A DNA stretch of 64,000 bases from the NCBI GenBank assembly GCA_004764695.1, contig SMSO01000025.1, positions 5,248,862-5,312,861 of the forward strand, in the 5' to 3' direction. Under the pieces are notes generated by a model, which saw only the letters and a program-made list of their open reading frames with translations, made no database searches and was not told where the DNA came from. The stretch comes from Schizochytrium sp. TIO01. Its lineage: Eukaryota; Protista; Bigyra: Labyrinthulomycetes. The first letter of the stretch is position 1. Every line of letters starts with the position of its first letter. The position numbers and the translations under genes were made by a program. This document shows positions 1-64,000 of the stretch, piece after piece.

Positions 1-1604
1 AGAATTTCTGCTCGCCGTTGTTGCGCACGGATTGGATCAGGGACGCATCGGACTACCATAGAAAGAACTGCACGAGTAACAGGTAACCAAGTGTGCATTG
101 TGGTGCGTAGTGCTGCACGACCACCCTTCGCCAAATCTCGTTTATTAATCTTATCAAGAATACCGAGACGGGTAACCATCTTTTCTAGCTTCTTGGGCTT
201 AGAGTCAATCACCGTTGCGCCATACACTTGCCAGATCGCATCGAGTACAAATGAGGCAAACATGGGAGGGTGCTGCCGGGATGCCTCACCAGTTGTCACA
301 CTAGCGCTTGTACTCTTGTTTTCAATGATTTTACCTTGCTTTGCACTGTACCAAAAGTTACCCCAAAGCGATCGAAGAACCTTACGACGGTTCGCGATAC
401 CAAGCGCCTGAGAGACCATGGGCACAAAGTCGATGGTGCGAAATGCCCAGCTATCCGCAGCAGAACAAAACACAACATTGCCCTTTTCAGGAGCAAAAAG
501 GAAAGCGTTTTCTTCATCTTCGTCATATTCCAGAGCCCAAGCTTGAGTGTCAATTTTTTCATCCCCCAATTCATCTACTCCACGGGCTTCGCCGCCTAGA
601 GCAGCTCCTGAAGCCTCGTCCTTTTCGTCCTCACGAGCCATGATGCTAGCATTCATGAAACCCATTTGAATTGCATTGACGCGCTCGACAATTTTGAGCA
701 GGTGCTCATAGGCCTCAATCGGGTCAAGCTGGCGTTCGATAATTAAACGATCAATCTTGTTCAGGACAAGACAAGGACGGAGGCGCTCTTCCCACGCCTG
801 GCGTAGGACTGCATGTGTTTGGATTGCCACACCCTCAATAACATCGACCACAACAAGTGCGCCATCACACAGACGCACAGCGGTAGACACATCCGAAGAA
901 AAGTCTACATGGCCAGGGGAATCAATGAGATTAACCAGGTAGTTCTTGTTGAGACGCTCGTGTTTGTAGAGAAGTGAAATTGCACTAGATTTCATAGTAA
1001 TTCCACGTTCCTGCTCATCTTGACGACTATCCATATAGCGTACAGTACCAGCGAGGCGTTCTGAGATAATTCCGTTGCTACTTACCAAGCAGTCTGACAG
1101 AGTCGTCTATTAACCATCCAGACAAATATCACCAGATAAACATACGAGGTTCCACAGCTCTCTGTCAGCGATCCGCATCAATTAACATTTTTACTTTCGC
1201 TCTGGCTCAATTCCATCAAATATCCTAATTCTCGCATCTCTTGATTAGAAAGATGAGACTAAGGCCACCCGTCACTTACCTTTCCATGGTCCACATGAGC
1301 CAGAATACAGATGTTGCGAACCTGTGTAAGAGCCGAGATTTAAAGGAAACGCATAATATGAGAGCGTCAAGCATTCGCCGGCCTTGTCAGTATTCCTGCT
1401 CCAAGAATCGAATAGAGAGTTTTCCTTCGGCAGTCTCCTTGACCTTCACCAGGACCACTCTTCAGGCCATTGCAAGAGACTCTCCACCTCCAATCGAATG
1501 GACAGCTATGGCCTGTATAATTGGGAGCTTTAACGCCATAATCCTACCTGGGACGCATTGTTCTGGAGTTCCGCGAGCTCGGCGGGCCGTACGCTGGGCG
1601 GCAT
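1..1604 (-). CDS. EFL1: Elongation factor-like GTPase 1 (EFL1/Ria1, 60S maturation), 5' part; exons 1604-1548, 1321-1280, 1106-<1
   Basis: Manual translation: MPPSVRPAELAELQNNASQ|VRNICILAHVDHGK|TTLSDCLVSSNGIISERLAGTVRYMDSRQDEQERGITMKSSAI...LIDSPGHVDFSSDVSTAVRLCDGA...NKIDR. G1, G3 and G4 motifs are present. The LQ..N..RNIC start and NGIIS.RLAG..RY.DSR.DEQ.RGITM pattern fit EFL1 better than EF2. Two phase-0 GT-AG introns. Missed by the ORF track. Confidence 0.93.
1107..1279 (-). other. Spliceosomal intron 2 of EFL1
   Basis: Minus strand AAG|GTAAGT ... ATAG|ACG; removal restores the Walker A motif AHVDHGKTT. Confidence 0.9.
1322..1547 (-). other. Spliceosomal intron 1 of EFL1
   Basis: Minus strand CAG|GTAGGA ... 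ACACAG|GTT; joins a 19-codon ATG exon in frame to VRNICILAH. Confidence 0.8.
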
Positions 1605-2035
1605 CTTCTGAACCTCAGTCTCGTGGAGCGTATCTGGAGCGAAGCACTCGCCCAAAACCCAACAAGTGAGGGAGACGGCCTAAGTAGCATAAATTCTTTC
1701 CAACAAAATTAATTCGTTTGATTTAATCAACTGAAATCTGTGATATAAGATTCAGCTGAAGGTTTTAGACGAAAAATATTTTGTTCGATTTTACCCAACG
1801 GATTCATCTCTGTCTAACCCCAAGGGTCAGCGAAGAATACGCTTTTGAGCTCAGCAGACCTTGAACCTTGGTGCGGAACTGTACAAAGACCGACTCTGAA
1901 TAGCGTTGGAGTGTCTGGCCCCAGGCCGTTCTCTGGTGCTTTTTTCAAGCAGTTGAGTAGACACCAAGTTTGGAGGTCACGCGGGTCTTGGTTGTTTGGG
2001 CTTCATTTTTTGGGCTAGTTATAGCATATTGCGTC
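1605..2035. promoter_or_regulatory. Probable bidirectional promoter (EFL1 / OTU gene)
   Basis: Divergent ATGs about 430 bp apart with an AT-rich core near 1690-1800; positional inference only. Confidence 0.4.
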
Positions 2036-3565
2036 ATGGGCAACAGCCAGTCTGAGTCTCGGGTCGCAACGCCAAAGGATGCCTCTCCTGGAGATCGGCG
2101 GAGCATTGCGCTGCTAAGATCATCTTCGGCACTCCTTCAGGAGCTTGTGGAGGAAATTGGCGTTCCGGATGAGACTGCGGTGGAGATCATTCACGAATGC
2201 AACGGTGATGAACTTGGAATTTTGAGGGCTGTCGCAAAGCATATCAATGACAAAGATCCAAACTCCCATCTCAGTGGCCAAGCTCGCTCGAGCAAGCTTG
2301 CAGACAAGTTCAGACGATCTGTCCACGCGAAAGAGATTGAGAGCTTGCGATCCTTAGGGTTTTCTGACGTTAATACACTGCGAGCACTTCGTGAGAATGG
2401 TTATCGTGAGGCTGATGCTATAAAGATGCTGCTTAAGGAGTATCATCGTCAGAGCCTTGCTAACCACCCAACGGCATCATTTCATGAACGTATGTGGTCT
2501 AGGGAGAACTCAAAGGAGTCTAAAGGATCTGGGGCACTTACAATCGGCGACGAGGCGCCACCAACACCGAATTCCACATCAGCTCGGTCGCCACATACTT
2601 CAAGCACAAATATTAGTACTGGCGCTGCAGAAGACCTCAAAACACCTTTCGCAAGCGAATTTCCTGTTGCGAAGGTCACGGAAGCCTGTGAAGTCTCGGG
2701 ATTGAATATTGTGCAGGCCGATCCAATCTTCGTAGAAAGGAAGAACCATGATAAGGCAATGCTACAAGCTTTCCAAGGGCACTCAAGCATAAAGTGGAAT
2801 CCAGCCCTTGTCAGAGCTATGGTTGCGATGAAGCGCAAGGCGGATGATGCTAAGGCATCGGTTCGTAAGCGCGACGGTCCACCGGATTCGACAATAAATG
2901 TTCGCCGAGGCACGAGCCAAACCAACTTACTTAAAGAACGTCTTACTAATTTTGGGATGAGCGAGGTGGTCGTCAGTGGTGATGGCAATTGCCAGTTCCG
3001 GGCGATTAGCAAAGAATTATTTAATACCCAAGATCACCACCTCTGGGTTAGATTCAAGGCCGTGGAGCACATGCGCAACCACCGTGATGAGTTTGAGATC
3101 TTCTTTGGAAGCCCAGAAGAGTTTGAGGCTTACGTCGCAAAAATGTCGTTGCCTCGTGAATGGGGTGACGAACTCACCTTAAAGGCAACTGCAGATGCTC
3201 TTGATATAGTAGTGCATGTTCTTACCTCAACAGAAGGGTTTGGTGGATACTACCTAGAGTACTCTCCGTCAAATAAAGGGTCCCCTCATGGGGTTTTACG
3301 ACATGTGTTTTTGACTTATCTTTCTCCAATGCATTACAATGTGATGACTTTACGCGACGACGAAAGGCGTAAACGACTTTCGGACCGTGCCCGTGATCTC
3401 CTCGCTCGCGCAGACTCCAAGGCTCTTCTCCTACAAGTTCCCTCTATTGATGCTTCTGCAATGCCATCAGATATTGCTTCTATATCATCTTCGTCTTCGT
3501 CCCCATCCTCCTCCTCTTCCTCGAGATCAGTCGGTTCAGATCCTCAAACTCCAGATACTCTCTGA
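2036..3565 (+). CDS. OTU-family deubiquitinase with predicted N-myristoylation site and UBA-like domain(s)
   Basis: ATG at 2036 gives MGNSQS (MGxxxS). UBA-like LRSLGFSDVNTLRALRENGYREADAIKML. OTU core VSGDGNCQFRAIS...EWGDELTLKA...MHYNV with catalytic Cys and His. Confidence 0.88.
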   Translation: MGNSQSESRVATPKDASPGDRRSIALLRSSSALLQELVEEIGVPDETAVEIIHECNGDELGILRAVAKHINDKDPNSHLSGQARSSKLADKFRRSVHAKEIESLRSLGFSDVNTLRALRENGYREADAIKMLLKEYHRQSLANHPTASFHERMWSRENSKESKGSGALTIGDEAPPTPNSTSARSPHTSSTNISTGAAEDLKTPFASEFPVAKVTEACEVSGLNIVQADPIFVERKNHDKAMLQAFQGHSSIKWNPALVRAMVAMKRKADDAKASVRKRDGPPDSTINVRRGTSQTNLLKERLTNFGMSEVVVSGDGNCQFRAISKELFNTQDHHLWVRFKAVEHMRNHRDEFEIFFGSPEEFEAYVAKMSLPREWGDELTLKATADALDIVVHVLTSTEGFGGYYLEYSPSNKGSPHGVLRHVFLTYLSPMHYNVMTLRDDERRKRLSDRARDLLARADSKALLLQVPSIDASAMPSDIASISSSSSSPSSSSSSRSVGSDPQTPDTL

Positions 3566-4414
3566 GCCCTACCATTGATCCCATCTGCTTTGTGGAAAAA
3601 AACACTGATATTAAGATTTCCCAATGTAATGTAAAGTATAAGTGGGTTGTGATACACAAAAGAAGCTTAAACGATTGTTTTGATTTAGACTCACTCAGGC
3701 CGAGGATATTACCTGATGCTAGGGTTTGATATTTTTGAAACAGATCATTTGCTCACTTTAAAACTCAACGTAGTTCTGTGGTTAGAGATGCAATTGATGA
3801 TATGATGTTTACACAGACTCGTCTCTTTCTTCATACCTATACCTCACCGAAGTTGAGGGTTGTAGACAGGTGTGACGCATGGTCATTCGTCTATGGCTAA
3901 GTATAACCCCCCATATAGATCACTTTTCCACATGTAAAACCCTTAAGGCAGTTCTTTCCTGTGAACACTAGTTCTGTAAAACATTCTCCATTTGTGTCCT
4001 AACAATTATAGCAGCATGCATCTTATCCTCCAAGCTTCGCAACTTAAGCTGTGTTCTTAAAGATAACTCTGGGAACAGTTCTCTGCCTTTCGTAGGGCGC
4101 TTATCATCGTCTTTCACAAACCTCGCAGACTCTTCGATACTCGTTCATTTCATAATTGATCCCTTTGTTACATTGGGCTAGTCCCATATAGTAGAGTCCT
4201 ACTGATGATCAATTGCTTTGGAAGGCTAGGTAAGAGGAACTCATAGGGCTCTGTAGGCGTGGAGATGGTAATGTTCTTGGTCGTTTGGCCCTATTTCTGC
4301 TGTGGACAATTGCAAGAGCGATCATCCTGCATAGGCAAACCCTGGAGCTGGACGCGGCGGTCCGTCTCGGCTAGGCTGCGAGGCTTCGGTAGTGTCGCCG
4401 CTACAGCAGTGACG

Positions 4415-6913
4415 ATGAATGTGGTCTTTGCAGCGCCCCGGGACGCACCGCAGACACCCATTTGGTATCGACGTGAGCTCTCTCTGGTGCGCAAGGTCTG
4501 TGAAAATCATGGTGTGGCGTTTTCCGCGCAAGCAGCAACAAGCAGAAGCGTGTCCTCACTTGTCGCTGGTACTCAAAGCAAAGGCGGAATTGTTCATTTC
4601 ATTGGGAGCGGTATATCTGGTGAAAGACTTGTACTAGAAACCGAGCGCGGCAAGGCACACGAGTTCGACCCTGAAACGCTTCGTGGTGCTGCGAGAGGCT
4701 TGGGCCCACCACCGCTGGTTTTTGTCAGCGCCCAGGGCATGGATTTTGCGCAGGATGCAGCAGCTGCCTTCATCAGGACTGGAATTCCGGTAGTTGTATG
4801 CCTCCGAAACCTGAACTTGGACTTCATAGAGACTTTTTATGAAGTGCTGTTTGCACAAGAGGGGGAAACTCCCAAAGTAAAGGTTATAGAGGTCGTAGCT
4901 GAAACTTGCAAGACGCTTGATGTGCCAATGGAAGTGGCAGAGATTATGGTGGCAGAAAATGGGGATGTACAAGAGGTGGAAATTGACTTGGAGCAAATAT
5001 TTTCGCAGAGAAATCACTTCAGGAGGTCTTCAAGTGTGCAGCCGCTGCCGACGGTGATGAACGCCCCTGGTAGCTTCTACGGACGCAGACAAGCCGTGAA
5101 TGAATTATGTAATGCATTATTAGACGCTCACAAAAACATGTTGCTCATTACAGGTTCACCGGGAACAGGAAAATCGGCACTGGCATCACATGTAGTGCAG
5201 TTTGCACTTGAAAGACGCCTCATGCGAGCTGTTTTCCACGTAGATTGCAAGCCACTTGACAGAAGGATACACCATCGCGCTCCGAGCTATGAGCAAGCTC
5301 GATTGCGCTGGACAATTGACATTGCAAATGCAATTGTTCGTGAGTTTGCTGAAAGGACAGGTCAAATCATGCCGCATAATCTGCTAAATGGGAACTTTAT
5401 TACAAGTGAAAACGATGAACGTCTTCAAATTTTGCGAAATAAGCGCAAAGAAGAGATCCTTTCGCAACTTCGGGCTGCTTTGTTAGACTTATTTTCGCTC
5501 GTTAACACACCAAATCGCGAAACAGTGCTCGTACTAGAGAACTGCGAGTCTGTGAGTGCTTGCAACTCTGTATTTATCGAATTTCTACACGAACTACTCA
5601 AATATCTGGACATTAAAATCGTATGTGTGTCGCGTTTTGCGTCACCCATTCTTGGATCTGGATTGCTTCCAGAGAGCATCACTCATGTTGTTCTCGAGGG
5701 AATGGATACATATGCCGCAACGCGATTGCTACAGCACGAGGCTGCACATCGATCGCTACAGCGAGATATAAGAAATGAAACTCTGGTGAAAACTGTTGAA
5801 CGAATGCAGAATGCACAAGTTTGCACGCCGCGTATGCTGCTTGAAGTGGCCCAACATGGCGTATCAAACTGCACGCGCACATACTTAGAAAATCTCTGTC
5901 TTAATGAGCAGGCAATGGTTTTCCAAAACTTTCGTGATATGTTGCGTATTCTTCTCCGCGATGAAGATGCCGATGCGGGGGTGATGTTTTGGCAAAGCTC
6001 GTGCAATTGGATTGGCACGCGCGCTGTAAACCCAGCTCGTACTACATGGACACGGTTTTCTGAAAAATTACGGGCACACTTTGTTGAAAAGGTTGGAGGA
6101 ACACGGCCTCTTAGTGAAGCATCAGCGGAGACCATTGCTGTTAGTTTAGATCGCATCAGCCCAAAGCTCCCTGATGGTCTTAACAACTTTGTGTCTATGT
6201 CACGCTTTGTAAAAGCGTTTTGGCCTTGGTATATATATGCTTTGCGAACCGTACAATTACATAAGAACCTATGGGCGCTCAGGGTAGGCAGTGCTCGCCT
6301 CCCTGTACTCTGGCTTTGTTCTCGTGAAGAATCTGAAAAGCGCCTGCGTCATGCTCCATCAGGTACTTTCATGCTTCGCTTGAGCGAGACTTACCCAGGT
6401 GCTATTGTGGCATCTCTTGTCGGGGATGTAGGTGGATATGGCGGTGGTTTGGGCAATGGCCACTGCTCTTCCATCTCAAGAAGTCCAAGGGATGGGCAAG
6501 GAGCAGGTCCATTTGTACACCCGAATGCTGGTACTCACGGGACACTTTTACTGCCGCCATATCAGCATGGACGGAAACCTCAGTATTATGTTATACAGTG
6601 CCGTAGTGACGGAACTTGCACCTTGGGAAATAGGAGATTTGCTTCATTGAAGCAAGCCATTTTGCAATTAGAAGCATTCAAGAGTGTATATGCGGGTACC
6701 CGTTCATCACCAGGCTCCGTCGCCATACAACAGCAGACACCAACCTCCCCACACCATTTGCAAACAGCTCGGACCTCTCTGACACCACCTGACCCCAAAA
6801 GCATCAGAAATTCACCGATGCGCCATGACCAAACAGGTACCGGTTGCACCATGACTTCAATGCTGCCCCCTGTTGCCCCTACACCATACCCTGAGCGCCC
6901 TGCACGCCAACAT

Positions 6914-6958
<45 letters not shown>

Positions 6959-7057
6959 CAACAACAAGGCCAGCCTCACCACCACCACCACCACCACCAC
7001 CACCACCATCACAACTACGAAGTAGTTCCTAAAAAATTAATTTTCTACAACACTTAA
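4415..7057 (+). CDS. CHAT-like (inactive) + STAND/NB-ARC-like P-loop ATPase + STAT-type linker-SH2 protein
   Basis: Long ORF; first plausible ATG at 4415. IVHFIGSG...LVLETERG...LVFVSAQ...AAAFIRTGIPVVVC follows the CHAT pattern. FYGRRQAVNEL, GSPGTGKS, LVLENCE and IVCVSR follow STAND motifs. RPLS...FWPWY...LW...CSREESEKRL...GTFMLRLSETYPG follows the STAT linker-SH2 pattern. Confidence 0.8.
6917..7012 (+). repeat. Coding (CAG)n/(CAA)n polyQ followed by (CAC)n polyH
   Basis: Seen directly; encodes about Q17-GQP-H12 just before the C-terminal NYEVV motif. Confidence 0.95.
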
Positions 7058-7415
7058 AAGAGTCCAATATAGGTGCGCTTTAAACAAAAAGGATGAAGAA
7101 GCAAATTTGAGTGGATAAGCAAAATTACGTTCTGGCCTGCATAATTGTGAAATTGTGCACAGAGACTTGAGCTGATTTCAAGCGATACAGGCAAACGTGA
7201 GAGGTGATCGATGCAGATCAAGAAATTGAACAAAGAGGAAAGGCAGTCGATACACAGTGTACTTGAAACGCAATGGAGGATCAACATGATCATGTAGCAT
7301 GGGTTGTCTATTATGAAACAACAGTATCAACAAAAGAAGTAGAAAAGGATACAAAAGTGCGCCGCACGATACTATGCAGTAGATGAAATCACGCACGTGA
7401 TCTACCACGATGCTG

Positions 7416-8483
7416 CTATCTCCGGACCTTGCGCATGTGGCTGAGGTCAGGGCTCTTGCGGTGCTCATTACGCTCTCCGGAGCCATAGAGAGCATTATTA
7501 AAGGCCGTGAAGAGAGCCTGGTAGCGGCTTGAAGAGGCGCCTGTCATGAGCAAATTACTGGAAAGGCGGCGCTCAAGCTGGCGTGGGTCATCCGAGTCCA
7601 GAGGTGGGATGACCTGGGAGGCCTCTGCAGCACGGAGTCCATCTCTCGCCGTCCTGTCAGAGCGCATGTCTTGTGTGCCACTACTTGTAGCAACGCTTGA
7701 GTCATAGTACCCAGAGTAGCTATCTAGGAGTGGAGTTTCGTCAGAGATGGAGGCTGCTGACGGCGAAAGCGCGGCTGCGCCTTGCGACTCAGCACTCTCA
7801 ATATCACTACTCTCTGAGAAGCTGCGACTAAGTGCAGATGAGTTGAGGTCTATATACTGGTAATCAGGTTGGTCTCGAGGCCGCAAGGAAGCCACTCCAA
7901 GCAGAACACATGTTGCGGCATAGCAGCCCCTAACAATATGGGCGATGCGGCTTTGATGAACCTCTGCATGCATGATAAAGATCACTACACTAATCGAGAA
8001 CTCCACAATCCACCAGAGTCTAAGGCACGTAAAAGATGGCAAGTGTCTTCTATACCCAAGCACAAGCAGTGCCATTGACACCAGCCAGCTCAAGCTCGTC
8101 AGTGCCATCGATGTCTTCACTGCCGGCGACGCCGGGTCGTCATCAATTGTTAGCACAATAGCACATACCAGTGCCACTACCGTGAGAAGCAACTTCACCA
8201 GAAATCTCCATGAAGGCGCCGGTTTCACTTCTGGCTCTCGAAGCACTCTTCGAAGGCGAGGCACCGCGTAGACTAGGAAAATGAATGCAGTTGGCAGCTC
8301 CACAACAGTACTACAGAAGCACATTGTCAGTGCATTTCCATTAGAAGTCGTCGGGCCCCATCCAGTGAGATCATCGCACCACCCATTCATTGTCTGTACA
8401 CCCTGACCATTTTGCGCTAGAGTGTCATTCATAGTCCTAAAAACACTCTCAAAGGTGCTGGAGTTTGCGACGCCGTCACTCAT
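7416..8483 (-). CDS. Membrane protein consisting of an ABCC/MRP-type TMD0 (about 5 TM) plus a disordered tail, with no ABC domain
   Basis: ATG 8483 MSDGVANS. WC..GWGP....LTMCFCSTVVELP...LRLWWIVEF resembles the ABCC TMD0. Ser-rich tail with DETPLL dileucine motif. The upstream ORF extension reads through an SSR and is probably UTR. Confidence 0.65.
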   Translation of the reverse strand: MSDGVANSSTFESVFRTMNDTLAQNGQGVQTMNGWCDDLTGWGPTTSNGNALTMCFCSTVVELPTAFIFLVYAVPRLRRVLREPEVKPAPSWRFLVKLLLTVVALVCAIVLTIDDDPASPAVKTSMALTSLSWLVSMALLVLGYRRHLPSFTCLRLWWIVEFSISVVIFIMHAEVHQSRIAHIVRGCYAATCVLLGVASLRPRDQPDYQYIDLNSSALSRSFSESSDIESAESQGAAALSPSAASISDETPLLDSYSGYYDSSVATSSGTQDMRSDRTARDGLRAAEASQVIPPLDSDDPRQLERRLSSNLLMTGASSSRYQALFTAFNNALYGSGERNEHRKSPDLSHMRKVRR

Positions 8484-8535
8484 GGTGCTCGTGGCAGCGT
8501 TGCTTGGCGAAAGGACCTCTTGTGACACGCAAAGG

Positions 8536-8566
8536 CGAGACGAGACGAGACGAGACGAGACGAGAC
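8536..8566. repeat. (CGAGA)6 pentanucleotide microsatellite
   Basis: Seen directly, just upstream of the TMD0 gene ATG. Confidence 0.9.
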
Positions 8567-9334
8567 AACGCCAGACCAGCCGACCGCCCCGCTGGCCTGC
8601 TAGCCTGCCGCAAGCAAGGCTCGGGCGGCTGTCTCGCAGAGCGTCAAGCGAGAAGCTCGAATTGTAGCTCTGATGTGGTTTTCTCTCCCCTTTTCCTAAC
8701 AAGAGTTGTTCTTATTCCATTACATTTCTGCCTATATTGTGCTATATGTATTTATTTGAGGGTGACGATGACGACGCTTATAATAAATAAGGTTCTTTCC
8801 CTCATATTGTTCATACTGTTCATATTCTTCACATTTTTCATATATTAGGTCTTGAAACTTTGCCGGGAAAACTGCATATTCAATGGGGTTTCTTGCATTC
8901 TCGATGCAGGAGACCCTGCAGTAATTAAGGTTTCTCGGAATGTAAAACGCCTTGAGAAAACCGTGGTTCTTTTCCAGTCCGCACCTTTTGCTTTTCTCAC
9001 CACTGCCACATCAATGAAAATGACCCTTTCTTTATCGAAGTCCATGCAAAATAGTATTACCCATTCTGTCTTTGCAAACCAGTCCCTTTTACACACACAA
9101 TAAACATTATGGTGATATCCGGATAAGCTACTTAATTTGATCAATTACTATAAACTTTATCTAAATAACTGATTTGCGAAAGTAGAGCATAATGAGAATA
9201 TCTCGCTTTATAAGTAGCTTATAATGACAGAGAGAAATAGTAAGAGAGAGAAGGAAGGAGAAGCGGAGGCAGTTCGAAGGCGCAGCAGAAGCGCAACGTG
9301 AGCTTTGAGCAGCAGTGCCGAAGCAACTGAAACC

Positions 9335-10084
9335 ATGGACGCCGTACTGGTGAGTTGAGTCAGATTGGAATTATCCTCTGTGATTGCTTTTGGTTGAAGC
9401 GGCTGCATGGCCAGCCTTGAGGAAACCCATTCATGAGGCCGAGGCGAAAGTATCTATTTATTTGACTGCCTGGTCACCTAGAAGGCGACCTGTTTGCGTA
9501 CACCATAGATGGGTTAATGGAGATTGGAATTATGTACTTGCGATACGAGTTTCCTTGACGCTCCTGGACGAAAAGTTGCTGGCAGAATCGAAGCAGAGAC
9601 TGACGTTTAATGGATTGTTTTCTTTGTGGTTGTTACTTTTGACACATTTCGGCAATTGAACTTGCAAACGACGACGAACCGGTTGCTTGGGTCGTGCTCA
9701 ATGCAGGAACCCGTGTTTGATAAGATTGTGGATGAAATCAATGGTGTCTTAGGTGTGCTCCTGAGTTCCGTGGATGCACTTTGCTTTGCGCAAAGATGGG
9801 TTGATCGCAGCGATGAGGGACAGAGCAACAGCAATACGCAGGCGGCTTCATCTGTAGCCACTGTTGCACCTGTGGTCATTGATCAGGTTAGCAAACTTCA
9901 GCTCGGTTCTATGCAGAGTGTCATTGCCCAGTTCCAAACTAATCAAATTGTGCACATTAACCTTGCTCCGATTGTTCTTACCATTGTAGGCACAAGGGAC
10001 CTCGATGTCGACACGCTAACCTCATCGGAGCTTCACGAGAGGTTGCAGAAGGGATTTCAGCCGCTTCGCGAGGCACTCAAGTGA
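9335..10084 (+). CDS. LAMTOR3: Ragulator subunit LAMTOR3 (MP1, roadblock fold); exons 9335-9349 and 9707-10084
   Basis: DQVSKLQLGSMQSVIAQFQTNQIVHINLAPIVLTIVG matches the MP1 pattern DQGSKLGL..NKSII.YY..YQVVQFN.LPLVVSFIA. Candidate 15-nt first exon ACCATGGACGCCGTACTG|GTGAGT spliced to GCAG|GAA at 9707. An unspliced start at ATG 9701 is an alternative. Confidence 0.8.
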
Positions 10085-10818
10085 GTGGTGCTTTGCTTTC
10101 CCTCGAAAAAGAAGCCCACGCATTCGTGCGCTCTGAGATTGGAACGTTGTGTTTATGCAGGTCATGTCACAAAGACATACTTCTATAAATATCTAAGCTC
10201 AGCAGAAGGTATAATTATGATGCGCATTGGGTAGGTGAGGCACGGAACTACAGAGGGATGCTATATTAGTTTATCAGAACAATAATTAAAAATTGACTTG
10301 TTTAAAAATAAAACTTTCCAGATGGATAATATTTATGTCGCGATATTTCTCAAACGTTGAATTCGATCTTTATGTCTAAATCGATCATTATTGATTGAAA
10401 ACCCCACTCCATAGATTCTCGAAGAACATTATCAACTGCAGAATATCACAGTTGATGTTAATTTTAAACCTTATCTTAAAATAATAATAAAAATTACAAA
10501 AAAAAATTGAGAAATGTGTTTAGTTTAATGGTGATTAGATAATGGGTGCACCTGTTTCGTGCACCAGAGCCGTGTGTGAATTGATACGGAACACTTGGGA
10601 TTTTGTTTTTTAAAGTTCCGTTCCTGACACTTTCCTGGCTGTGCCGAAAGTTACTTCTGGCCACTGCCACGTTGTTTCTTAGAAAATCCTTCAGAGCAAG
10701 GGCAATTATGGATTATCGGGCGTACATAAGTTTTTCATGCACACTGCGTTAGCACTATTTGTTTGAAGATCTCACGTTTAGCAAAAAGCCGAGTAACGTG
10801 TATAGCGACGCAGTGGCT

Positions 10819-11673
10819 TTAGTTGTCGTTGCCTTCGGCCTGTTTGGCCCGTTTAACGGCCGCGTTAGCGGTCGCATCTTTTGGTGATTCCATTTGTTTG
10901 TCAGTGTCACCTTCGTTGGTCTCAAAACGACGCTTAATCTCCTTGAAGATGTCCAGAGGACCGGCCAGAGTGGGTGTGGATCCCGCCATGATTGAAGCTG
11001 CAACAGCTGCTGACGTGGGTTTGGGCATGGGCTTACTTTCAATCTGGCGTAGCTTCTCAGCAAATCTCTCCCGAGCAGCCTGATCCGCCTCCATTGCAGC
11101 GGCTGCTGCAAGAGCTGCTGCCTCTTCATCGTCATCGTCTTCACCATTTTCGTCTTCGTCGTCGCTTTGGTCTTCATTCTCGCTGTCGGAAAGGTACATT
11201 GCTGATCCATTCAGGAAAAAGTACTCCTTATTCTCCTCGGAAAAGAACTGATCGTAAACGTTATTGGGGGTGAGCTCAAAGACACTGGTCTCCATGAACT
11301 TTTCGGACGCAATGAGACCTGGGAATCCGTGCTGGTCATAAATGCGGCGGCGCTCTTCGTCACGGAGAATTTCGTAGGCAAGTCCAACTTTGGCGAATCT
11401 CAGAGGGTTGCTGTCGCGACCCTTACGAGGGTGAAATTTGTATGCGAGTCTATGATATGCCACACGAGCACGGTCAGTGTTAAACGAGGCCGAAGTCACT
11501 TTGAGCGCTTTGTACAAATCAAAAGGCTCCAGGTCCTCAAAGGTCTCGGGCACCTTGGCGTTCTTATCGTCCTCTTCCTCCTCTTCCTCCTCGCCTTCGT
11601 CCTTCATCGAAACCACCTGGGGCTCGGCATCGACCTCCTCCTGTGCCATCGTGATGTCGTTCTCAGAAGCCAT
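10819..11673 (-). CDS. DnaJ-like (J-domain) protein with HPD changed to HPR and acidic tracts
   Basis: DLYKALKV...RVAYHRLAYKFHPRK...FAKVGLAYEILRDEERRRIYDQHG; ATG 11673 MASEND. Confidence 0.85.
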   Translation of the reverse strand: MASENDITMAQEEVDAEPQVVSMKDEGEEEEEEEDDKNAKVPETFEDLEPFDLYKALKVTSASFNTDRARVAYHRLAYKFHPRKGRDSNPLRFAKVGLAYEILRDEERRRIYDQHGFPGLIASEKFMETSVFELTPNNVYDQFFSEENKEYFFLNGSAMYLSDSENEDQSDDEDENGEDDDDEEAAALAAAAAMEADQAARERFAEKLRQIESKPMPKPTSAAVAASIMAGSTPTLAGPLDIFKEIKRRFETNEGDTDKQMESPKDATANAAVKRAKQAEGNDN

Positions 11674-13571
11674 GGCGCTAACGTTTGCGAGTTTTGATTG
11701 CAAGTTAATCGCGATTTGCTCACGATTGGTCAGCTTGGAGTTTGAGCCATTCGCTCTGCCGAATGGGGGTATTATAGAATTAATAGTATAGCTATGCTAT
11801 AAATCAATCCTGATTTTAGTTTATCCGGGGAGTATAAAAGCACATCAATATTTAAATAGCGTTTTAATGACCATATTAAATGAGAGTAGTAAACAATGCA
11901 CGAATATTGCAGAGACCTGAACCTAACCCCTAAAGGGCTATGAAGGAAGTCTTGGTTGAGGCCTCGAGAGTATTCGGCCTATCTGGTTTTGCCGATAGAA
12001 AGCTACCTGTAATGTTAGAATGAATGCGCATTTTTGCGAGCTGGACAATCAAGCCTTGCGCAAAGACATTGCAATAGCATCGCAAAGTAAGGCTTTGTGG
12101 TGATATATTTAATCTTCTAGGCGCCATTGAGTCCATATCGGGTGGCCGGTGCTAATTGGTGTACCCGCCTGTGCAAGATCGTAACTCGCGATGCACTGAG
12201 TTATTATCAAGGTATTTCAACGCTGGTATGTAATGCCCAAGCTTTAATTAAAATTGATTTTAATTATAATTACAAATAAATAAAAAGGCTCATAGAAATG
12301 ACCTCTGTGAGTGGCTTCAAATGATATAGGGACCAGTACACAGGTACCTACTACCTTTGAGACTCTTCAACTCCAAAGTCAATTGAACCATGCCATATAG
12401 ACGGTCCCATAAGCCAACGTGCCGACTGCGGTATCTTGCTCTGACGAGGCGGTGAGGAGTATGGGCAGAGCATACTGCTACTGGGAATTTGACACGTTGA
12501 TGTGAACGACGCACCAGAGTCAAACAAAAGAAATAAAAATAAGTGACGACAATAAAATCGATGTGTGCAGTCTAAATTCAACTTTTGTGCCAACATCTCA
12601 GAAAATTTGTAGAAAAAGTCATTGCTCCTTTGTCATGCGAAGCCTCCATCAGAAATCAAGAACATCACGAAGAAGCCGCCTGGCTGAGCCTGGGATATCA
12701 TGAAAGCTTTGTCTCAGAGCTTAAAAAAATAAATTTAAAAAAGTGAAAGAAAGAAAAAACGACACATCAGGAACCATTAGCAAAGAACATGGAAGTCCAT
12801 TTTGCATTTGACTTTTCCTGAAAGGACCTGGAGACTGCAAACAGTTTGTTGAAATAATACACGCGAGTCTTTGATAGTTAAGGCGAGGAGTGCATGATTT
12901 TCTTCTTGCTAATTTGAAGTTAGTCAATCTTCACAACAATGCACCTGGCGCCTGGATGCCTGAGTCCGAGGCATCTGCGCAAGTATCAGCAATGTTCGTG
13001 TGCATTTACTGCTATTTACAAACTACGAGTATAATGATGAGTTTATTACTAAATATTTCACGTGGTCTTTAAATAGAATAATATTGCAGTACATTCTATT
13101 TTTAGAAAGCACTTTTTTTTAATGTAAATGTAGTGACGATGATGCTGGCTGCACCAGAATAATGACGGGCACGTGCTCTACACCCAAACCCCTAACTCCT
13201 GCGAAATATACATCGACTTATTGCCTACAACTGCGAAGAAGCGAGCACATAAAAAACTTGTAGATGGTCGTCTGAGGTGGTCGAATTCTGCAGTGAACTG
13301 CGCCTCTCTGGACCTGTTGACACATTGCAGCATCCAAGTTGTTGATTAGCGTCTTGCATCAATATCATTTTAATACTCAGTACTAGCAATTTCATTGACT
13401 TTGACAGCTCTAACTATTTGCAGATCCTGTCCGAGGCTTTGCTGGAATAATACAGTTGAAAGGTCGGTGCTGATGTGGTGGTGAGGACAGAAGAAAATGC
13501 TTAGCGATCATTTTGCAGCCCCTTGTAAGAGAAAACTGTCTTTCTATTCCATAAGGTCCCATGAAGCAGTC

Positions 13572-16304
13572 ATGCTTCATGTTTGCCTCATACTCGTAAT
13601 ATTCTGTTGCAAAGGGGTAGTTTCTCAAAGCACCCTTCAATATCGTCTGACAATACGAGACTTTCTACCAAGTCATTGTCTTCGTGCGTCAGAGTATGAA
13701 TCTTGGTGGGAATACTCTTATTATCGTGGTCTTAATGATACTGTGTATGAGGAATTTGAGACCCTTCCAGATGACTTTTATGCCAACAGAACTGGGCTGA
13801 TTGACTTCTCAGATTGGTACGGGCCTTCCTATGTTGGACGCGAAAACGACATTCTCGTTAAACATTATTGTCCTTATTGGACAAAGGGGATGCGCGCAGG
13901 TAACATCAGCGGGCATCCTGATTTCGAGGCAGCTACAAAAAGTCTTGAAGATGGACCATCAAATTGTACTTATGGAGGAGCTTCCCAGACATGTGGCGTT
14001 GCCACATCTGTCATCAAGACATCCATGAAACTAGCAACTTCTGGCTTACCAAAACTTCAATACTGTGATGATGATGATATGGCTCGCTGTGGTAAACGTA
14101 ACAATAAGTACTTGACATCTCGAGGCAAGTTCTTTCATTCATGGTACAATGATGACTCCAAGTATAACAAACGTATAGGTGTCACCATTCCACTAGAGTC
14201 AGACGATGAAGGGACCTTTACTTATGCATCGTCGGAATTCTTTCCCATGCAGTCATACAATAAGCTTGTTTTTGAAGAAACATATCCTGATCCTCAGCGA
14301 GCTCCAATTTGGCCAAGTGCAATTCGTGATTTCCACCAACAGCACTACTGGTTTACTACTGAATTCCATTCGTACTTTGAGTATTCCGGAAACGAAACCT
14401 TTCGCTTTATGGGTGATGACGACTTTTGGGCTTTTATTAATGACAAATTAGCGATTGACCTTGGTGGCTTGCATGGTAATGTTGCTCAATCCATCAAATT
14501 GAGCGACTATAGTGGCCCAGAGTATCTCAATTTAACTGTTGGAGAAGTCTACAGTTTTTCAGTTTTTCATGCAGAGCGTCACTTTAGTGCTTCGAACTTT
14601 AGGATTGATACCACGATTTCGGAGGCATGCAATGTTGCTAAGCCCGGGTCGGCGTCAACAGCGTTTTCTCTTTTGGAATCTACGGAGGCTACCCTTGCTG
14701 TGAGTAATTCTGTTGAAATCTTACCTTCCGGCATAGTGCAGCTTAGCAATAGTTCGTTAGGAGAATACTCTACCTGGCTTTTTACCAAAAATCAGCAAAA
14801 CATTGGTGCAGGGTTTGTTGCAACTTTTACATTTCAAATTCGAAACGAGGCCTCTGTAGAAGGTATCGCTTTTGTAGCTACAAGACGCCCTGAAGGTCTA
14901 GATAACATCCCTGTTGCTACTGGCAGCGGACTTGGATTTCGTTTCCTAACGCACTCTGTTGCTGTTGCGATTGATATGTGTAGCGATCGTAACAGTAGTG
15001 AGGATGCATGCGAGGAGCAAACGGTTCGTATCCAATACCCTGATGATCCAGAGGATACTAATGAAAGTGCCAACGCTTACACCCGTGTATATGATGGGAT
15101 TATGCGCAGTCTTCGCTACAGTGATACGGAAGGCAATCCAGAAGTCCACAAGGTGCGTATTGAATACTTGCAAAGGCCAGATTGGCTCCAGGTTTACATT
15201 GATGACAGTCTCTATTTACGGCAAACAAACTTTGATCTCGAAGATATCATTGGTGGCCGAGATGCATACATTGGCCTTACAAGTGCAACATCCGCAGGGC
15301 GGGAAGGTACTCTTGAAATCTTGGATTTCACTCTTGAGACGGTTGCTGTAGAAGCAACCAAAACCGAAGCAGGGAATATCCTGCCGGATGCAGAAATGCA
15401 AACAATATATGGTGATGGCAAGCACACCGCTGGATTTACCCTCCAAACACGTGATATGTGCGGCAACGACGTGCAGAATGGCGGTGTTTCAGAACTCATG
15501 AAAGCATGGTATATCCCTGTGGGCACTGCTATGGATGCTGACGAGTCCCTCCGGCGGCTGCTTCTGGCCAACGGGACCGATGATGATTGGTTCATCTATC
15601 CTGACGATCGTGTTGAGGCTGAGATCGTAGACAACTTAGATGGATCATATACAGCAAGCTTTGCCAGTACAGATGCTGGTTTGTATGCATTGTATGCTTG
15701 CTTTGGAGATGGATGTGGGTATAACTGGACTTCAACTGATATTGAACCGCTAGATAATAGCTCATTTTACAGTCACGTGGATATTGCTGTTCTAGTAAAT
15801 CCGCTTACAGCGTCCCCGACGCACGCGCCACAGGCTTATGTTCCGGTGTCTGGGAACGACACGGTAATGATTAAGTACGCTTCTATCGGGGGTGGAATTG
15901 CAGGCCTTCTGCTTCTCTCCGCTTTGCTATTCGTATTTGTATTCCGGCGTCGTTGGCGCCATGATAAGGGCTACATTGAGAATGGCAAGCTTTATAACCT
16001 GGAGAGGGCTGTGGAGTATAACCCAAATGATGAGTACAACGTTGTTACTCGCATGGTGATGGACTCTAGCGCCAAGCTGCAATATGAGCGATCAAGACTT
16101 ACTCCAGGAGATGGAGCGGGAGACATTACAGCTTTAACGGTTCAAAATCAGGAACTGCAGGAACAAATCCGCGCTGAGAAGCAGCGCAAACAGCTTTTGA
16201 CCTCAGGAAGCTCCAGACTTTCTCGTATGCTGGGTCGCTCAAACAAGCAAGGTCGAGCCCAACGAAAAGAATTTCATGTCGATGCTGAGGATAGGCCTCA
16301 ATAA
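13572..16304 (+). CDS. Type I membrane protein, paralog 1: fibro-slime (PA14-like) + L-type lectin-like + filamin/Ig-like + TM + coiled-coil tail
   Basis: Signal peptide MLHVCLILVIFCC. Fibro-slime motifs IRDF, HPDFE, WFTTEFHSYFEY.G.E.F.F.GDDDFWAFIN.KLAIDLGGLH, FHAERH...SNF. Lectin-like GF..TF.F...EGIAFV...SVAVAID...AYIGLTSAT. Filamin-like DNLDGSYTASF. One TM followed by RRRW. Confidence 0.85.
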   Translation: MLHVCLILVIFCCKGVVSQSTLQYRLTIRDFLPSHCLRASEYESWWEYSYYRGLNDTVYEEFETLPDDFYANRTGLIDFSDWYGPSYVGRENDILVKHYCPYWTKGMRAGNISGHPDFEAATKSLEDGPSNCTYGGASQTCGVATSVIKTSMKLATSGLPKLQYCDDDDMARCGKRNNKYLTSRGKFFHSWYNDDSKYNKRIGVTIPLESDDEGTFTYASSEFFPMQSYNKLVFEETYPDPQRAPIWPSAIRDFHQQHYWFTTEFHSYFEYSGNETFRFMGDDDFWAFINDKLAIDLGGLHGNVAQSIKLSDYSGPEYLNLTVGEVYSFSVFHAERHFSASNFRIDTTISEACNVAKPGSASTAFSLLESTEATLAVSNSVEILPSGIVQLSNSSLGEYSTWLFTKNQQNIGAGFVATFTFQIRNEASVEGIAFVATRRPEGLDNIPVATGSGLGFRFLTHSVAVAIDMCSDRNSSEDACEEQTVRIQYPDDPEDTNESANAYTRVYDGIMRSLRYSDTEGNPEVHKVRIEYLQRPDWLQVYIDDSLYLRQTNFDLEDIIGGRDAYIGLTSATSAGREGTLEILDFTLETVAVEATKTEAGNILPDAEMQTIYGDGKHTAGFTLQTRDMCGNDVQNGGVSELMKAWYIPVGTAMDADESLRRLLLANGTDDDWFIYPDDRVEAEIVDNLDGSYTASFASTDAGLYALYACFGDGCGYNWTSTDIEPLDNSSFYSHVDIAVLVNPLTASPTHAPQAYVPVSGNDTVMIKYASIGGGIAGLLLLSALLFVFVFRRRWRHDKGYIENGKLYNLERAVEYNPNDEYNVVTRMVMDSSAKLQYERSRLTPGDGAGDITALTVQNQELQEQIRAEKQRKQLLTSGSSRLSRMLGRSNKQGRAQRKEFHVDAEDRPQ

Positions 16305-19300
16305 AAATCTGATGTGCATGAACGCTAGCTACAAGTCTCAAAACGTCGATCGCTTTCGCTATTTTCTGGGTCTCTAAAGCTCTCTCTACAATTTTGTTGT
16401 TGCTTACTATTGTTGCTGGCCTTCAGTCCTCGTTCATCCATTACCACCTGGTGGGAGCTGCTTCATAACCAGGCGGCCAGGTTTCCATCATTTCCGAATG
16501 ATTGCCTCCACGTTCTCAGTTTATATAGGCAGCGGCTGTACCTCCTATTTGTGTATTTGTACTTTCCTCCAAAACTCTGAACTAAAATCTGCAGCGAATT
16601 TGTACGTCGTTTGCAACCACTCTCTCCAGCCAAATGGTAACCCTACAGATCTTTCCACTTGCTCAAAAACTCAAGCAACGATATGCTGTATTTTACAGCA
16701 TTGGTCTGCAACCCAAGCTTTGGGTTGAATGATTCCAGGCGTGAGCACCATCTTACGCTTGGACTTCATCCTCAGAGTAGTAGCGCCTGACTAGCGAAAG
16801 TGGCGCACCGCGTACCTTAAAATCTACAAAAGTCAATCCAACGCAGTGCAGGTAGGTAGAGTACCTCCCTGCATCAATTCTATGAGCTTTTACTAGGCTC
16901 AGCCTGATCGTGAAATGAAGGTGCCAAAAAGGGGCGCACGCCTCTGCTAGCGGCCATCTTCATAAAAGTTTGCCATTGATATATACTTATATTCCTACAA
17001 CCAAATGCTAACTTTCTGGCAAACAATTTGCACACCACTTTGAAAGCTGTTATCGTTATTCATGACGATGGACTAAAGCTCTAAGAAATCGACATTAGCC
17101 CCGTTTCGAACATGTCACTGGCAGGCTGTTGAAGGGCTATTTAAGCCTCTGGGCACTCTTGAGTCAATCTTGATTGAAAGTCGTGTTCAACGCTTTCGTC
17201 TCCTTTCTTCAACAGCTTTGCTGCGCGTGAATTGCAGGTCGCAAGTTTATCCTGTTTCTTATTCGTTTTCACTAATTGTAAACAATGTTTTATTCTGCCT
17301 ACGTTTTATTTCGCTGCATTCAGCTTGGAGTTCAAGTTTTAAAGAGTTTGAAGGAAGAATCAGATGGGTTTTCTTATTCTTACCATATTTTATTCTTATT
17401 TTACGCAGAAGAAGATCATAAGAAAGCAACTTTCTTAGTTCCATTATGTTCTCAGTTCCATTGTGCAAAGAGGTCACCCGCACAACAGCAGTATCCATTT
17501 GGCCTATAGCGTTTCGGTAAGAGTTGAAGACAGGCGTCTTTAAAAAAAGGTTGCGTCTGTTGCTTATAATAGGCACGCGTCCTATGGCTCTCATGGCATA
17601 CACCACTTTCTATTCTCTAAAGCCAAATTTGACTTTAAAGTCCAGCTTCAGCGAGATTCGCCCCACGCCATGATCCATCGTTCTCTAAAATCTACGCGAG
17701 CAGCTCTGCTGCAACCTGTACGGTGCCTTTATGTACTGATGGTGGTGGTGGTGGTGGTACTGGCGTTGATAGCTAAAATTGTGTGAAAGGTGAGCGTGGG
17801 AAGTGAGGTTGTTCTTACCAACTCTTCTTCATTAAACCCCCCAAAAAACAAAAAAAAAAACGTGCATCGATTCCACCGTCTTCTATGCAAAGCTATTTTA
17901 GGCTCGCCATATCGAGGTAAGGTCAGTCTTCCCTCCACGTAAGCCATGGCTCCCCAGCTCCCGCAACAGCTCTGTCCCGAAGCCCGAATGAAACAAGCTA
18001 TTGGCGGTACAATCTTCGAGTAGTCCATCTCGAATTCCTTTTCATTTAAGTTTTAAAAAGTAAATCAGAATATATATTATTGGATAAAGAAAAATTAGTC
18101 AGTCTCTGCGCTGATACTTGGACTCCTATTGAAACTATTATATTATTTTCTACGGTCACACCACACATAACTAGCCAAATGGACAAAGAACATTAACAAA
18201 CTACGGCTTTCACGCCTGAGAATGCAAGGGGGTTCTCTAGCAAATCCTTGCTACTAGTGTGAAAAAAGGGCAAGGGTCACAGCTTGCGCCGGCTGATCGA
18301 TGGGAAATAAGCACCAACGCTGAAGTGGCACGTGTTCCAGACGCCAATTTTTAAAGATTGTGGCCTTCTTTTTATTTTATATATATATTTTTACTATTTA
18401 TTTTAAAATAAAACTACTAATAGTGACATTATTTCTTCCCGAGTACTTCCTCATCAGCCACAACTTACTATTTCCCCATCTAAGAGTGATTGTAGGTACG
18501 ACATCAAGCTCAAGCTCAACTCCCTCGTGTTCAAAATCGCAGCAAGCGCTTGGGGAGCTCTATCCTCTGAGCATGGCGAGCAACGCAGCACGTGCAGCTC
18601 AAGCATAACTAAATGACTATCCCTACTACTAGAATGAACAGAGTAGAATCAAATTCATTTTTTTAGCGTTGCAGTTGCTACTATTGTTATTGTCAAAGAA
18701 GACGTATTTTAAAACCCCAGAGCAACGCGAGCCTAGGCTTAAAGCCATCCAGGTAAATGTTGATTGATGGTGAAGCGCGCATCGCCTGCTCGAACCTTCC
18801 ATTGCAAATGCTCATGAGCATCGTATGTTTATTTGTCGTTCGATTAGTTTGGCGGTGCAAGGGGTTCACCTTTCCAGTTGAATTTAATGTATTCCATCTT
18901 CAGCTTTAAACGTGCTGTCAAAACTTATCTTAACTCCTTTAATCATCCATTACATGTTAAGGAGAGGGTTCTCGATGCCTTTTAGACGTGCGCGCGCATC
19001 GTAGTGTTGTGTGCAGCTCCATCAGGTTTATATTACAACACACGTTATTCTGTATTCAAGTTTACTATGCAAAAACAGTGCTACAGACCTTTAGATGACT
19101 ATTATGCAACTTGGACTTCATGCAGAAATAAAACACAGTGTGAGAAAGAAATATTTTGTTCATAAGAATGAATGAAAAACATTTTAAAAAAATACTCCTA
19201 CGTCAAGTCAGCAAAACGGAATGCACGCGCGAGGATCCCGGGCCTGCAGTGTCGCACGAGCGTGGGTAAGCCTTTACAACGTGCTGAAAACCACTTGGGT

Positions 19301-19599
19301 CTGTCACTAGCATACCGGGCTCGGAACAGCATTTGCGAAGCCTCAGTGGGCATACGAGGCCTTGCTGAGTTGCTTGAATTGGGTCGATTGCTGTCGACCT
19401 CGTCTTGAAAGCTTGGTTGTCTCCTGGCTTTGGTAGAGTGATTTGAGCGAGGAGATATTGCATTTGGCTTTCCAGCGAAACTGGACTCGCGAAGACCCGA
19501 TCCAAGAGGTAGAGTGAACTTTGTTGGTTTGTTTTTTGCCGGGTTTAGGCTAAAACTTTCGTTATTTTCGGTGGCGGTGGCCACAGGTTGCATGCACAG

Positions 19600-22374
19600 A
19601 TGATGGCTCCAGTAAAGCTTTCGACTCTGATTCTAAGCACAGTTGTCTACCTATGGACAGCAACTGCATACACGCCTCCAAGCACACTGACTTACCGAAT
19701 TACATACCGAGACTTTCTTCCGTCACATTGCCTAAATGAAACACTTTACACGGCGTTGTGGGAGTACTATGATTCCTCAGGAAACTCGTATTATACAGGC
19801 ATGAGAGATACGATGTATGCTGATCCAACCTTGCTGCAGAGTACATGGTATACGAATAACATCGATGAAGCCATGGATTTGACCAACAGTTATGGACCAG
19901 TTTTTTCAACTGCTGTTAAAGTAGTAGAATACTGTCCATATTGGTCCAATGGGATGAGCAATTACACACTGAGCGGACATCCAGATTTCGAGGCAGCTGC
20001 AAAAAGCAAAGTTTCTGCGGTGTCAAAGTGTTACAAAGGAGGCGCCGCAAAGGCAAGCTGCTCTGGAGTTACATCTGTAATAAAGCCAAATTTGACCATC
20101 GCAACATCTGGACTGCCTAAAATTACTTACTGCAATGATACTTACAACTCACGCTGTGGCTCCTATGGTAGCAAGTATACAACATCACGACAACAATACT
20201 TTGACGCCTGGTATAACGACAATGCAAAGTATAATAAGCGCGTGGGACAAGAATTGACTGTGACTCTTGACGAGACGTCCGGCCAGTACCAGTACAGTTC
20301 AAGTCATTTTTTTCCACTTAATAAGTACGATGAAGAGCGTAACGAAGGTCTTTATAGCGATGGCCCGGCTGTCACAGCATATCACTACCCAGACCCCAAT
20401 CGGGCTTATGTTTGGCCAAACTCGATCAAGAACGCTTCATATAGCCACTTCTGGTTCACGACAGAGTTTCACTCTTACTTCAGTTACAGTGGCGATGAAT
20501 ACTTTAAATTCACTGGAGATGACGACCTCTATGTTTTCATCAATGGGAAAATTGCGATTGATTTGGGTGGAACACACTCGGAAGCAACCGATGATCTTTA
20601 TTTGATCGACTATGCTGATGAAGACCATCTCAACCTTACCGTTGGTGAGGTCTACCAGTTTTCGATCTTTCACGCCGAACGACACACAACCGCATCAAAC
20701 TTTAACCTCTACACCTCAATCTCGGAAAATTGCAACATCGCTCGTCCCAACTCTGGCTCAGTCTCGGTAGATATCTCCAACACAACAAGTACTGAGATCA
20801 CTCTCAGTGAAGGCGCTGCTCAGTTCGAAAATGGGACTATCCAGCTCTCCAATGCAGCAAATACTGCTCAAGACTTCTCAACATATATGTTTACAACTAA
20901 TCAGCAAAACATTGGGCCTGGCTTCATTGCCACTTTCTCTTTTCGCGTCCTCGATGAAGCAGCAATCGAGGGTCTGGCCTTTGTCGCCACACGACGCTCT
21001 GAGGGACTCACGAACATCCCCGTCTCTACTGGATCAGGTTTGGGATACCGGTTCATTTCCAACTCTATTGCTGTTGCTATTGATATGTGCACAGATCGGG
21101 CTGAAGGCCGAGACTGCTCCGGGCAGCAGGTCAGTCTGCATTATCCCGATGATGCTGATGATACTAATGAGGATCTCAGCTCAACACTGCGGGTCTACGA
21201 CTCTGTACTACGCAGTCTTCGCTACACGAATGCTTCTAACGTACCTGAGACTCACGTCGTTCGTATCGAATACCTAGAACGTCCTGATTGGTTACAAGTG
21301 TACATCGATGACAGCTTGTATCTCCGGCAAACAAACTTCAACCTTGAGGATATCATTGGCGGTCGTGACGCGTACATTGGTCTCACTAGTTCGACGCCAA
21401 GCTCAGATGTGGGTACTTTGGAGATTTTGAGTTTTACTTTGGAGACTATTGCGGTGGAGGCGAACTCTACAGTCGGTGTAGACTTGACGGAGGATGCGGA
21501 AACGTTGACGCTGGTTGGTAACGGGAAGAGTTCCGCTGGGTTCACGATTCAGACGCGTGATCTTTGTGGGAATGACGTGGAGAACGGTGGTCTATCATCG
21601 TACTTCAAGGCTTGGTATATTCCTACTGAGCAGGAGAGCAGTGGGCGACGCTCTCTAAGTAACTCCACAGAGACATGGGTATTGTACACGGATGATCGTG
21701 TCGATGCAACAATTCAAGATAATCTAGATGGTACTTACACTGCTCTTCTTAGTACAACAGAGACCGGTATGTATGCTCTTTATTCTTGCTTTGGCTTGGA
21801 ATGTGGGTACAATTGGACCAGTTTAGAGCCGCTTGATAGTGAATCTTACTATGGTCAAGTAGCTCTCGCTGTGCGTGTGATTCCTGTAACTTCCCAACCA
21901 ACTCAGTCTCCTATTGAGTATACGGTTGCTACAGGCGATGACTCCAAGGTAGCTATGTATGCAGGTATAGGAGGAGGTGTGGCTGGCGCTGTGCTGCTTT
22001 GCTCTGTGTTTGCGCTTCTTGCGCTTCGAAGGCGTTGGCTTCGCGAAAAGGGTTATATTGAAAACGGCAAGTTATACCGGATGGACCGGGCTGTGGAATA
22101 TGATCCCAATGATGAGTTTATGGTAGTGACACGAATGGTGATGGAGTCTTCTGCAGATTTGCAACGTGAACGTGCCAAGAGGGGTCCAGATGACGGTTCT
22201 GATGCCATCTCGAATTTAAAAGATGAGAACCAGCAGCTTCAAGAACAAGTTCGTTTGGAAAAGCAGCGTGCTCAGCTTGAGAACTCGAAAGGTAGTCGTA
22301 TTTCTCAACTTTTTAAGAACAAGCGCCAGCAAAATGCTCGCAGAAAAGAGTTCAATCAAGATGGATATGTATAA
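19600..22374 (+). CDS. Fibro-slime/L-lectin/Ig-like single-pass membrane protein, paralog 2
   Basis: Same motif order as paralog 1; signal peptide MMAPVKLSTLILSTVVYLWTATA. Confidence 0.85.
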   Translation: MMAPVKLSTLILSTVVYLWTATAYTPPSTLTYRITYRDFLPSHCLNETLYTALWEYYDSSGNSYYTGMRDTMYADPTLLQSTWYTNNIDEAMDLTNSYGPVFSTAVKVVEYCPYWSNGMSNYTLSGHPDFEAAAKSKVSAVSKCYKGGAAKASCSGVTSVIKPNLTIATSGLPKITYCNDTYNSRCGSYGSKYTTSRQQYFDAWYNDNAKYNKRVGQELTVTLDETSGQYQYSSSHFFPLNKYDEERNEGLYSDGPAVTAYHYPDPNRAYVWPNSIKNASYSHFWFTTEFHSYFSYSGDEYFKFTGDDDLYVFINGKIAIDLGGTHSEATDDLYLIDYADEDHLNLTVGEVYQFSIFHAERHTTASNFNLYTSISENCNIARPNSGSVSVDISNTTSTEITLSEGAAQFENGTIQLSNAANTAQDFSTYMFTTNQQNIGPGFIATFSFRVLDEAAIEGLAFVATRRSEGLTNIPVSTGSGLGYRFISNSIAVAIDMCTDRAEGRDCSGQQVSLHYPDDADDTNEDLSSTLRVYDSVLRSLRYTNASNVPETHVVRIEYLERPDWLQVYIDDSLYLRQTNFNLEDIIGGRDAYIGLTSSTPSSDVGTLEILSFTLETIAVEANSTVGVDLTEDAETLTLVGNGKSSAGFTIQTRDLCGNDVENGGLSSYFKAWYIPTEQESSGRRSLSNSTETWVLYTDDRVDATIQDNLDGTYTALLSTTETGMYALYSCFGLECGYNWTSLEPLDSESYYGQVALAVRVIPVTSQPTQSPIEYTVATGDDSKVAMYAGIGGGVAGAVLLCSVFALLALRRRWLREKGYIENGKLYRMDRAVEYDPNDEFMVVTRMVMESSADLQRERAKRGPDDGSDAISNLKDENQQLQEQVRLEKQRAQLENSKGSRISQLFKNKRQQNARRKEFNQDGYV
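20626..21989 (+). repeat. Near-identical direct repeat, copy A (pairs with 25800-27163)
   Basis: Aligned by eye at a constant offset of 5174 with no indels; about a dozen scattered substitutions apart from one 15-bp divergent island. Confidence 0.92.
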
Positions 22375-24746
22375 ATATGCCATTGAACACCTCAGGTTGC
22401 GAGCTGTTATTTTTTAGGCCTTGACGCTGCTCGAGCGTTAAGTATGAGTATTGTGTCTGGTTGTTTATACACATACTAAGCGGGCTTTCAGATTGGTTTA
22501 AATTTACGTCTTGCTTCTTGACTTCCTGTCTTTTCCTGCCTTTCTTTTTTGTGGATTAATGTTGCTTTAATGAATTTCTGTTTTTGTTTTATCTTGTTTA
22601 ACAAGTTAAAGTTCTATTTCGCTTGCGGTAAATATCATTTTCTTTAATATTGCCAGGCTAAAAGAACATAGATGACTTTCAACGACTCGTAATGCAAAAA
22701 GATCAACACCGGGGTAATCGATGATTCTTCAACGTGAGTCACTCAGTGGGGCGTAGTTATAGATACTTCAAAAATAAAATTAATAAACTTAATAGATAAA
22801 CGATACGATAACCATGATGATTCATTATTAATGTTATTTTTTAACAAGATAAAAACATATTCATTTAATATAAATCTTAATTTTATAACTATTAGCTTAT
22901 AACTAATATTTCTAACTCTAATAAATAAAGATCAGAGCTGGTTTGAGACCTCGGGCCCAGCTGGCTTGGCACAGGAGCGCACGCCGCATAAAGGTGTCTC
23001 GTGCAGGTCTCCGAAGAAAGTTCATACTACAGATGAAACTAGTCGCTTCTCTTACTCTAACAATTCATACTTTACTAGATATAGTACTATATGCCTCAAT
23101 CAACGTGCATCACCTAGATGGTATGGGAAATGAAATCTACTGAAGCTTTTTTAAAAGTTAAACTTGATCATCTACTCGAAGATAGATGAGATCTTCACGT
23201 GCTAATCTATCTTCAAGTGGTCAGCATCGGCAGCTCCTCACGGCAATCATCAAATGCTTTGCTACCTGGTCAATATACGACGGCTGCGTTTGATAGAGGC
23301 AAGGAGATGGCGATGAACAGAGCCACCTTCTTTTCATACCTCATCGCTCATCGCTATCATCCTGGCCATCATCATCAACATCACCGGCACGACTTTCCAA
23401 TTCTGGTCCTTTTTAGCAACGAACTTGTAAAGGGGAGGGTTACATCAACACAGTCGACATCTCGTGCTAACATATCCAAGGCTTCAAGTGCAGGCTCTAC
23501 ATCAGCCGGTCGGTAAATTTCGCATGACGAAATCTGCACGTGCGCAAGGATCGCATGTATATGACTATAATTTAATTTTAATTAAAAGTGTGCACTAAAT
23601 CCAATGAATAAAAACTATATAAAATGAATAATCGTAAAAGTTGAAATAGTAAAATCAATTATAATAAGCGTTACAATCGCTCATTCTAAAAAAGGTTATC
23701 GACAACAGCTTGTACTTCAGGAGAAGAAGCAGAACAAGAACAGAGCACACTAGGGTTACTACACCGTGGGAGTTACAAACCTTGCTTTGAGTTGAGTGGT
23801 TAAAATGGTCGTTGTTCGGGATGCAGTTTCGAGTTAGTGTTTTGAGTCTTTTTACTTATTACTAAAAATAAGCTTACAGTGGCTATGGCCATGCACACGT
23901 TCTCACTATAGGCTGCGACTGAGGAGGTTCCCTTGCGCACTTGGTGGCTCTTAGCTATAGAATCGCAGAACCAATCCATCAAGGCCGAGAAGAGCACCAA
24001 TTGCCTTTCGGGAGTACATCTTACCGGCAGACGCGGACGTCCGGTGTGCGAAAAAGTATTATTGAGACATCCTATAAAAATAAAGGCCGTGCATAACTTT
24101 AAGTTGAGCTGAAAACATAGATTACCCCTCCAGCAGCAATGTTTTCAATCAACTCCTGCTGTCCTTGCTACCAAAATTGTTGCTCGTGTTGGGGATCAAT
24201 GCAATTTATGTAAGGTCTCTGACCAGACCAGTATTCATACCTATCTCAATTCGATTCGAGTTTTGTGTAGAAGGTACCTCCTGCCTACCTATCTTCTATG
24301 TGTGGCACGAGAAATCCACCTGTGCATTTTACTTTCCTCTGTCCATCTACATCCACTTTCTTTTTAGTCTGAAAAAGTATGCAGTAGTAGGTATCAATAC
24401 TTGTGCATAACAGTATTGCACATTAGTTTAGTTGTTCAGTCGTTTTTAAAATTAAAGAAGCATTTTTATTATAAATTCAGGACAGACTCGGAGAACAAAA
24501 CGAAAAAGGACTCGGCGAAAAATGGCACGTGGAATATAAGATTGCAAACCTCCCAGCATAACCATTTTGAGCGTATGGACCACGCGGTTTTGGTTTTACA
24601 AGCCAGCCGAGGTCAGACTCTGATCTGCGTAGAAACCTGAGGGCATAACGAGGGGTCGTAGGTCGCGGGAGTAAGCAGAGTGCACCCACCTTCGAAACTT
24701 TGGGAGGCTTCAGAAATACAACGAGTGCAAGTCAAAGGGAGCCAAG

Positions 24747-27548
24747 ATGCATACTTTGTTGCCACAGCTAATACGGCCAGCGTTACCTGTTAGGGCTCTT
24801 CTGCTTTGTGCAGTAGTGTGCAGTTTGCGAAACACCGAAGCTTACGTGTCGCCTGACACTGTCACATACAGACTTACATTTCGGGACTTTCTCCCAGCAC
24901 ACTGCATAGGTAGCGATGAATATGCAGCAGCTTGGGAATACGCAAATTACGTGGGGATGAGAGATCTTGTCTACACAAACACATCAGTAATCCCTGATGA
25001 TTGGTATGCCAATAACATTAGCAAGGCTATGGACCTTAACAGTAACAATGGTCCAGAAATGAGTACACAATGGTACTATGGTAATGTGAAAGTCAATAAT
25101 TATTGCCCATATTGGACAAAAGGCATGTCAAATAAAACAATCAGTGGTCACCCAGATTTCGAGTCAGCATCGAATGGTATTTCAGGCCGTGTTTCTAAAT
25201 GCTACTACGCTGGACAATACAATTCTTGCACTGGGGGTCTCACTTCAATTATTAAACCATCCCTCACGGTTGCAACCTCGGGTCTACCCAAAGTAACTTA
25301 TTGCAATGACACGTCCAACTCAAGATGCGGCTACGATAGCACCTCCAGTGTGTACAGCACATCACGTCAGCAATACTTTGACGCCTGGTACAATGACGAC
25401 TCCAAGTACAACAAACGTGTTGGCCAGGAATTAAGTTTGACAAAGGGCTCAGATGGTCTCTATGCCTACGAATCATTCGAGTTCTACCCGCTGAATAAAT
25501 TTGATGCAAATCGTAGTGATGGACGCTACACAGATGGTCCAGTCGTCACGGAAGAGAATTATGCGGACCCTAGTCGAGCGTATGTTTGGCCAAATTCCAT
25601 GAGGGACGTAGGTTGGAACCACTTCTGGTTTACAACTGAATTTCACTCGTACTTTAGCTACAGTGGAACAGAGCAGTTAAACTTCACAGGAGATGATGAT
25701 CTTTGGGTCTTCATTAACGGAAGGCTCGCTGTAGATCTTGGAGGTAAACATTCTGAAGAAACTGAAAGCATTGTACTGGCTAATTATGCTGACGAAGATC
25801 ATCTCAACCTTACCGTTGGTGAGGTCTACCAGTTTTCGATCTTTCACGCCGAAAGGCATTACTCCCAGTCAAACTTTAACCTCTACACCTCAATCTCGGA
25901 AAATTGCAACATCGCTCGTCCCAACTCCGGCTCAGTCTCGGTAGATATCTCCAACACAACAAGTACTGAGATCACTCTCAGTGAAGGTGTTGTTCAGTTC
26001 GAAGATGGGACTATCCAGCTCTCCAATGCAGCAAATACTGCTCAAGACTTCTCAACATATATGTTTACAACTAATCAGCAAAACATTGGGCCTGGCTTCA
26101 TTGCCACTTTCTCTTTTCGCGTCCTCGACGAAGCAGCAATCGAGGGTCTGGCCTTTGTCGCCACACGACGCTCTGAGGGACTCACGAACATCCCCGTCTC
26201 TACTGGATCAGGTTTGGGATACCGGTTCATTTCCAACTCTATTGCTGTTGCTATTGATATGTGCACAGATCGGGCTGAAGGCCGAGACTGCTCCGGGCAG
26301 CAGGTCAGTCTACATTATCCCGATGATGCTGATGATACTAATGAGGATCTCAGCTCAACACTACGGGTCTACGACTCTGTACTACGCAGTCTTCGCTACA
26401 CGAATGCTTCTAACGTACCTGAGACTCACGTCGTTCGTATCGAATACCTAGAACGTCCTGATTGGCTACAAGTATACATCGATGACAGCTTGTATCTCCG
26501 GCAAACAAACTTCAACCTTGAGGATATCATTGGCGGTCGTGACGCGTACATTGGTCTCACTAGTTCGACGCCAAGCTCAGATGTGGGTACTTTGGAGATT
26601 TTGAGTTTTACTTTGGAGACTATTGCGGTGGAGGCGAACTCTACAGTCGGTGTAGACTTGACGGAGGATGCGGAAACGTTGACGCTGGTTGGTAACGGGA
26701 AGAGTTCTGCTGGGTTCACGATTCAGACGCGTGATCTTTGTGGGAATGACGTGGAGAACGGTGGTCTATCATCGTACTTCAAGGCTTGGTATATTCCTAC
26801 TGAGCAGGAGAGCAGTGGGCGACGCTCTCTAAGTAACTCCACAGAGACATGGGTATTGTACACGGATGATCGTGTCGATGCAACAATTCAAGATAATCTA
26901 GATGGTACTTACACTGCTCTTCTTAGTACAACAGAGACCGGTATGTATGCTCTTTATTCTTGCTTTGGCTTGGAATGTGGGTACAATTGGACCAGTTTAG
27001 AGCCACTTGATAGTGAATCTTACTATGGTCAAGTAGCTCTCGCTGTGCGTGTGATTCCTGTAACTTCCCAACCAACTCAGTCTCCTATTGAGTATACGGC
27101 TGCTACAGGCGATGACTCCAAGGTAGCTATGTATGCAGGTATAGGAGGAGGTGTGGCTGGCGCAGTGTTATTTTGCTCTCTGCTTGGCCTTCTCGGCATC
27201 CGGAGACGCTGGCATCGTGAGAAGGGCTACATCGAGCACGGCAAACTATATCGAATGGAGCGTGCTGTGGAGTATGACCCACATGATGAGTTTATGGTAG
27301 TGACACGAATGGTGATGGAGTCTTCTGCAGATTTGCAACGTGAACGTGCCAAGAGGGGTCCAGATGACGGTTCTGATGACATCTCAAATTTACGTAGTGA
27401 GAATCAGCAGCTTCAAGAACAAGTTCGTTTGGAAAAGCAGCGCGCCCAGCTTGAAAACTCGAAAGGCAGTCGCATTTCCCAATTATTTAAGAGTAAGCGT
27501 GAGCAATTCGGACGCCGAAAAGAGTTCAATCAAGATGGTTATGTATAA
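24747..27548 (+). CDS. Fibro-slime/L-lectin/Ig-like single-pass membrane protein, paralog 3
   Basis: Same motif order as paralog 1; lectin-to-TM region nearly identical to paralog 2. Confidence 0.85.
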   Translation: MHTLLPQLIRPALPVRALLLCAVVCSLRNTEAYVSPDTVTYRLTFRDFLPAHCIGSDEYAAAWEYANYVGMRDLVYTNTSVIPDDWYANNISKAMDLNSNNGPEMSTQWYYGNVKVNNYCPYWTKGMSNKTISGHPDFESASNGISGRVSKCYYAGQYNSCTGGLTSIIKPSLTVATSGLPKVTYCNDTSNSRCGYDSTSSVYSTSRQQYFDAWYNDDSKYNKRVGQELSLTKGSDGLYAYESFEFYPLNKFDANRSDGRYTDGPVVTEENYADPSRAYVWPNSMRDVGWNHFWFTTEFHSYFSYSGTEQLNFTGDDDLWVFINGRLAVDLGGKHSEETESIVLANYADEDHLNLTVGEVYQFSIFHAERHYSQSNFNLYTSISENCNIARPNSGSVSVDISNTTSTEITLSEGVVQFEDGTIQLSNAANTAQDFSTYMFTTNQQNIGPGFIATFSFRVLDEAAIEGLAFVATRRSEGLTNIPVSTGSGLGYRFISNSIAVAIDMCTDRAEGRDCSGQQVSLHYPDDADDTNEDLSSTLRVYDSVLRSLRYTNASNVPETHVVRIEYLERPDWLQVYIDDSLYLRQTNFNLEDIIGGRDAYIGLTSSTPSSDVGTLEILSFTLETIAVEANSTVGVDLTEDAETLTLVGNGKSSAGFTIQTRDLCGNDVENGGLSSYFKAWYIPTEQESSGRRSLSNSTETWVLYTDDRVDATIQDNLDGTYTALLSTTETGMYALYSCFGLECGYNWTSLEPLDSESYYGQVALAVRVIPVTSQPTQSPIEYTAATGDDSKVAMYAGIGGGVAGAVLFCSLLGLLGIRRRWHREKGYIEHGKLYRMERAVEYDPHDEFMVVTRMVMESSADLQRERAKRGPDDGSDDISNLRSENQQLQEQVRLEKQRAQLENSKGSRISQLFKSKREQFGRRKEFNQDGYV
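25800..27163 (+). repeat. Near-identical direct repeat, copy B (pairs with 20626-21989)
   Basis: As copy A; duplicated shadow ORFs in the track (20807/25981, 21252/26426) confirm the offset. Confidence 0.92.
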
Positions 27549-29996
27549 TGGAAGCTGGAGATTATTATTTCCAGCTTATTTCTATATTTGTTTTAAAAGT
27601 TTTGTTGTTTTTTCCATTCTTGAAATATGCTCAATAGTATAATTATCCTTTCTGAGCTACAGGTTTTTGGCAAGCAAATAAAATGCAATCTGAGTAATCG
27701 CATGCGCCAGCTTGTGTTTCAGCCGCACATGATTTTACTCGATAAGTAATTTACGCTGAGGCGCAAACATTAACGTGTTCGTGTTTGCTCGTTTCATTTC
27801 CGTGGGCAAATTAACTTATATGTCATCATGCGAGAGGTGCGCTGTCTATCGTTAGTTTTTCCTCTTACAAATGGTATTGATGATGTAGGCGAATTCTCGA
27901 GTCGTTCTTAGTGGCTACAGGGCTTCCGGCTCCTCTTGATCCTTTTAGTTAGGTGGTAAAAGCCAAGCAGAAGCGTTGATTTAAAAATGAAAGCCTAGAA
28001 TCTAGTATACATAGTCTCTGTGTGATGATCTTATTTTCAGATGGTGCGGTTGCCCAACTTTGGGGATGCCAGTATAAAGATAGGCCTAATAGAATAATGC
28101 TATATATTATGATATCGTTTATTGCCTTCCAACTAGTGGGAGGCCTTTTATTTCTCCGCGCCTCGTCTCTTATATGAAGCGTAGGTGGGCTCTTCAAGTT
28201 GTGCAATGCCTCACCTTCATATGGAGGTCTGCGACATGGCCTCTGGCCCCAGCTTGAAGGAACACCGTGCAGGAGAAGAGCAAAAACCTACGACGGACCG
28301 CTCGATCGCTTGCACACCCAAGAAGTTGGCAATTGTGATCTTAATCGGAGGAATAAGTACTAGCACCACCTATTCGATATTGTTTGCTGGCACTTCTTAC
28401 TGCCGGGCCCAGTTCGGGAATGGCTTGAGCAGCTACAGTCTGGGATCACTGATCGTTTGGGCGAGTATGCAAAGTTGTGAAGCTTCCCCCAGGAATGGAT
28501 TCGCGACAAACTTTAATACCGAAGAGGCCCAGGCTCGACTTACGTGGTAACGGAATACGTTTCTCGTTATAGTATAGCAACCTAGAGCAGCTAGTAGGTA
28601 CTTTGATCCCTGGAGGTCCTCTGGAATCCATGTTGCACCCGATGAAGTAGCGCACCAACATGGGCAGCACCACCGCCAAGAGATTCAGTCTTGCTAAGAG
28701 TCTTGCTGAGACCAGGTATAGTTCAAATACTAAATACCCAGTACCAGGTCCTACATACCTACTATTCAAGAGCACCGCTGAAGTTTGTTGCTATACTTTT
28801 TGCGCACACATCGTGCACAACAATTTCAACAAACCAACAGACAAGGAAAAAATTCAATCAATGTGCATGCTCGCAGCCAACCGGGTGGCAACATGGACTG
28901 CAAGCCCTTGCCACCACCAACTACGCTATTGATCCTTCATTCTTCGTGTTGATGACTCTAGGGTCCGCCAAATCCCTTATATAATGGCATCAGGATCATC
29001 TCTCTCTCCTTTTGTTTTTGCACGTGCTGGCATTTTTTCACTTTCAGAGTTCTTTCTTCTCATTCCCTCATTTTTTAGTTAGCTCTTACTGGACTCTACA
29101 AGCAACCACTATCAACCTCATCACCACCACGCGACATTGCCGAACCTGGAGTCTGCTCGCTAAGTCAAGCAACTAGTTCGACCCGGCCACCACCTTTGCT
29201 GTAAGAGCTACGCTGAGCCAGTGTACCCAGGGCTTGCTCGCTTGACGGCTCGTGAGCTCCGCTTTCGTTTCACTCCGCACGTGCACACACACTTTGTCCA
29301 CTGAGAGGATCGCAATCCTATTCAAACCTCAAATAGCCGGGTCTTTGCGCACTGCCGGCGCCACTTAGTCTAGCGAAGCAGGGCGTATCTGTGCTAGAGT
29401 CTTTGCTGTGAGGGTTAAGCTGGGGTCGGCAAACCTGCTTGAAGCGCAGTAGTGCGCGGCTGGGAGGAAAAGGGATTGCTGAGCACGCTCCCAAGATCAA
29501 GAGCAGGAGCATATTACTGGTCTCAAAAAGCATTCCTAGCGCTACTGCAGTGGGGGCCTAAGGTGTATGGGAAGGGTCCACGCGCGTTGGAGATCAGCAA
29601 GCTTGAAGGTTGCAAAACGTGAACGTTGAGCAGGCACTCTTGCTTTTTACTGGAGCGCTGATTTCAATTTAAGAAGACAAGGAGGACTGCGAAGCTCAGG
29701 GACACAGAAAACAAAGGTTGAGTCAGGTGAAATATTCAATCGTGTTTCCACGATTGAAAGCCCCCAGTCAGACTGCTGCTGTTCTTGCTGCTTCGAGAAC
29801 GGCTGTGGCGTTCGATTGGGGTCAACAAAAAGTAAGAGCCTCGGCGTTTCTTTATTCTCGTCGTTATTGTGTGGTTTTGATTTGCACGTTTCGAATATCT
29901 AAATAGCGCATTCAACAGAACTTTGAGCGACTCATTTCCAAGTTCGTCGCCAAATCCAGTTTTGTGGGTGAGCTTATCAATCTCAGATTCAATATC

Positions 29997-31586
29997 ATGA
30001 GTGGAACTTCAAACAATACTGATGTTTGCGAAACTGCAGAGCATGACACCCTCTATATGAGTGACCCAATGCGGTACCTAGGTCTAGCTCTATTCATATT
30101 TGCCGCGGTTACGATGGTGGCCTCGCTTGCCCTCTGGATACGACGAAGAAGTCATGTGATTTTAGCAAAACGGAACTTTGGACTTACTTTGATCACGGCA
30201 ATTGGAGTTCTCATGCAAATCTCGGGAGATGGCCTAGCAAATTTCATCGGTCGAGAGAAGTACCCATGTGATGTCTCACTCTGGCTTGCTCTGTTGTATC
30301 TTCCATTGGCCGCAGGGCCTACCGCATCGCGCATCGTGCTTACTATGTACCGTGTTCGTTTTGGAAAGCTCATTTACGAAGATTTTGATCAAAGTGAAGT
30401 CGATATTGATCCAGACTTTTATGAGATGGGCTCCTTCCCAGCGCAGATTCGCGCCTTTATCAAAAGCTTTTTCACATGTTCCTGTGATACCGTTCGAGTA
30501 ATTGACTCCTTCAACGACATCAAACCTAGACTTCCACGTTCGAGACTGATGTCTCGCGCTTTTGCATACTCTGTATCATCCTCCTCAACCGGAGAAGGCA
30601 AGTTAGTATCCCAGACTTCTACAATTCCTGAACAGGTGACTGTTCTAGCACGGCCACGCCGTCTTTCACATACTCAAGCCATGTTCTTTGGTAAATCCAG
30701 TGCATATGGCTTCATTCTTCAGATAGTTATTACCGCTGTGTGCATAGCCATTGGTGTCGTGCTAAGCATTAAGAGTGACTCACCATTTGGAGGCAAAGGT
30801 TGCTACGGCTGCACAATTAATGGTTGGATTTTTATTGCGCTGGTAGTCACAGGAGCTATTGTTGTTGCGATAGTGCTTCCGGGGACCATTATTCTTCGCA
30901 ATGTGCATGACTCTATTGGGATTGCTCGTGAACTGCGTCTCCTCATGGTCTGCGGTATCTTCGTGCTACTTGGCGTTTTACTTTCAATGCACGACCCTGG
31001 AAATGCTCGCGCCGAGGGAAAATTTGATTGGCTCTATATCGTTTCTATAGCTGGTATCGCTGTCCATTGGTTGGACTGTGTTCATCCTGTATACCTTACG
31101 TACAGGGACACCCAGCTTCGGCTGACGCACAAGGACTCAACGACGCTCTCAATGGTGCTCAAAGACCCCGAAGCAAAGCAGATTTTTCAAGCTTACCTAA
31201 TTACTGAGTGGAGTAGTGAGAATGGGCTCTTCCTCGATGCTGTGCGGCGCTTCCGTACAATGCACGAGTTAGCTGCAACCCCGGATCTTGTATTGCGAGC
31301 TGTTGACATGTTTAATACCTTCATCAAAGAAGGTGCAATTCTAGAAATTAATGTTCCAGCATCGATCAGACGAACCTTGCGCCTCACCATCGAACCTTGG
31401 CAGACATTCATTGAGAATGATTCGCCATTTTTGGCTACAATGGAAAAACCTGACATTGGTCTTTTCGATGAGGCCTATGAGGAGATTTACATGCTCGTTG
31501 AAACAGACTCCTTCCCGCGCTTCCAGCGGTCAAATATGTATGCAGAAGCCAAACAGTCCTTGCGGTCCAACAATAGTGTAGCATAA
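29997..31586 (+). CDS. 7TM-RGS protein (multi-pass membrane domain fused to a C-terminal RGS box; AtRGS1-like architecture)
   Basis: About 7 hydrophobic segments, then VLKDPEAKQIFQAYLITEWSSENGLFLDAV...FIKEGAILEINV...FDEAYEEIYMLVETDSFPRF. Confidence 0.88.
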   Translation: MSGTSNNTDVCETAEHDTLYMSDPMRYLGLALFIFAAVTMVASLALWIRRRSHVILAKRNFGLTLITAIGVLMQISGDGLANFIGREKYPCDVSLWLALLYLPLAAGPTASRIVLTMYRVRFGKLIYEDFDQSEVDIDPDFYEMGSFPAQIRAFIKSFFTCSCDTVRVIDSFNDIKPRLPRSRLMSRAFAYSVSSSSTGEGKLVSQTSTIPEQVTVLARPRRLSHTQAMFFGKSSAYGFILQIVITAVCIAIGVVLSIKSDSPFGGKGCYGCTINGWIFIALVVTGAIVVAIVLPGTIILRNVHDSIGIARELRLLMVCGIFVLLGVLLSMHDPGNARAEGKFDWLYIVSIAGIAVHWLDCVHPVYLTYRDTQLRLTHKDSTTLSMVLKDPEAKQIFQAYLITEWSSENGLFLDAVRRFRTMHELAATPDLVLRAVDMFNTFIKEGAILEINVPASIRRTLRLTIEPWQTFIENDSPFLATMEKPDIGLFDEAYEEIYMLVETDSFPRFQRSNMYAEAKQSLRSNNSVA

Positions 31587-32309
31587 AAGAAACTGTGATT
31601 TTCTCTTCTATTACGGTCTCCATCCTAATGGTCTCTCTACATTTATTGTACCACACTTTCTCTCATGTTGCTCCATCCTCTTTGTAGTACTTTCCCTTTG
31701 TTGCCCTTTTCTCTTCTTTCTGAAACATGTCAAATTATCATGAATTGACTCTATCGTTCAACTTCCTGAGCAACCTTGCTTGAACTTCTGATGTCTTTGT
31801 CGTATTACTGGCTAATATTCCTTCTTTCAAACTATTTTATTTGCATTCCCAAATTGCATTGGCTACTATCCATTATACCACTCCTCGCACCATTTCTTTA
31901 TTTTTCTTATTCCTGCTTGTGTAAGCCGTAAAGCTTGGCAACTACAGAAACCATCATTTCATAGATTGCTCGCAGCTTCGAGTTATTTGTCCAATTTATT
32001 TGCTTTGTTCAACCGTATTTTATTCGGCTCGTCTTTTATTAATTTCGCTATGTTTCTCCAGAGAACAATGATAGCATAAACTCTAAGGGAGACACCTACA
32101 TCTATCTGCTATGTAGGTCATAAGAACCTCTTATGTATTTTATTCTGGTTTTCGAGGCCCTTCCTTTCCTTCTCTTCCGCTATTTGTTTGGTTTCTTCTT
32201 CTTTCTCGTTCGAAATTGCTTTCGCTTTGTCTCATTTCTTGCGGAGTCCAGAACCACACTCCCTTCGTGTTCCTCTTGTGTGATCTTCACCGCTTCAACA
32301 GCTGCGAAG

Positions 32310-34124
32310 ATGGGCGAGGAATCAAAAGTTATCGAAGCCACCTCTGCTGGCGAAGAGCCTGTGCCGGCCTCGGCAGCCGCCACTGACGGAGATGATGCCG
32401 AGATGGCGCTCATGCCAGCACCGGTTGTGGAGGAGAAGGAGGAGGTCATGGACGAAGCCAAGCTCGCGGAGGTCCGTGACGCGATGAAGACAGATATTCG
32501 TGACGATCTTGATGCCCCTGAAGACGCTGGCGACAGCTCCAGTGACGATGAGAGCAGCGATGATAACGGCGATGATAACGACCAAAGCGAAGATTCTCAA
32601 GACCTGAAGTCAAGGAAAGCCCGCAAGAAGGACAAGGCCAGTTCAAAATCAAAAAGCCATCAGCAAGAACAGCACCTTCTCTCAAAGCACCACATTAACA
32701 TTTTGAGCGATCTACTGGATAGGTCCAAGTCGATTCCGATGCGATTGAGCCCCAAAGAGCGCATTTTGCTAGATAATGTAGAAGGAGCTTTGGACATTTC
32801 CGAGTACACAGATAAGGTTGACGTGAGCAGCAACAACTATTTTGCACGGAATGCCTGGGATAAGGAGGAGACGATCGTTTCGGAGCAGGAAGATTTGTGC
32901 AAGCAGCTTGCTGGACTCGCCATCAGCAACGACTTTCAGTCTATGGGAGCCAAGATGCTCCGTGATCGCAAGCTTGAGGACAACGAGGACTACTTTCAGA
33001 GGGCTATGGAGGTTGGACGTCGCTACAAAATCATGAATCCTGACAAGATGCGGTGTACCTACGGAAAGTTGCTTTACGTTATTATGGACAATGTGAATCC
33101 TCGCCTTCGCCTCTCCATTGATCTCAAGATCCCCGTGCGTACCGTTTACACACTGCTCGCAGAAGTGGATAAACTAGAGATGTTGAATGATCCACTTTTG
33201 GCTGTTGCGGCCTCAGAGGTTGATGCTGGTGGATCACAAGAGGCTGCCAGCGAGGCTCGTGCCCAGAAACAGCGTGCATTAGATACCATAGTGGCCAAGT
33301 ACGCATCCCATGATGGTCTTGCCGAGGAGGACGTGCGACTGGTGGTGGCAAGTATCTCAGATAACTTTAGTTTTCTGCGAAGCAACCGTGGACCTGTTGA
33401 CCGTATGATTGCCTACTTGAAGCGCTACTTTAACCCACACGTGACCCCGGCTAATTCTGAGGAATCTCTCACCATTCGCAGTGGTCGCAACGGCTCGAAG
33501 CTTTCACACCAGCACGAGACGCAATACTATTTTGTACTGCAGTCCTTGACGCTCTGGCGTGAAATTATGGGCAACTTCTTCAAGCTTTGGCGTCTTGCTG
33601 AAGAGGACTTGCTCGACAGTCGGAACGGTTACCGGCTTTGTAACACAGGTCAGGGTTTGCAGCGTTGCCAGAGTGCTCCGCGTGTTTCTCAGGAAATGAG
33701 CCGGATCTTAGCCACTGTTCGCGAAAAGGTGGGCCGCTGGATTGGTCTCAGCGTTGTACATCTTGGAGATCGGGATGTGCCGAACGCCCTCATCTTTATC
33801 GACAAATATACACAGGTTCCGCGTATTCTTGGTCCTCTGGCGAATACGATTGACCGTATCGAGGAGCTCAATGCCGACCCGCATATCAGTTCCTACATCG
33901 ACAAGAACTTTGGCGACTATGAGCGCTTGCGTAAATTAATTCTTGCTGACTTCTTCCGGCACGGTTTTGACGGTTCCGGTGATGATGGTGGTAGCTGCAT
34001 TGATGGCCGTCTTACCAGTTGTTGGAACTGGTGCTCCAAGTTGGAAAAGAAGTCATACTATCCGGTTTTCATGTTGGCCGGCTTCCAAAGCTTCGACGGA
34101 GAAGGTTTTGAGTCTGGAATGTAG
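32310..34124 (+). CDS. UPF0652 / DUF2009 family protein
   Basis: IPMRLS..ER..L..VEGALDISEYTDKVD, EVGRRYKIMNPDKMR..YGKL, SVVHLGDRDVPNALIFIDKYTQVPRIL, FDGSGDDGGSCIDGRLTS.WNWC; acidic N-terminus; ATG 32310. Confidence 0.85.
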   Translation: MGEESKVIEATSAGEEPVPASAAATDGDDAEMALMPAPVVEEKEEVMDEAKLAEVRDAMKTDIRDDLDAPEDAGDSSSDDESSDDNGDDNDQSEDSQDLKSRKARKKDKASSKSKSHQQEQHLLSKHHINILSDLLDRSKSIPMRLSPKERILLDNVEGALDISEYTDKVDVSSNNYFARNAWDKEETIVSEQEDLCKQLAGLAISNDFQSMGAKMLRDRKLEDNEDYFQRAMEVGRRYKIMNPDKMRCTYGKLLYVIMDNVNPRLRLSIDLKIPVRTVYTLLAEVDKLEMLNDPLLAVAASEVDAGGSQEAASEARAQKQRALDTIVAKYASHDGLAEEDVRLVVASISDNFSFLRSNRGPVDRMIAYLKRYFNPHVTPANSEESLTIRSGRNGSKLSHQHETQYYFVLQSLTLWREIMGNFFKLWRLAEEDLLDSRNGYRLCNTGQGLQRCQSAPRVSQEMSRILATVREKVGRWIGLSVVHLGDRDVPNALIFIDKYTQVPRILGPLANTIDRIEELNADPHISSYIDKNFGDYERLRKLILADFFRHGFDGSGDDGGSCIDGRLTSCWNWCSKLEKKSYYPVFMLAGFQSFDGEGFESGM

Positions 34125-34623
34125 GTTTTCTAGAGCTGAACTGTTCTTCTACACATCTGTCAGCCATTTAAACCACAAAGACGTTTAGGAAACAACTAGA
34201 ATAAGAAACGAGTAACAAGAGCAACTCAATCCATATACCAAGATCTCAAAAGCATATCATATAAACTTTCACACATAACTACTACTACTAGAAATAACAT
34301 TGCAAACAGAAATAAAAAAATATCCAATAAGAAAAATTACACAATGAATGATTTACCTTTTTTTTTGTTTGAGACATCAATAGCAAAAAGAATTGCTAAG
34401 CATATATTAATAGTTGACATCATTGAAACTGACATGGTTGGGTATGTATACCTTGGACGAACTAGGCTTACCGCATCAGGATCTCATATATCAAATAAAA
34501 TCAAATCATGATATATATACCCATCGTCGCTACAGATGGTACATACTAAATTCTAACGTACAGAAATCACGGTTTAGAACGAGCGTGTGATTAGTTTCAA
34601 GATAAGCCGAGCTAACAAAGGAA

Positions 34624-35922
34624 TTAAGCGGGCTCGGTCGCACAGGTGGCTGAAATGAACTCGAGGGCAGCCTTATGAAGTCCTAGGTGGGTTGCAAGGT
34701 TTTCGAATCCATGGTCTACAGAGAGATTTGTGGCAGCGTTTTGTGAATTGTTCGATCGGGAGCGTGACAAAAGGCGAAGCAAGTGGGCTCTTGTTTCTAA
34801 GCATCTACCTGCATCACTCGGACGAAAGACGGGAGCCCAAACCAGAAAAGCCTGACCTCGACCACGAAGACGAATACGTAGAATTTTACTCACTCCGTCC
34901 AAAATAGCTGGGTCGTCAAAGTTTGTGAGGGACCATGACACAACCGTTTTGCATGCATGGGGGAATTTGTCTGTGAGCATATTAAACAAACGATCTCGTT
35001 CTGTGTGAAAGCGACCATAGTCTGCAAAGACACTAAAGAATGTTCGAAAGCATGCCTTTTCTCGACAGTGCACGAGCGCAGGTGCAATTTCCAAGGCAAC
35101 TTCATCAGACACATCAAGGTTTAGATCCGAAACTTTCTGCTCACGTTCATGGACAAGGAAAGTTGCTTTGAAAGTTGAGTTCTGTTGTGGAGAGTTCTTA
35201 GACTCCAATGCATCGTCGCCAGTGGTGTTCTTTTCCGCCTCAGCACTTGCTGCTTCACCACGAATAGTCCATGATGTCCGCCTAAGATCTGGTAACTGAA
35301 CACGATCAAGGCTCAGGATGCGTACGCCTGTGAGTTTTGCAAGTGCTGTGGTCATCTCTCTCAGACAGAGTGGCGTCTCTGACTCGGGGGCGATGGGGAT
35401 GGGTACATTCTTATCGAGACCCTCCATACGATAGAACGTTGTGCTTGCGTCGCGAACATCTTCATGCTGGATTGTATTGAGAAACGACCGTGTGTTGTTT
35501 ATTACAAGGATCTTACGGAGCTCCCGAAGCTCGTTCTCGCCTCGAATTTGGCTTGCTTGGATGTCCTCATCTTCGTCTTGGTCAGACTGGCCACTCGAAT
35601 TTTTCCCCATGCTCCGGGTGATCTCTGTTCTTGTGCGTTTAACCCTGGCCCGTGCCTGGGTGACTGCACGCTTCAGAGCATAAATTTCCTCATCCTCTTC
35701 ATCCTCGAGACTATGCCCGGCTCTTCGTCTGCCGTCCCCATCCTCGCCGTCTTCGTCATGTAGCGCGAATCGTCGAATCCTGAGGTTTTCATCATCTTCA
35801 TCTTCAACATCTGGACGTCCGCGACGCACGCCACGGCCGACAGGAGCATCGATTCGACCGCGCAGAGTACCTCGCTGGGCACGCTGGAGTCCTTGCGCAA
35901 GGTTTCGCGCGTGCTCCTCCAT
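34624..35922 (-). CDS. CENPP: Centromere protein P (CENP-P/Ctf19)-like double-RWD kinetochore protein
   Basis: Coiled N-terminus, then LAKLTGV..., FKATFLVHE...VSDLNLDV..., FRTFF...ERDRLFNMLTDKFP, FLVW, GFENLATHLGLHKAALEFI. This parallels human CENP-P as recalled (LTGI, VTDLNII, RKRTFKHLKEKYP, FRTLVGLLGIEAALESLI). Confidence 0.65.
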   Translation of the reverse strand: MEEHARNLAQGLQRAQRGTLRGRIDAPVGRGVRRGRPDVEDEDDENLRIRRFALHDEDGEDGDGRRRAGHSLEDEEDEEIYALKRAVTQARARVKRTRTEITRSMGKNSSGQSDQDEDEDIQASQIRGENELRELRKILVINNTRSFLNTIQHEDVRDASTTFYRMEGLDKNVPIPIAPESETPLCLREMTTALAKLTGVRILSLDRVQLPDLRRTSWTIRGEAASAEAEKNTTGDDALESKNSPQQNSTFKATFLVHEREQKVSDLNLDVSDEVALEIAPALVHCREKACFRTFFSVFADYGRFHTERDRLFNMLTDKFPHACKTVVSWSLTNFDDPAILDGVSKILRIRLRGRGQAFLVWAPVFRPSDAGRCLETRAHLLRLLSRSRSNNSQNAATNLSVDHGFENLATHLGLHKAALEFISATCATEPA

Positions 35923-37365
35923 GGTGCTTGCGCAGAACACTCGATTATATGAATTACTCTTTTGAATACTTTGCCACCGTTAGGTCCGGGAAATCGGCAA
36001 AACTACAGTTTTACTTTTTAGGCCTATTTATGAATTCTTTCAGTTAAACTTTTTCTTTGCTAAATAGTTTCACGGTAGTATGCTGTCGAGAATCAATCGA
36101 CTCGTCTGACCATTCTTACCTTCTCAGATTTTCACTGTGACACTTTTATTTGAAAGTCATGTACAGAGTCCAAGAGGCTTTAGAGCTATCCTTGAAGAAA
36201 AGATTGGTGGAATTCCGTTCATCGCTTCTTACTGGTTTTTATGGATTTGGGAGCGCAGTTGGAGAAAATGGTATCAACAATGTTGCGTGAAAGTATTCTA
36301 AGGAGAAGTTTGTTGTGTAAACCATTAATACCAAAATATAGAAATGAGCTGGGGTAAATGGAGTGCAAGAGTCATCTCGAAGGGTAATGATGTTAGACAA
36401 AGAAGACCATTTACACTTAACGGAGACTTGCTGGAAATGCAGAGATCTTGATGCAGGTAATGAACAATAGAAGGTACGAATTCAAGGCAAGGGAGATATT
36501 ACATGGTTCATGGAAATATTGGGTTCATTCTTATATATTGAATATATTGAAGAGAAAACTATGTTTCTGTGAGAGGCTCTGGTATTTGTTGACTCATGTG
36601 ACCTCCAGCCCCAAGTAATAATTTCACATGTTACTGTCAAATATAAAAGAAGAATTTAACTTGGAACTGGTGAGTAAAGAGACGTTTAATTTTGACAATA
36701 TGATGAATAGAAGGGCACCAGCTGCATACTAGGTGGAGATGGGTCCATTCAGTCTATGCCCAGTGAAGGATTCCTTTCCAACACGAGCCAGAAGAAGTCG
36801 AGGACGCTGTTTCAGTCTTCGAGTACACGCCTGAGCTAGAAGAAACATCTCAAGCACCTAACAAGCTTTAATATGAGCCAAATGAGAAATTTCCTAAGAA
36901 ACATTGAAATGAATAGATATGCTGCTGATAATTCATAACATCAATTGAGTTTCTACAGAAATTACTTCAACTAAGCCTCCCTTTTAAAAGCTATTCTTCT
37001 TCATCTTCAAGTTGAACGTTTCTTATGAGTTCCCATTGTATATCAGATATGGATTAACGTTCGGTCCAGTTAAAATGAGCAAGACTTTAGGAAAGCTTCT
37101 GATGAGAGAAAGGACGAGGACATGTTCTTGTCGTCTCGCATTCTTTTTCTCATTGCTATATTAATCTTGAATTCTCTTTGAATGTCAAATATATGCTAAA
37201 CAATGAAAGTGCTTATACCTTTTTTCCTTATTAAATTTTAAAAAAAAAATGTGGTTAACTTCTCGCATCAAAATTGCAATTCCTACATTAAAACAGTATC
37301 CATACAAAGAAGATGTAGTTTTAAAATATGTATGATCATTATATAATTTAAAAATAGTTTTTAAT

Positions 37366-37386
37366 TATATATATATATATATATAT
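37366..37386. repeat. (TA)n microsatellite inside a very AT-rich block (about 37220-37510)
   Basis: Seen directly. Confidence 0.9.
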
Positions 37387-37883
37387 AATATATCCAAATC
37401 TTTAAAAAATATATATATTAAAAAAAAAAGAAACAAATACGCACATGTTTTAATTAATATTTTTTTTTAAATAAAAAAGTTAGATATAATATTAATAACA
37501 AAGGATGATTATATTGAAGAGGAAAAACGTTATAGTCATCAATGACTAGATGCTGAGGGAAATGAATGAGAAAAAACAACCCAGATCAGAAAGATAGAAT
37601 TTTATGGCTCTACACAATCGCGGTTGAGCATGTTGGGCAAGCAAGTACATGATGCAGCACTCGTTGAGTTTCCCACGGCACAAATATAGCTTTCCAGGAA
37701 CACCCACTCGACTTTGCATAAGCCTCCTGATTCGACTCAAGCTACCTCAGTGCTTGCGTCGAACTTCTCGAGGAAATTGGGATCGGAAGGCCTCTCACGA
37801 GGGAACAGATGCAGATTTCGCTGCAAACGGCGATGAACCACTCCAGAGCAGTACCCACGAGTCGTTCCAGGTATAGAGGTACG

Positions 37884-38560
37884 TCAGAGGTTCGCCCTTG
37901 CGTTTCTCACTGTCAAAGATTTACCGGGCGTAAGTTGCACAAAGCATGTCAAGATGCTTAAGCTTGGGATGAGGGGATTAGTTTCGGTATCAGTATCGGG
38001 CAGACAAATGGATCTTCTTATCTCACAGTGGTCTCCCTGGTTGTACAGAGGTACCAGGTAACGAGAAACCGAGGAATTTACAGGAACAGGGAGCTTGACA
38101 TACGCGAGTTCCAGCGCTTGCCCTGGTTCAATAGGATCGTGAAGGCGGCGCAACTTGGGTGGTTCTTGGACGTAACTTGTCATTGATGAGCAAATGATAG
38201 ATCTTATGAGAAGCTGGGACACGAAGTAAAGTTAAGTCGAATGATTAAAAAAGAAACGAAAGGAGGGGCAGAAACCTCGTGCTAGGGTAGAAGAGTGTAA
38301 CGGGAACTTGAAGATCGTCAGTTAGTCAGGTGGGTATCAGGTTGGAGGCATAAACGGATGTGCTACGTACTCCCGGAGAGTAGAGAGACGCAAGCTTTGC
38401 GCAAAATGGGTTTGTTTGATGCTGAAAGTAATGGAGACATTGTAAAATTAGTGTCGTTAATAATCGATTGGTGGGATAGATCTCTGATCTAAGTGATATG
38501 GTATCCAGCATTCATCTTCAGGACGACCACTTGAGGACGCCTGTAATGATTCAAGCCGAC
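37884..38560 (-). pseudogene. Possible decayed retroelement pol fragment (retropepsin-like)
   Basis: One minus frame reads IITGVLKWSS*R*MLDTISLRSEI, resembling V.G.lnG...r.mlDtGs..S.I; multiple stops; no LTR or RT seen. Confidence 0.2.
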
Positions 38561-38955
38561 AAAGCTGGCTGAGTAAAACGGGGCTGTAATGGAGGCAGAT
38601 GAAGCGCGACATTTTGCCTGCAGAGAGACTTGCATTCAACCTGTAGGAGATGGCAATATCTGGATTCTGTACCATCAATAATACAATACAGGTTACCTTG
38701 GATTGTAGTAGCTGGGAAAGTAGTTCTTTGAATTTAAACGAAAAGGACGCCCAGCTGGCATCGTAGAGCCTTGATTTACAAGGATGAACCTAGGGAAATG
38801 TTCAAAGAAAGAGATAAAGACAGGTGCGAGTTTTGTAATTTTCTATACCTAAAGAAGAAAGTAAAGGGAGCGTTGTGTGTTTTGGTAGTAGTAGAATGTT
38901 TTGTGTTTTTTCTTTTTTAAACTTAGCTTGACATGACCGGGCACGAAGAGGCGAC

Positions 38956-40746
38956 TTACATCTTCTCGTAAGCGGGGCCACCACCACCCTCGGGGACGGT
39001 CCAGCGAATGTACTCGTTGGGCATCTTGATGCTGCACATCTTGCAGTGAAGGCAGTTGGAGGCGTTGATAACAAGCTGGGGCTTGCCGTTCTCATCGTCC
39101 GCGTATTCGTACACTTTAGCAGGGCAGAAGCGCTGCTCGGGGCCGGCGTATTTGGAAATGCTGACATCCGGCATGTCCTTGAGCTCGGGCTTGATCTTCA
39201 AGTGAGCAGGCTGGTCAGCCTCGTGGTTGGTGCCACTGGTGGAAAGGTTGGCCAAAAGGTCAAAAGAGATGACACCATCGGGCTTGGGGTAGTCGATGGG
39301 GGTGTGCTTGTCAGCAGGCTCGGTGGCGTCGCAGTCGCGCATCTTGCCGTGCTTGGAGAAAGTCCAGGGCTCCATGCCGCGGAGGACGAAACCGGAGATA
39401 CCGGAGTAGATGACACCGGCGTAGAGACCCCACTTAAAGGCAGGGGCGTAGTTACGGACGGACTTGAGCTCGTCGTAGACCCAGGAGCCCTTGAGCTTGT
39501 CGGAGTAGGTGGTGACCTCAGCGGCCTCACCCTCCTCGATGTTCTCGAGGGCCTCGTACACGGCCTCGGCAGCGAGCATACCGGACTTCATGGCGGTGTG
39601 CGAACCCTTGACCTTGGGCACGTTAAGGAAACCGGCGGAGCAGCCAACAAGAAGTCCACCAGGCATGGTGAGCTTGGGGATAGCCTGGAAGCCACCCTCG
39701 TTGATGACGCGGGCACCGTAAGACATGCGCTCACCGCCCTCGAGGTACTGCTTGACCTTGGGGTGGTGCTTGAAGCGCTGGAACTCCTGGTACGGGGAGA
39801 GGTACGGGTTCTTGTAATCAGCACCGACGACGAAGCCGATGAAGATCTCATCCTCACCGTAGTGGTACATGAAGCTGCCACCGTAGGTGCTGGAGTCAAG
39901 GGGCCATCCGAAGGTGTGCTGGATGAGACCGCGCTGGTGCTTCTCCTTGGGGATGCGCCAGATTTCCTTGACACCGAGACCGTAGCTCTGCATGTCGCTG
40001 TCCTTGCGGAGGTCGTACTTGGCGATGACCTCCTCGGAGCAGCTTCCGCGAGCACCCTCGGCAAAAATGGTCTGCTTCGCGCGAAGCTCCATGCCGCGCA
40101 TGAAGGTGTCCTTGACCTCGCCGGCCTTGGAGATACCCATGTCTCCGGTGGCAACACCAACGACGGCTCCCTTGTCATTGTAGAGAACCTCTGCGGCGGG
40201 GAAGCCAGGGTAGATTTCTACACCGAGCTCCTCAGCCTTGGCGCCGAGCCAGCGAACGAGGAGGTTGAGGGAGATGATGTAGTTGCCGTGGTTGTGGAGG
40301 GTGGGCGGGATGAGCAGCGAGGGGGCCTCGATCGCGCTCTGGTCGTTCATGAGGAAGAGAAACTTGTCCTCGCCGGCGGGGGTGGGGTCGTCACCAAGGG
40401 CGCCCTGCTCCTTCCAGTCCGGGAAGAGCTCCGCAAGTGCGGTGGGCTGGAAGACGTTACCGGAGAGGATGTGGCTGCCGACCTCGGCACCCTTCTCGAC
40501 AACGCACACGCTGACCTCGCGGCCCTTTTCGGCCTCGAGCTGCTTCAGCTTGATGGCAGCAGACAGACCGGCAGGGCCGGCACCGACGATGACCACATCG
40601 TACTCCATGGCCTCGCGCTCCATGTTGCGGGGATCATCCTCGTCAGCGACGGAGCTCAGGCCGCGCACGGCGAACCGCACGGGCGACTGAACAGGGGAGC
40701 GGCGGCCCAGGCGGGCTGCCGCCGAGCTCACGCGGCGCATCATCAT
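38956..40746 (-). CDS. ETFDH: Electron transfer flavoprotein-ubiquinone oxidoreductase, mitochondrial
   Basis: Arg-rich presequence; FAD motif DVVIVGAGPAGLSAAI; GFLNVPKVKGSHTAMKSGMLAAE; Fe-S motif RFCPAKVYE...NCLHCKMCSIK...WTVPEGGGGPAY. Confidence 0.97.
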   Translation of the reverse strand: MMMRRVSSAAARLGRRSPVQSPVRFAVRGLSSVADEDDPRNMEREAMEYDVVIVGAGPAGLSAAIKLKQLEAEKGREVSVCVVEKGAEVGSHILSGNVFQPTALAELFPDWKEQGALGDDPTPAGEDKFLFLMNDQSAIEAPSLLIPPTLHNHGNYIISLNLLVRWLGAKAEELGVEIYPGFPAAEVLYNDKGAVVGVATGDMGISKAGEVKDTFMRGMELRAKQTIFAEGARGSCSEEVIAKYDLRKDSDMQSYGLGVKEIWRIPKEKHQRGLIQHTFGWPLDSSTYGGSFMYHYGEDEIFIGFVVGADYKNPYLSPYQEFQRFKHHPKVKQYLEGGERMSYGARVINEGGFQAIPKLTMPGGLLVGCSAGFLNVPKVKGSHTAMKSGMLAAEAVYEALENIEEGEAAEVTTYSDKLKGSWVYDELKSVRNYAPAFKWGLYAGVIYSGISGFVLRGMEPWTFSKHGKMRDCDATEPADKHTPIDYPKPDGVISFDLLANLSTSGTNHEADQPAHLKIKPELKDMPDVSISKYAGPEQRFCPAKVYEYADDENGKPQLVINASNCLHCKMCSIKMPNEYIRWTVPEGGGGPAYEKM

Positions 40747-40899
40747 GGTCTAGCTCGGGCGTCGAGTCCAAGGCAGTTCGGGCTCTGCTCGCTCTCGCTG
40801 GAGCCAATTCCGAGTTGATTGATTGATTGCCGCGGCCTTTTCTTTCTATCTATCTTGTTATCATTTCAAGTTCAAAAACAAACACTACTACCTACTACT

Positions 40900-42710
40900 A
40901 ACTACAATTCAAGTCCAAATTCAAATTCAAATTCAAATTCAAATTCAAATCCAAATTCAAATTCAAATTCAAAACTAAACGATCGGCATCTTCCAAAACC
41001 ACTTGGTGAGCTTTACTTTATCTTTCCTTTTCTTTTTTCTTTGGCTTGTTTTGTTTGTTTGTTTGTTTGTTTGTTTTTTTAACGATGCTTTTGTGTGGAA
41101 ACTATAAAACTTTTATAACCGTGACGGTGCTGCTGCGACGAGTCCTATTGAACCGTAGCCCACCTCTACGCCGCCCTTCTTACAGAAGTAAAGTAAACTA
41201 AAGCCACTTCTAAACAAACGATTGAAGAAACAAACACAATATATTAAAACCAAAAAACAAGAAACTGGACGGAGGTCGCTAGCTCGCAGGCAGGCAGAAC
41301 TGTAGAACTAGCTTGCAGCATCAATCAATCATTCATTCATTCTTTCATCCATCCATCCATCCATCCATCCATCCATTCATTCGCTCGCATTCTCAAAAAC
41401 CAACGCGGCGACAGTTCTGCGCTTTTTTCTTTTCTTCTTTTCCAATCGCTCGCCGCTTTTCTTTCTTCATTCGCAGACTTGGACTGTGTCTTAAAGACGC
41501 CTCAAGTAGGTACCCACTGAGAGGAGCGGCTTCTTTTCTTTTCTTTTCTTGTCTTTAGACCACCTTCGAATTTTTTTATTTTTTATTTTTTTTTAAGAAT
41601 AAAAAGTAATGCCCTGTTCACGAGCGGTGACTGTCGCTTCGAAAAGCAGAGTCCCTTCTCTTTGCATTCAACTCGTGTCTTCTTCCTGAGCGCGTTTGAG
41701 ACAGACCTATCAAACTCTCGTCCGCCATTCCCGTCTCTTTCGCGAGCTCAGTTTCACAATCGCTGCGTCGATGACTGAGACTCTGCGAACTTAACCCTTC
41801 TCTGATTATTTTCCCATCCGAGTTTAGGCACCTACTTACTTACTTTCTTTCTTTCTTTCTTAGCCTGAAAAACAAATGAGCAATCAATCAATCAATCAAT
41901 CAATCAATTTAAAAAAAAAATGAAAAAATATTGAAAAAGCAGCGAGCTCTTGAAAACTCAGGTCTCTCTCTCTCTCTGCCTGCGTGTAAAAGGCCCGATA
42001 CTGCGAAGGCTTTGGAGCGAAGGCGCCGCTCTGCTCTGCTCTGCTCCTCCCTCTACCTCCGCAGAGCCTTCCTTTTCCTCTGCATTGCGAGCTTCTTTCT
42101 GCTCTTTGCTGCTTGGATGCACTACGCTTAATCCCTCTCTCTTTCCCTCTCTTTCATGAAAACCAAAACCAAAAAAAACAAACAAACAAACAAACAAAGA
42201 ACTTGGAAACTTAGAAAGAAACTTAGAAAGGAGGTCAGTTAGTTAGTTAGTTAGTTAGTTAATTAATTAATTAATTATTCATCTCTTTAATGTGATAAAC
42301 CGCCGCCTAGTGGTCTCCTACCGCTATTAAGTAGGGGTGCTCCCTTCTCCCTCTTAATTCCCGTCTCTTCGAGTTCACTTCACTTCACAAGCGCCGCTTT
42401 CTTCCTCCTCCTCTTTCTTCCCTTTGCAAGCGCGGCTTTCTTCCCTTTTCTTTTCTTTTCTTTTCCTTCTTTCCACTCCTCTTTTCTGTTTACTTCTCTT
42501 CTCTTCTCTTCTCTTTTCTTTTCTTTTCTTCTCTTCTCTTTTCTTCTGCCTTTCGGGATCCTTTCTCTGTCTCCTTCGAAGCCACGCCTGCAAACCGGCG
42601 CCTGCGCCGCTCGCCTGCTCCCGAGGCGGCTCAGGCCCTCATTGTGCGGCCTGGAGGGAGTCTTCTTCGCTGTCGTAGCCTTCTTCGCCGTCTTCGCCGT
42701 CGTCGTCGTC

Positions 42711-42741
<31 letters not shown>

Positions 42742-45700
42742 TGGCTGTGGCTATCGCTGTTTGTCTGTTGTAGTTGTTTTCTTTCGATTTCTTTTCTAGG
42801 CTTGATTTCATACATAATCCCACGCGCTCTTCCTGCGGAGTCCCTCCCCATACAACTTTGAAGAGACCATTGTCTTTAGCCTTCCATCTTCCCGCGCGGA
42901 TACAAGCGCGCGATATACTTGTAGTACCTTGGCATTTTTTATCCTGCACCTTCCTCCGCCGCTGTGTTCTAGATGGCGGCTAGGTACTCCTAAGAAAGCC
43001 TGCTTACTTATATTGGCCCAATGTATCTTTTAAACCATTACACGAACTGTATCGATACATGTTTATCTGCGAGAATGGCCTCTTCGATCGCTGCTGCTGA
43101 GGCAGGCAGGTCGAAGAAGAAGAGGCCTCAAAGGGGGCCCAAAGCTGCGCGGAGGGCGCCTGTGGAGGCCTCCTCTGCTCTCGATGCGTGGCTTTCAGCC
43201 CTTCTCTGAGCGCGAGCGGGACTAGTTTCCACATCGAGAAAGGAAGGCGGTGATGTTTACTTCACAAAGACAGACAGACAGACGATTCTTGCTCCATGTA
43301 CTTTTGCTCTTCAAGTTCTTCATCGATTTCGTTTCTCAGTAGTAACACTCATGATCATCTCTGTTTAAATATAAATAAAAAAAAACATACATGTTTTAAA
43401 GTATTTTACTTGAGATCCTTAAATAACAATCAATCAATCAATCAATCTAAACAGATAGATAAATGTCTTGTTGCTGCCTTTTTGCAAATTATGGGGGATT
43501 GATTAGCCACAAAATGCTGCTTTGAGCACGAAGGGATCCACTGTTTTGAAGGTCCTAGTTCCATGAAGAGCGTCGATTCCGCATCGCCATTATACGCCGC
43601 ACCATAGTAAGCACAGCACTGCGCATCATAGGCACCTCCGTGCGACCTGCGCTGTCCGCAGGGGCATTATCCTCCCGCGGAGTAAGTACTGTTATGCTCT
43701 CTCCTACAGTCTTTATAGCGCGCCTCGTCTGTTCGTGCGACTCCCTTTCTCAATTGAAGACCCCCAATCCTCTCTTTCTCGATTGTTTATACATTATAAT
43801 TAATTTTGATTGTTTGTTTTTGTTTTTGTTTGTTTGTTTGTTTGTTTGTTTGTAATGAAAACAGAACTCTCAATTCCAAATGAAATGCATTCTACTCATG
43901 CCTCCATTGTGAAATACCATCGTTGCCGCTGTCGTTCGAAGCCGCCACGATCTGAATACGAAAGAACCCTGCGCACGATAGGTACTACAAGTGCCCTTTC
44001 AAGCTTCTTTCCCTCCGTTTTTGCCGCCCCAAGATTCACAAGGAACGAGGATATCAGCAATAAAACCGGGACAATTTCAACGTGTACTGCATAAGTAGGT
44101 AGATAGATAGATAGATAGCTGTTGCTAGCAGGAGTGAGTGAGTGAGTGAGTGAGTGGGTTGGTGAGTAGTAGTGGTATGTAGGTAGGCGCTGTTCGTTCA
44201 TTTGCTGCAACGATAAAAGCAGCATTTGCTTTCATTCTTTCTGCAAAGATAGATCGTTTCAATTCATGGTTGATCGTTTTCATGATTGAAATGGCAAGTC
44301 ACATCTTGAAGTATAAGTATTTCTTCACTCCAAGTGCTCCTCTTTACTTTTTCTAATCTTGTTTAGTTTACTTCCCTTTTTTACTTCCTTTGTTAGTTAG
44401 TGTTCATTCGAAATTCTGGTCTTTCTGTTTTTCTTTTTCTTTTTTCCTCTTTTTAAATTTAGTTTTTAGTTGGTGTCTTTTACTTCGTTCATAACTTGAA
44501 GTTGAACTAGCACAATTAGCAGTAGATCTAGCAGGTACTACTGGACTCTCAAAGAGCTGCTGCCGCGGCTTTGTTTCTTGTGTTTGATTGGCTGATTCTC
44601 CGCGTCCTTTCTGCGCAGGTCATATCCGAGGCTCTCAAGCCGGGCGCTGCGACGAGATGCGGGTCCGCCGCGGCCCAAGAAGAGGCTCGAGGCAGCCTTT
44701 GCGGAAGCCTACGCAGAAAGAAACAGGGTTTCACGCGGCTCCGAGGGCATGAGACGAAATACGTTCCGAAGCGTTACACGCTGTTTCAGGAAGCAGGCGC
44801 GATTTCACGCGAGGCTCTTAAAAGTGGCCCAAGACCGCGTTCGCTAACATTCGTACACAGTCAACTACTCTTTTCATAATGTTAAAACTGAGAGTGTTAT
44901 GTTATCGGAATGAGGAAAGAGGCCCAAATGTGAAAGGGAGTAAGGATCCGGGTGCCTTACTACGTCGCTTGGAGAGCGAGTTTGCTGAAGCGTGGAATTT
45001 TCATCTCATTTCACGCACACGTTGGTTGAAAGGGAGACTCGCGAGCGGAAGGACCGTGGAATTGAGGGCCTCGTGATCGGCTTTTGACAGCTCTGAAGGG
45101 CGCACTTTGGCTCTGCTTCGGCTTTTCGCCTGACTTCTCTGTGCTTTCTTCGGCAGCCCAAAGCTCCGACTGAGATAATTAATCACGCCGCAGGAAAGAG
45201 TTTTGGACCCAGTGCTGGCGTCCTTGGGCCTGTATCTGATTTAGACGATGCACAGACGCGCACTGGCGCTGGTTAAGCCTAGAAGGCCACGGTGACCGCA
45301 ACAGTGAGAACATGAGAGTTTGTGCTGGTGAGGGATTCATACAGGTTACACATGAAGAAGGACTCTGCTGGCTAGCACGTACTATTACCTCCTTAGTTTC
45401 GCTTTTATACTTCCAATTTTTTTATTTCAAGAAACTCTTTTCTTTATTTCATAATAAAATAAAATAAAATAAAAATTTAGTAGCCTAAATGAAATATTTT
45501 TCATTTAAAATTTAAAATATATGATACTTCAATGTAACGTTAAGTTGTTTATTTTATGTTTTCCACTCACAGGATCTTCTTATAAGCTAAAAAATGCAAC
45601 ACATTGCATTACAAAATCAAACATGCCAACTCGAAGAAGAGGCAGGGACTAAATAAAGTCTTGACCAAAGAAACAATTGATTTATCTCTCTCGCATCATT

Positions 45701-48650
45701 TTCGTGATACTATGTACCTTGATAGGGGTGTAGAACTCAAGTTTTTCCAGGGCGGTGTGGAGGTGTCTCAAGCTATCTGCTTTATCAGGGATCCTTTATT
45801 GGTACTAGGCAGAGCAATAAATTCGCATGTGCATAGGAGTTCCAAACTAATCTTCTATTCCCGTCTTGATAGCATTATGAATATAAACATGACAGAAAAT
45901 AAATCTTGGAAAACCCTTTTTCTCATCCATCATGCGTCACACAGCAGACATTCCCAATAACCTGCCTCTTCACTTTCCCCATTCATCATTGTGGACCATG
46001 GTCATTCGACAAAATGAGGCAGCGACGTTGGCACAGGTATGCATTCATTGCTTCATGAGTTTCGTTGACAGCCTCACGAAACCGCAACAACCTAGCATAT
46101 TAATGCACATAGTCTCATGCCGCGCACACCCTGAGCCATCAGAAACGATAGCTGCTGCCAGTCAAAGCAAGCTAACAGCATTGGTGTATGTAAACGAGCA
46201 AGCAAACCTGGAGCAAACCCGGCTAGCCCTGTGTACAGCTCTGGGCGCTCTGGCATAGTCCCTTGTCTGCAAGTAGGTACCTGTATGTATGCTCCCACCA
46301 ACAGCTCTTTTGCCAAGTTCACAATGCTGTGCTGCGCAAGCTCGGCCTTTGCGGCAGCGCATGCAATGGTTTCGCGCAGAGGGACGGGCTATAAGTGTAC
46401 CCTCGATGTGTGAGAGGAGCGCCTCCTAACCACTACAGTAGCGCTGGTTAAGCGAAGTGGAATGAGGGGTTAGTGGGAGCAGGTCTGACTGACCAAGTGT
46501 GTTTCTTTCTTTGAGGTCATTCACTCATTCACTAAACTTACTTCACTTCACTTCGCTTCACTTCACGTCACTTCACTCGGTGCGGAAATGAGGATGAGAG
46601 TGAGAACGATCTTTTGTACGGAAAGCGTCGGTGTTCGTTCGCTTTTGCTTTCGGCTGCGTCAAGAAGTGTTGGAAATGGCAGGTGCACAGATGATTGTGG
46701 AGATGAACAATGAAAACATTAGTAGTTTTCTCATCGATTGGACCTATATATTGGAAACAAGGGCTTTGCGAAATCAACAATCCGCACAAGTAGACTTGAA
46801 CTTTAAAGCACTACTTCTTACTACCGACTTCATCTTTTGCTTCTTGAAAGTCAGAGTTCAAAAGTATAAACCTTTTAGAAGCTTGGGTAAGCGCCAAGAC
46901 TATGACTACTCTTGTTTGCGAGAACCTAGGTAGTTAGCTGCTTAATCCTACTTGTGCAGCTCTTTCTTTAAATCTTGAAAAGTAAGTTGTTAGCCAGCAC
47001 GACTTCGGGAAAGCTTTTCTTTAAGTTCTTCTGCCTTCTATAGATAAAATTGACATCAGATGATCATCTTCCTCCCCTTATTTTACATGTAAATAAAAAC
47101 CTAGGCAGGTATCATCATCTTTTCGGAAACCTTGCAGCGTGGCACCCTTTGAAGCCTCAAATCTACAGATCAGCGCGACAACGAAGCTGAAGTTCACAAC
47201 CAAACCATCGATTCGATGGCAATATCGATCATATCCAGCCCCCATATATAGCTAGCTACTACTTTAAAAGCAGGCAAGCAGGAGGTTTTCGAATGGATGT
47301 GGCTGGTCAATTTAAAGTTAGTCGTTCTCACTTTCACATTCACTACAGGTAGTAAGAGGTACCTAATTAAAAAATGTAAAGCACGAGGGAACTCGGAGAG
47401 CGCAAAAAAAAAAAAAAAAAAAAAATGACTCCGCTGCACTGCAAAACGCCGCATTGCAAGTTACGGACCCACGGCAGCTCAGCTTGAAGCAAATTGAAAC
47501 GCGGAAGGAGAGGACGCAGCTCTTGATTTTCTTCGGGTGACTGACTGAGTGAGGGAGTGAGGGAGTGAGTGAGTGAGGGAGGGAGGGAGTGCGAGCAACA
47601 GGAGCTTGCTGCCTGCATGTTATGCAACCGTAGATATAACAGACGTGCAGGCCACCACAGAAATTGAAATTGAGGTTAAATTGAAATTGACGGCAGCCAC
47701 GATCTTGGGAATAGATTGCTCGTTTTATTATCGATTCATGCATTTGCATTTAGAAGGGGACATGTTTATGTGGAATAAGTATCATTTGTTTATAAATATG
47801 ATAATTGATTGATCGATTGATTGATCAAGATTTAGAACAAAGTGGGCAAAAGGTGACGATCAATAAATCTGGGATTGGTTGAGGTGGAGTATCTAGGGTA
47901 GCTGCACTAATTTGGATTCGGACTTTGGGATTAAATCAACCTTGGACTGGCGATGCGACTAGCCCGCACTCGTTGCCACTGGCGACACTTTGCTCAAAAG
48001 AATCCGAGCTAACAAGCAAGCTTGCCTTCGATAGATCACCACAATTCCAAGTCTCGATGAGGTTCCTCGTTGGTTCTTTCCAAGCTCCGTTTCCTTTGTT
48101 TGCATTGATTCAAGTTACTTTTCTTTTCTTTCTTTTTACTTCTTTGTTATTTGGGTGTTTACTATTTAATCTATTTTATTTTAAAAAAATCATGTGACTG
48201 ACTACTGCTATGTTTTGGCGATTGAATTCGAGACCGGTAATGCTGGATGCAGAAAGACATTAACCTGACTCTGCAGCACTGCTTCTCGTGGAGAGTGTAG
48301 AACCACGGAAGTTATCGCGAGGTTTGCAATTGTGCTTTTGTTGCGTTCTGATACCTTGCACATTTGTAATTTATTTTCTATCTTCATAATATCAACGACG
48401 GAAGAAGAGGTGATTTTTTCCTGTTCCATTCATTCATTCATTCATTCACTCATCATATTGGCTGGTAATAATAATTGTTATTATTACTTATGTTTTTTTA
48501 TTGTTTTGTTTTTTTAAATATTTTTTTTAATTAAAAAATTGATATATATATATATTTATAAATAATGGAAAACTTCATACATTTGATGAAATTGTAATTT
48601 ATTGATAAAATGGATCGACGGCAATGATGGTGATGATGATGAAGATGATG
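40900..48650. repeat. Microsatellite-dense non-coding block
   Basis: (TCAAAT)n near 40908-40972, (GTTT)n near 41050 and 43810, (CATC)n near 41350, (CAAT)n near 41881, (TTAG)n/(TTAA)n near 42239-42277, polypyrimidine near 42400-42580, (GTC)n/(GCTGTC)n near 42690-42760, (GATA)n/(GAGT)n near 44100-44160, poly-A near 47404. Confidence 0.85.
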
Positions 48651-50501
48651 TGTACGCAGTGGCCAGTCGAAGAGGTGCCCGGTGTGACAAGCACCGGTCG
48701 CCTTTAGCCCTACGAGACAAGCCAAGCAAGTAAGCAAGCTCTCCTCAAAGACAGATGAGTGGCATTTCGGATCGAGTGATTCATTTAATTGAGGCAATTC
48801 ATGGAAATCCGAGGCTAAATAGTACCATGTTATACCATGCTCACACTTAATTCACTACTTCGTGATATCTATCTTCTCTCCAACTCTATCGATCGATCTG
48901 TCGATCGGTATATTAATGCACATTATTCGTGCAGCTGCGCATTTATAAAACTCGTTTACCATCATTAACTTCGACGAACCTGGACAAAGCAACCAGCTAG
49001 AAGCGTGATGTCAAAGCAACCAATCGAAGAGCTCTGTGGCGCTGCTTAAGCGCTTAAGCCACGTTCTTCAACTCTGTAAAAGCTTGTGGTGCCTGTCTCA
49101 TACTTAATGTAATTAACACCCTAGCCTAGCTAGTGCCTATAGTAGGTACCTACTGTGGAGGCGTTCCCAGGTTTTCATGCATGCGCACGATGGCGCATTA
49201 CTCCGCCTGGAAGCACAGCAGAGAACTGCGCGAGTTCCTGAAGTTGATCAGTATTGGTAAGTAAGTACCTAATTCCCTGCTTGAAGTTAGAGGAGAACTA
49301 GCTCGCTCATGTTAGTTTAAGAAAGGGGCGCTCTCACCACAACTTGAAGAAGCCACCAGGACTTACTTCCCAGTCAGCCTTTTGTGGTGGTTGATGAAAG
49401 ACGCAGAGACAAGCGCAAGAATTCAAGATGGGGATCGTTTCCATGATCCGGCCCCGGGCTCTGCTTGCTCGGAATTCTGTGAGTGCAAGATTTACCAGAA
49501 ATGCTCTGATTTCAAAGCCGCCCCAAAGTGTAATGTAGACAGCATCGTATCGAATACTTAATTTCTAGCTAGCTATTCTGTGGGGGTTTAAGAGGGTTTT
49601 CCAGAGATAACACAGGAAACGAAACCAAAACCAGCTCAGCGCGCACCATATGTGCATTGTGCATACTGCATACAAACTATCCTGGGCTCATCTGCCAATT
49701 GTCAGGCCAACCCTTTGCTCTTTGGCTGAAGCAGCCCCATCGCGACCTGCGATGTATGGATGACAAACGATGCTCAGCTTGAGAATTATCTGCCATAGAT
49801 TCCCTCCCTCCCACTTGCAAAAGATTGGATACCAGCAACTTTTACTAAATTCACATGAGTCTGAGAAGTAGCGCCTACCTCACCCTTTGGCAGTGCAAAG
49901 TCGCCCCAAGTTTTGGTTGTCTATGCGGAGGCTTTTCCGTATGGCTGTTGTTGATCTTCAAGTCAGTGTTGTCACCTTCGAAAAGATAACCTCATTTCGC
50001 AGCGAATTGTTTTGTGCCGTCATGAGCTTGATCGATAGTCCGCTCTTTGCAGTTGACTGACTGCCTTCTGCCATAGAACTCCCAAGGCTTTGCATTTCGC
50101 TCTGAGTCTCCACGATGACACCTCCGTTTCTGCCAATTGAGGCTTGTTGGCAGTGTCAATTGGGCCCCAAGGATAAGGACTCTTTTTTGGCAGGTAGGCA
50201 CGCACCTAGTTACCTTCAGCTCGTCAGTTTATTTCACTCCAAGCCGTCGGTTTGCTGCAAGTTCTGCGTTGGTTTTGGTGCAGCTGGTGTACCAGCGACA
50301 AGTACGGACAAACAGTCTGGGTAAAACCGCAACCAAGGCAACAAAAGACCCTCCTTGAAATGCATGCAAATCGCCACCACACACAAGTGAGAAACGCACT
50401 CCAGATCAGGATGTACTCTATCAAGCCTCGCGCAAGTGCTCGAACTTAGAGTGAAGCAGCACTAGGTTTCATGAATCAGGCGAAAATGAAATTGACAGAT
50501 T

Positions 50502-50555
50502 GAAGAAGAAGAAGAAAAAGAAGAAGAAGAAGAAGAAGAAGAAGAAGAAAAAGAA
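50502..50555. repeat. (GAA)n microsatellite
   Basis: Seen directly. Confidence 0.9.
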
Positions 50556-51007
50556 AACAAAAAGTGTCCCATCTCTTTGGCTCTAGGCTGAATGGAACTG
50601 TAGGGCCCCCAGGTTACTAAAGAAGGTAATGCAGGGAACATGGAATTGGGTTGGTGGAGATGATGAGGCGAGAGACCACAAGCGGAGGAAAGACCTCGCG
50701 AAGAGCGCAAGTAATTGAACAAGTTCGCTTTGAGAAGGCCACCCAGGCGTAAGTCCTTCAAAGACAGCCCTTTCCTAAGTGGTCCGTATCAGGTTCCGGG
50801 CTCTCAAGACTTGGTTTTGCAAAAGTTCAAGACTCATAGATCGCGAGAACCACTTAGTTGTGGTGGAGAGCGTCGAGAAGTGGCACAATTTAGTGCCCCG
50901 AGCGCGTGGAGATTATAAAAGCCTGTGGAGAAGCAACCGGGATCAAAGCAAGAACTTGCCAGTTGGACACAGGGAGACTTAACGGTGCGCTAAGTCTTTT
51001 TGAGAAA

Positions 51008-51925
51008 ATGAAGGCTCAAGAAGACAACAATGTGCAGTTTTCTGGAGCTGATCTTAAGGCTCAGCTTGCTGATGTCTTTGGATTTGGTGCGGGCTCAGGT
51101 GATGAAGACGATCAAGAAGAAGCACTTCATGATGTCCATGCAAGTTCCAAACAAGCACCCGGCCAACGTTTTGGTCTAGGTGCCGAAGATGACGAAATTA
51201 AGACCAGAGACAGTGACTCAAAGGGTGGCGAACCTGCTCGCAAGGGATTGCTGGAGAAGCTTGCCGACCGCTCAAAGCGGCAAGCGCAGAACAAAAAACG
51301 GCGCCAGCCTACCTCTGCATTTGAGGGTGTGGCCTCAGAACTCAGGGCCTGGGACGGAAGCGATGATGACGATGATGACCTCGGACTCAACAAAGCCGCT
51401 GCTGTGAAAACGAGAAAGCGAATCCGTGTAGATCCTTTGGAATCCCTCATTCAGCAAGACGCTAAAAAGGAGGGTGGTTCTTCTGCCGACATTGACACTA
51501 CCGCCTCTGCTGCTGCTACGAGCGGGGAAGACGGTCAGAGCAAGAGTACCCTCCGCAACCGCCGTCGCCGCGAAAAGAAGAAGCAAGCCGCCAAAGAAAG
51601 CAAAATTGCTCAGCCATCGACAAACGAAACTGAGGAGACGAACCAGGCTAAAGAAGAACCTGAAAAGGAATCATACCTGGCTGGAAAATCTTCGGATGTC
51701 AATAAAAAATCGAAAAACTCTGCCACCGATAAGAAGATTAAGACTGATGATGACGCGGAACACGAACAGTTCTCAGGACCTCGAGACCCAACCGCGCCGA
51801 TGCAGCCAAGCTGGCCGCGAGACAAAACTCGTCGTAAGAAGAAGCGCAGCAAACAGAAGAATTTGAAGAAGGACACAAGGCCTGTTGGTACATTTATCAA
51901 GACTTACAACAAGTACAAAGAGTAA
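51008..51925 (+). CDS. Hypothetical highly charged, disordered protein with basic C-terminal motif (probably nuclear/nucleolar)
   Basis: ORF of about 305 aa from ATG 51008; K/R/D/E-rich; ends KTRRKKKRSKQKNLKKDTRP. Confidence 0.7.
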   Translation: MKAQEDNNVQFSGADLKAQLADVFGFGAGSGDEDDQEEALHDVHASSKQAPGQRFGLGAEDDEIKTRDSDSKGGEPARKGLLEKLADRSKRQAQNKKRRQPTSAFEGVASELRAWDGSDDDDDDLGLNKAAAVKTRKRIRVDPLESLIQQDAKKEGGSSADIDTTASAAATSGEDGQSKSTLRNRRRREKKKQAAKESKIAQPSTNETEETNQAKEEPEKESYLAGKSSDVNKKSKNSATDKKIKTDDDAEHEQFSGPRDPTAPMQPSWPRDKTRRKKKRSKQKNLKKDTRPVGTFIKTYNKYKE

Positions 51926-52309
51926 ACTGCAAAGTCCACCGTGTTTTTCTCATGCGACGTAGAAACCATAAAGTACACTCTCAACGCCCCCTTCTCTTTC
52001 TTGTAGAGTATAGACATTTTAAAAAACTAGCTTTGATCGAATAAAATAAGCTTGCAACCCTCAGCAGCGTCCTATTATTGCTTCCTATTATTGCTTGTTA
52101 GCATCACCCTAACAGTAATGTTGCTTAAGAAATGGCTTGGAGAAGAAGTTGTCCTATAACTAAACTGAAAGAGAGTACCTACCAACAATAATAATAAACG
52201 GCAATTGAAAAGTCTGATATTTTAAAACTATGAATTATCTCATTCGCGCATGTTTAGAGGACCTACGATATCTCGAGCTCCTGAACAGGTTGCGTTCTAC
52301 GGCGCTTTT

Positions 52310-54160
52310 TCAACGAACTATTTTTGAGCTCAAAGACATAGAGTTGTAATCTACAAACCTTCGATTGTACGCTGTTTTAACGTAAACTAAGGCGAAAGCA
52401 AACACCATGATTGACTGTGCTGCATACCTTAAAATAAACAATTCGGGGTGTGGCGTCTTTGGAAAGGTAGCGTACTTAAATTTAGGTCCTCCAATTGTAG
52501 CAAGAACTTCTTCGCACGTCCAAGAACCACCGAGTTTTGCGCTTGACCCTACCAAAGTACAGCGAGCCCAATCCGCGAACATCTCTGCACTTTCGTCAAT
52601 ATCAAAATCTAGTAGGATATCAATAATGATGTAAATGAATGTGAATATTGTGCAAAGTGCCCCCAGTAAAGACATGTTCCGACTTAAATTGAGGACATGG
52701 GTCCTCAGAGGGGCAAGTGGGGTAGCCGAGAGCTCGGTCTGCGTGAAAATAAGGAGTTCGTGAAGCAGACTCCGTGCGTGCCAAGTCTTAAACATTATCA
52801 TCAATGATAATAAAATGAGTGGTCCTTTTAATAGAAGAATATCTGGCCCAATATCCAATCGAGGTCCACAAATATATGAATACCGTAAAAGCATACCTTG
52901 ATAATGACTTGCATCCGAGGGGTAAAATCCCTCCGCTATGTACATACAAGCACACAAGATTGCCACTCCAAATACTGTTGCAAAGAGTTTCTGCTTGCGG
53001 GCGGACTTCATAAGGCCCAGACGCGAACTACCTCCTCCATGAAATCCACGAGAAGTTCTTAACAATCGACTATGCGTATCGTTCAAATGAAGGAAAATTA
53101 CTGCGAGAATGAGCAAAATCGCATAAATAGAGCTTTGTTGGAATTTGCAAGCCAATGAAGCTGCAGGACCCATGTCAGAAGGTTCAAGAACCTCTAGTAT
53201 AACAGGCTCTTTGCACCCTGTTGGGCTGTTTGTAGAATGTCGGTAGGAGTTGATTGGGCCCACAAATCCAAACAAGCACCCCGCAAATGCAGCGACAGCC
53301 TGCAGATAAAATGCTCTCGATTTGCGAAAAGAAGCATGTTGTGGACTTTTGTGCACAATAGCCATTATGTTGTCAATTAATAGAGCACAGCAAAAAATAA
53401 AACCTAATACCCCTGGTACTCCATATAAGTATTGCATATGTTCATAGTCTGCGTTACTGTACAGAGGGTGTGGACATTGAACTTGGCAACTCCCTCCATA
53501 GAATCGAGAGAACCCTGCTTCACACTCAAGAGTAGGCATATTCAAGCAGTCAACTGCAACAATTTCGTCTGAGATGTTAAACAAAGATTGGTCTTCAGGA
53601 AACACGTATGAGGGTTGCACAACCTCCCTAATAGATGTTGGAATTTCTAAAGATAAATGTGGCCAGTGAATATCAAAATCCTCTATTGTATCGCATGCTG
53701 GAAGCCATTTAGTGGCATTTGCCCCATCACTGGAACATATGCTATGTACAGACTCACAAACCGAAGTGCAAACTGACTCAGGCACAGATACTACCTCAGA
53801 AATTGAGGAGGTAATATTGAATTGATGGCAGGCCGGCAAAAATTGTCGGCATGCCAGTTGTCGAATTGCTTCATAGCAGTTTGAAGCTGCTTCTTGGACT
53901 GTGAACTCACCCAAATAGGCCTGTAGCTCGGTCTCTATAGCGCTGATGCTTTGGCCCTCAGGAAGATAAATAAATTTGTTGTTGAGCATGTCTGCACATA
54001 GAGCATTAGATGCTGGTTGCGTGTAGCTTACACAACTTCCACTTGACACGTTTCCCAACAAGAACCGAGAATGATCAACTTGCCTTGCCATCGCATGCGG
54101 CGCGCTCGAAAGCCATGTCAGGACAACGCTTAATATCAAAAATTCCTGCTTTGACGCCAT
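52310..54160 (-). CDS. Frizzled/Smoothened-like GPCR (signal peptide + Fz cysteine-rich domain + 7TM)
   Basis: ATG 54160 with signal peptide; CRD C...C...CYEAIRQLACRQFLPAC...VCTSVCESVHSIC...C; linker CQVQCPHPLY; about 7 hydrophobic helices with Cys at the top of TM3 (CKFQQ) and in ECL2 (YICG). Confidence 0.78.
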   Translation of the reverse strand: MASKQEFLILSVVLTWLSSAPHAMARQVDHSRFLLGNVSSGSCVSYTQPASNALCADMLNNKFIYLPEGQSISAIETELQAYLGEFTVQEAASNCYEAIRQLACRQFLPACHQFNITSSISEVVSVPESVCTSVCESVHSICSSDGANATKWLPACDTIEDFDIHWPHLSLEIPTSIREVVQPSYVFPEDQSLFNISDEIVAVDCLNMPTLECEAGFSRFYGGSCQVQCPHPLYSNADYEHMQYLYGVPGVLGFIFCCALLIDNIMAIVHKSPQHASFRKSRAFYLQAVAAFAGCLFGFVGPINSYRHSTNSPTGCKEPVILEVLEPSDMGPAASLACKFQQSSIYAILLILAVIFLHLNDTHSRLLRTSRGFHGGGSSRLGLMKSARKQKLFATVFGVAILCACMYIAEGFYPSDASHYQGMLLRYSYICGPRLDIGPDILLLKGPLILLSLMIMFKTWHARSLLHELLIFTQTELSATPLAPLRTHVLNLSRNMSLLGALCTIFTFIYIIIDILLDFDIDESAEMFADWARCTLVGSSAKLGGSWTCEEVLATIGGPKFKYATFPKTPHPELFILRYAAQSIMVFAFALVYVKTAYNRRFVDYNSMSLSSKIVR

Positions 54161-56047
54161 GATGGAACCTTTTCTGATTCTTGTTTTGAAGCATGCACCA
54201 AAGACCAATGTTCGTTTGGTTTGTAATCTTGTAACAGGTGAAATTGTACCTGGCCAGGCGTACAAAAGAGCATAGGCTATTGCTGCACTGAATACTTAGA
54301 ACACACATATACCTTTCGTGTAGTGTCCCTAGCGCAGTGCACAATTTTCTCCGCCTTGTTAAAAGGTTTCCTACTGTACCTCATCAGTCACTGGGTACTC
54401 AAAGGTAAGAGGCTCCTCCTGACCTACCCATAATTACAAAATAAGTCATAAGGAGATTCCTGAATTTTTCTTCTCCGCGACGTCGTTCCGTCCGATATTT
54501 AAAATGCTTTGAAGTGAGTGTTTTTCTTCTTGTACACATCATTATATATACTACATATTATATCATACTTTGGAGTTTCAAGTTTGTAAAGTGAGAGTAC
54601 CTACACTTTTTAATTCGAATATAAAAAGAAGAAACTTTGACTATCCGTTTGTCTCACACTGAATGGGTAATAATGTACTCCTTTCCAAGGTTCAAAAGAA
54701 ACGATGAAGGCGTTTCCTGAGTCAATTCTACTGTGGCTTGACTAATTGATCGCAGAGCGTCATCAACACTTATGGCATATTTGCGTCACATGATTTTGAA
54801 AACTTTAGTGCAGAGTATCCGGAAATTGGATTTTATTTATTACAATCATGCAGCAGAAAGTCTAAGAAGCGTCCCTGATTTCCAATCTGCCAAAGGCAAG
54901 GGTAAGCAAGACCAGCTAGCCGAGGGAAGCTTACGATGAAAAAGATTAATGAAAAACGTTTCTTGGCAGTTTAGGCGGGCACAATCTGCCGCGACAACAG
55001 TGACATACAGAGAACTCGCTCTGGTGACTTGTGACAGAGTATGCTTATATAAATTATATAGATCATGTGTGGAGAGAGGATCAACTTATACATCTTATGC
55101 TGTATAAGAGATAGAGCCGCTTCTCGAGAGGTAGCTCGATTAGGAAGACCGAGATAATCGTCAGGTGGAACAGTGCACAGGGAGATGATATTCACTCTAA
55201 GAGGATACTAGTGTAAAAGCAAAAAAATGGATGAAACATTCGAGATACTATTTGAACATAATAATCATCATGTTTTATCTTGTTTAGAGGTTTTTTGGAT
55301 GCCAATCGGACTTCCGAGCGGGCGCCCCGGGATTATCGGAACTTTCGCGCGGACAGACGACTGCAAGACGAGCCGGATCAACACATTATTTTGGATAATT
55401 TTCTGTGCTCAGCAGAGACTGAAGATTGACTTGTAGACTGCGCTACGGACAGTACCGGATATATTATTCGCGTATTATCATAAATATGGTTCCTACAATC
55501 TCAAGTTTCTATTTGAAAACCTAGAATGTCGATCTCACATCATTTCATCTCGACGTGTTTTTGCACTGCTGCACTGCCTTTTGCCAGGTCAAGACTTCGC
55601 AACTCCCTCTGCATCATCCAACATTGTCAGGAAGCATTCCCTGCCCCCTTTTGCTCCACTTTGTACACAATTATGTACCACCTCCCCACCATACCTTCCC
55701 CAAGCCATAGATATCAGTAAACAACAAGGCTCCACTCCTTGTGTTGATTTACTTGCAAAATATTTCAACGGTGGGGAACCCAAGATGGCAATATTTCACT
55801 TTGCTAGCCTCTATCTGTCCCTTATCTCTCAATTGCCAAATCAAACTTTTCATACTTTAAAATCATAAACTCAAGCTAACTGAGGCTTATGCGATCATCT
55901 AATCTCATGTCACAGGCCTCTTGTAGCGGTAAAACTTCCATTCCCCCATCTGCTACCAACAGGGGCATTGCACTGTACCCGTCCGTGCACACCGGCGAAA
56001 AGCAGGCAGTTCTCCTCTCTCCCAACGGGTCTAAGCGTAACCCACAT

Positions 56048-56092
56048 ACATTACCGCAACCCACATTACCGCAACCCATAATACCGCAACCC
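56048..56092. repeat. 3 x 15-bp tandem repeat (ACATTACCGCAACCC)
   Basis: Two exact copies and one degenerate copy, no spacers. Confidence 0.85.
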
Positions 56093-56595
56093 ATTTATTC
56101 CTCAAATGGGTTGTTGTAATATGGTGACTCTCTGCGAACTCTGAAGTCAATCCTTGTGGAAAATGATGGCGCTGGATGTGTCACTGTAGCCGAACTTCTC
56201 GAACCGCCGTTCTATTTTGTGAGGGTGAGGGAGGGATTGAGAGGGGTTCTGAGTCCATAGGAGTATCCAGAGGAAGGCGCAAAGAAGGCGCGTTTCTCTA
56301 ACTAGAGGCACTGCAAGGCAACCCAAGAGAGCCCGATTCTGGTGAGCTAGCACCCCGAGTGCAGTAAATCGTAGGTAACTGATACCTACATGATGAACTC
56401 TGGTTCAACTAGCAAGCAAGCAAGCCAGCCACACAAGCACGACGTATGAAGCAGCAAACCCACAAGTAAAAGTCACCCAGAGGTTATTAAAGCGAAGAAA
56501 AAGCTGAGGTGCTGTTCTCGTTGTGGCTCTCTCGTCTGGCTGGTAAGGTCGTCGCGTATCGACTCGGTCAGATTCACTTATAAGAGTAGCGCACC

Positions 56596-57270
56596 ATGAG
56601 TGGACTCTTTGGGATGTATATGAGTGCGCTCAAGAAGAGACCATTGCCGGTCAAGACTGCAACAGGTTGCTTTGCGGCATGTGTGGGAGACGTGATTGCA
56701 CAAAAAGTGCAGTCAGGAGGAGAAGAACCGCTTGATATGCGGCGTCTTATGGCCTTTACGCTCTATGGTGCAGTGTGGACTGGTCCTGTGAACCATGTTT
56801 GGCTTGCCAGACTCGAGAGGTGGTTCCCGGCAGCAGGAGGTCGCCAAAATCTTGCTAAAAAGGTTTTTGTGCAGCAGTTTGTGTGGAGTCCCATCGTGTA
56901 CCTGCCTTCTTTCTTTGTAGCCAACAACCTTCTCCGTGGACGCAGCATTGAAGAGATGAAGGAAGATATGAGAAAGCGCTACTGGGCAACATATATTAGT
57001 TGCGTGGTGTTCTGGGTTCCAACAAATAGTATTCTCTTCGCACGTGTTCCGGAGGTTTTACAGAGCGTCACGATGGCTGGTATCAACTGCGTGTGGAATT
57101 CAATGCTTTCATTCATTGCTAATTCCCACTTTTTTGCAGACCTATTCCACGGCGAAGAGCACGTGCCACCTGCGCTCGCACCCTCTCAGCACGACCCACT
57201 TATCCCTGCGAGCCATGTGCAAAGGATGAGGCCGGATGAGTTTTCTGGTCTCCGCACGGAGGAGGTATAA
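56596..57270 (+). CDS. Mpv17/PMP22 family membrane protein
   Basis: YMSALKKRPLPVKTAT...GDVIAQ...DMRRLMAF..YG..W.GPVNHVW...L.KKVFVQQFVWSP...FWVPTNSILF..VP...WNSMLS. Confidence 0.92.
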   Translation: MSGLFGMYMSALKKRPLPVKTATGCFAACVGDVIAQKVQSGGEEPLDMRRLMAFTLYGAVWTGPVNHVWLARLERWFPAAGGRQNLAKKVFVQQFVWSPIVYLPSFFVANNLLRGRSIEEMKEDMRKRYWATYISCVVFWVPTNSILFARVPEVLQSVTMAGINCVWNSMLSFIANSHFFADLFHGEEHVPPALAPSQHDPLIPASHVQRMRPDEFSGLRTEEV

Positions 57271-57981
57271 ACGGAGACGAGTGTTGCCTCTCTTTTAACT
57301 TCGCTTTAGCCGTCCTCATTTATAGAATGCGTCGAAATCTCTTCCTTCTCATTGCAATGGCTTTGATTTTAGAGCGTGCTCGAAGCGCGGGCCAACATCT
57401 TGGTTTTGGCAATAGTGAAGTTAGTCATGTATTACCACGCCAACGTTATGTCTTCTTTGGCCTTTCGTAAGTGAGGGTAGCAGTTGGTGCACCTTCGCTT
57501 TCCTTGGGTCTTTTTTTTTTGTTTGTTTTTCTGGTGCATCTTGTTCTATCATATTTTAAAGCATTTTTTGCACCTACTTTGTCATTCGTCTTATTCACGG
57601 AAAACATTTGTACAGCAGGCCTCTTCAATCAAACAAAGTATTAAAGTATACATCAATTAATAGTAATCACAGATCGGCCAACCCTTAACATTTAAAAAAG
57701 AAACTTCTTTTAAAGACCTTGTCGCCATTTCGACACATACAACAAGCTGTTGCAGTACGTCTGTAATTTTATTCTGATGAACAAACGTTACACTTCATCC
57801 GTGTCTTTTATGCATTCCATACTTCGAGCTTTGGGGAAAATAATTTCGGAGGGGTTCCAACTCATGTTCCGTCTCAATAAGCGTCTCGGTCAGGGTTTCC
57901 TCATTAACTCCAGTTCATTGCAAAGGGGAAGGGAAAAAAATTAATATACATATTGCTGAGGTTTTAGTTTACTGGCAGGAG

Positions 57982-59226
57982 TTACAAATGCTTTGCTTTA
58001 TAACCAGGGAGTTTCGGATGCATAACAGGCGCAGGAGTCAGAATTTGCTTTCCTTCTGCTGGAATCCTGATGAGGCGCTGAGGTCCCCAATTCATGTTGT
58101 GCATAGTGTCAATTGAATAAGTGGACTCTTTTCGCTCCATTGAGAAATGTGCTACAGTAAAAATGCGCAGCATTGCCTCGCCCCGTTGAATAACACGAAG
58201 CATGCGAAGCACAGCACCAACAAACATAGCACAATCATAGTCCCAACTAAAGCCGCTTGCAAGCATCACACTGCCAGCGTTTGTGAATCCAAAATCCCAC
58301 ATGATCTTTCCCAAGCCACGAAAGAAATCTAAACGGTACCCTGCTGGCTGTTTACAGCAAAGGTCTGTAACCCAATCGAAAGCACTTTTTTCATAATGTT
58401 TGCGAGTCCTTGCATTCAGATTAGGATCCCAGTTGAGCTTTCTCCAAGCTACCAGATCATATTCATGGGATCTGATTAGTCGATCTCGAAGCAGGCACAT
58501 GCCTGGGCCAGTGTGTCCTGCCACACTTGAGTCCGTAGTAGACTCAGCCAACCACTTGACCCCGTTTTCGTCTTCGAGAACTACTGCAACGTGCGTCCAT
58601 TGAATTTTACCTTGAAGTTTGAGAAGCCAGGTTTCAATAACATCAATGAAATGGCCAGTGAACATCCCAAGAGGTCTGACAGGATATGAGAAGAGGATGA
58701 GGTCTCCACTACTGGAGAGCTTTTCGATTTCCTCAATGTCCAGTGAAGGTCCTTCGATAACTGCTGGCAGGGGCCAGCGGCGAATCGCTAACCTAATGAT
58801 GAAGACTATTACACCAACAAAGAATCCGACAACAGTACCCAACATAATTGTGTAAAATTCGAGCAAAATGTGCATGTCAAGGCTGACAAAACTCTGTACA
58901 AGCAACATCACAGCAAACTGCGTAAAGACAGCCGCAACTATGCACATCCATGCCGTTTCTTTGAGGAAAGATATGACCTTACGCTGTTGGTTCAGCCTCC
59001 GACGTATCCTGAATTTTGCTAGAGCTTTGAGAACACCACGCTGCCTTGCGTCTAAAAAAGTTGGTTTAATCCTCTTTGGCTGGATCTCGCCTGCGGTTTG
59101 CTCCATAGGTTCCTCTGACCTTTTGCAATGCCGATATTCGGGTGAACTTAAGAAAGATTCGAAAGAAGAGATCTCTGTTGATGGTGATGATGGCGCCCCT
59201 GCTTCAGTTTCATGAACATTCGGCAT
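57982..59226 (-). CDS. Membrane-anchored permuted papain-like NlpC/P60 enzyme (YiiX/YaeF/LRAT-type order)
   Basis: Two TM segments, then SGDLILFS...WTHVAVVL...LAEST and later YDCAMFVGAVL; His precedes Cys. Confidence 0.72.
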   Translation of the reverse strand: MPNVHETEAGAPSSPSTEISSFESFLSSPEYRHCKRSEEPMEQTAGEIQPKRIKPTFLDARQRGVLKALAKFRIRRRLNQQRKVISFLKETAWMCIVAAVFTQFAVMLLVQSFVSLDMHILLEFYTIMLGTVVGFFVGVIVFIIRLAIRRWPLPAVIEGPSLDIEEIEKLSSSGDLILFSYPVRPLGMFTGHFIDVIETWLLKLQGKIQWTHVAVVLEDENGVKWLAESTTDSSVAGHTGPGMCLLRDRLIRSHEYDLVAWRKLNWDPNLNARTRKHYEKSAFDWVTDLCCKQPAGYRLDFFRGLGKIMWDFGFTNAGSVMLASGFSWDYDCAMFVGAVLRMLRVIQRGEAMLRIFTVAHFSMERKESTYSIDTMHNMNWGPQRLIRIPAEGKQILTPAPVMHPKLPGYKAKHL

Positions 59227-60585
59227 GGTGCTCTCTTCTAGTTGCAGGGTTGAAATGCTAATTCACTTTGACGAAATGTGATTCCCACAAAATCAAAGTG
59301 ATCAAAGACGGCTCAGAATGTTTTATATACAATAGACTGCACGCCTTTATGATTTAATGTCGCACAATCTAATGTAGTGTTGGATTGGGTGCTGCGAGGA
59401 TGACAGAAAAGATGTTAGCAGAAAAGCACCAAGTCCAAGTCGTCCCGTCAAGTTCTGTTTGGCCAACTGCAAGGAGAAGTAGTCTTCGCATTCAAGGCAG
59501 GCAAACGTTTCAGGTTTGCCTCCCAAGCTCGGCAGAGACCACAACCGCGACCCCGCTTAGGGAGCCAAGGCTGGCTAAGGATGACAATGTTGCGCAATTG
59601 CTCCGCGGACGGATCTCGTCAAGGTGCCTGATTGACTTTCTTGTTGTTATTATTTCATACGCCAGGCTTAATAGAAGAAAAAAACTTTTAAAGACGAGAA
59701 AGAAAAGGGAGAAAGAAAGAAGAAATTGGCTGCGTGTTCTCTAACTAATCTTTACTCTAATGATCCTGCAAGAACTCTAAGCTTGGCTTGAGTGGTTCCT
59801 ACAAGAGAAAGAGACACAAGGAGTGCTTTAACCCGCTCTTACCATTGATCATAGTAACAATCGTTTTTCTCTTTTCAGAAAACATCATTATTATGCCATC
59901 AGTGATAAAGTAAAAGAATGAGACAACCCACATTGGAAGTTATTTTTTTTCTAGTTAGCTAGGTACCTCTAGCTAGAGAGTCAAAAAGCAAAGTTGTACA
60001 TTGACCAACCAGTACGATTGCCGCGGAGTTAAGGCGTTGAGCAAAAGCTGCGATGGTTGGTGACCTGTGAACACTTGTGACTGCTCAAAGCACCCAAGAT
60101 CATGATATAAGTGTAGAAACAATTGGGTACCTGTGCCGAGACTTTCTCGCGACGAAGTGTCTGCGCATAGGAAGTAAGAGCTGAAAGAGAAAGAGGGTCC
60201 TTGGAAAAAAGGTGGGGTACGCGAGTTGACCATGGCATGGGCCAGAGCGACCAAATTCTCACGGGCACACAAGCACGCATGCAAACTGGGGTGCTAAATT
60301 GCAAGCTGTCTTTTATCCTTCGTCATCATCGTGAGAATGCAGAAATTGTTGGCTGGCATGAAAGAGTAACTATTTCCCCAAGGTTCCAGCAAAATCACGA
60401 TTGACGACCAGCGCTCAAGTTATCGAGAGATACAGAATTCCTCATCAACGCAGAATTTGCATATGTTAAAAAAGAAAAGCCAGAGAGAGAGAGAAAGAAA
60501 TAAACCACACATTAGTTTGTGCACTAAATATTCTGTTAAAGGTACACGATAGTACCACGCGATTTTATAAAACTATATATAGCTC

Positions 60586-62889
60586 TTATGAAGTTTCATC
60601 TTCTAAGCCGGTTGTAGTCAAATTGTGATTAGCTTGGAAAAGTTTTTGAATAGTTTGTCGTGCATCATGAAGCTGGCGCTTTGTGTCGGCAAGGTCTGTG
60701 GCTTTAGTCTGCCTCATTTGAACAAGCTCTTTGCCAAGCTTGGAAACCTTGCGATTCGCCTGCCGTAATCGCTCCGCTAATTCATGATGGCCATCTGCTA
60801 AATTGCTCAGCAGCTTTAGCACCATGCGCTCGCCAGCATCAGAGCCATTGAGACGAGATGGAATTTTCCATTTAGCTGGTATATGCTCCTCGTCGTCATT
60901 ACCATCAGACTCACCTTCGTCATTTGTTGTGGTTCCTTGATAGTCTTCTTCCTTGTCTTCAAATTTATCACTTTGAAATTGTTTGGCTCGCTGACAGAAT
61001 ACTTCAAAAGCTGATTTTGCATCTGCAAGCATCTGCTGATAGTGGCTTTCTATAGAATTAACATGTTGATCTAATTCATTTTGCAAGTACTGCCGCTTAG
61101 ATTCAAGCAAATCTTGCAAGGCACTCAGTGTCTTGCTTCGGTAGTCTGCGTCGGCTGCTTCAAGCTCCCGCTTATGGTTTGCTACCAGCTCGGCCAGAGT
61201 TTGCTCATGCTTGCGCTCTAGCTCTGCTCGCGTGTTTGCAATAACCGACTGTTGTCGTAACCGTGCACTTTCTGTTTTCTCCCTAATTTCTCGAGACAGG
61301 GTTTCCTCAGCAACCCGCTGGAGCTCCAAAACAGCTTTGTCAAGTGCTGTCTCTAACTGTGTATCAATTTCTGATAGCTTTGTCGCAAGGAGAACCTCTT
61401 GCTTTGTTTTCAGACTTCCCATGGTGGCGGCACGTCGATCTTCCCAGTAAGCTTGACGTTGGGCCATTTCTGATTCCAATTTTAGTTCAAGTTGCGCAAC
61501 AAGTGCTTTGTGAGACTCTCGAGCGCCCTCCTGGAGCGCCAATTCCAGGTCTCGCAAGGTCTCTTCGCGCCTCTGCACAAAATCCCGCTGAACTACTTCT
61601 CTGGCCCGCATGAGATCCGTCTCCTTTGCCGCAAGAGCATCTGCGCATGCTCTGTCTAATAGCGCACGCTGCTTAGCTTCCTCGTCACGGCGAGCTTGTG
61701 CAATCTCTTCACCAATACGGTGTTCCCATTGCAGCCTTGTATTTTCTACCTCTTGTTCAAGAGCTGTGTGAGAGAATTCCTTTTTGAGTTCTACGTGAAG
61801 CTCTTCACGCTTGGCTACATACTCTTTTTTCACGGCTGCCTTTTCTTTGTCAAGACGCACCTCAAATTCCTCTCTCATTTCGCGTAGAAGGTCTTCGTTC
61901 TCATCCTCCAGCTCTGCTCGCAACGCTGTAAGTTCTCGTTGTCTCCTCTGTGAAAGTTCTTTTCCCAGCGCTTCGAGATGTCTCATTCCAGATCGTTCGT
62001 AGTGAGTCCTGAGAATAGCTTCAAGGTTGGCGTTCTCATGTTCGAACATCTCTTGCATAATCAAAGCATCCCTCTGCTCTAATTCATGTTCATGAGACAT
62101 CCTCATTGCCCTTTGCATTGCTGCATCAAGCTCTTCCGCTGCACTCTCAGCCTCCCCTACCTCCTCCGCTTCCTCGATGTTATCTCGTGTCGCTGTCCAA
62201 CTTGTTTTCGATTTCGAGGTCAATTTTGACTTCAATTTTGGTGCAAATTTTGAAGTAACTATTGACGCGCTCTTTGATGTAGGTCGTGATTTTGATGCTT
62301 TCGAAGAAGAAACCTTGGATGCCCCTTTTGTCACTGACCTGAATTTCTGTGTGGAGCTCGCTCCAGAGGTCGATCTCGCCAATGAGGCTTCCATATAACT
62401 TTCGGAGCCATGGGCCTGATGAACCTCACTTCTTTTTTCTGATGGAGGTAGTGATCTTGCCAGCCGTCTTCTAGCACCACGTATTCGCGCGTATTCATCC
62501 ATCTCGAACTGGATGCCTTTGAGCTCGGCCATGAGCGCTTCCTGCGTAAGCTGGTCATCCAGGGCCTCGCTCGCTGCGAGTTCCTGGCTAAGTTTAGCCT
62601 CCTCACGCCCCCTCTCCGCAAGGAACTGCTTCATCGAAGATCTCCGTTGTCCAGGTTTGTTACGCAAGTTATCGAGTTTGTTTTCTAGCAAGTTTTCAAA
62701 GTCGTCAACTTGTTCAAACTTCGAAACATTATAATAATCCTCCTCCTCATCATGACCGCCATCTTCACCTTCACCTGCGCGGCCACGTGAGGCTCTCTCG
62801 CTGCTCCGTTGCAGCCTCCTCATGGCGGCCTCAAATTCCTGCTCGAGGTCGCCCAGGGACAACGGAACGTCCCTGGCGCCGCCCGCCAT
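60586..62889 (-). CDS. Long coiled-coil protein of unknown function
   Basis: ORF of about 767 aa from ATG 62889; E/R/Q/L/A heptad-like helical sequence with an S/K-rich linker. Confidence 0.8.
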   Translation of the reverse strand: MAGGARDVPLSLGDLEQEFEAAMRRLQRSSERASRGRAGEGEDGGHDEEEDYYNVSKFEQVDDFENLLENKLDNLRNKPGQRRSSMKQFLAERGREEAKLSQELAASEALDDQLTQEALMAELKGIQFEMDEYARIRGARRRLARSLPPSEKRSEVHQAHGSESYMEASLARSTSGASSTQKFRSVTKGASKVSSSKASKSRPTSKSASIVTSKFAPKLKSKLTSKSKTSWTATRDNIEEAEEVGEAESAAEELDAAMQRAMRMSHEHELEQRDALIMQEMFEHENANLEAILRTHYERSGMRHLEALGKELSQRRQRELTALRAELEDENEDLLREMREEFEVRLDKEKAAVKKEYVAKREELHVELKKEFSHTALEQEVENTRLQWEHRIGEEIAQARRDEEAKQRALLDRACADALAAKETDLMRAREVVQRDFVQRREETLRDLELALQEGARESHKALVAQLELKLESEMAQRQAYWEDRRAATMGSLKTKQEVLLATKLSEIDTQLETALDKAVLELQRVAEETLSREIREKTESARLRQQSVIANTRAELERKHEQTLAELVANHKRELEAADADYRSKTLSALQDLLESKRQYLQNELDQHVNSIESHYQQMLADAKSAFEVFCQRAKQFQSDKFEDKEEDYQGTTTNDEGESDGNDDEEHIPAKWKIPSRLNGSDAGERMVLKLLSNLADGHHELAERLRQANRKVSKLGKELVQMRQTKATDLADTKRQLHDARQTIQKLFQANHNLTTTGLEDETS

Positions 62890-63202
62890 CGCGCAGAAGA
62901 ACTGCAAGCCGTTTGGGATTTGAATATGTTGACTCAATTTTATAACTTGGAAATAGTGGGACAAAAATTAGAAATATATTTGTCAACATGGCAGATTTGG
63001 ATAGACTGGTTCGCCGTTCCTAAAAATCAGATATTGTCATCGTTGAGGGGCTCCTACGGCTCGAGACGCATAACCAAACTCAAGTTGGCCTGATCTAGAG
63101 TAACAGGACGAATAAAGTAACATTTTGGGGGAATTCTAGCTCTAGTGAAGAGATAGGATCAAGAGTAAAGTGGCGCGGCCTAAGTTTTGGCGAGGGGAGG
63201 TC
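62890..63202. promoter_or_regulatory. Probable bidirectional promoter (coiled-coil gene / WASHC5)
   Basis: Divergent ATGs about 310 bp apart; positional inference only. Confidence 0.4.
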
Positions 63203-64000
63203 ATGGAGGCCGAAGGCCTACTAGCAGCGACGAATGTTTGCGGTCAGACACTCCTTAAGCTTGTGGCGAGCGGAAGCGCTGTGCTCGCAGAGATATTGAG
63301 ACTAGCAGATGTGATTCCATCAGTGTTCGAGGGGACCGGGGAATCTTTTGCACGCTATGAACATGTGGTTTTTGATTTTGCGTATTTTAAAAAGCGCAGT
63401 TCCATGGAGGAGCGAATTGACAATGACGAGGACCTTCTTATGAAGGACCACGAATTGCAGCTCAGGTTTGCCAAACTTATCGACAGGTTCTACCTTGCGT
63501 TCAGGGCTATCGTACGTTACCATCGCAAGTTGACGATGTTCTGGGATGACCTCGAGAATGGGTTTTATATTCAACACTCTGCAGAGGAAATCCTGATGGA
63601 CAGGGATGGTGCTCAACTAATGTGTGAAGCGTTATACCAGTATGGTGTCATGCTCGTGTTGCTTGAGCAAAAGATCCCCAGTCGAGTGCGAGAGCGCATG
63701 GTAGTATTTTCATTACGGACGAGAGGTGAAGCAGTCTTGAAGGACCTCGAAACCGTCAGTGTACTTGCTGGCTCCGACGACTTTGCACGGTTGAATGTAG
63801 ACACACGCATTACCAAACTCATCTTAAGCAAACTTGAACTCGACGACTTATACACAATGCGACGGGCATACCCGAATCCTGACCATCGTACAACCGCGCT
63901 TAGCCAACAGGCCGCGATGCTTTTTGTAGTTCTCAAATTTTGTCCCGAGACTCTTCGCAATGAACGCGCAACCATGCGTGCTATCGTAGATCGCTTCTTT
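63203..64000 (+). CDS. WASHC5: WASH complex subunit 5 (strumpellin), 5' part, runs off the window
   Basis: Manual translation: MEAEGLLAATNVCGQTLLKLVASGSAVLAEILRLADVIPSVF...FDFAYFK...RFYLAF...DDLENGFYIQ...DGAQLMCEALYQYGVML...VRERM...YPNPDHRTTALSQQAAML. Missed by the ORF track. Confidence 0.93.
   Translation, partial: MEAEGLLAATNVCGQTLLKLVASGSAVLAEILRLADVIPSVFEGTGESFARYEHVVFDFAYFKKRSSMEERIDNDEDLLMKDHELQLRFAKLIDRFYLAFRAIVRYHRKLTMFWDDLENGFYIQHSAEEILMDRDGAQLMCEALYQYGVMLVLLEQKIPSRVRERMVVFSLRTRGEAVLKDLETVSVLAGSDDFARLNVDTRITKLILSKLELDDLYTMRRAYPNPDHRTTALSQQAAMLFVVLKFCPETLRNERATMRAIVDRFF

Follow-up and report, generated by a model that had tools for sequence, protein, structure and literature searches.

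The question raised by this locus, which lies in a window of 64,000 nucleotides from Schizochytrium sp. TIO01, is whether a single protein joins a CHAT-like region, a STAND ATPase and a STAT-type linker-SH2 module, and what such a protein might do. That three-part order was put forward in the original prediction from the sequence alone, and it has been upheld by profiles, structure prediction and fold search; the open reading frame claimed, and every motif quoted from it, also lie where they had been placed (ORF list, translation). The coding sequence is complete and single-exon (4415..7057, + strand; 880 codons plus the stop; ORF list). It occupies most of an open frame spanning 4259-7057 (+), whose upstream extension, starting at 4259, includes in-frame ATGs at positions 4265 and 4271, and the start ATG at 4415 aligns with Met1 of a Hondaea homologue (P0001; 44% identity over 623 aa). 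Gene-sized contigs, seen in many runs, extend over 4124-6903 and 4321-6903 without a splice joint; the runs that hold them were taken as RNA by guess, and the contigs are probably transcripts. Up to 6903 these contigs agree with the single transcript expected; they are interrupted at 6904-7022, where a polyQ-polyH tract is situated (nt ~6914-7012). Between strains, 15 differences were found in the coding sequence, nine of them synonymous and six non-synonymous. The gene is intron-free and probably expressed, in a thraustochytrid-like stramenopile.

The N-terminal domain (residues 1-200; 4415..5014, + strand) adopts a predicted CHAT/caspase fold from which the catalytic dyad has been lost (AF2 model, Foldseek, VIA). 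Its AlphaFold2 model (pLDDT 87.6) finds the best PDB match in SAVED-CHAT 8tl0 (Foldseek E 4e-6; VIA Z 16.2 over 177 aa), followed by gingipain, separase, caspases, metacaspase and legumain at Z 10-13. CED-3 and the caspase-8:c-FLIP complex 3h11 are among the fold matches of this domain, and Csx29 reaches Z ~10.3-10.8. The Pfam CHAT model (PF12770) stays under threshold for the query (12.9 bits against a cut-off of 24) and rises to 60 bits in relatives, to which the query aligns at E down to 1e-9; furthermore, a profile of the family matches SAVED-CHAT in the PDB at 1.5e-15. The CHAT identity of the query is carried by its relatives and by structure.

The CHAT-like region is thus confirmed as a fold but not as a catalytic site. 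In alignments A2 and A3, the latter comprising 24 sequences with the query included, the His/Cys dyad is absent from the query: S65 (4607..4609, +) fills the column of the catalytic His, with VHFIGSG in place of the family's LHYTGHG, and Q107 (4733..4735, +) fills that of the catalytic Cys, with FVSAQG in place of FVSACHS. Given these two replacements, the protein is predicted to be a pseudo-protease, unable to act as a protease. The same columns read S/Q in the Hondaea orthologue, T/N in P0002 and S/H in P0003. Across A3 the dyad is kept in 17/24 sequences and lost in 5/24, and the remaining 2/24 are truncated there.

The middle of the protein is a STAND-type P-loop NTPase with a helical/winged-helix arm (residues ~217-500; 5063..5914, +; Pfam). 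AAA_16 scores 44.8 bits (cut-off 32.6) and AAA_22 28.4 bits, while nSTAND1, NPHP3_N, NACHT and NB-ARC all fall below their Pfam cut-offs in the query; NACHT, NB-ARC and nSTAND models are above cut-off in relatives, and among the A3 sequences, query included, NACHT is found in 17/24 and NB-ARC in 10/24. The Walker A motif GSPGTGKS (residues 247-254; 5153..5176, +) contains K253, a Lys that is invariant in A3. The Walker B strand VLVLENCE (5525..5548, +), within which LVLENCE corresponds to residues 372-378 (nt 5528-5548), carries E375 in place of the family Asp; 21 of the other 23 A3 sequences have the Asp, and P0003 shares the Glu. VCVSR occupies residues 403-407, and its R407 (5633..5635, +; sequence, alignment A2) presumably marks CVSR as the STAND 'hhhTSR' sensor-1 motif. 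In addition, the GHP motif of the family is replaced by CTP in the query. The Walker B Glu and the exchange of GHP for CTP place the NTPase competence of this copy in doubt, as judged from its residues.

A STAT-type helical linker follows (residues ~505-617; 5927..6265, +; helical in the AF2 model, with STAT matches), including the motifs RPLS at residues 564-567 and FWPWY at 602-606. The Pfam STAT_linker model (PF21354) remains under threshold for the query, at 14.1-16.1 bits against 27, and a relative, P0004, reaches 25.9. In a region-by-region comparison with the domains originally expected, AAA_16 and SH2 are above cut-off and CHAT and STAT_linker are below it, relatives and structure supporting both of the latter. 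The C-terminal AlphaFold2 model (pLDDT 80.5) has STATs as its top structural matches. Dictyostelium STATa gives VIA Z 14.9 over 177 aa (model residues 17-266), and STAT6, STAT5, STAT2, STAT1 and STAT3 give Z 11-14 over 179-196 aa, in alignments running from model residues 1-19 through both linker and SH2. More than 20 plain SH2 structures, by comparison, match the SH2 half only (model residues 122-264) at Z 9.9-10.3, so that the STAT matches exceed the SH2-only matches by 4-5 VIA Z units for this model. Sequence searches of the PDB give the same ranking. The family profile, matched by STATs at its positions 514-749, retrieves Dictyostelium STATa with 108 bits (4.8e-30) and STAT6 with 97 bits (1e-26), against 51 bits (8e-13) for the best non-STAT SH2 protein, SHP2, and single-sequence phmmer retrieves Dictyostelium STATa and STAT2 and no SH2 proteins other than STATs. 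The likeness to Dictyostelium STATs, which had been proposed at the outset, is well supported by these scores.

The SH2 domain itself (residues ~618-760; 6266..6694, +; Pfam, AF2 model, VIA) is recognised by Pfam (PF00017) at 26.6 bits in the whole protein and 30.1 bits in the C-terminal part, with a cut-off of 21, and the C-terminal model displays the alphaA, betaB, betaC, betaD and alphaB elements of the SH2 fold. The Pfam match is limited to profile positions 7-43 because a Gly-rich insertion of ~45 residues splits the domain; this insertion lies between betaC and betaD (residues ~676-717; 6440..6565, +) and is predicted to be disordered (pLDDT <50, model residues 181-222). R637 (6323..6325, +) is the basic pocket residue at alphaA2, a position held by Lys or Arg in 23/24 family members, and we take it to be the equivalent of STAT3 K591. 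The stretch GTFMLRLSETYPG comprises residues 650-662 and includes R655-L-S657-E658-T659 (6377..6391, +; alignment A3), that is, the betaB5 Arg and a pocket motif of the 'RFSES' type (FMLRLSE). The betaB5 Arg, correctly predicted to be retained, is R655 in the sequence and in A3; it is kept in 23/24 members, as is the pocket Ser. Residue by residue, the putative phospho-Tyr pocket (R637, R655, S657, E658, T659) is intact. Beyond the SH2 domain lies a low-complexity C-terminal tail (residues 761-880; 6695..7054, +), which contains the polyQ-polyH tract and the tail tyrosines Y825, Y868 and Y878; in the alignment, this Q/H tail is missing from relatives, including P0002 and P0003. At least 143 kinase domains of the PK_Tyr_Ser-Thr type are encoded in the genome, and so are at least 2 classical PTPs, which supplies potential writers and erasers for the phospho mark. 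The kinase count does not single out tyrosine kinases, because TKL and dual-specificity kinases are also picked up by PF07714.

The architecture is not a one-off: at least ~25 clusters at 50% identity contain all three domains. The family was revealed by an exhaustive search of representatives, in which 53 were matched at E<=1e-3, many of them with all three parts; a word-index search returned the Hondaea orthologue alone, and an initial profile search was dominated by bacterial P-loop proteins. In the ESM Atlas, the closest clusters consist solely of bacterial CHAT+AAA_16 proteins, the eukaryotic family clusters being too small for that index. Named members come from Saprolegnia diclina, Phytophthora cactorum/idaei, Hondaea, Partenskyella and Mataza (the last two cercozoans). 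The database proteins of the family are uncharacterised, one Hondaea member is mislabelled 'STAT A', and the gene model of the Hondaea orthologue ends before the SH2 domain. In A3, Pfam CHAT is present in 21/24 sequences and Pfam SH2 in 18/24. The CHAT-STAND-linker-SH2 family spans stramenopiles and Rhizaria, and most of its members have the His/Cys dyad. It is apparently undescribed: a search of the full-text literature found no description, in agreement with the original prediction, with subscription papers out of reach and a prior mention possible.

One of these genes is found in the Schizochytrium genome itself (G000:C34:3451503-3454502). This paralogue has the same domain order, keeps the His/Cys dyad (HFTCHG, FVSACFS) and keeps the K/R/S/E/S residues of the SH2 pocket. 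It is only ~19% identical to the query and falls in a separate clade; searches of the genome with the two halves of the query found no close paralogue, and the C34 copy surfaced only by Pfam and profile searches. The query belongs to a dead-dyad clade of four members, together with the Hondaea orthologue and two more relatives (SH-aLRT 100, in a quick tree with SH-aLRT support only; P0022 stands beside this clade on a long branch, and its placement is unreliable). The duplication would be older than the two genera, because the active C34 paralogue groups with a second Hondaea protein. The query is placed in an old sub-clade in which the dyad is lost and the Walker A Lys and a complete putative phospho-Tyr pocket are retained.

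The best explanation, and in our judgement a reasonably probable one, is a tripartite NLR-like protein in which a phospho-motif docked by the SH2 domain triggers the NTPase, with a non-catalytic output in the dead-CHAT copy. The linker-SH2 module would take the place of the TPR, WD40 or LRR sensors of other STAND proteins and would dock on a phosphorylated motif of a partner, most likely phosphotyrosine. Docking would recruit or un-lock the NTPase, which would then oligomerise. In the active paralogues, the oligomer could bring CHAT proteases together in the manner of an apoptosome; the dead copy might serve as a scaffold, a substrate trap or a modulator of the active pathway, like pseudo-caspases, although the choice among these roles is guesswork. 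For the query protein, both the gating by phosphotyrosine and the oligomerisation are what we infer. A bolder form of the idea is possible and is offered tentatively: phosphotyrosine read by a STAT-type SH2 domain may directly trigger a self-contained, apoptosome-like CHAT-protease platform in stramenopiles and Rhizaria, a death or immune switch outside animals, with dead paralogues as built-in regulators and a linker-SH2 unit that was anciently free-standing. If this were true, the STAT linker-SH2 would be an ancient free-standing module of STAND/caspase machinery and not specific to transcription factors.

One alternative is that the query is a decoy or dominant-negative that co-assembles with the active C34 paralogue and tunes or blocks its protease, as cFLIP does with caspase-8, the SH2 domain serving only to target both proteins to one phospho-site. 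The presence in one genome of an active paralogue of equal architecture favours this account, as does the disappearance of the dyad while the SH2 pocket and P-loop stay; in addition, each of the two paralogues has an orthologue in Hondaea, which indicates an old pair that has been retained. Identity of ~19% between the two nevertheless makes mixed NOD rings less likely, and a predicted complex of the dead CHAT domain (1-200) with the active CHAT domain of the C34 paralogue scored 0.00, which is evidence neither way. We consider such a decoy unlikely. Doubt may instead fall on the SH2 domain, which could bind pSer/Thr or an unphosphorylated partner, or have a structural or dimerisation role only, so that no pTyr gating would exist. 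The SH2 domain of Spt6 offers a precedent: in organisms that lack tyrosine kinases, it retains the invariant Arg and yet recognises the CTD phosphorylated on Ser (PMC3507883). In the present genome, dedicated tyrosine kinases are only putative, PF07714 being unable to part TK from TKL, and the long disordered insertion splits the SH2 domain of the query. Set against this, the pocket follows the STAT pattern at each position checked (K/R at alphaA2, R at betaB5, S-E-S/T) and is conserved in 23/24 members across stramenopiles and Rhizaria, the nearest relatives in sequence and structure are the pTyr-binding SH2 domains of STATs and not Spt6, and classical PTPs are present. A role without phosphotyrosine is accordingly rated as quite improbable.

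Two further readings carry very little weight. The gene product could be a STAT-like nuclear factor, whose linker-SH2 and Q/H-rich tail would form reciprocal SH2-pTyr dimers in transcription with the ATPase as regulator. PolyQ and polyH tails are common in transcription factors, the linker-SH2 is nearest to STATs, and the Hondaea paralogue bears the 'STAT A' label; against these points, a coiled coil and a STAT DNA-binding domain are lacking, a STAND NTPase and a CHAT fold precede the linker, the tail is missing from P0002 and P0003, and a conserved tail tyrosine was not seen. A search of the genome for the STAT DNA-binding domain (PF02864) gave no match, a weak negative in that the controls were unable to respond. 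On balance, a nuclear factor is very improbable, and a true STAT was rejected on the CHAT fold and STAND NTPase of the N-terminal 500 residues. Scarcely credible is the view that an active CHAT-STAND-SH2 gene was duplicated and that the query is the copy, now decaying and without function: the loss of both catalytic residues, the Walker B Glu for Asp and the low-complexity expansions could be read as decay, but the 880-codon frame is intact, gene-sized contigs occur in many runs, the orthologue and the four-member dead-dyad clade persist, synonymous differences are in excess (9 vs 6), and conservation extends to both the SH2 pocket and the P-loop. Chance resemblance of motifs was also rejected, the domain matches being well above chance in profiles, models and fold search.

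SH2 domains are commonly associated with tyrosine-kinase signalling of the animal type, and NLR-like STAND proteins sense ligands via repeat domains. With a STAT-type SH2 domain conserved in fusion to a STAND NTPase and a caspase-like protease, a machine whose protease is activated by proximity would be able to take a phosphorylation mark as its input. The fusion occurs in labyrinthulomycetes, oomycetes (plant and fish pathogens among them) and cercozoans, and hints at phosphotyrosine signalling wired to cell-death-type machinery in several protist lineages. The linker-SH2 unit has been proposed to be older than STATs (PMC3670131), and the family offers a concrete non-transcription-factor home for it outside Amorphea and plants, which bears on the origin of STATs. 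In addition, a dead and an active dyad paralogue in one transformable thraustochytrid make the question experimentally approachable.

Among known systems, the closest in layout are the CHAT-STAND proteins of bacteria and eukaryotes (CHAT-NACHT/AAA_16/NB-ARC), which likewise have an N-terminal CHAT fold directly before a STAND NTPase; those with TPR or WD40 ends differ in that the query ends in a STAT-type linker-SH2 and is without the His/Cys dyad. With STATs (Dictyostelium STATa, 1uur/1uus; STAT6, STAT5 and STAT1-3) the query has in common a linker of helices that packs against an SH2 domain, the pTyr pocket and motifs of the LW..GF.S....L....GTF.LRFSE type. Unlike STATs, it has no N-domain, coiled coil, DNA-binding domain or recognisable tail phospho-tyrosine, and its linker-SH2 module shares a chain with an ATPase and with a protease fold. 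The likeness to the Apaf-1/CED-4 apoptosome with caspase-9/CED-3, an oligomerising STAND NTPase with a proximity-activated caspase fold, is one that we infer; the query differs in having protease fold and NTPase in one chain, an SH2 domain in place of WD40 repeats, and a dead protease. Pseudo-caspases such as c-FLIP resemble it as caspase folds without catalytic residues that are kept under selection beside an active paralogue, whereas the query is without death-effector domains and its heterodimerisation is putative. SAVED-CHAT (CBASS/type III CRISPR) and the TPR-CHAT protein Csx29 (Craspase) share a sensor-controlled CHAT output domain, which in those systems is catalytically active and answers to SAVED or a CRISPR complex, and which in the query is dead and linked to STAND and SH2. 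Relative to NLR-like receptors, finally, the order of effector, NOD and C-terminal module is kept, with linker-SH2 as the C-terminal module instead of LRR, WD40 or TPR repeats.

The C-terminal module of the studied protein is a STAT-type linker-SH2 unit, as the original prediction had proposed from its motifs, each of which lies at the position quoted. Pfam detected the SH2 domain at 26.6-30.1 bits (cut-off 21), through the first half of the profile only, with a sub-threshold STAT_linker match immediately upstream, and a single-sequence phmmer search of the PDB matched Dictyostelium STATa (Dd-STATa; residues 505-670) and STAT2. Modelling residues 496-762 in AlphaFold2 with 26 relatives as input (pLDDT 80.5) gave five long helices followed by SH2 elements alphaA-betaB-betaC...betaD-alphaB, interrupted by a disordered Gly-rich loop (residues ~676-717). 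With this model, Foldseek ranks 1-23 were all STATs (STAT6, Dd-STATa, STAT5, STAT2). Across linker and SH2 together, VIA-align gave Z 14.9 over 177 aa for Dd-STATa and Z 11-14 over 179-196 aa for STAT6/5/2/1/3, whereas plain SH2 domains reached Z ~10 and were confined to the SH2 half. A 24-member family profile searched against the PDB likewise favoured Dd-STATa (4.8e-30) and STAT6 (1e-26) over the top non-STAT SH2 (8e-13). The phosphotyrosine pocket residues R637 (alphaA2), R655 (betaB5), S657, E658 and T659 are all retained, and presumably correspond to STAT3 K591, R609, S611, E612 and S613. The betaB5 Arg, predicted to be kept, is conserved in 23/24 family members.

The middle module is a STAND NTPase, with AAA_16 as the leading Pfam match (44.8 bits) and weaker matches to nSTAND1/3, NPHP3_N, NACHT and NB-ARC. 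It carries a Walker A motif (GSPGTGKS), a Walker B motif (VLVLEN) in which Glu replaces the family Asp, and a 'TSR-like' CVSR motif. Among the 24 aligned family sequences, NACHT was found in 17 and NB-ARC in 10. The proposed CHAT-like N-terminus was borne out by structure prediction, although Pfam CHAT scored only 12.9 bits; the region also matches proteins with CHAT scores of 36-60 bits (E as low as 1e-9). The best structural match of its AF2 model (pLDDT 87.6) was SAVED-CHAT (Foldseek 4e-6; Z 16.2, 177 aa), followed by gingipain, separase, caspases, metacaspase, legumain and Csx29. The clan-CD His/Cys dyad is borne by the family motifs LHYTGHG and FVSACHS, which in the studied protein read VHFIGSG and FVSAQG (S65, Q107). 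The dyad is also gone in the Hondaea orthologue P0001 (S/Q) and in the relatives P0002 (T/N) and P0003 (S/H), and these four form one clade on a long branch (SH-aLRT 100, quick maximum-likelihood tree).

The gene lies in a single open frame (window 4259-7057, +) on contig C24 of an assembly of 37 contigs and 64 Mb. Translation from the ATG at 4415 gives 880 residues, and the N-terminus (MNVVFAAPRD) aligns with Met1 of P0001 (Hondaea fermentalgiana FCC1311_064392), the sole close named homologue (44% identity, 623 residues), which marks the host as a labyrinthulomycete of thraustochytrid-like kind. Two further in-frame ATGs (4265, 4271) occur upstream of this probable start, in region 4259-4414. 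Gene-sized contigs from two public sequencing runs, X1 (2,820 nt; 4124-6903) and X2 (2,622 nt; 4321-6903), cover the gene without any joint within the ORF, and the upstream ATGs fall within the longer 5' end. In these contigs, adjacent genes are set off by uncovered gaps and depth varies from gene to gene. Thus, the predicted single transcript fits the data, with the three domains on one unspliced transcript, provided that the runs are, as presumed, RNA. The sole contig break is a CAG/CAC repeat (6904-7022) encoding ~17 Gln then 12 His close to the C-terminus; since every assembly breaks there, its length may differ among strains. The window differs from the strains of these runs at 15 ORF positions, 9 synonymous and 6 non-synonymous, which suggests purifying selection. 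A 5-nt deletion at 4223 was also seen in other strains.

In two further runs, one contig (3300-6903) joins the studied gene to the upstream gene; possible explanations are read-through, overlap of the UTRs, or DNA as the source. The product of the upstream gene (1970-3565, +) is an OTU-family deubiquitinase of 531 aa (OTU 65.9 bits), which also has a weak UBA-like segment and a tail rich in Ser. Downstream, a 428-aa ORF (7416-8702, -) covered by its own gene-sized contigs matched only an ABC-transporter TMD0 domain (PF24357, 53 bits), and so seems to be a free-standing TMD0-like membrane protein.

An exhaustive HMMER search of 1.84 billion representatives yielded 53 matches (E<=1e-3), about half of which hold CHAT, NTPase and linker-SH2 together by local re-scoring, in agreement with Pfam. 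Named members include Saprolegnia diclina XP_008612470.1, proteins of Phytophthora cactorum and P. idaei, two Hondaea proteins (one automatically labelled 'STAT A'), and transcripts of Partenskyella glossopodia and Mataza sp., so the family ranges across stramenopiles and Rhizaria. The same genome holds a second CHAT-STAND-linker-SH2 gene (G000:C34:3451503-3454502; L011:1004-4003). Its frame spans 1000 codons, its His/Cys dyad is intact, and it shares 99% identity with an MMETSP transcript. Two further CHAT-STAND genes of this genome have no SH2 (G000:C32:1996296-1997906 and G000:C33:219285-221126); a 5063-codon open frame holds one and a 1617-codon frame the other. Elsewhere, a 647-aa ORF (G000:C31:7520439-7521188; L002:997-2937, -) has a tandem pair of SH2 domains (67 bits) together with a Cbl_N3-like match; ahead of its first SH2, the family profile further picks up a linker-like segment. 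In an 853-aa ORF (G000:C33:986495-986902; L007:178-2736, -), TPR repeats accompany an SH2 of borderline score (20.7 bits), a further unusual SH2 architecture.

The domains, dead dyad, intact pocket and conservation are observed; beyond these, we infer a mechanism from the usual working of STAND/NLR proteins and of SH2 domains. As the SH2 occupies the sensor position, a phospho-motif read by it is the likely input. Transduction would likely proceed by NTP-driven oligomerisation, and the output of active family members is likely CHAT activated by proximity; that of the studied dead-dyad copy would have to be non-catalytic. With no fewer than 143 kinase domains of the PK_Tyr_Ser-Thr type and at least 2 PTPs of the classical class encoded in the genome, writers and erasers of the mark are plausible, though not proven.

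The architecture had been put forward as undescribed. No description of CHAT-STAND-SH2 proteins was found in the literature searched, which did not extend to two key SH2-evolution studies. The idea that the linker-SH2 unit is older than STATs is already published (PMC3670131), and SH2 domains that read phosphoserine are already known (PMC3507883).
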